In this document: piece after piece, positions 1 to 28,126 of the stretch
Position numbering within the stretch: the stretch's first letter is position 1
Layout of the letters: the number at the start of each line of letters is the position of its first letter
Source: a bacterium
Lineage (GTDB): Bacteria; Patescibacteriota; Minisyncoccia; Phycocordibacterales; Phycocordibacteraceae
DNA length: 28,126 nt
NCBI GenBank assembly: GCA_043806295.1
Contig: JAZDHA010000024.1
Location: forward strand, 1 to 28,126
Direction: 5' to 3'
Made by a program: the position numbers and the translations under genes
The notes under the pieces: generated by a model
Seen by the model: the letters and a program-made list of their open reading frames with translations, nothing else
The model's database searches: none
Told to the model about the DNA's origin: nothing

Positions 1-255
1 CGCGGCCGCGCTATGGGTCTAGCCGATTCACCGCTTGTTTTCGGGCTGGCGCTTCTAACAGGGGACTCTGCTTTTCCCGGATTCATTTTTTCATTCTGGA
101 TTGGTGCGGTTATCGGCATATTGCTGTTGGCGCGTAGGCCTCGAGGAACTAGAATGGGAGTTGAGGTACCGTTCGCGCCATTTCTCGCCGCCGGTTTCCT
201 CCTTGCTTACTTTACCCAATGGAATCCTTTCGCATTCATCGCGGCCTTTCTTTGA
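1..255 (+). CDS. pilD: Prepilin peptidase (A24 family), C-terminal part; 5' end lies outside the window
   Basis: Frame open from base 1 (RGRAMGLADSPL). MGLAD matches the second catalytic Asp motif (MGxGD). Hydrophobic helices and the terminal EVPFAPFL motif follow. Directly upstream of four pilin genes. Confidence 0.85.
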   Translation, partial: RGRAMGLADSPLVFGLALLTGDSAFPGFIFSFWIGAVIGILLLARRPRGTRMGVEVPFAPFLAAGFLLAYFTQWNPFAFIAAFL

Positions 256-887
256 GATCGCCTGTGGTGAGCCCGTCGAATCCATCGAAGGGCTTTTCTC
301 TGATTGAACTTTTGGTCGTTTTGGCGATTATTGGCGTCATTATGACAATCGTACTTTCCAGCCAGAGTTCATTCAACAAAACGCTTACTCTAACGAATAC
401 AGCGTATGATATCGCGCTTACACTGCGAAATGCCGAAAGTTATGGTCTTGGAAGTCGTGCGGCAGGTAGTGCGGTGAGTGGCTGTGCGGCGAACGCAGGA
501 TATGGCGTCCACTTCCAAACCGGGGGTTCTTTCATACTCTTTGCTGATACATCGCCAATTTCATCTTGTGCGACTCCAGACCTCAAGCCGGGTAATAATA
601 TCTACACCAGTGGTTCCGATTTCCTTGCACAAACCTACACGCTTGGAAACGGCATAACGATAAAAGATTTTTGTGTATTGTCGAATAGCGGTTGGTCATG
701 TGATTATGACTCGCTCGACATTGTGTTTTCGCGTCCAAATCCTGATGCTCACATAAGTGCAGACAATATTTACAATTCTTCTTATACGAAGGCCTGCATT
801 GCAATTACTTCACCGCAAGGCGGCGAAAAATATGTATCTGTTTCAGCATCGGGACAAATAATAGCAAATGCTACTTCATGCCCATGA
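252..887 (+). CDS. Type IV minor pilin (FimT/GspH-like); start uncertain (ORF open from 219; TTG at 252 overlaps the pilD stop)
   Basis: Class III signal KG|FSLIELLVVLAII with E5 and a hydrophobic N-terminal helix; several Cys in the C-terminal domain. Confidence 0.85.
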   Translation: MRSPVVSPSNPSKGFSLIELLVVLAIIGVIMTIVLSSQSSFNKTLTLTNTAYDIALTLRNAESYGLGSRAAGSAVSGCAANAGYGVHFQTGGSFILFADTSPISSCATPDLKPGNNIYTSGSDFLAQTYTLGNGITIKDFCVLSNSGWSCDYDSLDIVFSRPNPDAHISADNIYNSSYTKACIAITSPQGGEKYVSVSASGQIIANATSCP

Positions 888-1411
888 TCATGAAAATCCT
901 AAATCCTAAATCCGAAGTACGAAACAGAGGTTACACTCTGATAGAACTTATTGTCGCAATCGGACTTTTTGCGATTGTTATGACGCTCGTTTCAGGTGCG
1001 TATATTATTATGATTGGCATTACAAGACAGACGCAAGGTATGGCGACTGGCATTGATAATCTTTCTTTTGCTCTTGAGACAATGACACGCACGATTCGCA
1101 CAAGCACGAATTATTCTTGTAACAGAGGAAAAGATTGTTCGCGCGGCACAAGTTTTTCCGTGAAAAATACAAGCGGAAAAACGATAGAGTATTCGCTTTC
1201 AAATGGAGTCATTATGCAAGATAATGTTCCAATTACCGATCCATCGGTTACCATTTCTTCACTTTTATTTTATGCTTCTGGCACTACATCTGGTGATAAC
1301 AATCAGCCGCATGTAACAATCATTGTTTCCGGAACCGTCTCATACGGTCCGAACAAAACACAACCATTTACTGTCGAGACAGGTGCAACTATGCGCGGCA
1401 CTGACCTATGA
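884..1411 (+). CDS. Type IV minor pilin (PilW/GspJ-like)
   Basis: RG|YTLIELIVAIGLF motif; ATG at 884 overlaps the previous TGA (ATGA coupling). Confidence 0.85.
   Translation: MIMKILNPKSEVRNRGYTLIELIVAIGLFAIVMTLVSGAYIIMIGITRQTQGMATGIDNLSFALETMTRTIRTSTNYSCNRGKDCSRGTSFSVKNTSGKTIEYSLSNGVIMQDNVPITDPSVTISSLLFYASGTTSGDNNQPHVTIIVSGTVSYGPNKTQPFTVETGATMRGTDL
894..921 (+). repeat. Heptamer tandem array (AAATCCT x2, AAATCCG, AAGTACG) in a prepilin leader
   Basis: Read directly; 7-nt period. Confidence 0.75.
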
Positions 1412-2028
1412 AAAACCCAGAGATAAGATGTAAGATGCAAGGTTCAAGTCGGGCTTTTACGCTTATCGAAGCATTGGTTGCGGTTACCATTCTTACTGTC
1501 GCTATTGCCGGGCCGTTATTCAGTGCTGGTCGCGCCATCATCGCCGCAGGAGTCGCTCGTGATCAACTAACGGCTTCATACCTTGCACAGGAAGGCATCG
1601 AGTATATTCGTATGTTGCGCGACAACAATTATCTTTCTGCATATCAAGGAAATTCCTCTACTGCATCAAGTGTTGGGTGGACTAGTTTTCTCGCATCTGT
1701 TAATCAATGCAATGCAACGGCAAATCCGACAGTATCCTGTACTTTAGATCCAGTGAATAATGCTTTACCGCTTACGGTCTTTTCTGGTAATGCACCGTTG
1801 CATCTTACAAACTGTGTCAACGGTCCTAGTGGACTTTCTTGCACGCCGCCAAGTATTTATACACAGCAAAATATATCAGGAAGCATACAAACATCTTTCA
1901 CTCGTACATTACAAATAATTGATACATTGAGTACAAATGATAAAAAAATTGTCTCAAAGGTCTCGTGGAGTTTCCACGGGATTCCATATTCGGTAACTAT
2001 TACCGATCACCTAACACCATGGCAATGA
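1408..2028 (+). CDS. Type IV minor pilin (PilV-like)
   Basis: RA|FTLIEALVAVTIL, followed by the A..LAQEGIEYIR motif; ATGA overlap with the previous gene. Confidence 0.85.
   Translation: MKNPEIRCKMQGSSRAFTLIEALVAVTILTVAIAGPLFSAGRAIIAAGVARDQLTASYLAQEGIEYIRMLRDNNYLSAYQGNSSTASSVGWTSFLASVNQCNATANPTVSCTLDPVNNALPLTVFSGNAPLHLTNCVNGPSGLSCTPPSIYTQQNISGSIQTSFTRTLQIIDTLSTNDKKIVSKVSWSFHGIPYSVTITDHLTPWQ
1424..1451 (+). repeat. Heptamer tandem array (TAAGATG x2, CAAGGTT, CAAGTCG) in a prepilin leader
   Basis: Read directly; preceded by AACCCAGA, as is the array in the next pilin. Confidence 0.75.
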
Positions 2029-2567
2029 TTAACCCAGATGTAAGTTATAAGGTTCAAGGTGTAAGAAAAATTCACCTTGCACCTTGCACCTTGCACCTTA
2101 AACCTTCTCGTGGGTTTGCACTTCTCATTGCCGTTATTTTTATGTCGGTGATGCTGACATTAGGTCTAGCTCTCGGTTCAATCGGCTACAAACAGCAAAC
2201 ATTAGCTTCTTCTGCCATTGCATCGCAGTATGCATTTTATGCGGCGGATGCCGCAATGGAGTGCGCACTTTTTGCTGATCAACAACAGAATCTTTTTACT
2301 TATCAACCTAGTCCAGCGGCAGCACCATTGCTCTCCTGTGGCGATGCTACTATCGCGACTGGATATCCGATCATGTCGCGCTCCCCAAGTCAGTGGATTA
2401 TTACCACGCGTCTATCGTACAATGTAGATAACCACTGTGCAGATGTTACGGTTTATAAGCCGGTCGCTGGAACAACATACATCTTCTCTCAGGGCTATGA
2501 TGTCGCATGTAGTTCTATCGGTACAAATACCCGATATGCGTCGCGTGGCATAAGCAGTCACTATTGA
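2025..2567 (+). CDS. Type IV minor pilin (PilX/GspK-like, no E5)
   Basis: RG|FALLIAVIF without E5, plus the AFYAADAAMECA motif typical of PilX N-termini. ATG at 2025 overlaps the TGA at 2026-2028. Confidence 0.8.
   Translation: MINPDVSYKVQGVRKIHLAPCTLHLKPSRGFALLIAVIFMSVMLTLGLALGSIGYKQQTLASSAIASQYAFYAADAAMECALFADQQQNLFTYQPSPAAAPLLSCGDATIATGYPIMSRSPSQWIITTRLSYNVDNHCADVTVYKPVAGTTYIFSQGYDVACSSIGTNTRYASRGISSHY
2041..2107. repeat. Inverted pair of heptamer arrays (TAAGTTA TAAGGTT CAAGGTG ... CACCTTG x3 CACCTTA AACCTTC) in a prepilin leader
   Basis: CACCTTG is the reverse complement of CAAGGTG; 2048-2061 pairs with 2087-2100 at 13/14 positions. Confidence 0.85.
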
Positions 2568-4634
<2,067 letters not shown>

Positions 4635-4646
4635 TAAAGTAAAGCA

Positions 4647-4970
4647 ATGGCAACGACTGAAGAAGTGAAGAAGCTCGCGGGACTTGCGAGAATACGCGTT
4701 GAAGATGCGGAATTGGAGAAATTCACGAATGAATTTGACGCGATACTCGCATATGTCGAGACCATTTCTATGGTCGAGATGCCGCAAAACAAAGCGTTGC
4801 AGCGCGGACAAATAGGTGAAGAAAAACCATTTCTGCGCAATGTTATGAGAGAAGATAGTGAACCGCATACCGGAGGTGAATACACTGAAAAAATCGTAGA
4901 GCAATTTCCAGAAAGCAAAAATAATGCGCTTGTTGTAAAACAGATTATTTCGCATGAAAAAGCCGAATGA
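4647..4970 (+). CDS. gatC: Asp-tRNA(Asn)/Glu-tRNA(Gln) amidotransferase subunit C
   Basis: VKKLAGLARI, ILAYV, LRNVMRED motifs; directly before gatA. Confidence 0.92.
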   Translation: MATTEEVKKLAGLARIRVEDAELEKFTNEFDAILAYVETISMVEMPQNKALQRGQIGEEKPFLRNVMREDSEPHTGGEYTEKIVEQFPESKNNALVVKQIISHEKAE

Positions 4971-6423
4971 AATGACGATTGTAGAAGCCGCTAGCGCGCT
5001 CCGCCTGCCGGCCGGCAGGCAGGCGCGCATCACGGTTCGTGAGCTATGGGACGCATGCGCCACAATGGCACACTCTAAGAATCCAGAATTGAATGCATAT
5101 TTGGAAATTTTTTCCGCCGAAGGCGGATCCGCCTTCGGCGGAGATGCGAATGACGCAATTGAATCAGCACAAAAAAGAATTGATGAAGGCGATTCTTCAT
5201 TGCTTTGCGGAATCCCGCTAGCAATAAAAGATAATATTTTGATAGAAGGGAAAATCGCAAGCGCGGCATCAAAGATGCTTGAGAATTATCGCGCAACATA
5301 TGACGCAACCGTTATACAAAAGTTAAAAAGTGCTGGGGCACTTTTCTTAGGCCGTACAAATATGGACGAGTTTGCATTGGGCGGTTCTACAGAAAATTCC
5401 GCATTTGGCGTCACAAAGAATCCGCATGATCCCACACGCGTTTCTGGCGGAACATCAGGCGGTTCCGCTGCTGTTGTTGCCGCTAATATGGCGATTGCCG
5501 CTCTTGGTACTGATACCGGCGGTTCTGTTCGTAATCCCGCAAGCTTTTGTGGTGTAGTTGGCTTGAAACCTACATACGGAGCCGTGTCTCGTTCAGGTAT
5601 TATCGCCGCTGTATCGTCATTTGATCAGGTTGGTCCGATTACTAAAACAGTTGAGGATGCTCAAATTCTTTTTAATGCCGTTCGTGGTCAAGATGCAAAA
5701 GACGCCACTTCTATTCCTGACAATTTATATAAACAAGAAAAAAAGGAACCACAAACAATCGGTGTTCCGATAGATTTATTCGCGGATGCACTTGATAGAG
5801 ATGTGCTTGAGTGCTTTCAATCAACACTTAAAAAATGCGGACTCAAAGTAAAGGAAATTAAAATTCCTTCGGCAAAGCCGGCGCTTGCGGCGTATTACAT
5901 CATTAACTTCGCCGAGGTATCAACTAATCTCGCGCGTTTTGATGGTATGCGTTACGGTCTCGCTCGTCGTATTCCATCTGGCGAACTTCTTGACGATTAT
6001 ATTAATTCACGCACTGAAGGATTTGGTGAAGAAACGCGTCGCCGTATTTTACTTGGAACCTTCGTTCTTTCATCTGGTTATATTGATGCGTATTATCGAA
6101 AAGCGGTCGCCGCTCGCACGCAACTTATAAAAGAATTCAATGAAGCATTTCGAGAAGTTGATATTATTGCGACGCCGACTATGCCGACACCGGCTTTCAA
6201 AATCGGTGAAAAAAGCGACCCGCTCTCGCTTTATCTTGAAGATGCATTTACGGTTCTCGCTAATCTCACTGGTATGCCTGCAATTTCTGTACCGATGGGT
6301 ACTGTGGAGCGCGAAGGGAATCCGCCAGCTGGCGGACTCCCAATCGGCATTCACTTTACCGCACCGCATCAAGCAGAGAATACACTATTCACACTCGGAT
6401 CTGCTGTAGAAAGTGTACAATAA
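4954..6423 (+). CDS. gatA: Asp-tRNA(Asn)/Glu-tRNA(Gln) amidotransferase subunit A
   Basis: Amidase signature with the K-S-S triad (IAIKDNI; GGTSGGS; DTGGSVR); NLARFDGMRYG; RRRILLGTFVLS. Confidence 0.97.
   Translation: MKKPNEMTIVEAASALRLPAGRQARITVRELWDACATMAHSKNPELNAYLEIFSAEGGSAFGGDANDAIESAQKRIDEGDSSLLCGIPLAIKDNILIEGKIASAASKMLENYRATYDATVIQKLKSAGALFLGRTNMDEFALGGSTENSAFGVTKNPHDPTRVSGGTSGGSAAVVAANMAIAALGTDTGGSVRNPASFCGVVGLKPTYGAVSRSGIIAAVSSFDQVGPITKTVEDAQILFNAVRGQDAKDATSIPDNLYKQEKKEPQTIGVPIDLFADALDRDVLECFQSTLKKCGLKVKEIKIPSAKPALAAYYIINFAEVSTNLARFDGMRYGLARRIPSGELLDDYINSRTEGFGEETRRRILLGTFVLSSGYIDAYYRKAVAARTQLIKEFNEAFREVDIIATPTMPTPAFKIGEKSDPLSLYLEDAFTVLANLTGMPAISVPMGTVEREGNPPAGGLPIGIHFTAPHQAENTLFTLGSAVESVQ
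5003..5024. repeat. In-frame palindromic element, family B (PAGRQ) in gatA
   Basis: GCCTGCCGGCCGGCAGGC (5003-5020) is a perfect 18-bp palindrome, followed by AGGC; encodes LPAGRQA. Confidence 0.85.
5113..5142. repeat. In-frame palindromic element, family C (30-bp perfect palindrome of two 15-mers) in gatA
   Basis: TCCGCC-GAA-GGCGGA followed by TCCGCC-TTC-GGCGGA; encodes SAEGGSAFGG. Confidence 0.92.
6321..6336. repeat. In-frame palindromic element, family C (16-bp perfect palindrome) in gatA
   Basis: TCCGCCAGCTGGCGGA; encodes PPAGG. Confidence 0.8.
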
Positions 6424-6429
6424 CCGTAT

Positions 6430-7008
6430 ATGCTCGCAGTTCAGGCAAATGTTGAATATTGGTTTCGTCTTCTATACGAATGTATGCGTGGTGCATGTTA
6501 TGGATCACCTGGATTTTCAGAACTTTCATCGTGGTTCGCACATCTATGGTTATGGATTGTCGTTATTGGTTATATTCTTTCAATATTGGGACTTTTAGTT
6601 ATCGTCTATGCGACAATGCGTATTTTTGAATTGCGCAAGCGCGAAAAGGAATACTACTCCACGGTCATTCCGCCTCCAGGTGCAGATGACAACATAAATT
6701 CGCGTTGGAAGAATATCGAGACTCTTTCGAGTGGCACGAGTGCTAGCGAATGGCGCGAAGCAATTATTGAGGCCGACATTATGCTAGATGATTTGCTTGC
6801 CAGACATGGATATGTCGGAGATGGAGTTGGAGAAAAATTAAAGAGTGTTGAGCCAAATGACTTCAGTACATTGCAGGATGCATGGGAAGCGCACAAAGTG
6901 CGCAATCAAATTGCTCACGAGGGCTCAACATTCAATCTTTCCGAATCAATCGCACACCGCACCATCGCGCGATACGAATCCGTTTTTCGCGAGTTTAAGG
7001 AAATTTAA
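6430..7008 (+). CDS. Single-pass membrane protein with a C-terminal HEPN-like helical domain
   Basis: Hydrophobic segment WLWIVVIGYILSILGLLVIVY; cytoplasmic domain with AIIEADIMLD and RNQIAH (R-X4-H) at 6901-6918. Confidence 0.7.
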   Translation: MLAVQANVEYWFRLLYECMRGACYGSPGFSELSSWFAHLWLWIVVIGYILSILGLLVIVYATMRIFELRKREKEYYSTVIPPPGADDNINSRWKNIETLSSGTSASEWREAIIEADIMLDDLLARHGYVGDGVGEKLKSVEPNDFSTLQDAWEAHKVRNQIAHEGSTFNLSESIAHRTIARYESVFREFKEI

Positions 7009-7070
7009 GTTGCGCAACTTATTTGAGCGAGTATAGTATTTATCATATTGACTTCAAGTAAGATTAATAT

Positions 7071-7141
7071 CGCGGGGTAGAGGAGAGGTACCTCGTGGGG
7101 CCCATAACCCCAAGACGTCGGTTCGATTCCGACCCCCGCAA
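7071..7141 (+). tRNA. Initiator tRNA-Met (CAU)
   Basis: Full cloverleaf; C1:A72 mismatch, A11:U24, G-C run in the anticodon stem, CAT at 7103-7105, T-loop TTCGATT; CCA not encoded. Confidence 0.95.
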
Positions 7142-7146
7142 CTAGC

Positions 7147-7686
7147 ATGATTACAGATCAGCTCGACACAGCACTTTTTTACTCAATACATTCGCTTGCT
7201 GGACATTGGGCGGCTGTAGATTTTCTTATCGTTTTCTTCGGTGAATATTTTATCTACATCGTATTGGTGATTTTTATAATTGTTGCAATTCGCGCATACC
7301 AGAAAGAAAAACGAATTACAGAAATAACACCATATCTTGTGGCACTCATTGTCGCTGGTATCGCTAGATATACAATCACTCCAGCGATTCGTTTTTACTA
7401 CCATCACTTACGACCGTTTGTTGCGCTCTCGACCACGCATCTTATTACGGACACATCTTATTCTTTTCCTTCTGGACATACTATTGTTTTTTTCTCTCTT
7501 GCGACGGCAACATATTTCTTCAATAAAAAATTTGCGTATTTTCTTTATGTTTCAGGACTCATTGTAGGAATCGCACGAATTGTAGGTGGTGTGCATTATC
7601 CTTCGGATATTATCGGTGGAATTATACTTGGAATCGCAACGGGCGGGATTTTGTATTGGTTGTATACTAAGTGTCTATGCTCATAA
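7147..7686 (+). CDS. PAP2-family membrane phosphatase (BcrC-like)
   Basis: Three PAP2 motifs: R-x6-RP, SFPSGH and RIVGGVHYPSDI; several TM helices. Confidence 0.92.
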   Translation: MITDQLDTALFYSIHSLAGHWAAVDFLIVFFGEYFIYIVLVIFIIVAIRAYQKEKRITEITPYLVALIVAGIARYTITPAIRFYYHHLRPFVALSTTHLITDTSYSFPSGHTIVFFSLATATYFFNKKFAYFLYVSGLIVGIARIVGGVHYPSDIIGGIILGIATGGILYWLYTKCLCS

Positions 7687-8051
7687 ATGTCTGTATTGCA
7701 AAACTGCACCGCGCGACGGTTACTGACGCCGATCTTAATTATGTCGGTTCTATCACAATAGATGAGGCATTACTTGAAGCGGCTGGGCTTGTGCCGGGGC
7801 AGATGGTACAGATTACAAATCTTTCTAATGCCACGCTTTGGCGTACTTACATTATGAAAGGCGAAAAAGGTAAGGGGGAGATCATTCTAAATGGACCTCC
7901 AGCGCGGCTCTTTCAAAAGGGAGATAAAGTCGTGATCTTAGGCGAAGCGTGGATTGACGCGGCGGACGCAGCGAAAATGAGTCCGACTGTTGTCTTTATG
8001 GATGACAAAAATAACATTACTGAAGTAAAAAAGGGCTGGCATCCAAGTTAG
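7677..8051 (+). CDS. panD: PanD-family pyruvoyl-dependent decarboxylase with an altered substrate pocket
   Basis: From ATG 7677 it is collinear with E. coli PanD numbering: K9, H11, G24|S25, T57, Y58 and N72 are kept; R54 is L. Confidence 0.88.
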   Translation: MLINVCIAKLHRATVTDADLNYVGSITIDEALLEAAGLVPGQMVQITNLSNATLWRTYIMKGEKGKGEIILNGPPARLFQKGDKVVILGEAWIDAADAAKMSPTVVFMDDKNNITEVKKGWHPS

Positions 8052-8072
8052 GACACCCAGTGTCCTAACTTG
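8044..8072. repeat. Palindromic element, family A variant, overlapping the panD stop
   Basis: CAAGTTAGGACAC-CCA-GTGTCCTAACTTG, a 13-bp perfect stem; arm AAGTTAGGACA is identical to an arm of the recG element. Confidence 0.88.
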
Positions 8073-8160
8073 AGTTGCAAAAGCGATATTTGAGCGTACG
8101 CTTCTATCCAGAAGCTTTTGGTCTTTAGAGAAATCCACGAAAGTGGAAAGGGGGCATTAT

Positions 8161-9162
8161 ATGTATATGTATATAAGAGATTATCAACACCCGCTTCTTC
8201 GCGCTGCCGATCCGAGACGGAATCGGTTAGTTACATTGTTCCGCCTTGAACCTCCACTGAATCCATTTATGGACGATCATGTGGTCATCGATGCAGCGGT
8301 CGCGTATGGCGACTTGGCGAATGTAAAGATGATTCCGGCATTTTATATGCTTGCGGAATCAAAAAAGAAGGGACTGCTCGACGGAATACACACCATCGCT
8401 GAACCGACTTCCGGGAATTTTGGGAGCAGTATTGGATTGCTCGCTCCCGCTTTCGGCATACCGAATGTTGTCTTGTATATAAAAAAGGATTCGCCACCAG
8501 GGAAGACGCATGTGCTCGAGGCATTACCCTCGACAACGGTGATTAAGTATCCGCCGGGAGCAGGCAGACCAACCGGGCTCGAACTTGCAAAGGAATTTGC
8601 AAAACAGCCGGGAGTTATTTGCCTTAATCAGTATGGAAACCGGTTGAATCTCGAGTCACACTTTATGTATACAGGGCCGGCAATTTGGAGAGCGACACAC
8701 CAAAGCGTAACGGTTCTTGTTGGTGCGACGGGAAGCGGAGGAACACTCGGTGGTGCTGGCTTGTATTTAAAAAGCCGGAACAAAAAAATTGTCACTGTTC
8801 GAGCCGTAGCCGCTCCTGGCGAAGAAATTCCTGCAGGACGCACACTCAAGCAGATGGAAGAGATCGTTACCATCCCGTATCCGGAAAATACCTTCGACTT
8901 CACTCTTGACTGCGACAAAAAATCGGCGTATCTGAATGCTCTCGCGCTCGGAGAGCAAATACACAGCAAGCCCGGACCCACATCCGGTGAGACGCACAAA
9001 GTGACGATTAAGTGGATTGACGGAATGAAAAGAGTTGGGAATCTGGATCGTTATCGCAATAGTTCCGGAAATGTGCATGTTGTAGAGATCTTTGCAGATG
9101 CCATTGATCTCTATGCAGAACGAATTACTGGCGGTACGAATTACACGGAGGATGTACATTAA
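8161..9162 (+). CDS. Divergent cysteine synthase/CBS-family (fold type II) PLP enzyme; ORF open from GTG 8143
   Basis: PLP Lys in NVKMIP (8326-8328), EPTSGNF, NQY..N..SH..TGPAIW and GATGSGGT phosphate loop; AAGGGGG 6 nt before ATG 8161. Confidence 0.85.
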   Translation: MYMYIRDYQHPLLRAADPRRNRLVTLFRLEPPLNPFMDDHVVIDAAVAYGDLANVKMIPAFYMLAESKKKGLLDGIHTIAEPTSGNFGSSIGLLAPAFGIPNVVLYIKKDSPPGKTHVLEALPSTTVIKYPPGAGRPTGLELAKEFAKQPGVICLNQYGNRLNLESHFMYTGPAIWRATHQSVTVLVGATGSGGTLGGAGLYLKSRNKKIVTVRAVAAPGEEIPAGRTLKQMEEIVTIPYPENTFDFTLDCDKKSAYLNALALGEQIHSKPGPTSGETHKVTIKWIDGMKRVGNLDRYRNSSGNVHVVEIFADAIDLYAERITGGTNYTEDVH

Positions 9163-9201
9163 GCAAACCCCCAGCCGCGTAGCGGTTGGGGGTTAAGTTT
9201 T

Positions 9202-9229
9202 ACCACGAGGCGACGCCTCGTGGTTTTTT
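9202..9229 (+). terminator. Intrinsic terminator after the CysK-like gene
   Basis: ACCACGAGGC-GAC-GCCTCGTGGT (10-bp stem) followed by a T run; a second 13-bp hairpin lies just upstream at 9166-9194. Confidence 0.75.
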
Positions 9230-9947
9230 AGTCAATCGCTTTACGAATTATGAGGAACGGAGTCATTTCACTATCTTGTCCGGCTGGATTATCATGCAGA
9301 ATCTCACGAATAAATTTTTCACTGATGGCGTGCGTTGATTTTCCGAGCGAGAACGCACCGCGATAATTTGCGTCTACAATTACTGTTTCGGCCCCAAATC
9401 GTTCTTTAATTTTCTTTGCAACGCCGTTCGGATCCGCAGGCGCCTTTTTTGCATACTCTTGATACGGTTCAATCGTCCAAGACATCGGACAGTCAATCGA
9501 TTTTGCCATTTTGCCATTGATGAAATAAAACGCGCCTTTGATTCCAATCGGGCGCGTGAGCGCTGAAACAAAAGTCGCAAAAAGAACGCGCGGATATCCT
9601 GCCTCCTCTATCAATAATTGCATCGCGGGAGCTGTACCGTGTCCAAGACCGCGAAATTGTGGAGTACCAGCGTAGTTCCTAACTCGTTTTGATAGAAGTC
9701 GTGCGAGCCAAGAGGTTTTTACTTCATCACGCCTTATGATTCTGCCCTGAGTAAGACAAACAATTTTTTCACTTACAAAAATAATGTCATTTGGAGCAAG
9801 ATGCGGTGCTACATATTCCTGAATAATTTCCATCAAATCATCTCCTGCTTCTATAAGTCGTGTTTTGATAGGAAGTCGCAGATAACGCTCTTTTGCGACA
9901 AGAGCTTCAAGCGATTTTCCTTCGTTCGGGACGAGATAATTGGTCAT
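9228..9947 (-). CDS. Coenzyme F420-0:gamma-glutamyl ligase (CofE)-family protein
   Basis: LPIKTRLIEAGDDL, DIIFVSEKIVCLTQGR, PADP..VA..I and VIVDAN match the family pattern. Confidence 0.8.
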   Translation of the reverse strand: MTNYLVPNEGKSLEALVAKERYLRLPIKTRLIEAGDDLMEIIQEYVAPHLAPNDIIFVSEKIVCLTQGRIIRRDEVKTSWLARLLSKRVRNYAGTPQFRGLGHGTAPAMQLLIEEAGYPRVLFATFVSALTRPIGIKGAFYFINGKMAKSIDCPMSWTIEPYQEYAKKAPADPNGVAKKIKERFGAETVIVDANYRGAFSLGKSTHAISEKFIREILHDNPAGQDSEMTPFLIIRKAID

Positions 9948-10006
9948 ATATTTTTAATAGATATTTCGACAATAATACCACGCGTTATTCTGGAACTTCG
10001 CAGATC

Positions 10007-10044
10007 TTGACACGAAGCAATGGCAGGAGTAGGATATTTCCTAC
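10007..10044 (+). promoter_or_regulatory. Sigma70 promoter with an overlapping inverted repeat (candidate operator)
   Basis: TTGACA (10007-10012), 17-nt spacer, TAGGAT (10030-10035); GTAGGA-N4-TCCTAC at 10029-10044. Confidence 0.7.
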
Positions 10045-10275
10045 ATGTCAACATTTAATAAAAAGGGAGAATCTATTATTGGCGTTACTACAATCGGTGA
10101 GAAGGGACAAATCGTTATACCGGCCAATATCCGTACTGCATTCAAACTTGAGAAAGGTACAAAACTTATGGTTATCGCGCATGAAAATGTAATGTTTCTT
10201 ATGCGACCCGCTGCTCTTGAACATATGACAAGCCACTTTGGCGCGCTACAGGCACTCATTAAAAAATCCAAATAA
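10045..10275 (+). CDS. AbrB/MazE/SpoVT-family DNA-binding protein
   Basis: TTIGEKGQIVIPANIRTAFKLEKG swapped-hairpin signature. Confidence 0.92.
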   Translation: MSTFNKKGESIIGVTTIGEKGQIVIPANIRTAFKLEKGTKLMVIAHENVMFLMRPAALEHMTSHFGALQALIKKSK

Positions 10276-10281
10276 CTTTTT

Positions 10282-11817
10282 ATGCTGCCAGTCATTGTCG
10301 CTACCCGGGTACATCGCATAAAGAAATTTCTCTTTGCACATTGGATATTTTCGATTATCACGATACTACTCATTGCCGGAGGAATCTGGTATTTCTTTGG
10401 AAGTACAAAAACCGCCAACAAGTTCGTAGAGGTAACGAATGGCTCGATTACGCAGACGGTTTCTGTAACTGGCAACACGACGCCTTTGAAAAGTGTTTCG
10501 CTTGGCTTTCAGAACACCGGCACGATCGCACGCGTATATCACAATCTCGGCGACCAAGTAAGTGCAGGAGAAGTTATTGCGGAACTCACTACTACGAATC
10601 TTTTTGCTGCGCTCCAACAGGCAAAGGCGAATCTCGCCATCGCGAAAGCGAATCTCGCCTCTCTTACAGCTGGCACGCGTCCGGAGCAACTCGCTATAGA
10701 CCGGGACGCAGTCACACAAGATCAAATAGCACTTACCAATGCGATAGCGAGTGCATATGCCGTCTCCGACGGCGCGGTACATATAGATGCGGATCAATTT
10801 TTTACTAACCCGCGTACTATAACTACTGAACTCTCTTTTATTGTGCCAGACGCGAAGTTCACAAACACTTTTGTGCAGAAACGAATTGCGCTTGAACAGG
10901 TGCTCGCTGATTGGAGTGTACAGGTATCTTCGCCGTCCTTCGGCTCAAGCGATTCTGTGATAGCAGCAACGCAGGCGACGCAAAATTTAGCACAGGTCAA
11001 TGCATTCCTCAATGATGCAGTAGAGGCACTTACTAAAGCTATCGGCCTATCTGCTGCAAATTTAACCGACTATAAGTCGGACATAACCAGTGCGCGCGTG
11101 AGTATTGCGAGTGCGCTTACAACGCTTACGAGCGCAAAGACGACACTCGTTAGTGCTAAAGGTGCGCTAGCGCTTGCCGAAGCAGGGTCGACTCCTGAGA
11201 ATATTGCTGCACAACAGGCACAGGTGGAGCAGGCACAGGCTGGCGTTGCAAATGCCGAAGCCAATCTGCAGAATGCGAAGATTTTCGCTCCGATCAGCGG
11301 CACAGTGACAGAGCTTGGTGCGAAGGTCGGACAGTTAGCGTCTCCAGGTACACCACTCGTCTCGATTATCGGTACAGGCGGATTCGAAGTAGATGCTGGC
11401 GTATCCGAGACCGATGTCGGAAAACTGACAATCGGCGATGCAGTCACGATGACACTCGATGCCTTCCCCAACGAGACCTTCGCGGGGTCGGTATTCTATA
11501 TCGCGCCGGCGCAGACGAATACACAGGGCGTCATTAGTTATCAGATAAAGATCTCGTTCAGCAAGAGCGACCCACGACTAAAGAGTGGGCTCACCGCGAA
11601 TATAGATATTCATACAGAGACAAGAAACAATGCATTGATTCTGCCGCAATACGCGATCCTGCAAAATGACAAGGGCACCTTCGTCGAGACGCTCGTGGGG
11701 AATGTTTCCACGACCAGTCCGGTGACGCTTGGCATTCAGGATCAGCAAGGGAATGTCGAGATCCTTTCCGGCGTTACTGATGGCGAGAAAGTTCTAAACA
11801 TCGGATTGAAACAATAA
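10282..11817 (+). CDS. Efflux membrane-fusion (adaptor) protein, MacA/YknX-like
   Basis: N-terminal TM helix, lipoyl half-motifs (V..GDQVSAGEVI; IFAPISGTV), a long helical region and LKSGLTA. Confidence 0.9.
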   Translation: MLPVIVATRVHRIKKFLFAHWIFSIITILLIAGGIWYFFGSTKTANKFVEVTNGSITQTVSVTGNTTPLKSVSLGFQNTGTIARVYHNLGDQVSAGEVIAELTTTNLFAALQQAKANLAIAKANLASLTAGTRPEQLAIDRDAVTQDQIALTNAIASAYAVSDGAVHIDADQFFTNPRTITTELSFIVPDAKFTNTFVQKRIALEQVLADWSVQVSSPSFGSSDSVIAATQATQNLAQVNAFLNDAVEALTKAIGLSAANLTDYKSDITSARVSIASALTTLTSAKTTLVSAKGALALAEAGSTPENIAAQQAQVEQAQAGVANAEANLQNAKIFAPISGTVTELGAKVGQLASPGTPLVSIIGTGGFEVDAGVSETDVGKLTIGDAVTMTLDAFPNETFAGSVFYIAPAQTNTQGVISYQIKISFSKSDPRLKSGLTANIDIHTETRNNALILPQYAILQNDKGTFVETLVGNVSTTSPVTLGIQDQQGNVEILSGVTDGEKVLNIGLKQ

Positions 11818-11828
11818 TTGCAAATTGC

Positions 11829-12533
11829 ATGATTGAAGTTCACGATTTAAAAAAGGAATTTCTCGAAGAGGATACCCCGACACGCGCGCTTCGCGGTGTT
11901 TCCTTCACTATTAAAAAGGGAGAATTTGTTTCAATTATGGGTCCGTCTGGATCAGGCAAATCAACACTGCTCAACATTCTCTCATTTCTTGATCGCCCGA
12001 CTGGCGGCTCATATACTTTTCAGGGCAAAAGCATTGATGATCGAGATGATCGCGAGCTTGCACGCGTACGAAATGAAGATATGGGATTTGTTTTTCAAGC
12101 ATTTAATCTGCTTTCTCGTCTTTCTGTGTACGATAATGTGGAGATTCCTCTTTTATATTCAAAAATATCTCCGGCAAAACGACGAACACTCATTGAAGAA
12201 GTTGTAGACGATGTCGGGCTTAGAGATAAACTACATACAGAAACCGGACGACTCTCTGGCGGTCAAAAACAACGCGTTGCAATCGCGCGGGCTCTTGTGA
12301 CCAATCCGAACATTATTTTTGCTGATGAACCGACTGGAAATCTGGATTCAGTATCTGGAGAACAAGTTATGGAAATACTCGGAACATTACATAATCGAGG
12401 TCGTACTATTATTCTTGTCACACACGAAACCAACACAGCTGAATTTGCGAGCAGAATCATTCGTTTAAAGGACGGAATGATTGAAAGCGATATTCCAGTT
12501 ACGAATATTCGGAAAGATCAGTTCATGAAATAA
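11829..12533 (+). CDS. ABC transporter ATP-binding protein (MacB/LolD type)
   Basis: GPSGSGKST, LSGGQKQRVAIARAL, FADEPTGNLD, VTHE. Confidence 0.96.
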   Translation: MIEVHDLKKEFLEEDTPTRALRGVSFTIKKGEFVSIMGPSGSGKSTLLNILSFLDRPTGGSYTFQGKSIDDRDDRELARVRNEDMGFVFQAFNLLSRLSVYDNVEIPLLYSKISPAKRRTLIEEVVDDVGLRDKLHTETGRLSGGQKQRVAIARALVTNPNIIFADEPTGNLDSVSGEQVMEILGTLHNRGRTIILVTHETNTAEFASRIIRLKDGMIESDIPVTNIRKDQFMK

Positions 12534-12535
12534 AT

Positions 12536-13786
12536 ATGCTATTTAAAGATGCATTCAGGACAGCAACCAGAGGTCTCATGCACGGGAAAATGCGATCTAT
12601 TCTTACGATGCTCGGTATCGTTATCGGAATCGCATCCGTGATTATTCTTATGTCAATCGGGCAGTCGGCACAAGATTTAATTCTTGGTCAAGTGCAAAGT
12701 ATCGGTTCTAATCTCATAATTATTACTCCTGGTGCACCAAATAATGGGAAATTTTCCGCTCCTGCTTCTGCACAAGGAATAGTCATTACGAGTTTGCAGC
12801 AAAGAGATGTTAATTCATTGCAACGCGAGTCGTCAATTGACCTTGTAGTACCTGAAGTGCGTGGTCAAGCAGAAGCTGTCTACGGTAATAATAATGCAAC
12901 TGTCAGTTATACGGGCAGTACGGCTGATTTTTTTGTCATTAGTAACTTAGCAAAAGTTTCGCAAGGACAAACCTTTTCGAAAAATGATGTTGATTCCGCA
13001 TCCCATGTAGCCGTTATCGGACCTGATCTCGCAAAGACCCTTTTCGGTTCTGGAATAAATCCAGTAAATAAAACCATGCGATTAAAAAATGTTTCATTTA
13101 GAGTTATTGGAGTTTTAAGTAAGGGAGGGACCGGAGCATTCGGCGTCGATATTGGTAATTTGGTCGTATTGCCGATAAGCGTTGCGCAGAAACAACTTCT
13201 CGGCATTACACATTTCAATGTGATCATCGTTCAGGCGAATGCTGTCTATGATATAAATTTCGTAAAATCGCGTATTACATTCGCCGTACGACAAAATCAC
13301 GGAATAACCAATCCAAATAAAGACGATTTTGACATACAGACACAACAAGATGTCCTTTCTTTACTCGGAAATATCACTTCAATCTTGACACTTTTCCTTG
13401 CGGCAATAGCATCGATATCACTTATTGTAGGCGGCATTGGAATTATGAATATTATGCTCGTATCCGTTACTGAACGAACGCGCGAAATCGGTCTTCGTAA
13501 AGCCGTTGGAGCGACTGAGCGCGATATATTAAAGCAATTTCTTATTGAGTCGGTTTTGCTTACTATGTTTGGTGGCTTGATAGGTATCATTCTTGGAGCA
13601 CTCATTGTTGGTGTTGTCTATCTGATACTATCTTCATTTTTCTCAATTGGCTGGGTATTTGCATTTCCACTATCAGCAGTATTCCTCGCGCTTTTCGTTT
13701 CAACTTTATCTGGTCTCGCATTTGGTATCTATCCAGCTCGCCAAGCAGCCCGCAAAAACCCGATTGATTCACTCCGATACGAATAA
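12536..13786 (+). CDS. ABC transporter permease (MacB/FtsX type)
   Basis: RSILTMLGIVIGI, VGGIGIMNIMLVSVTERTREIGLRKAVGA, PARQAARKNPIDSLRYE. Confidence 0.96.
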   Translation: MLFKDAFRTATRGLMHGKMRSILTMLGIVIGIASVIILMSIGQSAQDLILGQVQSIGSNLIIITPGAPNNGKFSAPASAQGIVITSLQQRDVNSLQRESSIDLVVPEVRGQAEAVYGNNNATVSYTGSTADFFVISNLAKVSQGQTFSKNDVDSASHVAVIGPDLAKTLFGSGINPVNKTMRLKNVSFRVIGVLSKGGTGAFGVDIGNLVVLPISVAQKQLLGITHFNVIIVQANAVYDINFVKSRITFAVRQNHGITNPNKDDFDIQTQQDVLSLLGNITSILTLFLAAIASISLIVGGIGIMNIMLVSVTERTREIGLRKAVGATERDILKQFLIESVLLTMFGGLIGIILGALIVGVVYLILSSFFSIGWVFAFPLSAVFLALFVSTLSGLAFGIYPARQAARKNPIDSLRYE

Positions 13787-13835
13787 AACACGCATTGAAA
13801 TATATTTTACTGCAATTCGCGTATACTAAATAAGT

Positions 13836-15113
13836 ATGTGGGAAAACAAGATCAAAAAAGAAGTGAAGAAATACTGGAATACACTCGGTCCTGGACTCAC
13901 TACTGGCGGTGCCGATGATGATCCGACCGCCATTGCCGCCGCCTCGCAGGCCGGCGCGCGCTATGGTCTCCAGCTAATTTGGACTAATCTTTTTGCGCTT
14001 CCCTTTATGGCGATTGTTCAGGAAATGTGTGCACGCATCGGTATCGTTTCGGGGCGCGGGCTCGCAGCGAATATTCGGCGCGAGTATCCAGCGGGAGCGC
14101 TCTATGCGGTAACGGCACTCCTTTTCTTCGCCAATGTTTTTAATATCGCCGCCGACCTCGGAGCGATGGCGGCCGGGACGCGTCTTCTTCTCCCAAATAT
14201 CAATATAGAATTGCTCGTCGTTGGTTTCGCGGTCTTATGCCTCATACTCCAAATATTTATTTCATATAAACGATATGCGAAATATTTAAAATATCTAACT
14301 TTTGCTCTGCTCTCGTATATTATCGTCGCGCTCACTGTGCATTTGGACTGGAGTCAGGTTCTCTATCACACTGTCATTCCGTCCATAACATTTTCTAAAG
14401 ATCAGATATTCCTTATTTGTGCTATATTCGGAACCGCGATTTCGCCATATCTCTTCTTTTGGCAGACATCTCAGGAAGTCGAGGAAGAAATATTGCACGG
14501 CGAGACGAGTATTCAAGCACGGCAGGCCGGCGCGAGTGCTCAGTCATTGCGCCGTATGCGCACGGATGTTTGGAGCGGTATGGCGTATTCCAATGTCATT
14601 ACATTCTTCATTACCGCGGCGGCGGCTGGGACGCTCTATATAGGTGGCGTTACTGACATCGGCACGGCGGATCAGGCCGCCGCCGCGCTCGCGCCATTCG
14701 GAGTGTTCGCTTCTGCACTCTTTGCGCTTGGCATTGTCGGGTCTGGGTTGCTCGCTGTTCCGGTCCTCGCAGGTTCTACGGCATATGCGATTACGGAGAG
14801 TTTTAAATTGAAAAGCGGTCTCTACAGAAAATTTAAGCAGGCGCATGCTTTTTACGGCGTCATAATAGTTTCGGTATTTCTCGGTATTATCGCGAACCTG
14901 ATGCATCTGGACCCAATAAAAGGCCTCATCTATGCAGCTGTCGCAAACGGCATCATCGCGCCATTCATTCTCTTCTTCGTTGTGCGTCTCTCCGGAGATA
15001 AAAAAATAATGGGAGAACACACCAATCATCCTTTCATCTCTATGATGGGATGGCTCACTATCGGTATCATGACCCTCTCCGGCATTGCCGCAATCGTCTC
15101 ATTCTGGTTTTAA
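13836..15113 (+). CDS. Nramp-family divalent metal transporter
   Basis: GPGLTTGGADDDP, VQEMCARIGIVSGRGL, ISPYLFFWQ; about 11 TM helices. Confidence 0.88.
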   Translation: MWENKIKKEVKKYWNTLGPGLTTGGADDDPTAIAAASQAGARYGLQLIWTNLFALPFMAIVQEMCARIGIVSGRGLAANIRREYPAGALYAVTALLFFANVFNIAADLGAMAAGTRLLLPNINIELLVVGFAVLCLILQIFISYKRYAKYLKYLTFALLSYIIVALTVHLDWSQVLYHTVIPSITFSKDQIFLICAIFGTAISPYLFFWQTSQEVEEEILHGETSIQARQAGASAQSLRRMRTDVWSGMAYSNVITFFITAAAAGTLYIGGVTDIGTADQAAAALAPFGVFASALFALGIVGSGLLAVPVLAGSTAYAITESFKLKSGLYRKFKQAHAFYGVIIVSVFLGIIANLMHLDPIKGLIYAAVANGIIAPFILFFVVRLSGDKKIMGEHTNHPFISMMGWLTIGIMTLSGIAAIVSFWF

Positions 15114-15116
15114 TCT

Positions 15117-15145
15117 TTGCGTTAAATGTAATAGTGTTGTATATT
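15117..15145 (+). promoter_or_regulatory. Candidate sigma70 promoter for typA
   Basis: TTGCGT-N17-TATATT. Confidence 0.5.
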
Positions 15146-15176
15146 AAATGCATTGCCCACAGGGCTTTTATTTTTT

Positions 15177-16985
15177 ATGGAAATTCGAAACATCGCAATT
15201 ATTGCCCATGTAGATCATGGGAAGACAACTTTAACTGATGCCATTCTTAAACAAACAGGCGCTGCTGCAGAAGGTGTTTCGATGGATAGTAACGCGCTTG
15301 AACTTGAACGCGGCATCACTATTTACTCCAAGAACGCGGCAGTTGAATATAAGGGTACAAAAATTAATATCGTTGATACCCCAGGACACGCGGATTTCGG
15401 AAGTGAAGTTGAACGAGTCCTCCGTTCAATTGATTCGGTACTTCTAATTGTTGATGCGGCCGAAGGTCCGATGCCGCAAACGCGATTCGTACTGAAAAAA
15501 TCATTGGAGTTGGGCCTGAAGCCAATTGTCGTTATAAACAAAATCGATAAACCATCGGCTGATCCGGCGCGTACAGAAGAACAAGTACTCGAACTTTTTC
15601 TTGAACTTGGAGCAACAAATGAACAATCCGATTTTCCAGTTGTCTATGCGATCGGGCGCGATGGTCGTGCATGTAACAATCCAGATGACCTGATGACAAG
15701 CGGAGAAGGAGATCTGACACCACTGTTAGACACGATTCTTGAAAAAGTTCCGGCGGCAAATGTTTCTGCCGATCCAAATTCGGCACTTCTTTTGCAGCCA
15801 TTTAACCTTGCGTATGATAATTTTCTCGGACGGCTCGCGATTGGTCGCATTTATGCTGGGACAGTTCGCTCAAACCAAAATGTTTTTATAAAGAAATCTG
15901 ATGAAGCTATGCGCACAGGCCGAATTACTAAAGTGTTTACTTTTATGGGTCTTAATCGCGTCGAGACAGAGGAAGCATCAACTGGAGACATCGTACTCAT
16001 TGCAGGACTTCCAGACATTTATATTGGTGAGACCATCACGACTGATGAAACAGCCATTCCGCTTCCGGCAATCGCCGTTGACGAGCCAACAATCGCGCTT
16101 AATTTTTTAATCAACAATTCGCCATTTGCCGGACGGGAAGGGAAGTTCGTTACGAGCCGTCAAATTCGTGAACGGCTTGAGAAAGAACTCGAAGTCAATG
16201 TAGGTCTAAAGATTGATTTTTCAAATAACGATTCTTTTTATGTGTCTGGTCGTGGTGAACTGCATATAGCAATTCTTCTTGAAAATATGCGTCGCGAGGG
16301 CTATGAACTTCAGGTCTCACAGCCACAAGTCATTTTCCGTAAGGAAAGTAATGGCGAGATATTCGAGCCATTTGAAGAAGTTATTATTGATGTTCCGTCC
16401 GAATTCCAAGGTGTCGTCATTGATAAATTAGGTCAACGAGCGTTCGTACTTCAGAATCTTACTCATCCGCCATCTGGAGGAAACACAGTGCGTCTTACAC
16501 TACTAGGTCCAACGCGCGGTCTACTCGGATATAAAAATATATTTATCATTGATACACACGGTGAAGGCATTCTTTCTTCGCGCGTTGTCGGTTTCAAACC
16601 ATACGCAGGAGAGATTAGGAAACGCATCGTCGGGTCAATGGTTTCAATGGCGGCTGGGAAAGCACTTGGGTATTCGCTCTGGGGTCTTCAAGAGCGTGGT
16701 CAGCTATATATCAAACCGGCGGATGAAGTGTATGAAGGGATGGTTATCGGCAACACATCAAAAGGTGAGGAAATGCTGGTAAATCCTACGAAGGGCAAGA
16801 ACCAATCTAATGTACGATCGTCTGGAATGGATGAGGCCATTGTTTTGGTGCCGACATTTGATCTTACAATTGAACGCGGTTTGGAAATTATGGCAGATGA
16901 TGAATATCTGGAAATCACTCCGAAAAGCGTTCGTCTCCGTAAACAATTTCTCTCCCAAAACGACCGCGCCAAATCCCGCCGCTAA
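15177..16985 (+). CDS. typA: Translational GTPase TypA/BipA
   Basis: RNIAIIAHVDHGKTTL, DTPGHADF, NKID, GRGELH, NPTKGK; ATG 15177 preferred over the TTG at 15153. Confidence 0.97.
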   Translation: MEIRNIAIIAHVDHGKTTLTDAILKQTGAAAEGVSMDSNALELERGITIYSKNAAVEYKGTKINIVDTPGHADFGSEVERVLRSIDSVLLIVDAAEGPMPQTRFVLKKSLELGLKPIVVINKIDKPSADPARTEEQVLELFLELGATNEQSDFPVVYAIGRDGRACNNPDDLMTSGEGDLTPLLDTILEKVPAANVSADPNSALLLQPFNLAYDNFLGRLAIGRIYAGTVRSNQNVFIKKSDEAMRTGRITKVFTFMGLNRVETEEASTGDIVLIAGLPDIYIGETITTDETAIPLPAIAVDEPTIALNFLINNSPFAGREGKFVTSRQIRERLEKELEVNVGLKIDFSNNDSFYVSGRGELHIAILLENMRREGYELQVSQPQVIFRKESNGEIFEPFEEVIIDVPSEFQGVVIDKLGQRAFVLQNLTHPPSGGNTVRLTLLGPTRGLLGYKNIFIIDTHGEGILSSRVVGFKPYAGEIRKRIVGSMVSMAAGKALGYSLWGLQERGQLYIKPADEVYEGMVIGNTSKGEEMLVNPTKGKNQSNVRSSGMDEAIVLVPTFDLTIERGLEIMADDEYLEITPKSVRLRKQFLSQNDRAKSRR

Positions 16986-16990
16986 TAAAA

Positions 16991-17024
16991 TGTCAAACAC
17001 TGTCAAACACTCGGTGTTTGACAG
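16991..17024. repeat. Palindromic element (family A-like core) with a duplicated left arm, after typA
   Basis: TGTCAAACAC twice, then TCG, then GTGTTTGACAG; 11-bp stem at 17000-17024. Confidence 0.8.
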
Positions 17025-17041
17025 GTGTTGCACAAAAATAG

Positions 17042-17077
17042 AAAGAGCTGACAACTTTTTTCGTTGCCGGCTCTTTT
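17042..17077. terminator. Probable bidirectional intrinsic terminator between typA and the 82-aa ORF
   Basis: AAAGAGCTGACAAC-N7-GTTGCCGGCTCTTT with A and T runs on both flanks; the two genes converge. Confidence 0.65.
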
Positions 17078-17083
17078 GTACTG

Positions 17084-17332
17084 CTAAACCTTGGACAAAC
17101 TCTCTTGATGTTCCACCTGCCGCAACTCCTTTTCAGTCACAGCCCAAACTTCGCAGAATAAAATCGCATCTGGTGGTGGTTCTGGAGTAAAAGGAAACTC
17201 TTGTTGTCTCTCCCTCCATTCTTTCATAATCAGGGATTTCGATTTTTCGTTTGCCTCTTCTTTGTCTGAGGCGTCAAATCGGTGAAATGCTTCTTCTTTA
17301 CCCTTTCTGTTTAAGAGCAGGATGTATTTCAT
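17084..17332 (-). CDS. Hypothetical 82-aa protein
   Basis: AGGAGG SD at 17337-17342 (minus strand); fills the intergenic space; ends at the terminator. Confidence 0.7.
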   Translation of the reverse strand: MKYILLLNRKGKEEAFHRFDASDKEEANEKSKSLIMKEWRERQQEFPFTPEPPPDAILFCEVWAVTEKELRQVEHQESLSKV

Positions 17333-17430
17333 TTTTCCTCCTAATGTACATATCAGCCAAAAACCAGCCGATTGTCTGGAAACAGATAACCATAAATATC
17401 AATGAAATGCAACTGTAGTATACTTTCACC

Positions 17431-17874
17431 ATGACCCTTGTCGAATACAAGAAAGTATTTTTGAAATACGCGCCGATTGAAAGTTTTGCGGCGGGCATTG
17501 AATTGTCCGGTCAAGAAGTAAAAGCACTTCGCAATAAACTCGGTTCCCTTGATGGTGCGCGCGTGGTGGTGCGCGGTGGTGAGGCATTTGTCGTTGGTAT
17601 GACCATTCCACCGTATCAAATTGCAAATGTTAAAAAAAATTATGATCCCGAACGAGCACGCCGTCTCCTTCTCAACAAAAAAGAAATATCAATTCTTGCC
17701 AATGCTGAGTCAAAAAAGGGCTTGACAATTGTACCAATCGAGATATATACTAAAGGTCGGTTAGTAAAGGCACACATCGCTATCGTTCGCGGGAAAGGAA
17801 AAGCTGATAAACGCGAGGATTTGAAAAAACATGATGCCATGCGCGAAACAGAACGAATTTTGAAAAATCGCTGA
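17431..17874 (+). CDS. smpB: SsrA-binding protein SmpB
   Basis: FAAGIELSGQEVKALR, R.RRLLLNKKEI, GLTIVP, GK...DKRE; directly upstream of tmRNA. Confidence 0.96.
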   Translation: MTLVEYKKVFLKYAPIESFAAGIELSGQEVKALRNKLGSLDGARVVVRGGEAFVVGMTIPPYQIANVKKNYDPERARRLLLNKKEISILANAESKKGLTIVPIEIYTKGRLVKAHIAIVRGKGKADKREDLKKHDAMRETERILKNR

Positions 17875-17913
17875 TCAATCGCAGAAAGCACATAATGGTA
17901 TTATGTGTTCTCT

Positions 17914-18323
17914 GGGGGTGACCGGCTTTGACGGTCTGTTCTTTGAAAGTCGTGCGACGCAGTGCACTTCCGTCCATCACTTAAAACTGACGGGAAATAA
18001 ACTTGCTAAGAACACTCTTGCAAGCGTAAAGTCGCCATACTTCGGTGTGCGTGATTTTGCGTTCGCGTACGCAGCGTAAGCTCGCCTGCGCGACATCTGT
18101 CTTCTACCGGCGCTCACAGCGCGAGGATGGGTGGAATCTTCTGTGAGATCGGTCCTTCGTTCTCCCGAACTCAGGATTTAAATAAGGGATCGGGCAGGAA
18201 TGGTTTCGTCCGCGTTCCTCGCATCCTGCTTTAAACCGCCATCCGGCGGATAACGCTGACTACGCGTCGTAGAAGCACTTTCAGAGATTGACTCGGACCG
18301 GGGTTCGATTCCCCGCGCCTCCA
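17914..18323 (+). ncRNA. ssrA: tmRNA (one-piece, about 410 nt)
   Basis: 5' GGGGGTG pairs with 3' CGCCTCC-A with the G3:U70 alanine identity pair; T-arm CGGGG-TTCGATT-CCCCG; tag ORF at 18005-18079 ending AYAA-stop; follows smpB. Confidence 0.95.
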
Positions 18324-18421
18324 CTCGACTCGCTTCGCTCGCTCGTGGTAAACCACCTCGATTCGTTAAAACTACGCACTGCACAAATTGGCATTTTAGT
18401 GTTATGATATAACACTCAGTT

Positions 18422-20353
18422 ATGGCAACCACACCGACTAAAAAACCCCTGCCTGCCGGCAGGCAGGGAAGGAAACCAGCGCCAAAACGGCGCGGGTGGC
18501 GCGCGCTCTTTGGCGGGCCGTCTTTCTTCGGCAATCTTGTCACCACTATTCTTGTCTTCCTTTTCCTCATGAGCGCGTATTCGCTCGTCTCTGGTTTTAT
18601 CCAACCAAGTAACGACATCCCACTTTCAACCGTTGCAGCCGATGTTGAGGCAGGAAAAGTGGAGGCGATTACAGTAAACGGCGATTTGCTGAGTATCGTC
18701 TACATCGACGGATCTGACAAAACATCGCGTAAGGATCCTTCGGCCGGACTTCCAGAAACACTCGCGACATATGGAATCACACCAAGCGAACTTGCGAAGA
18801 TTTCGATTACGATGCAGGGACAATCAGGATTGCAATTCTGGTTTCTCACACTTGCGCCGATTATTTTGCCGCTTCTTTTTATTGCATTTATTTTCTGGTT
18901 TCTATCACGGCAGGTGCGTGGAGCTGGTATGCAGGCATTCAGTTTTGGCCAATCAAAAGCACGAGTCATTGATCCCGCCGATTCTTCTCAGCGCGTGACT
19001 TTTGCCGATGTTGCCGGCGCGCGCGAAGCAAAGGAAGAACTTCTTGAAATTGTGGATTTTCTAAAGAGTCCGAAAAAATTCTTGGACATTGGCGCTCGGA
19101 TTCCGAAGGGCATAATTCTTATGGGCGCACCCGGCACAGGGAAAACGCTTCTTGCTCGTGCGGTCGCCGGCGAAGCAGGAGTCCCATTCTTTTCTATTTC
19201 TGGTTCTGAGTTTGTTGAAATGTTTGTTGGCGTTGGAGCAAGTCGTGTACGCGATCTTTTCCAAATGGCGAAGAAGGCCGCACCTGCGATTATTTTTGTT
19301 GATGAGCTTGATGCTGTCGGCCGTGTACGCGGCACCGGTGTAGGTGGTGGTAATGATGAACGAGAACAAACACTCAATCAGATTCTAGTTGAAATGGATG
19401 GCTTTGAACCGACTGAAAAGGTTGTAGTAATGGCGGCAACCAACAGACCAGATGTGCTTGATTCCGCACTGCTTCGTCCAGGTCGTTTTGATCGCCGTGT
19501 GACCATTGATCTTCCAGACCGCCGTGATCGCGAAGAAATTCTGCAGATTCATGCGAGAAAAAAGCCGCTTGGACCGGATGTTAATCTTGCCATTATTGCA
19601 GAGCGCACATCTGGTTTCTCTGGAGCCGAACTTTATTCGCTTATGAATGAAGGAGCAATTTTAGCCGCGCGCGAAAATCGAAAAGAGGTAACTCAATATG
19701 ATCTCGTTCGTTCAATAGAAAAAGTGATGCTCGGTCCTGAACGCAAGAGCCACCTGTTGTCAAAAAAAGAAAAGGAACTTACGGCATATCACGAAGCCGG
19801 TCATGCTCTTGTTTCTTCGGTGCTTGATTATGCCGATCCAGTACATAAAATTTCAATCATAAGTCGTGGCCGTGCGGCTGGTTATACACTCAAACTTCCG
19901 TTTGAAGACAAAAAGATGTTCACAAGAAAACAATTTCTTGACGATATCGCCGCAACTCTCGGCGGTTATGTGGCGGAAGAAATGCTTTTTGATGATGTTT
20001 CAACTGGACCGAGCAATGACTTAAATGTCATTACAGCGATTGCACGCGATATGGTCATACGATATGGTATGAGCGAAAAATTGGGACCTATTGCGTTCGG
20101 CGAACGGCAACTTGGAAACGAGCCGTATTCAGAACAAGTTGCGGCAAAAATTGATGCCGAAGTAACGCGCATTATTGACGAAGCAAAAGCACGCGCAGAA
20201 AAAGTCATTAACGAAAGACGCACTGCACTTGATGCGATTGCAAAGGAACTCATTGAAAAAGAGACGATTGAACGAACTGAATTTGAGAAAATTTTGATTG
20301 CTAACGGCATCACACCCAAAAAGCGCGAAGAAGAGAACATCGTCACAGCATAA
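18422..20353 (+). CDS. ftsH: ATP-dependent zinc metalloprotease FtsH
   Basis: Two TM helices, [29 protein letters not shown] zinc motif. Confidence 0.98.
18447..18468. repeat. In-frame palindromic element, family B (22-bp perfect palindrome) in ftsH
   Basis: CCCTGCCTGCCGGCAGGCAGGG; encodes PLPAGRQG. Confidence 0.92.
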
Positions 20354-20420
20354 GTTTTCCACAGACCAATTCTCGACCTACTGAATGCAGGTTGTATACT
20401 TGGTATATAAAGGTTCACTT

Positions 20421-21113
20421 ATGGCACTTCGCAAAAAGAAAGCAGAAGCAATCAGAATGCGCAAGGATGGCGCGAGCTATAGCCAGATAAAAGCAAAGAT
20501 TAAAGTGAGCAAAAGTTCGTTAAGCTTGTGGTTGCATGATAGGCCACTTTCTGAAAAGCGATTGCGCGAACTCCGTGATTGGAATGCTGTTCGTATCGAG
20601 CGATTCCAAAATACTATGCGTCATAAGCGTGAGGACAGATGGTCAGAAGTTCGGAAACGCGCGGGAAAAGATATTGGAAAATTAAACAAAAGAGAACTTC
20701 TTATTGCAGGACTCTTTCTCTATTGGGGCGAAGGGGGAAAGACAATGCTTACTTCTGTCTCAGTTTCAAATACTGATCCAGCAATGCTCCGTTTCTTCAT
20801 TTACTGGTTGCAAGCGCTTGGTGTTTCGAAAAGTCGTCTTCGTGTCCACGTGCATTTATATGCTGACATGAATATCAAAACGGAATTACATTATTGGTCA
20901 AAAGTTCTTGATTTACCCCTGACTTCATTTACGAAACCTTATATAAAAAGTTCCAATCGAATCGGGCTTTCTTACAAACAGAAATTTACGCACGGCACCT
21001 GTAATGTGCTCTATCACAACCGCGATATATCAGAGTACGTTCTTATGGCACTTGACTGCATTCGTGATGAATTTGCTCCAAGGGACAAGAAAGGTATAGT
21101 ATTAGACGAGTAA
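20421..21113 (+). CDS. Hypothetical protein: N-terminal HTH plus a LAGLIDADG-like domain; ORF open from 20385
   Basis: AIRMRKDGASYSQIKAKIKVSKSSLSLWL is HTH-like. LIAGLFLYWGEGGK followed by VSVSNTDPAMLRFF resembles the LAGLIDADG helix and strand pattern. Confidence 0.65.
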   Translation: MALRKKKAEAIRMRKDGASYSQIKAKIKVSKSSLSLWLHDRPLSEKRLRELRDWNAVRIERFQNTMRHKREDRWSEVRKRAGKDIGKLNKRELLIAGLFLYWGEGGKTMLTSVSVSNTDPAMLRFFIYWLQALGVSKSRLRVHVHLYADMNIKTELHYWSKVLDLPLTSFTKPYIKSSNRIGLSYKQKFTHGTCNVLYHNRDISEYVLMALDCIRDEFAPRDKKGIVLDE

Positions 21114-21114
21114 T

Positions 21115-21186
21115 ACGCCCATAGCTCAATGGTAGAGCAAACGACTTATACTCGTTACGTTGGGGGTTCGAGTCCCTCTGGGCGTA
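21115..21186 (+). tRNA. tRNA-Ile (UAU)
   Basis: Full cloverleaf; anticodon loop CT-TAT-AC (TAT at 21147-21149); Ile identity features A73, C4:G69, U12:A23 and C29:G41. Confidence 0.93.
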
Positions 21187-21210
21187 CAAATCTCTTATTC
21201 CAAATGTCGT

Positions 21211-21243
21211 AAAATAAAAAACCACCCAGATGAAACTGGGTGG
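21211..21243 (-). terminator. Intrinsic terminator of the CitX-like gene
   Basis: CCACCCAG-N6-CTGGGTGG 8-bp stem followed by a T-rich run on the minus strand, just past the stop codon. Confidence 0.8.
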
Positions 21244-21247
21244 CGAA

Positions 21248-21658
21248 TTAGAAGAACAACTCTTCAAAAAATATGTGTCTGCTCACCTTATACAACTGCT
21301 TCTCTCTCCGATAAAAAACATGAACGTCAATGTCCGCCACGCGTTCTCCCCGGCTGTTTAATTCCAATGCCATGCAAATCCGCTTAAGATCTAGGGGGCG
21401 CATGAGAGTCATTGTCAACTCAAATCCGGGCATTTCCCGCACAATTTTGCCGCGCTTCCATTCGTCATTTCTAAATTGTTTCAACGAATAAAGTTGGACA
21501 TGAGGGAACAAACTTTTTATCCGATGATATGTTCGGACCATTAGAGGAACTAGTGTCCAGGTACTGTGTTGGGTTGTTAAGAAAGTAAGACAAATAACCT
21601 CATTAATAGCGGTCCTAAGTTGCTTCTTGTTTTCCCAAAGAACAATTTCTCCTTTCAT
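21248..21658 (-). CDS. CitX-like (phosphoribosyl-dephospho-CoA transferase core) protein
   Basis: G.E..DLK..LE..R..DIDV..SR pattern, as I recall it from CitX; SD AAGGAGGTG at 21665-21673; extended -10 TGgTATATT at 21704-21712. Confidence 0.62.
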   Translation of the reverse strand: MKGEIVLWENKKQLRTAINEVICLTFLTTQHSTWTLVPLMVRTYHRIKSLFPHVQLYSLKQFRNDEWKRGKIVREMPGFELTMTLMRPLDLKRICMALELNSRGERVADIDVHVFYRREKQLYKVSRHIFFEELFF

Positions 21659-21715
21659 CTTTCACACCTCCTTTTTGTTCGGTGAACTCGCAATACCGCG
21701 GTTAATATACCACAT

Positions 21716-23923
21716 TTATTCCAGATGCATTTCTTTGTCGGCAGTATGGGCGCGAAGGGAGAGGGCGGGGTAGTTTTTTAATTCGGGGTCGGCGGCAACT
21801 AAAGCCGCCGCTTCAGTGCGGGCGGCTTCTACCAATTTAATGTTCTTCAATGCTTCCATAGCGATGTCAGAAACACCCCACTGTTTGCCGCCAGCGAGTT
21901 CGCCCGCGCCGCGGAGCGCGAGATCATATTCAGCGAGTTCAAAGCCGTTCTTCGCATTTAAGAATGCCTTCATGCGATCTCGCGTTGTTTCGCCAGACGA
22001 TTCGGGAAGTGCAAAGCAATATGACTGATGCGTAGAACGAATTACGCGCCCGCGAAGCTGATGAAGTTGTGCGAGTCCAAATCGTTCTGCTCCTTCAATA
22101 AGAATTACTGTTGCATTCGGTACATTCACACCTACTTCAACAACAGAAGTCGCTACGAGGATATTTATCTCACCACTCTCATATTTTTTCATTGTTTTTT
22201 CTTTTTCTGCAGGAGTCATTTTGCTGTGCAATATGCCTATCTCTGCTTCAAGAAAAACATCTTTTTTCAGTCGAGCGGCTTCTGTTTTAACTGATTTTGC
22301 TATTAGAGCGAGTTCTTTTGCCGGATCCGGCTCGTCTATTCTTGGGCAAATAACATACGCTTGATGCCCGAGCGAGAGTTCGGCACGAACGCGCTCATAC
22401 GCGCGTTCGCGTTCTTTTTTGCCGAGTACCTCGGTAATTACTTTTTTGCGGCCGGCCGGCATTTCATCAAGCAACGAAAGATCCAAGTCGCCATAAAGCG
22501 TGAGCGCGAGCGTGCGCGGGATAGGCGTTGCGGTCATCGACAATAGGTGGGGAGCGACCGCATCTTTCGTCACGATTTTCTGCCGGTGCATTGTGCCGAA
22601 ACGGTGTTGTTCATCGATAATAGCGTACGCGAGATATTTAAATGAAAGTGATTTTTCAATGAGTGCATGAGTACCGATGACAATCGGAATCTCTCCATTT
22701 GCTATCATCTTTTTGAATGCCGCTTTGGAAAGTTTCGCGGAGTCCTCATAGCGAACGCGAGAAGGGAACTTTCTACATTCGCTGCCAGTGATAAGACCGA
22801 TGGGAATCGGATGGTCCTTAAAATAAGAAACAAATGTAGAAAAATGTTGTTTCGCGAGTACCTCGGTCGGGCAGAGATAAGCGACTTGGAGTGTTCCGGC
22901 AATTCTTCCCGACGGGAGCGAAGTAGCGACAAGATACGCAGTTGCGGCGGCGACCGCGGTCTTTCCGCTCCCGACATCGCCTTCAAGAAGGCGCATCATT
23001 GGATGCGGTTTCTTGAAGTCAGAGACAATAGTGTCGATTGCTTGTGTCTGTGCGGTAGTTGGAGGGAAGGGGAATGATGCAATAAAATCGGCAAGTTTTT
23101 GATGATCGACTGAGACAGACAATGCCTTTTCAGCGCGAAGCGCGCGACGGCGTTGTTGCATCACAATCTGAAGTGCGAAAATTTCTTCAAAGGAAAATCT
23201 CTTGCGTGCTGCAGTTGCATCAGAAAGTTTTTGTGGCGCATGAATGAAAATGAGTGCAGAAGAAAGCGAAGGCAGATTGTATCGTGCTAGAATCTCTGAC
23301 GGAATAGGGTCTTCTATATTTTCATGCACTCCTGTCTCGAACGCTCTTTTCAGAGCGTGCAAGAACCAGAGTGACGAAATACCCTGACTCTCGGGATACA
23401 CTGGAAACAACTCGGTGTCGAACTTGGACATCCGATGTCCAAGTTTCTGAACTTGGACATCCGATGTCCTAACTTCGGGATTGAATAACGATTTAACTAC
23501 GGAGTCAGGAGCAATGGGTGACTTATCAATCGCTGGATTTGCCAAGTATATTTTCGTTCCTGCTCCCGCCACCTTTCCGCTTACTTTAACCACCATTCCG
23601 TCGTGCAATGTCTTCGCGATGTATGGCTGGCTGAACCACATCATTTTTATTTTCCCCGATGCGTCTTCAAGCCACGCTTCTGCAATCGGTCTACGGCTTT
23701 TCCATGTCTTCCTTATGTCTGGCTTGCGCACGGTGCCATAGAGCGTTACCTCGGCTCCGGCCGAAATTCCAGCAATAGTTCCAGCTGCACCAGCTTGTTC
23801 ATATCGAGCTGGAAAATGATAGAGCAAATCGCGAATTGTTCGTATTCCTAACTTATGCAACGCCCGCTTCTGCTCGGGCTTCAATCGCGTGAAGTGCTTT
23901 TCAATCAGATCATTAGGATTCAT
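21716..23923 (-). CDS. recG: ATP-dependent DNA helicase RecG
   Basis: TIRDLLYHFPARY, wedge/OB domain, LLEGDVGSGKT, IIDEQHRFG, MTATPIPRTL, QLHQLRGRV, DL.LRG.GE. Confidence 0.98.
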   Translation of the reverse strand: MNPNDLIEKHFTRLKPEQKRALHKLGIRTIRDLLYHFPARYEQAGAAGTIAGISAGAEVTLYGTVRKPDIRKTWKSRRPIAEAWLEDASGKIKMMWFSQPYIAKTLHDGMVVKVSGKVAGAGTKIYLANPAIDKSPIAPDSVVKSLFNPEVRTSDVQVQKLGHRMSKFDTELFPVYPESQGISSLWFLHALKRAFETGVHENIEDPIPSEILARYNLPSLSSALIFIHAPQKLSDATAARKRFSFEEIFALQIVMQQRRRALRAEKALSVSVDHQKLADFIASFPFPPTTAQTQAIDTIVSDFKKPHPMMRLLEGDVGSGKTAVAAATAYLVATSLPSGRIAGTLQVAYLCPTEVLAKQHFSTFVSYFKDHPIPIGLITGSECRKFPSRVRYEDSAKLSKAAFKKMIANGEIPIVIGTHALIEKSLSFKYLAYAIIDEQHRFGTMHRQKIVTKDAVAPHLLSMTATPIPRTLALTLYGDLDLSLLDEMPAGRKKVITEVLGKKERERAYERVRAELSLGHQAYVICPRIDEPDPAKELALIAKSVKTEAARLKKDVFLEAEIGILHSKMTPAEKEKTMKKYESGEINILVATSVVEVGVNVPNATVILIEGAERFGLAQLHQLRGRVIRSTHQSYCFALPESSGETTRDRMKAFLNAKNGFELAEYDLALRGAGELAGGKQWGVSDIAMEALKNIKLVEAARTEAAALVAADPELKNYPALSLRAHTADKEMHLE
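23420..23475. repeat. Two tandem in-frame palindromic elements, family A, in recG
   Basis: GAACTTGGACATCCGATGTCC at 23420-23440 and 23449-23469 (29-nt period); 23421-23445 is a 12-bp-arm palindrome; encodes EVRTSDVQVQKLGHRMSKF. Confidence 0.92.
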
Positions 23924-24009
23924 AGCTGTTTATTATACGCTTTACTATTTGCCACACGCCTGCATTTGTATTGTATACAAAAAAGTAGAATATGATACAA
24001 TACTCTTGT

Positions 24010-24261
24010 ATGAGACGATTACTGAAGGGGAAAACAAACTACTCGTATCAGATTATCCTTCGACCTGAACCGGAGGGTGGCTATACAGTTATAGTGCCTT
24101 CTTTACCTGGATGTATCACCTATGGCAAAACGGTAGAACAGGCACACCGAATGGCAGAAGACGCGATAACAGGATACCTAGAAAGCATGGAGAAGGAGGG
24201 TGAGTCCGCACCAATAACTGATTACGGAAACATCATAGCGACAGCGACAGTTGCAATTTAA
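24010..24261 (+). CDS. hicB: HicB-family antitoxin (short form); ORF open from 23992
   Basis: YQIILRPEPEGGYTVIVPSLPGCITYGKTVEQA..MAEDAI..YLE; TGaTACAAT ends 8 nt before ATG 24010. Confidence 0.9.
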   Translation: MRRLLKGKTNYSYQIILRPEPEGGYTVIVPSLPGCITYGKTVEQAHRMAEDAITGYLESMEKEGESAPITDYGNIIATATVAI

Positions 24262-24268
24262 TTCTCAC

Positions 24269-24478
24269 ATGCCGAAACTTTCTGCGCGTACTGGCAAACA
24301 GGTGGCGCGAATTCTGCAGGCACACGGCTTTGTCCTTGATCACATAACGGGAAGCCATCATATTTTCGTACATGAAAATGGAAAGCGTATTTCCATACCG
24401 GTACATAATCGTGATTTGCCGAAAGGAACATTGCACGAAATATTGAAACAAGCTGGAATACATCCTAACGAGATTTAA
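24269..24478 (+). CDS. hicA: HicA-family mRNA interferase toxin
   Basis: GF......GSHHIF......ISIPVH..DLPKGTL..ILKQAG with the catalytic His in GSH. Confidence 0.92.
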   Translation: MPKLSARTGKQVARILQAHGFVLDHITGSHHIFVHENGKRISIPVHNRDLPKGTLHEILKQAGIHPNEI

Positions 24479-24509
24479 ATCGTAACCGTTCGCTATCCAC
24501 TGTGCGCCT

Positions 24510-24536
24510 TTTACTTTTCGGGGGGGGTTGTATGAT
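24510..24536 (+). promoter_or_regulatory. Candidate promoter with a G8 tract in the spacer, upstream of the surface-protein gene
   Basis: TTTACT (24510-24515), 15-nt spacer containing G8 (24520-24527), TATGAT (24531-24536). Confidence 0.45.
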
Positions 24537-24565
24537 GTATGTATTATAAAAATTTATCAATTCTC

Positions 24566-27500
24566 ATGAAAAATTACATCGTTGGTGCGGTTATCGCGCT
24601 CGGTCTTGTCGTTTCTCCGTCATTTACTCAAGCAGCGGGTCTCACGGACTCACAGGTGCAAGCAATTCTCTCACTACTTTCATCATTTGGCGCAAATCAG
24701 TTGGTTATTGATAATGTGAATACAGCGCTCACTGGCGGTACATCATCAACCGGTGGTGATTTCTGCTACAACTTTAAGAACGACCTAACCTTTGGGGTTG
24801 CTGGTGGTAATGATATACACAATCTCTACCTCGCCCTAAAACTCCCATTTCCTACAGAAGGAATGGTGACTTTCGATGAAGACACTGCCGCTGCAGTTGT
24901 TCGTTTCCAGGCAAAACATGGCATTCGCCAGACCGGTTATGTCGGCCCTCTCACACGCGCGAAGTTGAATAGTTTGTATGGGTGTAATGATGTTAATCCA
25001 CCACAAACTTCTTCACTTACTGTGACGAAATACTCTGGCTTTGGCGATCAAACAGTGGTTGCAGGTACGGCTAATGCAAGAATTGGTTCTTTCAAATTCA
25101 CAGTCAACTCGCCCAACGGAATGAATATCACTCAAATAGGCCTTCCACTTACTGGTGCATCTAATGTCAGAAATCTAGTGATAAAAGAGCACAACCTTGG
25201 TATCCAAATAGGTTCTACAATAGCGACGCCGTCATCTTACAACACCATCACTGTGCCAAGTAATTTTGTGACTGCGCCGATTGGGTACTCTGAGACAACT
25301 TATGACATATATGGCGATATCCCGACAAACGCTTCAGGAACTATCCAAGCATCGGCATCGATCTTCGGTACAGACCTCGTATCCGGAGTATCGTATTCAT
25401 CATCGGACAAAGGAGCAATTACACTCCAGAATGTCACGATCGGTACCAGTTCACTCATAGTCGCTCGTGGTTCGAGTGAACCGACTTCGAGAAACATCAC
25501 TATGGGTGATAGTTCAGTTCCGATTGGTCAATTCAAATTCTCTGCTCTGAACTCAGCGCACACAGTCCAAAATGTCAAAATTCTCGTTCCAAACAATGTC
25601 TCGAATTCGGTCACGGCCGTGATGGTTCGATATAGAGATGTTAATGGTTCAATGCAAACAGCAACACAAGCATTAACATCAAATCTTGGCTATACATATG
25701 CAATAGCATATTTTTCAGGTCTCACAATGTATGTTCCGGCAAATGGATCAGCTAATCTTGATGTGCTGATTAACACAGCAACTGTTGCGATGGGTGGAAC
25801 TCCTGGTGCGATAGTACGAGCCGAATTCGATACAAGTGGATTTAATGCTGTTGATAGTTCCGGAACCGTCTTAACTCAAATCAATGGTGGTGTAAACATT
25901 ACTGCTGGAGGTATGTTCACTCTTACTAATCTCGCCACCCCCGCGCCGACACTGCCGGACCTGTATTTTTCCGGTAATGTTATTGATACCGCGAGCGCTC
26001 CCGCAAATTCCTTCGCGATTAACCTCTGCAACAAAGGCGCTCGTTTAACACAGGTTAGCACTCTCGGTTCCATTCTATTGAATGTTGCGGCAAATGGAAT
26101 AACGCGAGGAGGAATGGGTTATGGCGCTTCCATTGAGTCCAATCAATGTGTGAAAATCGGTTACTACAAATATTCCGATTTTGGAATGACGGCGGGAAGT
26201 AGTTATCAAATAACTATTACGGCAGATAGCGCGCAAAAATATCAGGAAGCCGATGAAAATAATAATGTCGTTGTTGCTCCTTTCAGTATTTCGGCAACCA
26301 CCGCGCCGGCGATTACTGTCACATCACCGAACGGAGGAGAGACATGGCAAGCAGGGTCTGTTCATAGGGTAAGTTGGAGCAATAATACTGGTAAAAATGT
26401 TAGAATTGAATTAATAAAGGGAAATAATTACATTACTGACTGGGGGTCATTGTCGTCTTTAAGTTCAGGCTATGACATTACACTTTCGTCTTCGTTGCAA
26501 GTAGGCTCGGACTATAAAATCCGTATTGCGAGCCTCGATTCCAGTGGAGGTGCGAATTATGTTTATTATGATGATAGTGACAATTATTTCACTATCACTA
26601 ATTCAACAATCCCGACTCCCGCGCCGACGACCTTAAGCGTGGACCTAAAAGTAAACGGTTCAGATAGTCCGTCCGCAATTCCTTATGATTCAACATTTGC
26701 CGCTTCTTGGACCTCAACAGGTGCTATCAATTGCTCCGCTTCCGGTCATTATGTACCAGTAAGTGACGGCGGTTTGTGGACAGATTTATCCAATCTGCCG
26801 ACTTCCGGGAGCAAAACGCTTACCGCGCGGCATAATACCTACGGATATATAACGCCGTTGCAGTTGACAGTTCAGTGCATCAATGGTAATAATGCATCAA
26901 TATCTGATACCGTTTATGTGCCGGTTACCCAAAACCTCGCACCGATAATTACCGTTCTTTCGCCGAACGGGGGAGAAGTATGGCAAAAAGGTCCAACAAA
27001 TTATCCAGTAACTTGGAAATGGACTAGTAGCATTGCTAAATTTAATATGTATTTAATAAACCCCAATACAGGAGGGAGAATTGCACAGGTGGGAGTAGGG
27101 GTTGATGTTGGAGAAGGTAAAACTTATATTGGAATAGCCGATGTTCCTGCCAATGCATTTATTGTACCAGGAAGTTATAAGCTTGAAATTTGTGATGCTT
27201 CTAATGATGGTTTAGTGTGTGATTCCAGCGATGTGGCGTTCAGCATCGTGGCGGCAACCCCCGCGCCGACAGTGACACTTACGGCAAATCCGGCGAGCGT
27301 GAATTATGGCCAGTCAACGACACTTACTTGGTCCTCGACAAACGCGAATTCTTGTTCCGTCGATCCTTTATTTGAAGGCAATGCAACAAGCAAAGTTGTA
27401 TCAGCTAGCCCAACCCAAACGACAACATACACCGCTACTTGTACTGGCGCAGGCGGGTCAACATCAAAAAGTGTGACGGTAGCTGTTGCCACTTCGCAAG

Positions 27501-28126
27501 AATTAAGTTCTAGCGCTCTTAAAATATCGTATTCCAATATGGATAAATCAGGCGCATATAGGAGGTTCTATGATCCGAAGATTGTGTATAACGGTCAAAT
27601 ATTCGATTATTACATTCACTACAGCGATTCGGGTGCGTTCTGTAAACTGTACGGTACAAGTGTGTATGGGCCATCTTCCAGTATGTCGACAAGCGCGACA
27701 AGCGGTTGGAATGTTGAAGGAGACAGCGGCAAATTCTATCTACGCAATGGAGCATATACCCCGCTGTTAACAGCACAGTGCGGTGATATAGGCGTCCCGT
27801 CTTCTTCTATCTTGGGGCTAATAGGAGGAGCGAGTTCTATGGCGAATGCACTCGGCGCTCTCGATAGTTTGGCGGCGAACAATTCTGGTTCGCAAACACA
27901 AACTGGTTTCTCGTATAACTGGAGTCGCGATCTTCAAATCGGCTCGCCATATCTTGAAGATGTGAAGTCACTACAGACGGCACTGACAAAAGAAGGCGTC
28001 TACTCTGGTGAGATAACCGGCGGGTTCTACAATCAAACATATTGGGCAGTTCAGGCCTTCCAGCAAAAATACGGTATTAATTCAACCGGCTATGTAGGTG
28101 CTCTCACACGAGAAAAACTGAATTCG
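24566..28126 (+). CDS. Large secreted modular surface protein (>=1187 aa, 3' end outside the window): signal peptide, two peptidoglycan-binding domains, CARDB-like, two SPNGGE Ig-like and PKD-like modules
   Basis: Translated by hand from ATG 24566 to the window end with no stop. Signal peptide ends FTQA|AGLT. PG-binding repeats end TGYVGPLTRAKLNS and TGYVGALTREKLNS. Other motifs: ADSAQKYQEADENNN; ITVTSPNGGETW and ITVLSPNGGEVW. Confidence 0.92.
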   Translation, partial: MKNYIVGAVIALGLVVSPSFTQAAGLTDSQVQAILSLLSSFGANQLVIDNVNTALTGGTSSTGGDFCYNFKNDLTFGVAGGNDIHNLYLALKLPFPTEGMVTFDEDTAAAVVRFQAKHGIRQTGYVGPLTRAKLNSLYGCNDVNPPQTSSLTVTKYSGFGDQTVVAGTANARIGSFKFTVNSPNGMNITQIGLPLTGASNVRNLVIKEHNLGIQIGSTIATPSSYNTITVPSNFVTAPIGYSETTYDIYGDIPTNASGTIQASASIFGTDLVSGVSYSSSDKGAITLQNVTIGTSSLIVARGSSEPTSRNITMGDSSVPIGQFKFSALNSAHTVQNVKILVPNNVSNSVTAVMVRYRDVNGSMQTATQALTSNLGYTYAIAYFSGLTMYVPANGSANLDVLINTATVAMGGTPGAIVRAEFDTSGFNAVDSSGTVLTQINGGVNITAGGMFTLTNLATPAPTLPDLYFSGNVIDTASAPANSFAINLCNKGARLTQVSTLGSILLNVAANGITRGGMGYGASIESNQCVKIGYYKYSDFGMTAGSSYQITITADSAQKYQEADENNNVVVAPFSISATTAPAITVTSPNGGETWQAGSVHRVSWSNNTGKNVRIELIKGNNYITDWGSLSSLSSGYDITLSSSLQVGSDYKIRIASLDSSGGANYVYYDDSDNYFTITNSTIPTPAPTTLSVDLKVNGSDSPSAIPYDSTFAASWTSTGAINCSASGHYVPVSDGGLWTDLSNLPTSGSKTLTARHNTYGYITPLQLTVQCINGNNASISDTVYVPVTQNLAPIITVLSPNGGEVWQKGPTNYPVTWKWTSSIAKFNMYLINPNTGGRIAQVGVGVDVGEGKTYIGIADVPANAFIVPGSYKLEICDASNDGLVCDSSDVAFSIVAATPAPTVTLTANPASVNYGQSTTLTWSSTNANSCSVDPLFEGNATSKVVSASPTQTTTYTATCTGAGGSTSKSVTVAVATSQELSSSALKISYSNMDKSGAYRRFYDPKIVYNGQIFDYYIHYSDSGAFCKLYGTSVYGPSSSMSTSATSGWNVEGDSGKFYLRNGAYTPLLTAQCGDIGVPSSSILGLIGGASSMANALGALDSLAANNSGSQTQTGFSYNWSRDLQIGSPYLEDVKSLQTALTKEGVYSGEITGGFYNQTYWAVQAFQQKYGINSTGYVGALTREKLNS
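25937..27271 (+). repeat. Dispersed 15-nt linker repeat ACCCCCGCGCCGACA at module junctions
   Basis: Copies at 25937 and 27257 (identical), 26615 (13/15), 26297 (12/15) and 26933 (11/15); all in the same codon phase. Confidence 0.75.

Follow-up and report, generated by a model that had tools for sequence, protein, structure and literature searches.

The locus and its genes

The window analysed here is a stretch of 28,126 nucleotides (contig JAZDHA010000024.1) from a Patescibacteria (CPR) genome of 0.57 Mb that is 93.6% complete. Four neighbouring protein genes are of concern. A PAP2-family membrane phosphatase gene (7147..7686, + strand; Pfam PAP2 E 3.6e-20), with a tRNA-Met (CAT) immediately upstream (7071..7142, +), overlaps by 10 nt the start of a gene for a predicted PanD-like pyruvoyl decarboxylase proenzyme of 124 aa (7677..8051, +; PF02261 E 5e-40). 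A PALP gene, 95 nt downstream, encodes a fold-type-II PLP enzyme of the CysK/CysM/SbnA/CapA-like group (8143..9162, +; Pfam PALP E 4e-25), the likely start of which is the ATG at 8161, preceded by a GGAAAGGGGG box. Convergent with it, and 1.2 kb away from the PanD-like gene, lies a gene for a CofE-like (F420_ligase family) amide ligase (9228..9947, − strand; PF01996 49.5 bits, cut-off 25). A 10-bp GC-rich hairpin between these two convergent genes (9202..9224) is likely a shared terminator, and a consensus scan alone picks out a weak terminator-like hairpin in the gap between the PanD-like and PLP-enzyme genes (8100..8115, +). Around these genes Rfam detects the tRNA-Met only, with no riboswitch or other element. 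The PLP enzyme retains the PLP lysine and the SGNFG and GSGGT loops; NCBIfam gives it no CysK, CysM, SbnA, CBS or CapA assignment, all scores being far under the cut-offs.

The PanD-like protein belongs to the W55/P74-P75 subfamily defined below. Its open frame runs from 7671 or 7677 to 8051 (+), and ATG 7677 is the right start since ML[IV]NVC opens all close homologues. The protein scores 136.4 bits against PF02261 (cut-off 25) and 117.6 bits against the TIGR00223 equivalog model (cut-off 106). It aligns without gaps to PanD from M. tuberculosis (2C45, residues 4-113 to 4-113) and from E. coli (1PPY, 6-117 to 6-117), so that standard PanD numbering, which the initial annotation had already applied, is valid and is used throughout. 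Its AF2 model (pLDDT 95.5) matches the PanD precursors 4CS0, 1PPY and 2C45 in Foldseek with TM 0.87-0.93 and rmsd 1.1-1.5 Å, and has the double-psi beta-barrel fold of their protomer. Compared with CPR orthologues, dN is 0.08-0.15 and dS is saturated, giving dN/dS < 0.1; 120 homologues at 80-100% identity share 57 near-invariant positions.

A conserved catalytic core

Residue counts below refer to 176 canonical PanD homologues, 50 members of the subfamily and the 120 close homologues. Direct reading of the codons identifies G24-S25 (GGT-TCT, 7746..7751, +) as the predicted self-cleavage site, with Ser25 as the pyruvoyl precursor, followed by T57-Y58 (ACT-TAC) and N72 (AAT, 7890); K9, H11, Y22 and N112 are present too. 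The retention of K9, H11, G24-S25, T57, Y58 and N72 claimed by the initial annotation is therefore correct. G24 and S25 occur in 120/120 close homologues and 50/50 subfamily members, each of G24-S25, K9, H11, Y22, T57, Y58 and N72 is found in 118-120 of the 120 close homologues, and the processing and catalytic residues are at least 96% conserved over the whole subfamily. The core needed for Schiff-base formation and decarboxylation (Ser25, K9, H11, T57, Y58 and N72) is kept, and the gene product is predicted to be a self-processing, pyruvoyl-dependent amino-acid alpha-decarboxylase of the PanD fold.

A reworked substrate pocket

The substrate pocket is a different matter. In M. tuberculosis PanD, the side-chain carboxylate of aspartate is bound by Arg54* and the backbone NH groups of Ala74 and Ala75, and the R54A variant is inactive (PMC6969166); all three residues are listed as strictly conserved, Arg54 being the specificity residue (PMC3314653). 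Among the canonical homologues R54 is present in 176/176, and residue 75 has a backbone NH in 176/176 (A168, T4, S3, L1). The PanD-like protein reads L54-W55-R56 at 7836..7844 (+; CTT 7836-7838, TGG, CGT 7842-7844), where the specificity arginine is lost, and P74-P75 at 7896..7901 (+; CCT-CCA), where two prolines open helix 74-78 and deprive the carboxylate site of two backbone NH donors. With L54, P74 and P75, all three published carboxylate donors are gone.

The initial annotation had rightly noted the change of R54 to Leu and that of G52 to Ala (GCC, 7830; G52 in 171/176 canonical PanDs). Its reading of an NGPPA loop that loses backbone NH groups holds for P74 and P75 together; P74 by itself is not diagnostic, being found in 32/176 (18%) of canonical PanDs, including the Francisella PanD structure 3OUG, and we rejected it as a marker. 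P75 separates the two groups completely (50/50 subfamily members, 0/176 canonical PanDs). The replacement of E42 by Gln, held to be unusual, is in fact common (Q42 in 41/176 canonical PanDs, 23%) and was discarded as a diagnostic feature.

Three subfamily-diagnostic pocket changes had been overlooked: W55, F79, and E90 (7944..7946, +) instead of the canonical pocket Tyr/Phe90. W55 is invariant in the subfamily, E90 and R56 are invariant in the CPR clade, and W55 and R56 are each found in 120/120 close homologues while position 54 varies (L100, S16, then A, P, I and M). Residues 55, 56 and 90 have been reported to lie within 5 Å of aspartate in a modelled PanD-aspartate complex, and the subfamily-specific changes fall at these positions; E90 is a possible partner of R56. 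The aspartate carboxylate site is dismantled, having lost Arg54 together with the two NH groups (residues 74 and 75) at the helix N-terminus, and its place would be taken by a different pocket of L/S54, W55, R56, E90 and F79.

A separate branch of the PanD family

By residue signature and tree placement, the proteins with W55, P74-P75, F79 and a non-aromatic residue 90 are a distinct PanD subfamily, uncharacterised so far. Its signature is C6, W55, P75 (in most cases after P74), F79 and, at position 90, a residue that is not aromatic; the window's protein has C6, W55, P74, P75, F79 and E90. FastTree separates 52 subfamily rows from 178 others (SH 89) with the window's protein on the subfamily side, and an IQ-TREE branch (UFboot/SH-aLRT 92/95) has the 36 members that were sampled together on the same side, with some circularity in these values as the pocket residues that define the subfamily were kept in the tree alignment. 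The phylogenetic mapping of L54/P74/P75 homologues and their neighbours that the initial annotation had proposed thus yields a separate branch with recurring non-pantothenate contexts.

Six cultured Bacillota, namely two Alicyclobacillus, two Paenibacillus, an Aneurinibacillus and a Lacicoccus, carry a canonical R54 PanD together with a subfamily paralogue; in Lacicoccus the canonical copy directly follows panC. One Paenibacillus clade inside the subfamily retains R54, so aspartate may still be the substrate of some members. In Patescibacteria the distribution is sparse: any PanD homologue is found in 10/401 sampled genomes, and the subfamily type in two of these ten. Our literature search found no paper that deals with this PanD-like subfamily, with PanD of Parcubacteria/Patescibacteria, or with a pairing of PanD and ATP-grasp ligases.

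A conserved gene module

The PanD-like gene and the fold-type-II PLP enzyme form a conserved module. A PALP gene adjoins the PanD-like gene or lies within 1.5 kb of it in 14/16 distinct CPR loci, which show at least five different gene orders, and orthologues of the PLP enzyme are found directly after PanD-like genes; the Kaiserbacteria-like loci are syntenic with one another and do not count as independent, and for three 50%-identity representatives the contigs offer at most 2.4 kb of context. A VIT1 gene and two hypothetical genes of the Kaiserbacteria-like module loci were not found in the window's genome.

Other partners are frequent. In 9/16 CPR loci a CofE-like ligase is encoded no more than 5 kb from the PanD-like gene (the window and eight others, with orthologues at 56-73% identity), and PAP2 orthologues occur in five: the window, L003, L010, L125 and L113 (38-44% identity, 30% in L113). 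The ligase also occurs outside the module, being present in 28/401 sampled genomes as against two with a subfamily PanD, and in genome G368 it lies 60 kb from the PanD-like gene. In Bacillota the partners are different proteins: Paenibacillus has the order PanD-like gene, YheC/D ATP-grasp ligase, ThrC-like PALP, and in Alicyclobacillus the PanD-like gene and a YheC/D ATP-grasp gene diverge from each other.

Substrate of the PanD-like enzyme

On balance, we lean towards a substrate that is an L-amino acid other than aspartate, handled within the PLP-enzyme module. This extends the proposal of the initial annotation, the case for which has gained from the lost carboxylate site, the separate branch, the paralogy, the gene context and the strong purifying selection, and has been tempered by the pocket-lining R56 and by a metagenome-assembled genome, G408, that has panB-panC and in which an L54/R56 subfamily protein is the only PanD homologue detected. 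Given a PanD side-branch with a PLP-enzyme partner and usually an amide ligase, the enzyme probably makes an amine other than beta-alanine.

The strongest alternative is that the protein is still an aspartate 1-decarboxylase, R56 (perhaps with Q42 and the indole NH of W55) replacing R54, and that beta-alanine is used outside pantothenate synthesis, for example in a beta-alanyl conjugate made by the CofE-like or ATP-grasp ligase; we consider it a serious possibility, albeit a doubtful one. In its favour, the protein does pass the TIGR00223 equivalog model, and R56 is constant beside a variable position 54. R or K at position 56 occurs in 30/50 subfamily members and is no common canonical state, and the E56S change alters the activity of BsADC. 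Since the CPR clade always has R56, at a position that lines the pocket of the modelled complex, aspartate could still bind, in a shifted way. Yet the orthologous CPR modules L113 (L54/Q56) and L015 (F54/Q56) have no Arg at either position, so Arg56 is not a general substitute for Arg54; P75 moreover abolishes a backbone NH found in every canonical PanD, and the pocket is altered at 55, 79 and 90 as well. The retention of R54 in the Paenibacillus clade speaks for aspartate, whereas the maintenance of a canonical PanD beside the paralogue in the six cultured Bacillota speaks against it, as does the usual partner, a PLP beta/gamma-replacement enzyme that would be superfluous for a beta-alanine route.

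Pantothenate genes bear on the same question. The absence of panB and panC nearby, pointed out in the initial annotation, extends to the whole of the window's genome: panB, panC and coaB (PF02548, PF02569, PF04127) have no match in this 93.6%-complete assembly, and CoaE has a sub-threshold match only (22.9 bits). As an argument for a new substrate this is weak evidence, since other CPR genomes with an R54-type PanD also lack panC; such orphan canonical PanDs, like the panBC genes of G408, are compatible with aspartate as substrate, and they suggest that beta-alanine may have a CoA-independent use in the phylum.

It is improbable that the protein is a non-catalytic or repurposed PanD fold, such as a regulatory or scaffolding subunit of the PLP enzyme in which the processing residues are kept for structural reasons. 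The sequence of the adjacent PLP enzyme is indeed much less conserved (27-71% identity) than that of the PanD-like protein (59-90%). However, the near-complete conservation of the processing and catalytic residues throughout a deep and diverse subfamily, and strong purifying selection, both argue for catalysis, and we know of no precedent for a non-catalytic PanD. Processing might nonetheless be impaired, given that a reference cited in PMC10743139 links R54 to the self-cleavage of C. glutamicum PanD. Finally, that the gene is decaying or recently transferred and without function in this genome, decay having been raised in the initial annotation, would fit the patchy phyletic pattern but is very hard to credit, as an intact frame, dN/dS < 0.1 with saturated dS (strong purifying selection), the many close homologues and the conserved partner genes all contradict it.

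A possible amine-conjugate pathway

Returning to a non-aspartate substrate, the PLP enzyme most likely makes the amino acid for the decarboxylase, or else would use the amine that the decarboxylase releases. Both the CofE-like ligase and the PAP2 phosphatase may often participate, with the ATP-grasp ligase filling the ligase role in Bacillota, and the amine product might then be amide-linked to some carboxylate, possibly on an envelope component. Which amino acid is involved is a matter of guesswork; in rough order, our candidates are L-cysteate, which would give taurine; O-phospho-L-serine, which would give phosphoethanolamine; L-cysteine or some other alanine with a beta substituent; and a diamino acid. 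In its most specific form, which is speculative and which we hold only tentatively, the W55/P74-P75 branch would be a new class of pyruvoyl decarboxylase for an anionic, non-carboxylate amino acid (L-cysteate to taurine or O-phosphoserine to phosphoethanolamine) that, with a cysteate-synthase-like PLP enzyme, PAP2 and a CofE-like or ATP-grasp ligase, constitutes a self-contained pathway for amide-linking a small amine to a carboxylate of the cell envelope or of a small molecule.

Were this so, the module would be among the very few biosynthetic modules retained by ultra-small CPR genomes, and one that they have in common with spore-forming Bacillota. Public annotation and the NCBI equivalog model label the subfamily proteins as aspartate 1-decarboxylase, so that reconstructions of metabolism in CPR and in many Bacillota may ascribe to them a beta-alanine or pantothenate synthesis in which they probably have no part. 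If the substrate does differ, it would give the small PanD fold a second chemistry, and a way into an amine-conjugate pathway that is strongly selected in a 0.57-Mb genome; retention of the module hints at a cell-surface role or a part in the symbiotic lifestyle.

Comparison with known systems

The PanD-like protein shares with PanD (EC 4.1.1.11; E. coli 1AW8/1PPY, M. tuberculosis 2C45/6OYY, T. thermophilus 2EEO) the protein families, the fold, the G24-S25 site, residues K9, H11, Y22, T57, Y58, N72 and N112 and a similar length of about 120 aa. There are a number of differences: (i), neither Arg54 nor the backbone NH of residue 74 or 75 is present; (ii), it has W55, R56, F79 and E90 where PanD has F/L55, E/S56, V79 and Y90; (iii), its gene has no link to panB, panC or the CoA pathway, and it forms a separate branch that stands beside true PanD in Bacillota. 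The partner PLP enzymes, CysK-like in CPR and ThrC-like in Bacillota, come from the same two lineages as the cysteate synthases, ThrC-like (TIGR03844) and CysK-like CapA (NF053679), and they score well short of either cut-off (85 where 600 is required, and 69-73 where 325 is); that the partner enzyme makes cysteate is no more than a lead.

CrpG, which we take to be akin to PanD, is a precedent for an aspartate-decarboxylase-type enzyme that acts on another substrate in a non-pantothenate pathway. It is the beta-methylaspartate alpha-decarboxylase of cryptophycin biosynthesis (PMC6471175); its substrate retains the beta-carboxylate, and the setting of its gene is a cyanobacterial natural-product cluster instead of a PLP-enzyme/ligase module. 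As described in PMC12409886, capsule amidation in C. jejuni involves a serine-phosphate decarboxylase (Cj1436), an ATP-dependent amide ligase (Cj1438C) and a phosphatase (Cj1435). These proteins are unrelated to those of the window, and Cj1435 is not a PAP2 enzyme. Cj1436 is PLP-dependent. The proposed logic would nevertheless be the same: a decarboxylase provides a small amine, an ATP-dependent ligase couples this to a carboxylate as an amide, and the last step falls to a phosphatase. The window's putative counterpart, a likeness of function only, would be the decarboxylase, the CofE-like ligase and the PAP2 phosphatase that lie side by side.

A PanD fold with a dismantled aspartate side-chain site

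The PanD-like gene lies on the forward strand at 7677..8051 (open frame from 7671), with ATG 7677 taken as the start because close homologues all open with ML[IV]NVC. Pfam assigns the 124-residue product to Asp_decarbox (E 5e-40), and the protein exceeds the cut-off of the NCBI PanD equivalog model (117.6 bits against 106). Standard PanD numbering can be used, given gap-free alignments with M. tuberculosis PanD 2C45 (4-113 to 4-113) and E. coli pro-PanD 1PPY (6-117 to 6-117). An AlphaFold2 model (pLDDT 95.5, 77-sequence alignment) fits PanD precursor structures with a TM of 0.87-0.93 and an rmsd of 1.1-1.5 A. At the codon level, K9, H11, Y22, G24-S25 (7746-7751), T57, Y58, N72 and N112 are retained; the altered residues are Q42, A52, L54 (CTT, 7836-7838), W55, R56, P74-P75 (7896-7901), F79, V86 and E90. 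Codons, alignments and model thus bear out the initial annotation, which described PanD numbering without gaps, kept maturation residues and a changed pocket.

In PanD, a ligand carboxylate in the site for the aspartate side chain is held by the Arg54 guanidinium of the adjacent subunit together with the main-chain amides of Ala74 and Ala75; an R54A enzyme is inactive (PMC6969166). The strictly conserved residues include Arg54, a specificity determinant, Ala74 and Ala75 (PMC3314653); positions 55, 56 and 90 lie <5 A from docked aspartate (PMC10743139). The window protein has none of the three carboxylate donors (Arg54 and the NH groups of residues 74 and 75), and positions 55, 56 and 90 are altered as well. 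Because residues 74-78 form a short helix in the model, both lost NH groups would sit at a helix N-terminus, a classic anion site.

How unusual these changes are was judged from 120 close homologues, 150 representatives of a 50%-identity library and 80 genome loci. Across the canonical PanD proteins (n=176), R54 is invariant, residue 75 always provides a backbone NH (A168, T4, S3, L1), G52 occurs in 171 and Tyr/Phe at position 90 in 97%. E42Q had been counted among the telling changes, but Q42 is common in canonical PanD (41/176) and P74 is found in 32/176, among them the Francisella structure 3OUG, so that neither is diagnostic. P75 is absent from all 176.

A separate branch of the PanD family

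The W55+P75 sequences fall on one side of a FastTree phylogeny of 230 rows (52 versus 178, SH 89). With IQ-TREE (LG+C20, 89 rows), all 36 sampled members lie on one side of a 92/95 split, a side that also holds two odd rows and one row that looks canonical; the signature columns were kept in both alignments, making the grouping partly circular. Branch-specific positions are C6, W55, P74, P75, F79 and the loss of the aromatic at 90. The 54/56/90 triplet is fixed within subclades and differs between them (L/S-R-E, F-Q-E, H-E-L, R-K-M/L, L-H-T and others), a pattern that would suit a family of diversified specificity. The window protein belongs to a well-supported CPR clade (FastTree 99; IQ-TREE 100/95). 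Placing the homologues on a phylogeny, as initially suggested, yields a separate branch, with a recurring fold-type-II PLP enzyme (PALP) in its gene context. Public sources call these proteins aspartate 1-decarboxylase, and our literature search found no paper on the W55/P75 branch; what is new is the remodelled specificity pocket, and the pathway setting, of a putative pyruvoyl decarboxylase of the PanD family.

Some members (P0131, P0133, P0135 and L102:389-2117) carry signal-peptide-like N-terminal extensions of 35-45 residues, and an autotransporter gene adjoins one of them; it would be unusual for a pyruvoyl decarboxylase to be secreted or periplasmic. Elsewhere in the representative library, the 5081-residue protein P0121 gives 29 separate matches to the PanD-like query (E 7e-53, 32% identity) and looks like a giant protein of repeated PanD-type double-psi barrels. 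Another CPR genome may encode a duplicated double-psi barrel: its 289-aa ORF G122:C34:5390-6130 (L110/L112) gives two weak tandem PanD-domain matches (38 and 35 bits).

Six cultured Bacillota (Alicyclobacillus ferrooxydans, A. fastidiosus, Paenibacillus rigui, P. mesophilus, an Aneurinibacillus and Lacicoccus qingdaonensis) hold a branch member together with a canonical, higher-scoring PanD, encoded in Lacicoccus directly 3' of panC, so that the branch is more than a local version of PanD. In Patescibacteria, any PanD homologue is found in only 10 of 401 sampled genomes, two of the W55/P75 type (G000, G368) and six with canonical R54 PanD (loci L114-L119; G080, G352, G339, G091, G237, G113). 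Neighbours of the latter are a B12/radical-SAM enzyme, a UMPH-1-type nucleotidase and a GGDEF protein, with no PLP partner in the scanned flanks of about 8 kb. The absence of panB and panC noted near the gene extends to the window's whole genome (0.57 Mb, 93.6% complete), which also lacks CoaB/DFP and has only a sub-threshold CoaE match. However, panC is equally absent from all five genomes checked, G368 and four of the canonical type (G080, G352, G339, G091), so a missing pantothenate pathway does not tell the two types apart.

Recurring partner genes

In 14 of 16 distinct CPR loci, a PALP gene either adjoins the PanD-like gene or lies no more than 1.5 kb away, the exceptions being L011 and L014 (a 3.7-kb contig). 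At least five gene orders occur. In the window, tRNA-Met is followed by the membrane phosphatase PAP2 (7147..7686 +, overlapping the PanD-like start by 10 nt), PanD, PALP (8143..9162 +) and a convergent CofE-like gene (9228..9947 -). In Kaiserbacteria-like genomes, GH130 is divergent from PanD, which is followed by PALP, VIT1, (PAP2), two hypothetical genes and CofE-like. PALP and CofE-like are divergent from PanD in L013 and L015, as is PAP2-PALP in L113, and L121 reads Aldedh, PanD, PALP. Nine of the 16 loci have a CofE-like ligase (PF01996) no more than 5 kb away, and a PAP2 orthologue is found in 5/16. Across loci the PLP partner, at 27-71% identity against 59-90% for the decarboxylase, diverges or is exchanged at a much higher rate. 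The window PLP enzyme is 33% identical to the one at the same position in L003 (6453-7433), in loci whose PanD-like proteins are 83-86% identical to the window's; the window-type enzyme itself has few close relatives, with only about seven found.

In the Kaiserbacteria-like loci L003, L007 and L125-L128, a block of two GH130 mannoside-phosphorylase genes plus PMM/HAD invariably lies about 60 nt upstream of the PanD-like gene and divergent from it; in the window's genome this block is on another contig (C3). The final base of the PanD-like stop codon is the first of a perfect 7-bp inverted repeat (AGGACAC CCA GTGTCCT, 8051-8069), upstream of a weak terminator-like hairpin (8100-8115).

In Paenibacillus, the branch gene forms an operon-like row with genes for a YheC/D ATP-grasp ligase and for a PLP enzyme of the ThrC type, the latter an extra paralogue and not the housekeeping ThrC; in Alicyclobacillus, its divergent neighbours encode a YheC/D ATP-grasp protein and an MFS transporter. 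A Bacillota MAG (L022:1765-6354) has a tight same-strand row of ThrC-like, aldehyde dehydrogenase, class-III aminotransferase and L54/R56 PanD-like genes, an arrangement that fits a route from an amino acid through amine and aldehyde to an acid. The theme common to CPR and Bacillota is a PLP beta/gamma-replacement enzyme, a PanD-like decarboxylase and an ATP-dependent amide ligase.

Proposed function

The initial annotation proposed a substrate other than aspartate, and the lost carboxylate site, the separate branch and the non-pantothenate partners speak for it. The protein could instead be a variant that still produces beta-alanine: R56, at a position lining the pocket, is invariant in the CPR clade, R54 is kept in one Paenibacillus clade of the branch, and in the MAG G408, where panB-panC is followed by a TPR gene, the sole PanD homologue detected is an L54/R56 member. 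The orphan canonical PanD of CPR also implies that beta-alanine may have other, CoA-independent uses in Patescibacteria. Against this, the orthologous CPR modules L113 and L015 have neither R54 nor R56, which speaks against Arg56 generally taking over from Arg54. On balance, we place only slightly better than even trust in a module acting on a non-aspartate substrate, and hold the beta-alanine variant to be less likely but a serious rival.

A decaying gene is ruled out by dN/dS <0.1 against four CPR orthologues (dN 0.08-0.15, dS saturated, >1.5 or not computable) and by 57 near-invariant positions among the 120 close homologues: the gene is alive and under strong selection. These positions include Q42, A52, W55, R56, P74, P75, F79 and E90, and position 54 varies (L100, S16, A, P, I, M); R56 and E90 therefore matter in the CPR clade and residue 54 does not.

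Established, then, is a PanD fold whose processing and catalytic core is intact and whose site for the aspartate side chain is dismantled; the gene is under strong selection, belongs to a separate branch and has conserved partners with no tie to pantothenate synthesis. Under the non-aspartate reading, the protein would self-cleave to a pyruvoyl enzyme and decarboxylate another L-amino acid, which the PLP enzyme might supply, unless it uses the amine product; the ligase would then amide-link the amine, and PAP2 may strip a phosphate or serve a lipid carrier. Cysteate is an attractive candidate since cysteate synthases arose in exactly both PLP lineages seen as partners, no competitive PanD inhibitor listed binds more tightly than L-cysteate (Ki 0.08 mM, PMC3314653), and the second-best match of the L022 aldehyde dehydrogenase is sulfoacetaldehyde dehydrogenase (SafD); it is only a lead because all supporting family scores, SafD's included, are far below cut-offs. 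The proposed pathway logic is the same as that of C. jejuni capsule amidation, with the serine-phosphate decarboxylase Cj1436, the ATP-dependent amide ligase Cj1438C and the phosphatase Cj1435 (PMC12409886).

What the first reader, a model, noticed from the sequence alone, without database searches (positions are those of the whole stretch)
7147..9947. Possible small pathway: PAP2 phosphatase + non-aspartate PanD + CysK-like enzyme (+ convergent CofE-family ligase)
PAP2 and the PanD-like gene overlap, the CysK-like gene follows on the same strand, and an amide-forming CofE-family ligase converges on the shared terminator. Chemically, a beta-substituted alanine made by the PLP enzyme could be decarboxylated to an amine (for example cysteamine- or taurine-like) and then ligated. 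The pathway is an inference from adjacency and chemistry only; the genes may be unrelated neighbours.
Basis: inference. Interest (0 to 1): 0.62.

Follow-up and report, generated by a model that had tools for sequence, protein, structure and literature searches.

The report
Altered PanD decarboxylase gene module
A tiny-genome bacterium carries a relative of aspartate decarboxylase that has lost the residue needed to bind aspartate. In related genomes this gene repeatedly sits beside a cysteine-synthase-like enzyme and an amide-forming ligase, so the three probably make and attach an unknown small amine rather than the vitamin precursor beta-alanine.

Summary
The window (a 567-kb Patescibacteria genome) carries PAP2 (7147-7686), a PanD homologue (7677-8051, overlapping PAP2 by 10 nt), a CysK/CysM-like PLP enzyme (8161-9162) and a convergent CofE-fold ligase (9228-9947, minus strand).

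The PanD homologue belongs to a well-separated clade. It keeps every catalytic and self-processing residue. It has lost Arg54, the aspartate specificity residue, and Ala74-Ala75, and has an invariant Trp55.

Among about 165 PanD loci, only this clade is linked to the other genes:
- The PLP enzyme lies next to it in 12 of 24 loci.
- The CofE-like gene lies within 5 kb in 10 of 24 loci.
- The gene orders differ between loci.
- Canonical PanD loci gave 1 and 0 of 140.

All eight Patescibacteria genomes that hold this PanD also hold the CofE-like gene, against 28 of 401 in the phylum sample. The window's genome has no detectable PanC, CoaBC or CoaD.

PAP2 is a weaker partner: it is adjacent in 3 loci and is the genome's only clear PAP2. 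The CofE-like and PLP families also occur alone elsewhere.

So the pathway reading is partly supported. The linkage is real, but the chemistry is not shown. Earlier readers of this scan noted the same pattern on other genomes.

The parts
7071..7142 (+). tRNA-Met (CAT), 4 nt upstream of the PAP2 start. Context only; it may share a transcript with PAP2.
   Evidence: ARAGORN
7147..7686 (+). PAP2-family membrane phosphatase, 179 aa. Nearest named families are undecaprenyl-diphosphatases. It is an accessory or housekeeping neighbour of the module.
   Evidence: PF01569 72.5 bits. It falls below the SepP and PRK11837 equivalog cut-offs. It is the only PAP2 above cut-off in the genome, and no BacA was found. 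PAP2 is adjacent to cluster genes in L010 and L098 as well.
7677..8051 (+). PanD-fold pyruvoyl decarboxylase, 124 aa, of the Arg54-less, Trp55, Pro74-Pro75 clade. It is the hub of the module.
   Evidence: PF02261 and TIGR00223 matches. Leu54 by alignment to 2C45. Clade motifs. Clade support SH-aLRT 99. Overlaps PAP2 by 10 nt.
8100..8115 (+). Weak terminator-like hairpin (6-bp stem followed by TTTT) between PanD and the PLP gene.
8161..9162 (+). Divergent CysM-like fold-type-II PLP enzyme, 333 aa. It has no rhodanese domain.
   Evidence: Partial PALP match. Lys56, the SGN loop, Gln157, the GSGGT loop, the PGPTSG motif and the CysM-type PG-x-R Arg are conserved in alignment A2. The nearest solved structures are 8H4Q/8H4H, profile E 1e-70. 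It lies outside the canonical CysK/CBS clade.
9165..9224 (.). Two tandem GC-rich hairpins (9165-9193 and 9202-9224, the second followed by T6) in the convergent gap. Likely a terminator region that works in both directions.
9228..9947 (-). CofE-fold amide ligase homologue, 239 aa, of a divergent family not linked to F420.
   Evidence: PF01996 matches only residues 27-91. The AF2 model (pLDDT 83.4, pTM 0.83) matches only CofE structures 2PHN, 2G9I and 7ULD over its full length (E 1e-9, TM 0.57). It lies within 5 kb of the PanD clade in 10 of 24 loci.

Best explanation
The genes form a loosely organised functional module built around a PanD-family pyruvoyl decarboxylase whose substrate is no longer aspartate.

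Proposed steps, all inferred:
1. The CysM-like PLP enzyme makes a beta-substituted L-alanine by beta-replacement on an activated serine. O-phosphoserine is the likely substrate, because the CysM-type Arg is kept. Where this enzyme is missing, the amino acid would be imported.
2. The PanD paralogue self-cleaves at Gly24-Ser25 to form its pyruvoyl group. It then removes the alpha-carboxylate of this uncharged amino acid, giving a 2-substituted ethylamine.
3. The CofE-fold ligase activates a carboxylate as an acyl phosphate, using a nucleoside triphosphate, and joins it to that amine through an amide bond.

PAP2 is either the cell's general undecaprenyl-diphosphate phosphatase that happens to share the operon, or it links the product to a lipid- or phosphate-bearing envelope intermediate.

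Shown here: gene identities and folds, loss of the aspartate specificity residues, clade-specific linkage and co-occurrence, and absence of a pantothenate/CoA route. Not shown: the order of the steps and the identity of the substrates.
For: 1. The PanD homologue keeps Lys9, His11, Tyr22, Gly24-Ser25, Thr57, Tyr58, Asn72 and Asn112. It has Leu54 and Pro74-Pro75. Arg54, Ala74 and Ala75 are listed as strictly conserved in aspartate decarboxylases, and Arg54 is named as the specificity residue (PMC3314653).

2. The Arg54-less, Trp55 sequences fall on one side of a branch (SH-aLRT 99) even when the motif columns are removed. About 21 of the best 150 representatives of 50%-identity clusters belong to this set, with L, F, H, S or P at position 54.

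3. Linkage is specific to the clade. In 24 loci the PLP gene is adjacent in 12 and the CofE-like gene lies within 5 kb in 10, in at least three arrangements. In 140 canonical PanD loci the counts are 1 and 0. In 6 canonical Patescibacteria loci they are 0.

4. All 8 Patescibacteria genomes with this PanD hold the CofE-like gene, in three of them away from PanD (60 kb off on the same contig in G363, on another contig in G406 and G407). In the phylum sample it is found in 28 of 401 genomes. In that sample the CofE-like and PLP families coincide only in the two genomes that have this PanD.

5. No PanC, CoaBC or CoaD was found in this 93.6%-complete genome, and CoaE is below threshold.

6. Parallel case: Paenibacillus and Aneurinibacillus genomes each hold a canonical PanD plus a Trp55/Pro-Pro paralogue. 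In the one locus annotated (P. rigui) the paralogue is flanked by a ThrC-like PLP enzyme and two ATP-grasp ligases. That is the same combination of PLP enzyme, decarboxylase and amide ligase.

7. The ligase has the CofE fold, and CofE chemistry is NTP-dependent amide formation (PMC10861534).
Against: - No biochemical data exist for any member. The substrate, the product and the order of steps are inferred.
- The PanD homologue still passes the TIGR00223 equivalog cut-off.
- The partners are separable. G406 has PanD and the ligase but no PLP family member. L102 and L103 have PanD and the ligase only; L019 and L099 have PanD and the PLP enzyme only.
- The CofE-like family is far commoner than this PanD: 28 of 401 Patescibacteria genomes and 143 of 401 genomes in the phylum of Paenibacillus. 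Elsewhere it has no conserved neighbours, so its acceptor substrate cannot depend on PanD.
- Position 54 varies (L, F, H, S, P), so it may simply be released from constraint rather than shaping a new pocket.
- A weak terminator-like hairpin separates PanD from the PLP gene.
Confidence: 0.55

Rival explanations
1. The PanD homologue is still an aspartate 1-decarboxylase. It makes beta-alanine for a use other than CoA, for example a beta-alanyl conjugate made by the CofE-like ligase. The changes at positions 54, 74 and 75 would then be tolerated drift.
For: It passes TIGR00223 (117.6 against 106) and keeps all catalytic and self-processing residues. Public annotation calls the whole clade aspartate 1-decarboxylase.
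Against: - Arg54 is the reported specificity residue, and Ala74/75 are reported as strictly conserved.
- No conserved Arg replaces it: position 56 varies (R, Q, E, K, H, S, V), and Arg/His77 is also found in canonical enzymes.
- The clade is monophyletic with an invariant Trp55.
- Paenibacillus keeps a separate canonical PanD next to its paralogue.
- No PanC, CoaBC or CoaD was found here.
Confidence: 0.15
2. The module belongs to cell-envelope or lipid head-group metabolism, with PAP2 as an integral member. The amine, or its amino-acid precursor, would be attached to or released from a phosphate-linked lipid or polymer intermediate, for example a polyprenyl-phosphate-linked or glycerophosphodiester-linked one.
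For: - PAP2 overlaps PanD here. It overlaps or abuts cluster genes in two other arrangements, L010 and L098.
- In high-GC loci (L101, and L022 from a 3.8-Mb genome) the same PanD clade is followed by a glycerophosphodiester phosphodiesterase.
- An earlier follow-up in this scan reported a PanD plus CysK-like pair joined to a DedA membrane protein and a membrane ATP-grasp ligase (e1-792753; not verified here).
Against: - PAP2 lies within 7 kb in only 5 of 24 loci.
- It is the only PAP2 above cut-off in the genome, and no BacA was found, so it is probably the general undecaprenyl-diphosphate phosphatase.
- The PanD, PLP and CofE-like proteins have no predicted membrane parts that I noticed.
Confidence: 0.15
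3. The genes are unrelated neighbours. The PLP enzyme is a plain cysteine synthase, the CofE-like protein does a general job, and the PanD homologue is a relic.
For: Both partner families occur alone in many genomes. Structural look-alikes of the PLP enzyme include fusions to rhodanese and to cysteinyl-tRNA synthetase, which suggests cysteine synthesis. Small genomes pack genes tightly.
Against: Adjacency recurs in at least three different arrangements across families and is absent from canonical PanD loci. The ligase is present in 8 of 8 genomes with this PanD, against 7% background. The PanD clade is conserved (80-91% identity among the closest of its many homologues, with its catalytic residues kept), which a relic would not be.
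Confidence: 0.08

Closest known systems
Aspartate 1-decarboxylase PanD (PF02261 / TIGR00223), for example M. tuberculosis 2C45 and E. coli 1AW8
   Same: Same double-psi beta-barrel family and the same length. It has the Gly24-Ser25 self-cleavage site and keeps Lys9, His11, Tyr22, Thr57, Tyr58, Asn72 and Asn112. It is therefore very probably a pyruvoyl-dependent alpha-decarboxylase.
   Different: Arg54 is Leu (L, F, H, S or P across the clade). Ala74-Ala75 are Pro-Pro. Trp55 is invariant. There is no pantothenate/CoA context. Its neighbours are a PLP enzyme and an amide ligase rather than panB/panC.
CysM-type O-phosphoserine / O-acetylserine sulfhydrylases, and the PLP-rhodanese fusion proteins solved as 8H4H/8H4Q
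   Same: Fold-type-II PLP enzyme with the Schiff-base Lys, the SGN substrate loop, Gln, the glycine-rich phosphate loop, the Ser contact to the pyridine N, and the CysM-type PG-x-R arginine. It aligns over its full length with 8H4Q (profile E 1e-70).
   Different: It falls far below all equivalog cut-offs and lies outside the canonical CysK/CBS clade. It has no rhodanese domain, although its relative in a sister genus has one. It evolves very fast: 22-35% identity between the PLP enzymes linked to PanD. No CysE or rhodanese was found in the genome.
CofE / FbiB N-terminal domain, the F420-0:L-glutamate ligase (PF01996; 2PHN, 7ULD)
   Same: Same fold over the whole length (Foldseek probability 1.00, TM 0.57). 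The N-terminal 60 residues are recognisably homologous. It presumably forms amide bonds using a nucleoside triphosphate and an acyl-phosphate intermediate.
   Different: About 20% identity. Only the N-terminus matches the HMMs: 32 bits against the TIGR01916 cut-off of 180. The family is found in Patescibacteria and in 36% of sampled genomes of the phylum of Paenibacillus, groups not known for F420. Its acceptor and amine substrates are unknown.
Paenibacillus/Aneurinibacillus cluster: ThrC-like PLP enzyme, PanD paralogue and two YheC/D ATP-grasp ligases (uncharacterised; cluster annotated here in P. rigui, locus L024)
   Same: The same three-part combination of a fold-type-II PLP enzyme, a Trp55/Pro-Pro PanD paralogue and an amide ligase. 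The paralogue is present in addition to a canonical PanD.
   Different: Arg54 is retained there. The PLP enzyme is ThrC-like rather than CysM-like, and the ligases are ATP-grasp rather than CofE-fold.
Amine-forming decarboxylase plus amide ligase pairs in cofactor synthesis, such as MfnA/MfnD (tyramine and gamma-glutamyl-tyramine in methanofuran) and CobD/CbiB (aminopropanol phosphate in cobamides). Recalled from memory, as an analogy only.
   Same: The same pattern: decarboxylate an amino acid to an amine, then join the amine to a carboxylate using a nucleoside triphosphate.
   Different: The enzyme families are unrelated, and those decarboxylases are PLP-dependent. No evidence links this module to those cofactors.

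Membership tests
Aspartate 1-decarboxylase (PanD, TIGR00223) | Match to the family HMM above the curated cut-off | tested here: met
   TIGR00223 117.6 bits against 106; PF02261 136 bits
Aspartate 1-decarboxylase (PanD, TIGR00223) | Gly24-Ser25 self-processing site and catalytic Lys9, His11, Tyr22, Thr57, Tyr58, Asn72 | tested here: met
   Translation and ungapped alignment to 2C45
Aspartate 1-decarboxylase (PanD, TIGR00223) | Arg54, which binds the substrate beta-carboxylate and sets specificity | tested here: not met
   Leu54 here; L, F, H, S or P across the clade. The role of Arg54 is from PMC3314653.
Aspartate 1-decarboxylase (PanD, TIGR00223) | Strictly conserved Gly73-Ala74-Ala75 loop | tested here: not met
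   The loop reads NGPPAR here, and Pro-Pro is found in most of the clade
Aspartate 1-decarboxylase (PanD, TIGR00223) | A pantothenate/CoA pathway in the same genome to use beta-alanine | tested here: not met
   PanC, CoaBC and CoaD were not found, and CoaE is below cut-off, in a 93.6%-complete genome
Cysteine synthase CysK/CysM | PLP-binding and substrate-loop residues: Schiff-base Lys, S-G-N loop, Gln, G-S-G-G-T loop, Ser at the pyridine N | tested here: met
   These columns are invariant or nearly invariant in alignment A2
Cysteine synthase CysK/CysM | Score above the equivalog cut-offs (TIGR01136, TIGR01138, TIGR01139) | tested here: not met
   75-86 bits against cut-offs of 344-394. It also lies outside the canonical clade in the tree.
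Cysteine synthase CysK/CysM | Supply of O-acetylserine (CysE) in the genome | tested here: not met
   TIGR01172 was not found. Supply of O-phosphoserine was not tested.
CofE, F420-0:L-glutamate ligase | CofE fold | tested here: met
   AF2 model with pLDDT 83.4; Foldseek hits only 2PHN, 2G9I and 7ULD, E 1e-9, full length
CofE, F420-0:L-glutamate ligase | Score above the equivalog cut-off (TIGR01916 / NF009809) | tested here: not met
   32.1 bits against 180.65 and 274. Only residues 27-91 match, even with a family profile.
CofE, F420-0:L-glutamate ligase | Conserved GTP- and metal-binding residues, and an F420 pathway (CofC, CofD, FO synthase) in the genome | not tested
F420 synthesis is not expected in Patescibacteria; this rests on general knowledge and was not tested.
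PAP2 lipid phosphate phosphatase / undecaprenyl-diphosphatase | PAP2 HMM and the three catalytic motifs (x6-RP, PSGH, R-x5-H-x3-D) | tested here: met
   PF01569 72.5 bits. HLRP, PSGH and ARIVGGVHYPSD are visible in the translation.
PAP2 lipid phosphate phosphatase / undecaprenyl-diphosphatase | Equivalog-level match to a named undecaprenyl-diphosphatase | tested here: not met
   SepP 58.6 bits against 250; PRK11837 54 bits against 229

The most novel reading that the evidence does not exclude
The Trp55 PanD paralogues that lack Arg54 are a new specificity class of pyruvoyl amino-acid decarboxylases. They make a so far unknown small amine from an uncharged beta-substituted alanine. CofE-fold ligases, or ATP-grasp ligases in other lineages, attach this amine to a carboxylate. 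This would give a first function to the widespread CofE-like family not linked to F420, and would reveal a new small conjugate, possibly tied to the cell envelope, in ultra-small bacteria.
Probability: 0.4. Interest if true: 0.8.

Novelty: new variant of a known kind. Interest (0 to 1): 0.6.

Why it matters
Patescibacteria have almost no biosynthetic capacity. A conserved three-enzyme module kept in a 567-kb genome therefore probably makes something these cells need.

A whole clade is annotated in public databases as aspartate 1-decarboxylase: at least about 20 clusters at 50% identity, and well over a hundred clusters at 90% identity. It very probably does not make beta-alanine, so metabolic reconstructions that credit these organisms with beta-alanine or CoA precursor synthesis are likely wrong.

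The module also offers an experimental way into two uncharacterised families. One is a CofE-fold ligase family found in about a third of sampled genomes of the phylum of Paenibacillus and in 7% of Patescibacteria. The other is a fast-evolving CysM-like PLP family whose nearest solved relatives are PLP-rhodanese fusions of unstated function.

Tried and rejected
Neighbourhoods came instead from the search for related loci, the genome search and the fetch from genomes.
- I considered a CoA bypass: cysteine to cysteamine, ligated to pantothenate to give pantetheine. I rejected it because CoaD was not found and CoaE is below threshold.
- A plain cysteine-to-cysteamine route is also chemically doubtful, because free cysteine tends to form thiazolidines with carbonyl cofactors. 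This rests on my own knowledge and was not tested.
- A taurine-like route through cysteate fits poorly with loss of the cationic Arg54.
- I looked for conserved neighbours of the CofE-like gene in genomes without this PanD. None were found in 11 Patescibacteria loci or in 20 loci from the phylum of Paenibacillus.
- Literature searches found nothing relevant on PanD paralogues, on PanD in Patescibacteria, on CofE in candidate phyla, on clusters of ThrC, PanD and ATP-grasp genes, or on the PDB entry 8H4H.
- The PLP hit 8.2 kb from PanD in L101 is a canonical CysK and was not counted as linked.
- Some automatically extended ORF starts overshoot and give negative distances. They do not change which genes are neighbours.
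Full report
**What is in the window.** The window is contig C24 of a 566,680-bp genome in 78 contigs, estimated 93.6% complete. Its closest protein relatives are named Paceibacterota, Kaiserbacteria or Parcubacteria, all Patescibacteria. The gene order around the finding is:
- LigA, GatC, GatA and a 192-aa protein with no family;
- tRNA-Met (7071-7142);
- PAP2 (7147-7686, +);
- a PanD homologue (7677-8051, +);
- a fold-type-II PLP enzyme (8161-9162, +);
- a CofE-like gene (9228-9947, -);
- a membrane-fusion protein and MacB-type ABC exporter.

The PanD ATG at 7677 overlaps the PAP2 stop by 10 nt. A Shine-Dalgarno-like GGGGG precedes ATG 8161. The 65-nt convergent gap holds two GC-rich hairpins, the second followed by T6.

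**The PanD homologue.** It aligns without gaps to M. tuberculosis PanD.
- Kept: Lys9, His11, Tyr22, Gly24-Ser25, Thr57, Tyr58, Asn72 and Asn112.
- Changed: position 54 is Leu, and the loop 73-77 reads G-P-P-A-R.
- A review of ADC structures lists Arg54, Ala74 and Ala75 among the strictly conserved residues and names Arg54 as the specificity determinant (PMC3314653).

I collected about 165 PanD loci from one genome-collection scan, one metagenome scan and a phylum sample. They fall into two sharply different motif classes. About 140 are canonical: N-G-x-R-[FLI]-x-T-Y with N-G-A-A-A. Twenty-three loci plus the window have a non-Arg at 54 (L, F, S, A or Y), an invariant Trp55 and, in all but two loci, Pro74-Pro75.

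In a maximum-likelihood tree built with these motif columns removed, the non-Arg set is one side of a branch with SH-aLRT 99. An exhaustive search of representatives of 50%-identity clusters found about 21 such clusters among the best 150, with L, F, H, S or P at position 54. No conserved replacement arginine exists. Position 56 varies, and Arg/His77 is shared with canonical enzymes.

**Linkage test.** Counts for the 24 clade loci are below.

| Partner | Loci | Which |
|---|---|---|
| PLP enzyme immediately adjacent | 12 | window, L010, L017, L019, L020, L021, L023, L097, L098, L099, L100, L104 |
| CofE-like gene within 5 kb | 10 | window, L017, L020, L021, L023, L098, L102, L103, L104, L107 |
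| PAP2 within 7 kb | 5 | window, L010, L017, L020, L098 |

Many of the remaining loci are contigs of 1-5 kb, which could not show a neighbour. The gene orders differ:
- window: PAP2 > PanD > PLP > < CofE;
- L021, L023, L104: < PLP < CofE | PanD >;
- L010: < PanD | PAP2 > PLP >;
- L098: PanD > < CofE, PLP > PAP2 >.

Among 140 canonical PanD loci with the same flanks, one has a CysK nearby and none has a CofE-like gene. Fisher p is about 1e-10 for each comparison, which overstates the case because relatives are not independent. Six canonical PanD loci from Patescibacteria have none of the partners.

**Genome-level co-occurrence.** In a 401-genome sample of the phylum:
- the clade's PanD is in 2 genomes;
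- the full-length CofE-like family is in 28;
- the full-length PLP family is in 8;
- the last two coincide only in the two genomes that have this PanD.

All eight Patescibacteria genomes known here to have this PanD hold the CofE-like gene. These are G000, G363, G406, G407 and the genomes of L017, L020, L021 and L023. In G363 it lies 60 kb away, and in G406 and G407 on another contig. G406 has no member of the PLP family, and L102 and L103 show PanD with the ligase only. PanD is thus the hub, and either partner can be missing.

**Not a pantothenate gene.** PanC, CoaBC and CoaD were not found in the window's genome. CoaE gave only a sub-threshold P-loop match.

Five Paenibacillus and Aneurinibacillus genomes each hold two PanD genes. 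One is canonical. The other is a Trp55/Pro-Pro paralogue that keeps Arg54. In the one locus I annotated (Paenibacillus rigui, L024) that paralogue is flanked by a ThrC-like PLP enzyme (NF006050, 433 bits) and two YheC/D-type ATP-grasp ligases. The combination of a PLP enzyme, a PanD paralogue and an amide ligase therefore recurs in an unrelated phylum with different partner families.

Earlier notes of this scan describe the same PanD and PLP pairs, with or without a CofE-like gene, on several other genomes. One follow-up describes a version with a DedA protein and an ATP-grasp ligase. I treat these as leads. My own loci reproduce the PLP, CofE-like, GH130-neighbour and N-terminally extended CofE-like patterns.

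**The PLP enzyme.** All PLP-binding and substrate-loop residues are conserved:
- Lys56 and the S-G-N loop;
- Gln157;
- the G-S-G-G-T loop;
- the P-G-P-T-S-G motif.

So is an Arg in a P-G-x-R motif, which aligns with the P-G-I-R of E. coli CysM. In CysM-type enzymes this Arg is associated with anionic substrates such as O-phosphoserine or thiosulfate; that point comes from my own knowledge.

The enzyme scores far below every equivalog cut-off. The PLP enzymes linked to PanD lie outside the canonical CysK/CBS clade and are only 22-35% identical to one another. The window's own subclade has just seven relatives at 53-71% identity.

The nearest solved structures are 8H4Q and 8H4H, deposited as 'rhodanese domain-containing protein' (profile E 1e-70, full length). 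In G143, a sister genus without PanD or the ligase, the family member is a PLP-rhodanese fusion. Structural look-alikes include fusions to cysteinyl-tRNA synthetase. The ancestral job was therefore probably a cysteine-synthase-like sulfur transfer. The PanD-linked forms have lost rhodanese, and the window's genome has neither rhodanese nor CysE.

**The CofE-like protein.** Sequence methods recognise only residues 27-91, even with a family profile. An AlphaFold2 model (pLDDT 83.4, pTM 0.83) matches only the CofE structures 2PHN, 2G9I and 7ULD over its whole length (E 1e-9, TM 0.57, about 20% identity). CofE forms amide bonds using GTP and Mn2+ at a dimer-interface site (PMC10861534).

The family is highly conserved internally. 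It is found in 143 of 401 sampled genomes of the phylum that contains Paenibacillus, with no conserved neighbours. It therefore has a general role that does not depend on F420. In Patescibacteria that role has become linked to the PanD paralogue.

**PAP2.** It has the catalytic motifs. It is the only PAP2 above cut-off in the genome, and no BacA-type phosphatase was found, so it is the best candidate for the housekeeping undecaprenyl-diphosphate phosphatase. Against pure coincidence, it abuts or overlaps cluster genes in three different arrangements. In addition, the same PanD clade in high-GC loci (L101, and L022 from a 3.8-Mb genome) is followed by a glycerophosphodiester phosphodiesterase. 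I keep an envelope or lipid link as a rival or extension, not as the main reading.

**Verdict.** The genes are functionally linked, with PanD as the hub. The PanD paralogue very probably does not act on aspartate. The most economical mechanism has three steps:
1. The PLP enzyme makes an uncharged beta-substituted alanine, or the cell imports one.
2. The PanD paralogue decarboxylates it.
3. The ligase joins the amine to a carboxylate through an amide bond.

Identities of the amino acid, the amine and the acceptor are unknown. Cysteamine is chemically doubtful, and a taurine-like product fits poorly with loss of Arg54. Within the searchable literature I found no description of this PanD clade or of the module.

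Noticed in passing
L024:5850-9556 (Paenibacillus rigui); also L026, L028, L030, L038: Five Paenibacillus/Aneurinibacillus genomes each hold a second PanD paralogue (Arg54 kept, Trp55, Pro-Pro) in addition to a canonical PanD. In Paenibacillus rigui (L024), the one locus annotated, it lies between a ThrC-like PLP enzyme and two YheC/D-type ATP-grasp ligases. These organisms can be cultured, so they would suit experiments.
   Followed up: partly
L101:9779-11367 and L022:464-1794: In high-GC loci (L101 on a 1.29-Mb metagenome contig; L022 from a 3.8-Mb genome), the Arg54-less PanD (motif NGFFWRTY) is followed directly by a glycerophosphodiester phosphodiesterase (PF03009). There is no PLP or CofE-like neighbour.
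   Followed up: partly
L204-L223 (20 genomes of the phylum of Paenibacillus): The divergent CofE-like family of the window is present in 143 of 401 sampled genomes of that phylum. It is a solitary gene with no conserved neighbours, and some copies lie in open frames of 490-660 aa, which may be fusions. This is a large family of unknown function that is annotated as an F420 ligase.
   Followed up: partly
L021:6837-7883, L103:3118-4158, L104:820-1866: Three of the CofE-like genes linked to PanD carry an N-terminal extension of about 110 aa (346-348 aa in total) that matches no Pfam family.
   Followed up: partly
L224:4026-5495 (G143, same family as the window's genome): A sister genus without PanD or the CofE-like gene has the PLP family member fused to a rhodanese domain. 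This is the same architecture as the fungal proteins solved as 8H4H/8H4Q.
   Followed up: partly
P0364: A 5081-aa protein in the representative library matches residues 31-93 of the PanD query in 29 separate stretches at 32% identity and has no Gly-Ser processing site. It appears to be a giant repeat protein built from a PanD-like beta-barrel unit.
   Followed up: no
window 21115-21187: A tRNA-Ile with anticodon TAT. The genome can therefore read AUA with a dedicated tRNA rather than a lysidine-modified CAT tRNA.
   Followed up: no
window 6430-7008: A 192-aa ORF between GatA and tRNA-Met has no Pfam or NCBIfam match.
   Followed up: no
L017:4795-7984, L018:4786-7879, L020:1-845: In Kaiserbacteria-like relatives the PanD gene lies divergent from a pair of GH130 (mannoside phosphorylase-like) genes. 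L018 has PanD there with no PLP enzyme anywhere in the genome.
   Followed up: partly

Follow-up and report, generated by a model that had tools for sequence, protein, structure and literature searches.

A single open reading frame lies on the minus strand within positions 21211 to 21712 of the window, the window being the whole 28,126 nucleotide stretch of DNA that was analysed. According to the open reading frame list and its translation, this frame runs from 21248 to 21658 and encodes a protein of 136 amino acids (P0001), referred to here as mini-CitX. The features at the locus are as follows.

21115 to 21187, plus strand: tRNA-Ile(UAU), convergent with the cassette and the anchor of the hotspot (ARAGORN, Rfam)
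21195 to 21206, no strand assigned: remnant copy of the recG 3' terminus (12 nt, 11/12 identical), 7 nt from the tRNA and marking the edge of the insert on the tRNA side (direct repeat D1)
21221 to 21244, minus strand: intrinsic terminator, a T-run after a 9-bp stem with 6 GC pairs (terminator scan)
21248 to 21658, minus strand: mini-CitX coding sequence, P0001 (open reading frame and translation, family alignments A1 and A2, dN/dS, CitX matches)
21323 to 21334, minus strand: codons for D109-I110-D111-V112, the DxD metal motif (alignment to CitX and HPPK)
21667 to 21673, minus strand: Shine-Dalgarno sequence AAGGAGG, with the ATG 8 nt further on (read from the sequence)
21704 to 21712, minus strand: TGnTATATT, an extended -10-like motif just past the recG stop (motif seen by eye only)
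21716 to 21727, no strand assigned: functional recG terminus, the last codons and stop, the second repeat copy (direct repeat comparison)
21716 to 23923, minus strand: recG, upstream on the same strand, a conserved core gene at the edge of the hotspot (Pfam RecG_wedge, DEAD, Helicase_C and RecG_dom3_C)

The initial annotation had described a self-contained CitX-like gene between recG and a tRNA, and both the position and the monocistronic organisation are borne out. The peptide quoted there corresponds to residues 77 to 127 of P0001, and the codons of D109-I-D-V112 fall exactly where its DxD motif had been placed. A strong ribosome binding site and a terminator of the gene's own had also been proposed; the former is present, and for the latter the terminator scan match is joined by a fold of the region 21200 to 21300 with z=-3.57, none of 200 shuffled sequences being equally stable. 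The claim of an extended -10 of its own stands in part: the motif is visible just past the recG stop codon (21716-21718), but a promoter scan requiring both hexamers found no site upstream of the mini-CitX gene. An HTH/LAGLIDADG-like open reading frame is also found within the window.

Relatives of mini-CitX are few. A search of 5.8 billion proteins identified 10, which are 52 to 77% identical and all unnamed or described as hypothetical. An exhaustive phmmer search of 1.84 billion cluster representatives gave 12 matches at E 1e-3 or better, and a profile search added three further relatives. The family totals approximately 25 sequences of 112 to 151 amino acids, all on CPR-like contigs. Residues K92, E99, R106, D109, I110 and D111 are invariant in all 21 aligned members, down to 23-30% identity, and G78, E80, S126 and R127 are conserved in most of the 21. 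Pairwise dN/dS is 0.09 to 0.3 for pairs in which dS is not saturated. The open reading frame is a real gene under purifying selection, and the family to which it belongs is real, selected, unannotated and tiny.

Up to E 10, Pfam matches P0001 to CitX alone (PF03802, E=8.8e-4); the match spans residues 41 to 113 of the protein and positions 39 to 114 of the profile, with a score of 19.5 bits against a cut-off of 25. Two CitX models in NCBIfam also match, with E=1e-3 and 6e-3; the scores are 16.6 bits against a cut-off of 105.25 for TIGR03124 and 18.7 against 158 for NF002383. P0001 is therefore below the curated threshold of each of the three CitX models. When 21 family members were scanned individually, 18 matched CitX, the best with E=7e-7, and no other family recurred. 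Comparison of the mini-CitX family with a CitX profile (A3) by hhalign gave E=6e-4, with a sensitivity limited by the composition of A3, which consists of the 14 sequences found with E. coli CitX and is enterobacterial only. Against PDB sequences, phmmer with P0001 reached nothing better than designed repeat proteins (E 0.1 or higher), and the family profile had no match. A sub-threshold TerD match (score 0.81) in a protein-language-model atlas search was disregarded.

A model of P0001 built with AF2 on the family alignment (pLDDT 88, pTM 0.80) has the predicted element order strand, helix, strand, helix, strand, strand, helix, strand, strand, helix. When the model was compared exhaustively to 48,161 PDB representatives, E. 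coli CitX (7DCN_A; Z 8.4, rmsd 3.6, 105 aligned residues, 15% identity) ranked first, model residues 5 to 134 aligning to CitX residues -2 to 142. A Foldseek-seeded pass gave Z 8.5 for 7DCM. In the ESM-Atlas, a CitX cluster comes first by shape (TM 0.55), and a cluster of CitG-CitX fusions is also listed (TM 0.56), although mini-CitX has no CitG domain. Swiss-Prot models of CitX match with TM 0.49 to 0.53. ACT domains, ribosomal protein S6 and designed proteins are within one Z unit of CitX (Z 7.9-8.3), the ferredoxin-like fold being a common one, and because such domains score so closely the structure by itself would not decide homology. Sequence and structure together, however, provide good support for mini-CitX as a remote homologue of CitX. 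By profile cut-offs, flanking motifs and partner genes it does not belong to CitX proper, and we would class it as a compact variant in the CitX/HPPK superfamily.

The protein had been called a nucleotidyltransferase core. The part of this description that stands is the retention of a CitX-like core with its DxD motif, on which the profile matches, the relatives, hhalign and the top PDB chain agree. The strong fold matches, on the other hand, are all ferredoxin-like. Matches to poly(A) polymerase (1Q78, 2O1P) cover residues of approximately 352 to 519, which are outside the catalytic domain. Judged by the strong fold matches listed (CitX, HPPK, ACT and S6), the predicted fold is probably the ferredoxin-like beta-alpha-beta-beta-alpha-beta of CitX and HPPK rather than that of a Pol-beta-type nucleotidyltransferase.

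CitX is apo-citrate lyase phosphoribosyl-dephospho-CoA transferase (EC 2.7.7.61, PF03802; E. coli structures 7DCM and 7DCN), for which CitG is the donor synthase and CitD the acceptor ACP. In the C-terminal core of CitX, residues G90/E92, K105, E112, R119, D122/D124 and S134/R135 are the polar residues invariant in A3, and by hhalign each of them has a conserved counterpart in the family, namely G78/E80, K92, E99, R106, D109/D111 and S126/R127, respectively. The motifs come in the same order in both: a G-x-E strand, an L-K helix, a helix-end E, a G/x-R-x-x-D-I-D-V strand and S-R. What surrounds this core differs, mini-CitX having 136 amino acids and CitX 183. The initial annotation had noted the loss of motifs at both ends, and this is supported by extended hhalign alignments. 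The N-terminal helix of CitX (R-D-x-R-Q-x-R-Q, in which R22-D-x-R25-x-x-x-Q29 is invariant in A3) has no counterpart. The strand preceding the P-G-P-x-K-D loop does align, and the loop itself (P48-G49-x-x-K52-D53) is absent, its position being taken by T-T-Q-H-S. Also absent is the C-terminal tail R-x-C-L-x-C...C-x-R...H, with its CxxC..C..H arrangement; P0001 has no Cys or His cluster there and ends 9 residues beyond the S-R motif. The profile comparison and structure model proposed as checks on the initial annotation both select CitX, although the sequence scores are below curated thresholds.

The retained core is also recognisable in HPPK. D109-I-D111-V aligns both to D122-I-D124-V of CitX and to D95-L-D97-I of HPPK, and the G-E-R-V-A-D-I-D-V of the family aligns with G-P-R-T-L-D-L-D-I of E. 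coli FolK. In HPPK, the DxD aspartates hold two Mg2+ on the ATP triphosphate, and ATP is further contacted by the Arg before them and by the Glu at the helix end. From these alignments, the retained core is predicted to be the metal/triphosphate site that CitX and HPPK share. Mini-CitX could in principle be a highly divergent, truncated HPPK (FolK, PF01288) that produces pterin pyrophosphate, since the two have in common the ferredoxin-like beta-alpha-beta-beta-alpha-beta core, the helix-end glutamate, the loop Arg and the G-x-R-x-x-D-[LI]-D-[IV] strand, and HPPK structures are among the fold matches with TM of about 0.4 to 0.5. Yet HPPK is not listed among the Pfam matches of P0001 at E up to 10, the hhalign match of the family to E. 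coli FolK covers only 17 columns with E=0.055, and there is no profile match beyond this motif. P0001 ends approximately 20 residues past the DxD strand, and so would be without the C-terminal half, which in HPPK binds adenine and pterin. No folate-pathway gene was found in any neighbourhood, and no HPPK was recognised in the host genome, the search giving only a weak match, on another contig. A pterin pyrophosphokinase is highly improbable on this evidence.

The loss of the PGPxK loop, which in CitX is likely to contact the substrate phosphates, means that the activity of mini-CitX could be lost or different. A derivative without catalysis, in which the CitX/ACT-like ferredoxin fold serves regulation by binding a small molecule or nucleotide, or has a structural part, would fit the loss of this loop together with the Cys-rich tail and the helix at the N terminus. 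It would also fit how nearly the scores of ACT and other ligand-binding ferredoxin-like domains equal that of CitX. Against it are the invariant residues K92, E99, R106, D109 and D111, all of which align with CitX invariants, the last four also aligning with metal/triphosphate residues of HPPK. A binding scaffold is not expected to keep all of these acidic and basic residues invariant at such low levels of identity, and we consider this alternative doubtful.

Since CitX is the sole family matched by sequence and also the top structural match, it could be argued that mini-CitX is a genuine compact holo-ACP synthase with the function of CitX or MdcG, serving a citrate lyase or malonate decarboxylase whose genes lie in a stretch of the genome missing from the assembly, or which a host supplies. 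MdcG, the malonate decarboxylase holo-ACP synthase, has the same chemistry as CitX. However, mini-CitX has no Pfam match to MdcG listed at E up to 10, its 16.6 bits are far under the equivalog cut-off of 105, and the N- and C-terminal modules specific to CitX are missing. The host genome (G000; CPR/Patescibacteria-like, 567 kb in 78 contigs, 93.6% complete) has no match to CitG, CitD, CitF or CitE/HpcH (PF01874, PF06857, PF04223, PF03328), in searches that detected these families in the reference genomes used as controls. A search of the same genome for CoaE gave only a sub-threshold P-loop match. Nor was CitG or CitD found in a second host genome, that of a member of the Moraniibacteriota (G459), and there is no cit or mdc gene in approximately 13 mini-CitX neighbourhoods. 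The lack of citrate lyase, citG and ACP genes that had been noted nearby therefore extends to the window, the neighbourhoods of the homologues and the genome. The classical role of CitX is effectively excluded for mini-CitX, and a compact enzyme of this kind is the least probable of the readings considered, with next to no weight in our assessment. With a CitX-like core, missing modules, no partner genes and a monocistronic unit, a repurposed enzyme, as had been proposed, is the natural reading.

The family is sporadic in its occurrence. It was found in none of 60 related genomes, including 36 of the same genus, and in none of 400 other sampled genomes of the phylum. A pattern scan with alignment A1 matched a sole GTDB species representative, a Candidatus Moraniibacteriota MAG with one locus, and within the order of this genome 3 of 301 genomes have mini-CitX, counting the query genome G459 itself. 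A pattern scan of JGI metagenomes gave no confirmed relative, and there are none in the phage, plasmid and IMG/VR collections.

The site of the window copy was compared within the genus. recG was located in 30 to 31 same-genus genomes, which is all of those examined, and seven downstream regions were compared. In six of the seven, tRNA-Ile(UAU) is beside recG within the stretch fetched. What lies between the two varies, as follows.

G005, G006 and G029: nothing, the recG stop being 2 to 25 nt from the tRNA
G022: AT-rich filler of about 500 bp
G016: 1.7 kb with two unknown open reading frames
G030: 1.3 kb with another unknown open reading frame
G004: past recG, a larger element that includes a large serine recombinase, and no tRNA in the 4.4 kb fetched
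G000 (the window): 528 bp with mini-CitX

The recG terminus next to tRNA-Ile(UAU) is a variable insertion hotspot in this genus. In the window, the insert lies between the copies of a direct repeat, TTATTCCA[A/G]ATG, which agree at 11/12 positions and are spaced 521 nt apart. The working recG terminus forms one copy, and the other is at the position that the recG terminus occupies in relatives free of the insert. The repeat is not statistically significant on its own. In G016, an exact 15-nt copy of the recG terminus and a 14-nt internal recG fragment are present at the same spot. Because of the position of the remnant and this parallel case, the best reading of the locus is a probable site-specific insertion adjoining the recG terminus. 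A 16-nt imperfect inverted repeat (21212-21227 and 21768-21783) was rejected as a pair of TIRs, its right arm being inside recG coding sequence that is conserved in relatives without the insert.

The layout of the cassette is the same in all homologues examined, with AAAGGAGG before the start, then the open reading frame, and then a stem-loop and T-run. At most mini-CitX loci the genes on either side have the opposite orientation. A sequence after the stop codon, GGTCCTAAGCATGAC, is conserved in four homologous loci and folds no better than shuffled sequence.

No partner protein is shared between loci, as judged by all-against-all BLAST of the open reading frames within 3 kb of the gene at nine loci. 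The cross-locus matches were to an rRNA/intron region (L003 and L007) and to local synteny (L009 and L012). Genes for nucleotide hydrolases and DNA repair, and genes of mobile elements, do recur in the neighbourhoods.

L004 and the P0004 contig: NUDIX, convergent, downstream of mini-CitX
L037 to L040: NUDIX flanking on both sides, with Ham1 and UDG
L036: Ham1, divergent, upstream of mini-CitX
L002: MazG and HIT near mini-CitX
G583: YfbR-like HD 5'-deoxynucleotidase, and a Y1 transposase beside mini-CitX
G494: UvrA-like ABC protein, and a serine recombinase directly upstream of mini-CitX
L034: GIY-YIG near mini-CitX
L003: reverse-transcriptase open reading frame (RVT_1) and LAGLIDADG
L007: group II intron RNA match
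The window: recG, a DNA repair gene, and the HTH/LAGLIDADG-like open reading frame, of the mobile type

A nucleotide hydrolase is within two genes of mini-CitX in 6 of 13 contexts (P=2e-5 to 9e-4). This is a binomial estimate that assumes a base rate of 5 to 10%, and overall P ranges from 2e-5 to 5e-2 according to how independence is counted. If the cases that are possibly syntenic are collapsed, 3 of 9 contexts have a hydrolase (P=0.008-0.05). SecA is near mini-CitX in three contexts (L002, L037-L040 and G583), and the association may in part be inherited synteny. The NUDIX proteins adjoining mini-CitX are not mutually detectable by BLAST, so a single inherited gene does not account for these neighbours. 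In the host genome there are four NUDIX genes and no match to Ham1 or MazG, which argues that the base rate of nucleotide hydrolases is low. In the window, no nucleotide hydrolase is adjacent to mini-CitX. The link between mini-CitX and the nucleotide hydrolases is suggestive.

Such surroundings raise the alternative that mini-CitX is the cargo of a conflict system, a selfish or defence gene (for a toxin, or an anti-phage or anti-defence effector) whose product, with an NTP as donor, would attach a nucleotidyl or pyrophosphoryl group to a target in the host or a phage, with the NUDIX-type hydrolases as detoxifying partners. Its patchy distribution and monocistronic layout are consistent with this, as are the large serine recombinase element at the hotspot in G004, the recombinase and transposase that adjoin it in G494 and G583, the GIY-YIG, LAGLIDADG-like and group II intron genes close by, and the NUDIX genes on both sides in L037-L040. 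Against it, P0001 and three divergent relatives match no family of defence proteins in PADLOC-DB at E up to 1, the PHROG matches are weak (E of at least 0.01) with none meaningful, the phage, plasmid and IMG/VR collections hold no relatives, and no antitoxin-like neighbour is conserved. In addition, the window copy stands alone, and a toxic enzyme would hardly tolerate the absence of its hydrolase partner. Conflict cargo is, on balance, rather unlikely, if less so than a protein without catalysis.

The explanation that we prefer, and which we place just on the probable side, is that mini-CitX is a minimal Mg-dependent enzyme of the CitX/HPPK type, carried as a mobile single-gene cassette and acting on an NTP-type substrate in the nucleotide pool or on DNA precursors, and that it is not a holo-ACP synthase of citrate lyase. 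E99, R106, D109 and D111 would be the putative ligands of two Mg2+ and a ribose-5'-triphosphate, as in CitX and HPPK, with K92, G78, E80, S126 and R127 of the core, common to CitX, also retained. What appears to have been lost are the portions of CitX devoted to the dephospho-CoA prosthetic-group precursor and to the ACP. An ordinary or non-canonical nucleoside triphosphate could then be bound through the DxD-Mg site and its triphosphate cleaved, the attacking group being a hydroxyl or water. The outcome might be nucleotidyl or phosphoribosyl transfer with release of PPi, in the manner of CitX, transfer of a pyrophosphoryl group, in the manner of HPPK, or hydrolysis where water is the acceptor. 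We infer catalysis, the NTP donor and the tie to nucleotide sanitation from the conserved core and its surroundings; the transfer of a nucleotide or cofactor to a target, suggested in the initial annotation, may be one form that this catalysis takes. A role in the nucleotide pool or with DNA precursors is suggested by the recurrent neighbours, namely NUDIX, Ham1, MazG/HIT, the HD 5'-nucleotidase, UDG, recG and the UvrA-like protein. The cassette of promoter, Shine-Dalgarno sequence, open reading frame and terminator would move among CPR genomes, and in this genome would have inserted at the junction of recG and tRNA-Ile.

A broader proposal, which is speculative and which we think improbable as it stands, is that mini-CitX belongs to an undescribed class of mobile single-domain CPR enzymes that would synthesise or break down a nucleotide of a non-canonical or signalling kind together with the neighbouring NUDIX, Ham1, MazG and HD hydrolases. 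If true, this would be a new activity of nucleotide-pool sanitation or nucleotide signalling on the catalytic core of CitX and HPPK.

To our knowledge, CitX has so far been known solely as a dedicated maturation enzyme of citrate lyase, always with CitG and CitD. Mini-CitX is a solitary mobile cassette in CPR bacteria, with none of the CitG, CitD or citrate lyase genes, in ultra-small genomes that are without the whole citrate lyase pathway. A stand-alone, conserved version pared to the metal/triphosphate core suggests that the CitX module has been put to another use. It also brings out a link in sequence and structure between CitX and the folate enzyme HPPK; literature searches on the structure or fold of CitX, on CitX with HPPK and on CitX with MdcG found nothing relevant, and in the library searched found no paper naming both CitX and HPPK. 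CPR bacteria rely on salvage, and hardly any of their accessory genes have been characterised. If active, mini-CitX would be a new small enzyme in the sparse nucleotide metabolism of these organisms.

The tRNA-Ile gene with a UAU anticodon at window positions 21115-21187 adjoins recG, and this adjacency is also found in 6 of the 7 same-genus genomes examined (loci L027 to L033). The junction between the two genes is the variable site into which the cassette carrying mini-CitX, the gene for the 136 aa CitX-like protein, is inserted, and it has other occupants in related genomes. At locus L032 (G004:C31), a multi-kb insert lies directly downstream of recG and includes a recombinase gene:

L032, 3905-5101: large serine recombinase with Resolvase, Recombinase and Zn_ribbon_recom domains

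The tRNA-Ile gene was not found within the 4.4 kb fetched for this locus. The insert appears to be an element that has integrated into the hotspot also occupied by the mini-CitX cassette.

At L031 (G016:C1), the insert is 1.7 kb and contains two ORFs of 394 and 182 aa without assigned identity. Just before the tRNA-Ile gene, at approximately 2390-2430 of this locus, there is an exact 15 nt copy of the recG terminus as well as a 14 nt fragment whose source is approximately 375 nt upstream in recG. Together these pieces have the appearance of a decayed and displaced recG 3' end flanking the insert. In the closest relative (L027, G022:C3), recG and tRNA-Ile are separated by approximately 500 bp of ORF-free sequence of 33% GC instead of the cassette; this filler may be an earlier insert that has decayed.

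Elsewhere, two related loci with mini-CitX homologues have a 16S rRNA gene 2.5 to 4 kb from the mini-CitX gene (L003, 2896-6692; L007, 8533-9824). Beside it lie a group II intron RNA match in L007 and, in L003, a reverse transcriptase (RVT_1) ORF and a LAGLIDADG ORF. Immediately past the stop codon, GGTCCTAAGCATGAC is conserved as a motif in four of the homologues, with AAACTGCTTTTTT coming after it; the motif folds no better than shuffled sequence:

L003, 1497-1530: motif
L004, 3217-3250: motif
L007, 6399-6430: motif
L008, 677-715: motif

Eight separate stretches of the 1752 aa metagenomic protein P0018 match residues 33-67 of the mini-CitX query (E=2e-5), a resemblance that is probably due to repeats or composition. 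Among nucleotide hydrolases, the host genome, which is 93.6% complete, has four NUDIX genes and no Pfam match to Ham1 (ITPase) or MazG.

The other side of the tRNA-Ile gene is abutted by a further ORF, with counterparts at L028 and L033:

window 20385-21113, + strand: ORF of 242 aa, HTH_23 and LAGLIDADG-like

This ORF is variable too: in G006 and G030, tblastn detects it at 74-77% identity, lying between ftsH and the tRNA, and it gave no match in the stretches fetched from G005, G029, G016 and G022. tRNA-Ile(UAU) is therefore variable on both flanks.

Follow-up and report, generated by a model that had tools for sequence, protein, structure and literature searches.

Patescibacteria, which rely on contacts between their surface and host cells, have surface proteins of extreme variability. 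In-frame domain shuffling in intron-less genomes is only sketchily understood, and the recer idea put forward in 1996 has had almost no follow-up in the literature that we searched, where a single paper uses the term. The 28,126-nt contig of a Patescibacteria genome analyzed here in full (the window) carries a gene for a modular surface protein, P0001, in which five copies of a short Pro/Ala/Thr-encoding sequence separate consecutive modules. The initial annotation of the window read these copies as a domain-shuffling cassette system. The locus raises the question of whether the junctions are spacers conserved as peptide, or DNA sequences through which modules are exchanged.

Architecture of the gene and its junctions

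The gene for P0001 (Table 1) reads through 1196 amino acids and is open-ended, its 3' end lying off the contig. A relative in genome G186 terminates 5 residues past the point equivalent to the end of our reading, and the P0001 sequence is probably short by a few codons. Pfam identifies PG_binding_1 at both ends of the protein (E = 5e-23, two stretches), a Kre9_KNH domain and a weak CARDB match. A signal peptide followed by PG_binding_1 and a chain of Ig-like modules fits the PG_binding_1-anchored modular surface proteins of Patescibacteria, and genes related to that of P0001 are present in Kaiserbacteria and Paceibacterota MAGs. The N-terminal PG_binding_1 domain aligns with the peptidoglycan-binding regions of two related proteins, P0121 and P0122, and the C-terminal anchor has 57-73% amino acid identity to the anchors of related genes. 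The N-terminal Sec signal peptide is probable and its cleavage site putative. We picture P0001 as a surface protein secreted by Sec, anchored to peptidoglycan by binding domains at its two ends, with small β-sandwich modules between them in a chain that may be adhesin-like. Type IV pilin-like proteins are encoded on the same contig.

Table 1. Features of the P0001 gene, with positions in the window
Feature	Position	Strand	Basis or remark
Gene for modular secreted surface protein P0001	24539..28126	+	sole long ORF here; Pfam domains
Probable Sec signal peptide, hydrophobic core, ...FTQA/A	24539..24634	+	read from translation
N-terminal peptidoglycan-binding domain PG_binding_1	24761..24982	+	Pfam, two stretches
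Modules A and B, related, ~150 aa each	25013..25936	+	translation; joined without junction motif
J1 ACC CCC GCG CCG ACA (TPAPT)	25937..25951	+	pattern match
Module M1, weakly CARDB-like	25952..26296	+	Pfam CARDB E = 0.0032, residues 545-578
J2 ACC ACC GCG CCG GCG (TTAPA)	26297..26311	+	12/15 bases as J1
Module M2, Kre9_KNH-like Ig fold	26312..26614	+	Pfam PF10342 E = 2.6e-8, residues 596-674
J3 ACT CCC GCG CCG ACG (TPAPT)	26615..26629	+	pattern match
Module M3, Cys-containing Ig-like	26630..26932	+	alignment to P0122
J4 AAC CTC GCA CCG ATA (NLAPI)	26933..26947	+	decayed copy, 11/15 bases as J1
Module M4, Kre9_KNH-like	26948..27256	+	blastn blocks in relatives
J5 ACC CCC GCG CCG ACA (TPAPT)	27257..27271	+	identical to J1
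Module M5, Ig-like, 'TLTWSSTNANSC' type	27272..27493	+	type frequent as tandem arrays in relatives
Module M6, very rare	27494..27817	+	86% nt / 88% aa identity to P0121 C-terminal module
C-terminal PG_binding_1 anchor	27956..28120	+	Pfam, residues 1140-1194

The five junctions share the consensus ACC CCC GCG CCG ACN and encode a short Pro/Ala/Thr spacer, a composition that suggests a flexible, unstructured linker. Their positions and their spacings of 360, 318, 318 and 324 nt from J1 to J5 are as initially described, as are the two identical copies about 1.3 kb apart (J1 and J5, at a distance of 1320 nt) and the GCG CCG codons in four copies (J1, J2, J3 and J5). The common codon phase is likewise correct, and trivial because all five junctions lie inside one open frame. 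The placing of a linker at every module junction was overstated, the motif being absent from the borders between the peptidoglycan-binding domain and module A, between modules A and B and between M5 and M6. The junction borders agree with the Pfam limits of Kre9_KNH and with homology blocks starting at 26630 and 27494 and spanning 26948-27254. An AF2 single-sequence model of residues 455-1000 (mean pLDDT 42.5), whose quality is too low to delimit the linkers, yields a confident fold for M5 only, starting at J5.

The description of the modules as unrelated or strongly diverged needs correction in that not all are unrelated: M2 shares its Kre9_KNH-like type with M4, and Cys-containing Ig-like modules occur at both M3 and M5. 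The modules are 34-46% identical in nucleotides, and identical residues share a codon in roughly 35-40% of cases, with M2/M4 the highest pair at 50%; the modules are saturated at silent sites. Modules A and B align with a score of 51, and module A is 34% identical to P0121.

Junction codons compared with codon usage

We resampled synonymous codons for the five junction peptides from either the genome's usage or the gene's own. The observed codon concordance was matched in 1.6e-4 of trials under genome usage and in 5.3e-4 under gene usage, and an identical 15-mer pair arose in 0.5-0.8% of trials. Genome-wide, CCC accounts for 8.8% of Pro codons, GCG for 27.6% of Ala codons and CCG for 31.7% of Pro codons; GCGCCG makes up 9.6% of Ala-Pro dicodons.

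Allowing up to 3 mismatches, the window contains 4 matches to the 15-mer versus 0.42 expected. The exact 15-mer occurs twice in the 566,680-base assembly, at J1 and J5, and does not bound modules elsewhere in the assembly, a check that the initial annotation had proposed. Assembly-wide, 13 matches at up to 3 mismatches were found versus about 6 expected, 4 of them in the P0001 gene, and we rejected a dispersed repeat family on these counts. Mobile hairpins of the REP/RAYT type were rejected on the same counts and on the junctions themselves, where no hairpin is predicted (z from -0.7 to +1.3).

The same junction joins other modules in two other genes

The bases ACY CCC GCR CCG ACN also join modules, different from those of P0001, in two other genes. 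The first (L033, encoding P0121) has two such junctions, ACT CCC GCG CCG ACG and ACC CCC GCG CCG ACT. The second (G186:C20) has five, of which the first two are variants, ACC ACA GCA CCG ACA and ACC CTC GCG CCG ACC (TLAPT, parallel to the J4 variant), and the remaining three read ACC CCC GCG CCG ACC, ACC CCC GCG CCG ACG and ACC CCC GCA CCG ACG. One of the G186 junctions matches the DNA around J1 exactly over 18 nt (25933-25950). The G186 genome belongs to the same genus and is not a close strain (BipA is 81% identical in amino acids), and the organism carrying L033 is more distant, with a MacB-like neighbor gene at 51% amino acid identity.

Across the three genes, the first Pro of TPAPT is CCC in all 8 junctions versus 9 of the 94 other prolines (Fisher p = 1e-7). 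The full CCC GCG CCG is used in 7 of the 8 TPAPT junctions versus none of the 17 P-A-P linkers of other related genes (p = 1.7e-5); the single P-A-P linker of P0029 lacks it too, bringing the count to 0/18 over 13 other related genes. Four silent positions are retained in 7 of the 8 junctions. These data support the conclusion that the junctions are kept as DNA beyond what the peptide and codon bias require. The nucleotide-level conservation claimed at the outset was thereby borne out, and ordinary codon bias, which the initial annotation had named as its counter-explanation, is ruled out by the resampling together with the three-gene codon counts.

The modules beside the shared junctions are 25-40% identical between the three genes, and the identity of the junctions is therefore older than, or decoupled from, recent transfer. 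At such module divergence, it would need selection or repeated conversion. The distribution of the motif is also discordant with the similarity of the anchors: genes with a 71-73% identical anchor lack it and the G186 gene, with an anchor identity of 58-59%, has it.

A scan of 222 genomes of the genus gave 32 matches versus 11 for controls, and beyond the genome of P0001 itself matches at module junctions were found in G186 only. The scan matches lie mostly in short frames, several within one recurring conserved stretch, and three further in-frame matches fall in Pro-rich stretches of other long ORFs. An order-wide scan of 400 genomes with ACCCCCGCGCCGAC returned 4 matches, and no module junction in a long ORF was among them; three fall in short frames within a similar stretch that recurs and is probably a conserved gene read in another frame or from the other strand. 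No orthologue of P0001 was found in 40 relatives, and no close orthologue in JGI metagenome contigs or among the near-length and shorter proteins of a 5.8-billion-protein set. Similarly, 95 high-quality genomes of the genus contained no orthologue of the G186 gene.

Modules recur in different contexts

Module M4 is 81% identical in nucleotides to a module of P0047 and P0068, where its neighbors and gene contexts differ. The corresponding blastn blocks cover 26948-27254 (L105) and 26948-27231 (L013), the first lying exactly between J4 and J5, and contigs of run X3 match M4 up to 27255 and differ beyond. In P0047 and P0068 the M4 relatives are flanked by other linkers, showing that modules can be exchanged without need for the 15-mer. 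Module M3 is 67% identical in nucleotides to P0122 over 26630-26850, a stretch that begins immediately behind J3; the P0122 relative is preceded by a TPTPT linker in other codons. Module M6, for which only 3 relatives exist among 1.84 billion representatives, is 86% identical in nucleotides to L033, where the similarity begins 8 nt past a TPAPT junction. On its left side in the window, M6 has no junction motif or remnant.

Contigs of the public run X1, from a near-identical strain, differ from the window at 4 of 727 positions over M1-M4, a count that includes 0 of 68 in the stretch up to 27270. In X1, base 26309 is changed from G to A, which turns the J2 peptide into TTAPT. From 27271 on, 11 of 83 positions differ (~13%; Fisher p = 7e-9), a step at J5 that is carried by one 151-nt contig at a depth of about 2; this contig may have been assembled chimerically from two strains present together. 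Outside the J1 to J5 region, run X1 is 87-90% identical to the window. Across the four runs, whose short contigs have a depth of 2-5x and cover the region in part, we found no joint across modules, no deletion and no reordering. Gain, loss or exchange of modules through variants of module order, as initially proposed, thus found no contig in its favor. The proposal that the junctions are recombination sites fared better: the same bases in genes of two other lineages, the recurring modules with similarity blocks ending at junctions and the X1 step at J5 all favor it, with the crossover at the 15-mer a matter of inference and the left side of M6 devoid of a junction.

Junctions as possible recer-like in-frame joints

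With the same bases recurring between other modules in two further genes, the junctions resemble recer-type joints for in-frame recombination. As summarized in a later paper, recer sequences are direct repeats of 15 bp that lie at the borders of modules in genes of albumin-binding proteins, where they were proposed to let domains be shuffled without introns (PMC3467074, citing de Chateau & Bjorck 1996). The resemblance, to the extent that the citing text describes recer sequences, lies in several features. The P0001 gene has five in-frame direct repeats of about 15 bp at the module borders of one surface-protein gene, conserved as DNA and encoding a spacer; the same junction DNA is common to genes and species with different modules, and the modules are mosaic between genes and species. 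Unlike the recer case, taken here from the citing text, the junction reads ACC CCC GCG CCG ACN (TPAPT), occurs in Patescibacteria/CPR, separates β-sandwiches rather than helical bundles and has exchange at the junction less well documented. The 1996 PNAS account by de Chateau and Bjorck reportedly placed recer sequences in the genes for protein PAB, protein L and protein G, from Finegoldia magna and streptococci. On our best reading, the kind of junction is already known and P0001 would add a member from Patescibacteria.

We judge the chances to be even that these are passive recer-like junctions at module borders. They would act as short, in-frame homologies conserved as nucleotides, through which ordinary host recombination could swap, gain or lose whole modules with the frame kept. 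Recombination could follow a short-homology or a homology-facilitated illegitimate route, perhaps once DNA has been taken up, and the junction would be carried along with each successful exchange. Such a process would operate on an evolutionary timescale and between lineages, and not as a programmed switch. We infer that crossovers fall inside the 15-mer and that this use is what conserves it. Against the recer-like reading, no crossover within a junction was directly seen, and any domain family would be expected to show blocks of similarity that stop at domain borders. Efficient RecA-dependent exchange usually needs homology longer than 14-15 nt. The left side of M6, the other linkers around the M4 relatives and a junction identity older than, or decoupled from, recent transfer count against it as well.

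A stronger version, which we advance tentatively and consider improbable, regards the junction as a DNA-level "splice site" that spans lineages and is actively maintained. Patescibacteria would then share a pool of surface-protein genes with one 14-15-nt in-frame joint, and short-homology recombination could insert foreign modules into the adhesin genes of a cell. If true, bacteria would have in this an equivalent of exon shuffling that diversifies the host-attachment proteins of episymbionts.

Two further systems help to place the junctions. In the Pro/Thr-rich linkers between domains of secreted proteins, for example cellulases and scaffoldins, any conservation is one of composition or peptide. 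Like these, the P0001 junctions are short Pro/Thr/Ala spacers that separate extracellular modules able to fold on their own, and relatives of P0001 use TPAPT, TPTPT and peptides like them; unlike these, the P0001 junctions are also fixed at silent codon positions. In restriction-modification genes of Helicobacter pylori, target-recognition domains move between non-orthologous genes via conserved flanks of 8-117 bp (Furuta & Kobayashi 2012, PMC3467074). The likeness to P0001 lies in whole domains moving by recombination at short conserved flanking sequence, and the difference in that the H. pylori flanks encode conserved catalytic motifs and are not linkers repeated within one gene (PMC3467074).

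Because its silent positions are fixed in three genes from lineages that have diverged, the short junction offers a concrete, testable sequence for the study of module exchange. It could serve as a practical marker of shuffled adhesin genes in metagenomes, for which the pattern to be searched is ACYCCCGCRCCGAC, in frame within PG_binding_1 genes.

Alternative explanations

The junctions could be identical by descent and have no role in recombination. One ancestral linker would have been copied along with module duplication or transfer, with the peptide constrained and the silent sites kept by history, hitch-hiking or weak local mutation. J2 and J4 do look like decayed copies of the 15-mer (12/15 and 11/15 bases), the related pairs M2/M4 and M3/M5 would fit the duplication, long ago, of a unit of two modules, and the last Thr codon is free, with ACA, ACG, ACT and ACC all seen. 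Simple descent, however, predicts that junctions and modules diverge equally, and four silent positions have been kept in 7 of the 8 TPAPT junctions despite saturated silent sites in the adjoining modules and the divergence of G186 and L033. We consider descent alone unlikely.

Alternatively, the bases may be constrained for a reason other than recombination, for example a translational pause at the rare CCC codon that aids co-translational folding or secretion, or a binding site in mRNA or DNA. CCC is the rarest Pro codon in the genome, 3 of the 4 CCC codons in the G186 gene sit in junctions, and the conservation of the junction spans divergent genomes. On the other hand, GCG and CCG are not rare codons in this genome, no local RNA structure is predicted at any of the five junctions, and the 18 P-A-P linkers of other related genes do without these codons, which shows that they are not a general requirement. 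The tRNA set of the assembly is incomplete (33 tRNAs, no tRNA-Pro). Such a constraint seems to us quite unlikely; conservation with a cause of this or another kind would nonetheless provide an unusually clear example of selection acting at silent sites in a linker.

The junctions are very probably not a programmed cassette system, since no silent cassettes and no further copies of the 15-mer were found in the assembly, no recombinase among the 20 larger upstream ORFs scanned and no rearranged contigs in the four low-depth runs. In the vlsE system of Borrelia, 17-bp direct repeats lie at the cassette borders, and both vlsE and the pilE/pilS system of Neisseria have silent donor arrays and switch at high frequency. 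The P0001 gene resembles these in having short conserved repeats of DNA at the edges of variable coding segments in a surface protein, and differs in that neither donors (by tblastn) nor population variants (in the four runs, at low depth) were found. The silent cassettes or paralogues suggested at the outset did not materialize: in the 94%-complete, 78-contig assembly, tblastn with P0001 matches its own gene only. The remark that no recombinase is visible in the window agrees with the Pfam scan, which finds none among the 20 larger ORFs scanned upstream of the gene, where the neighbors include RecG, FtsH, BipA and LigA. A shufflon (Rci/sfx) was rejected as the repeats are direct and no tyrosine recombinase is among these ORFs. 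Programmed variation, with the 15-mers as sites of a dedicated recombinase or as borders for gene conversion from silent cassettes, could draw on the direct, in-frame repeats, on the two identical copies and on an assembly so fragmented that repeated donor loci could be unassembled; against it stand the direct rather than inverted orientation and the four runs without alternative joints, and we hold it to be very improbable.

Finally, chance acting with the ordinary bias in codons or codon pairs on a linker peptide of a common Pro/Thr/Ala type is scarcely credible: TPAPT-type linkers are frequent in relatives as peptide and the pattern was chosen post hoc, yet the within-gene simulation gives p of 2e-4 to 5e-4 and, given the codon usage of each gene, the joint probability of recurrence in two further genes is about 3e-15. 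A chance copy does exist in the assembly, a TPAPS-encoding CCCGCGCCG on contig C69, in the stop-to-stop frame of an ORF whose translation reads as ribonucleotide reductase-like.

Architecture of the modular gene

The window comprises contig C24 in its entirety, and its final gene (24539-28126, + strand) continues in its 3' part past the contig end, leaving 1196 residues readable. The parent assembly comprises 566,680 bases in 78 contigs, with 44% GC and ~94% completeness; related loci come from Kaiserbacteria and Paceibacterota MAGs (Patescibacteria/CPR). We infer that the product is a wall-anchored, adhesin-like cell-surface protein. Directly after the signal peptide (24635-24760) lies a short motif, 'LT..QVQAILSLLSSFGA...', which recurs in surface proteins of relatives, with two tandem copies in genome G005 (L002) and one in G031 (L009).

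The initial annotation described a 15-nt sequence at every module junction. Five copies (J1-J5) lie at module borders as claimed, J1 and J5 being identical, yet 'every' overstates the case: the PG-binding/A, A/B and M5/M6 borders are free of the motif. The shared codon phase of the copies is trivial because all of them sit within one ORF. No hairpin is predicted at the junctions.

Modules, in order, and junctions of the gene at 24539-28126
Feature	Position	Strand	Codons	Description
Signal peptide				N-terminus
PG_binding_1				after signal peptide
A, B				~150 residues each, mutually related
M1				weakly CARDB-like
M2				Kre9_KNH
M3				Cys-containing Ig-like
M4	26948-27254			Kre9_KNH-like
M5				Ig-like, 'TLTWSSTNANSC' type
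M6	27494-27817			rare module
PG_binding_1 (second)				C-terminal
J1	25937	+	ACC CCC GCG CCG ACA	TPAPT
J2	26297	+	ACC ACC GCG CCG GCG	TTAPA
J3	26615	+	ACT CCC GCG CCG ACG	TPAPT
J4	26933	+	AAC CTC GCA CCG ATA	NLAPI
J5	27257	+	identical to J1	TPAPT

Junction conservation exceeds codon bias

The modules of the gene are saturated, with an inter-module nucleotide identity of 34-46% and the same codon at 35-40% of identical residues. The genome-wide share of CCC among Pro codons is 8.8% and that of CCG 31.7%, and GCG supplies 27.6% of Ala codons; of the Ala-Pro dicodons, 9.6% read GCGCCG. Synonymous resampling reached the observed junction concordance in 1.6e-4 of trials with genome usage and in 5.3e-4 with the gene's own usage, and CCC accounts for only 3 of the 42 Pro codons outside the junctions. 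Junction conservation therefore exceeds the ordinary codon bias that had been put forward as a possible explanation.

The same bases occur in two other genes

No orthologue of the same architecture was found in 40 relatives, JGI metagenome contigs or a large protein set. The gene for the related protein P0121 (contig L033) carries ACT CCC GCG CCG ACG and ACC CCC GCG CCG ACT at two module borders. A gene on contig C20 of the same-genus genome G186 carries ACC ACA GCA CCG ACA, ACC CTC GCG CCG ACC and three TPAPT copies written ACC CCC GCR CCG ACN at five borders, paralleling the Thr and Leu(CTC) variants of our gene. This identity of junction bases in two other genes is the decisive finding. Across 222 genus and 400 order genomes, module-junction matches beyond the window's own genome were confined to G186.

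The G186 and L033 organisms are not close strains, since BipA of G186 and that of the window share 81% identity, which places G186 no nearer than other genus members, and the MacB-like neighbor on L033 shares only 51% amino acid identity with its counterpart. GC3 is 0.56 in the G186 gene versus 0.38 in ours. Genes downstream of the G186 junction gene (L078:3066-6785) are syntenic, at 67-73% nucleotide identity, with C70:12202-15884 of the window's own assembly and not with the window contig; the two junction-bearing genes thus lie in different genomic contexts. The motif is absent from genes with a C-terminal anchor 71-73% identical to the window's and present in the G186 gene, whose anchor is 58-59% identical. 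Shared descent of the junctions, without function, is a remaining rival explanation of low probability.

TPAPT-like peptides are frequent ahead of Ig-like modules in relatives, but are encoded by other codons. With the three genes pooled, CCC occupies 8/8 first junction prolines versus 9/94 other prolines (p = 1e-7). CCC GCG CCG occurs in 7/8 TPAPT junctions versus 0/17 P-A-P linkers in other related genes (p = 1.7e-5, calculated on these 17 linkers with that of P0029 excluded); the single P-A-P linker of P0029, another related protein, also lacks it, giving 0/18 across 13 genes. A translational or other base-level constraint on the junctions is a second remaining rival, in our estimate slightly less probable than shared descent.

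Module mosaicism and strain variation

M4 fills exactly the J4-J5 interval and matches, at 81% nucleotide identity, a module found in both P0047 and P0068, two related proteins in which the neighboring modules and linkers differ from the window's. Contigs from sequencing run X3 track M4 to 27255 and then switch to a third, unlike linker. M6 shares 86% nucleotide and 88% amino acid identity with the C-terminal module of P0121 (L033:2338-2661), and only three M6 relatives were found among 1.84 billion representative proteins. The L033 similarity begins 8 nt past a TPAPT junction, and the left flank of M6 in the window has no junction. M6 looks like a recent lateral transfer of one module between distant organisms.

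A near-identical strain in run X1 shows 4/727 differences over 26134-27270, with 0 in the last 68 nt, and 11/83 from 27271 on, mainly at third codon positions (Fisher p = 7e-9). Identity outside J1 to J5 (25470-25540 and 27647-27808) is 87-90%. The pattern would fit an exchanged block with one end at J5 and perhaps its start at J1, on short, low-depth contigs of which one could be chimeric. Four third-position changes fall within 13 nt (27271-27283), beginning at the last base of J5. In the same strain, a G>A change at 26309 converts J2 from TTAPA to TTAPT, nearer the consensus.

Relation to domain-shuffling repeats

Direct repeats of 15 bp at module borders (recer) have been proposed to promote in-frame, intron-less domain shuffling in protein PAB/L/G genes (de Chateau & Bjorck 1996, as related in PMC3467074). 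The window junctions agree with recer sequences in repeat length, placement at module borders, DNA-level conservation and occurrence in genes with unlike modules, and the recer concept is their best fit. Such junctions are a known but little-studied kind. The proposal that they are in-frame recombination sites is partly supported, by the DNA-level conservation and the same bases in two more genes; for exchange at the very repeat there are no more than hints.

A programmed cassette system is unlikely: the assembly (~94% complete) holds no silent cassettes or paralogues, no alternative module joints were seen in four runs at low depth, and, in line with the initial annotation, a scan of the 20 larger upstream ORFs yielded no recombinase, their products being pilin-like proteins, LigA, GatA, a MacB-type exporter, Nramp, BipA, SmpB, FtsH and RecG. 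Chance, set beside the resampled and pooled frequencies, is unlikely too.

An exact copy of the 15-mer, for which a genome search had been advised, is absent from the rest of the assembly, and no dispersed repeat family was found there. The sequence ACT CCC GCG CCG TCA (TPAPS) at C69:6072-6086 (- strand) was taken to resemble the junction core by chance; judging by the translation, it belongs to the stop-to-stop frame of an ORF that looks like a ribonucleotide reductase, near or upstream of the start.

The contig of the modular gene also holds, at 219-1411, a pair of adjacent ORFs with an N-terminal methylation motif (PF07963) as in type IV pilins/pseudopilins, possibly representing DNA-uptake or attachment machinery.
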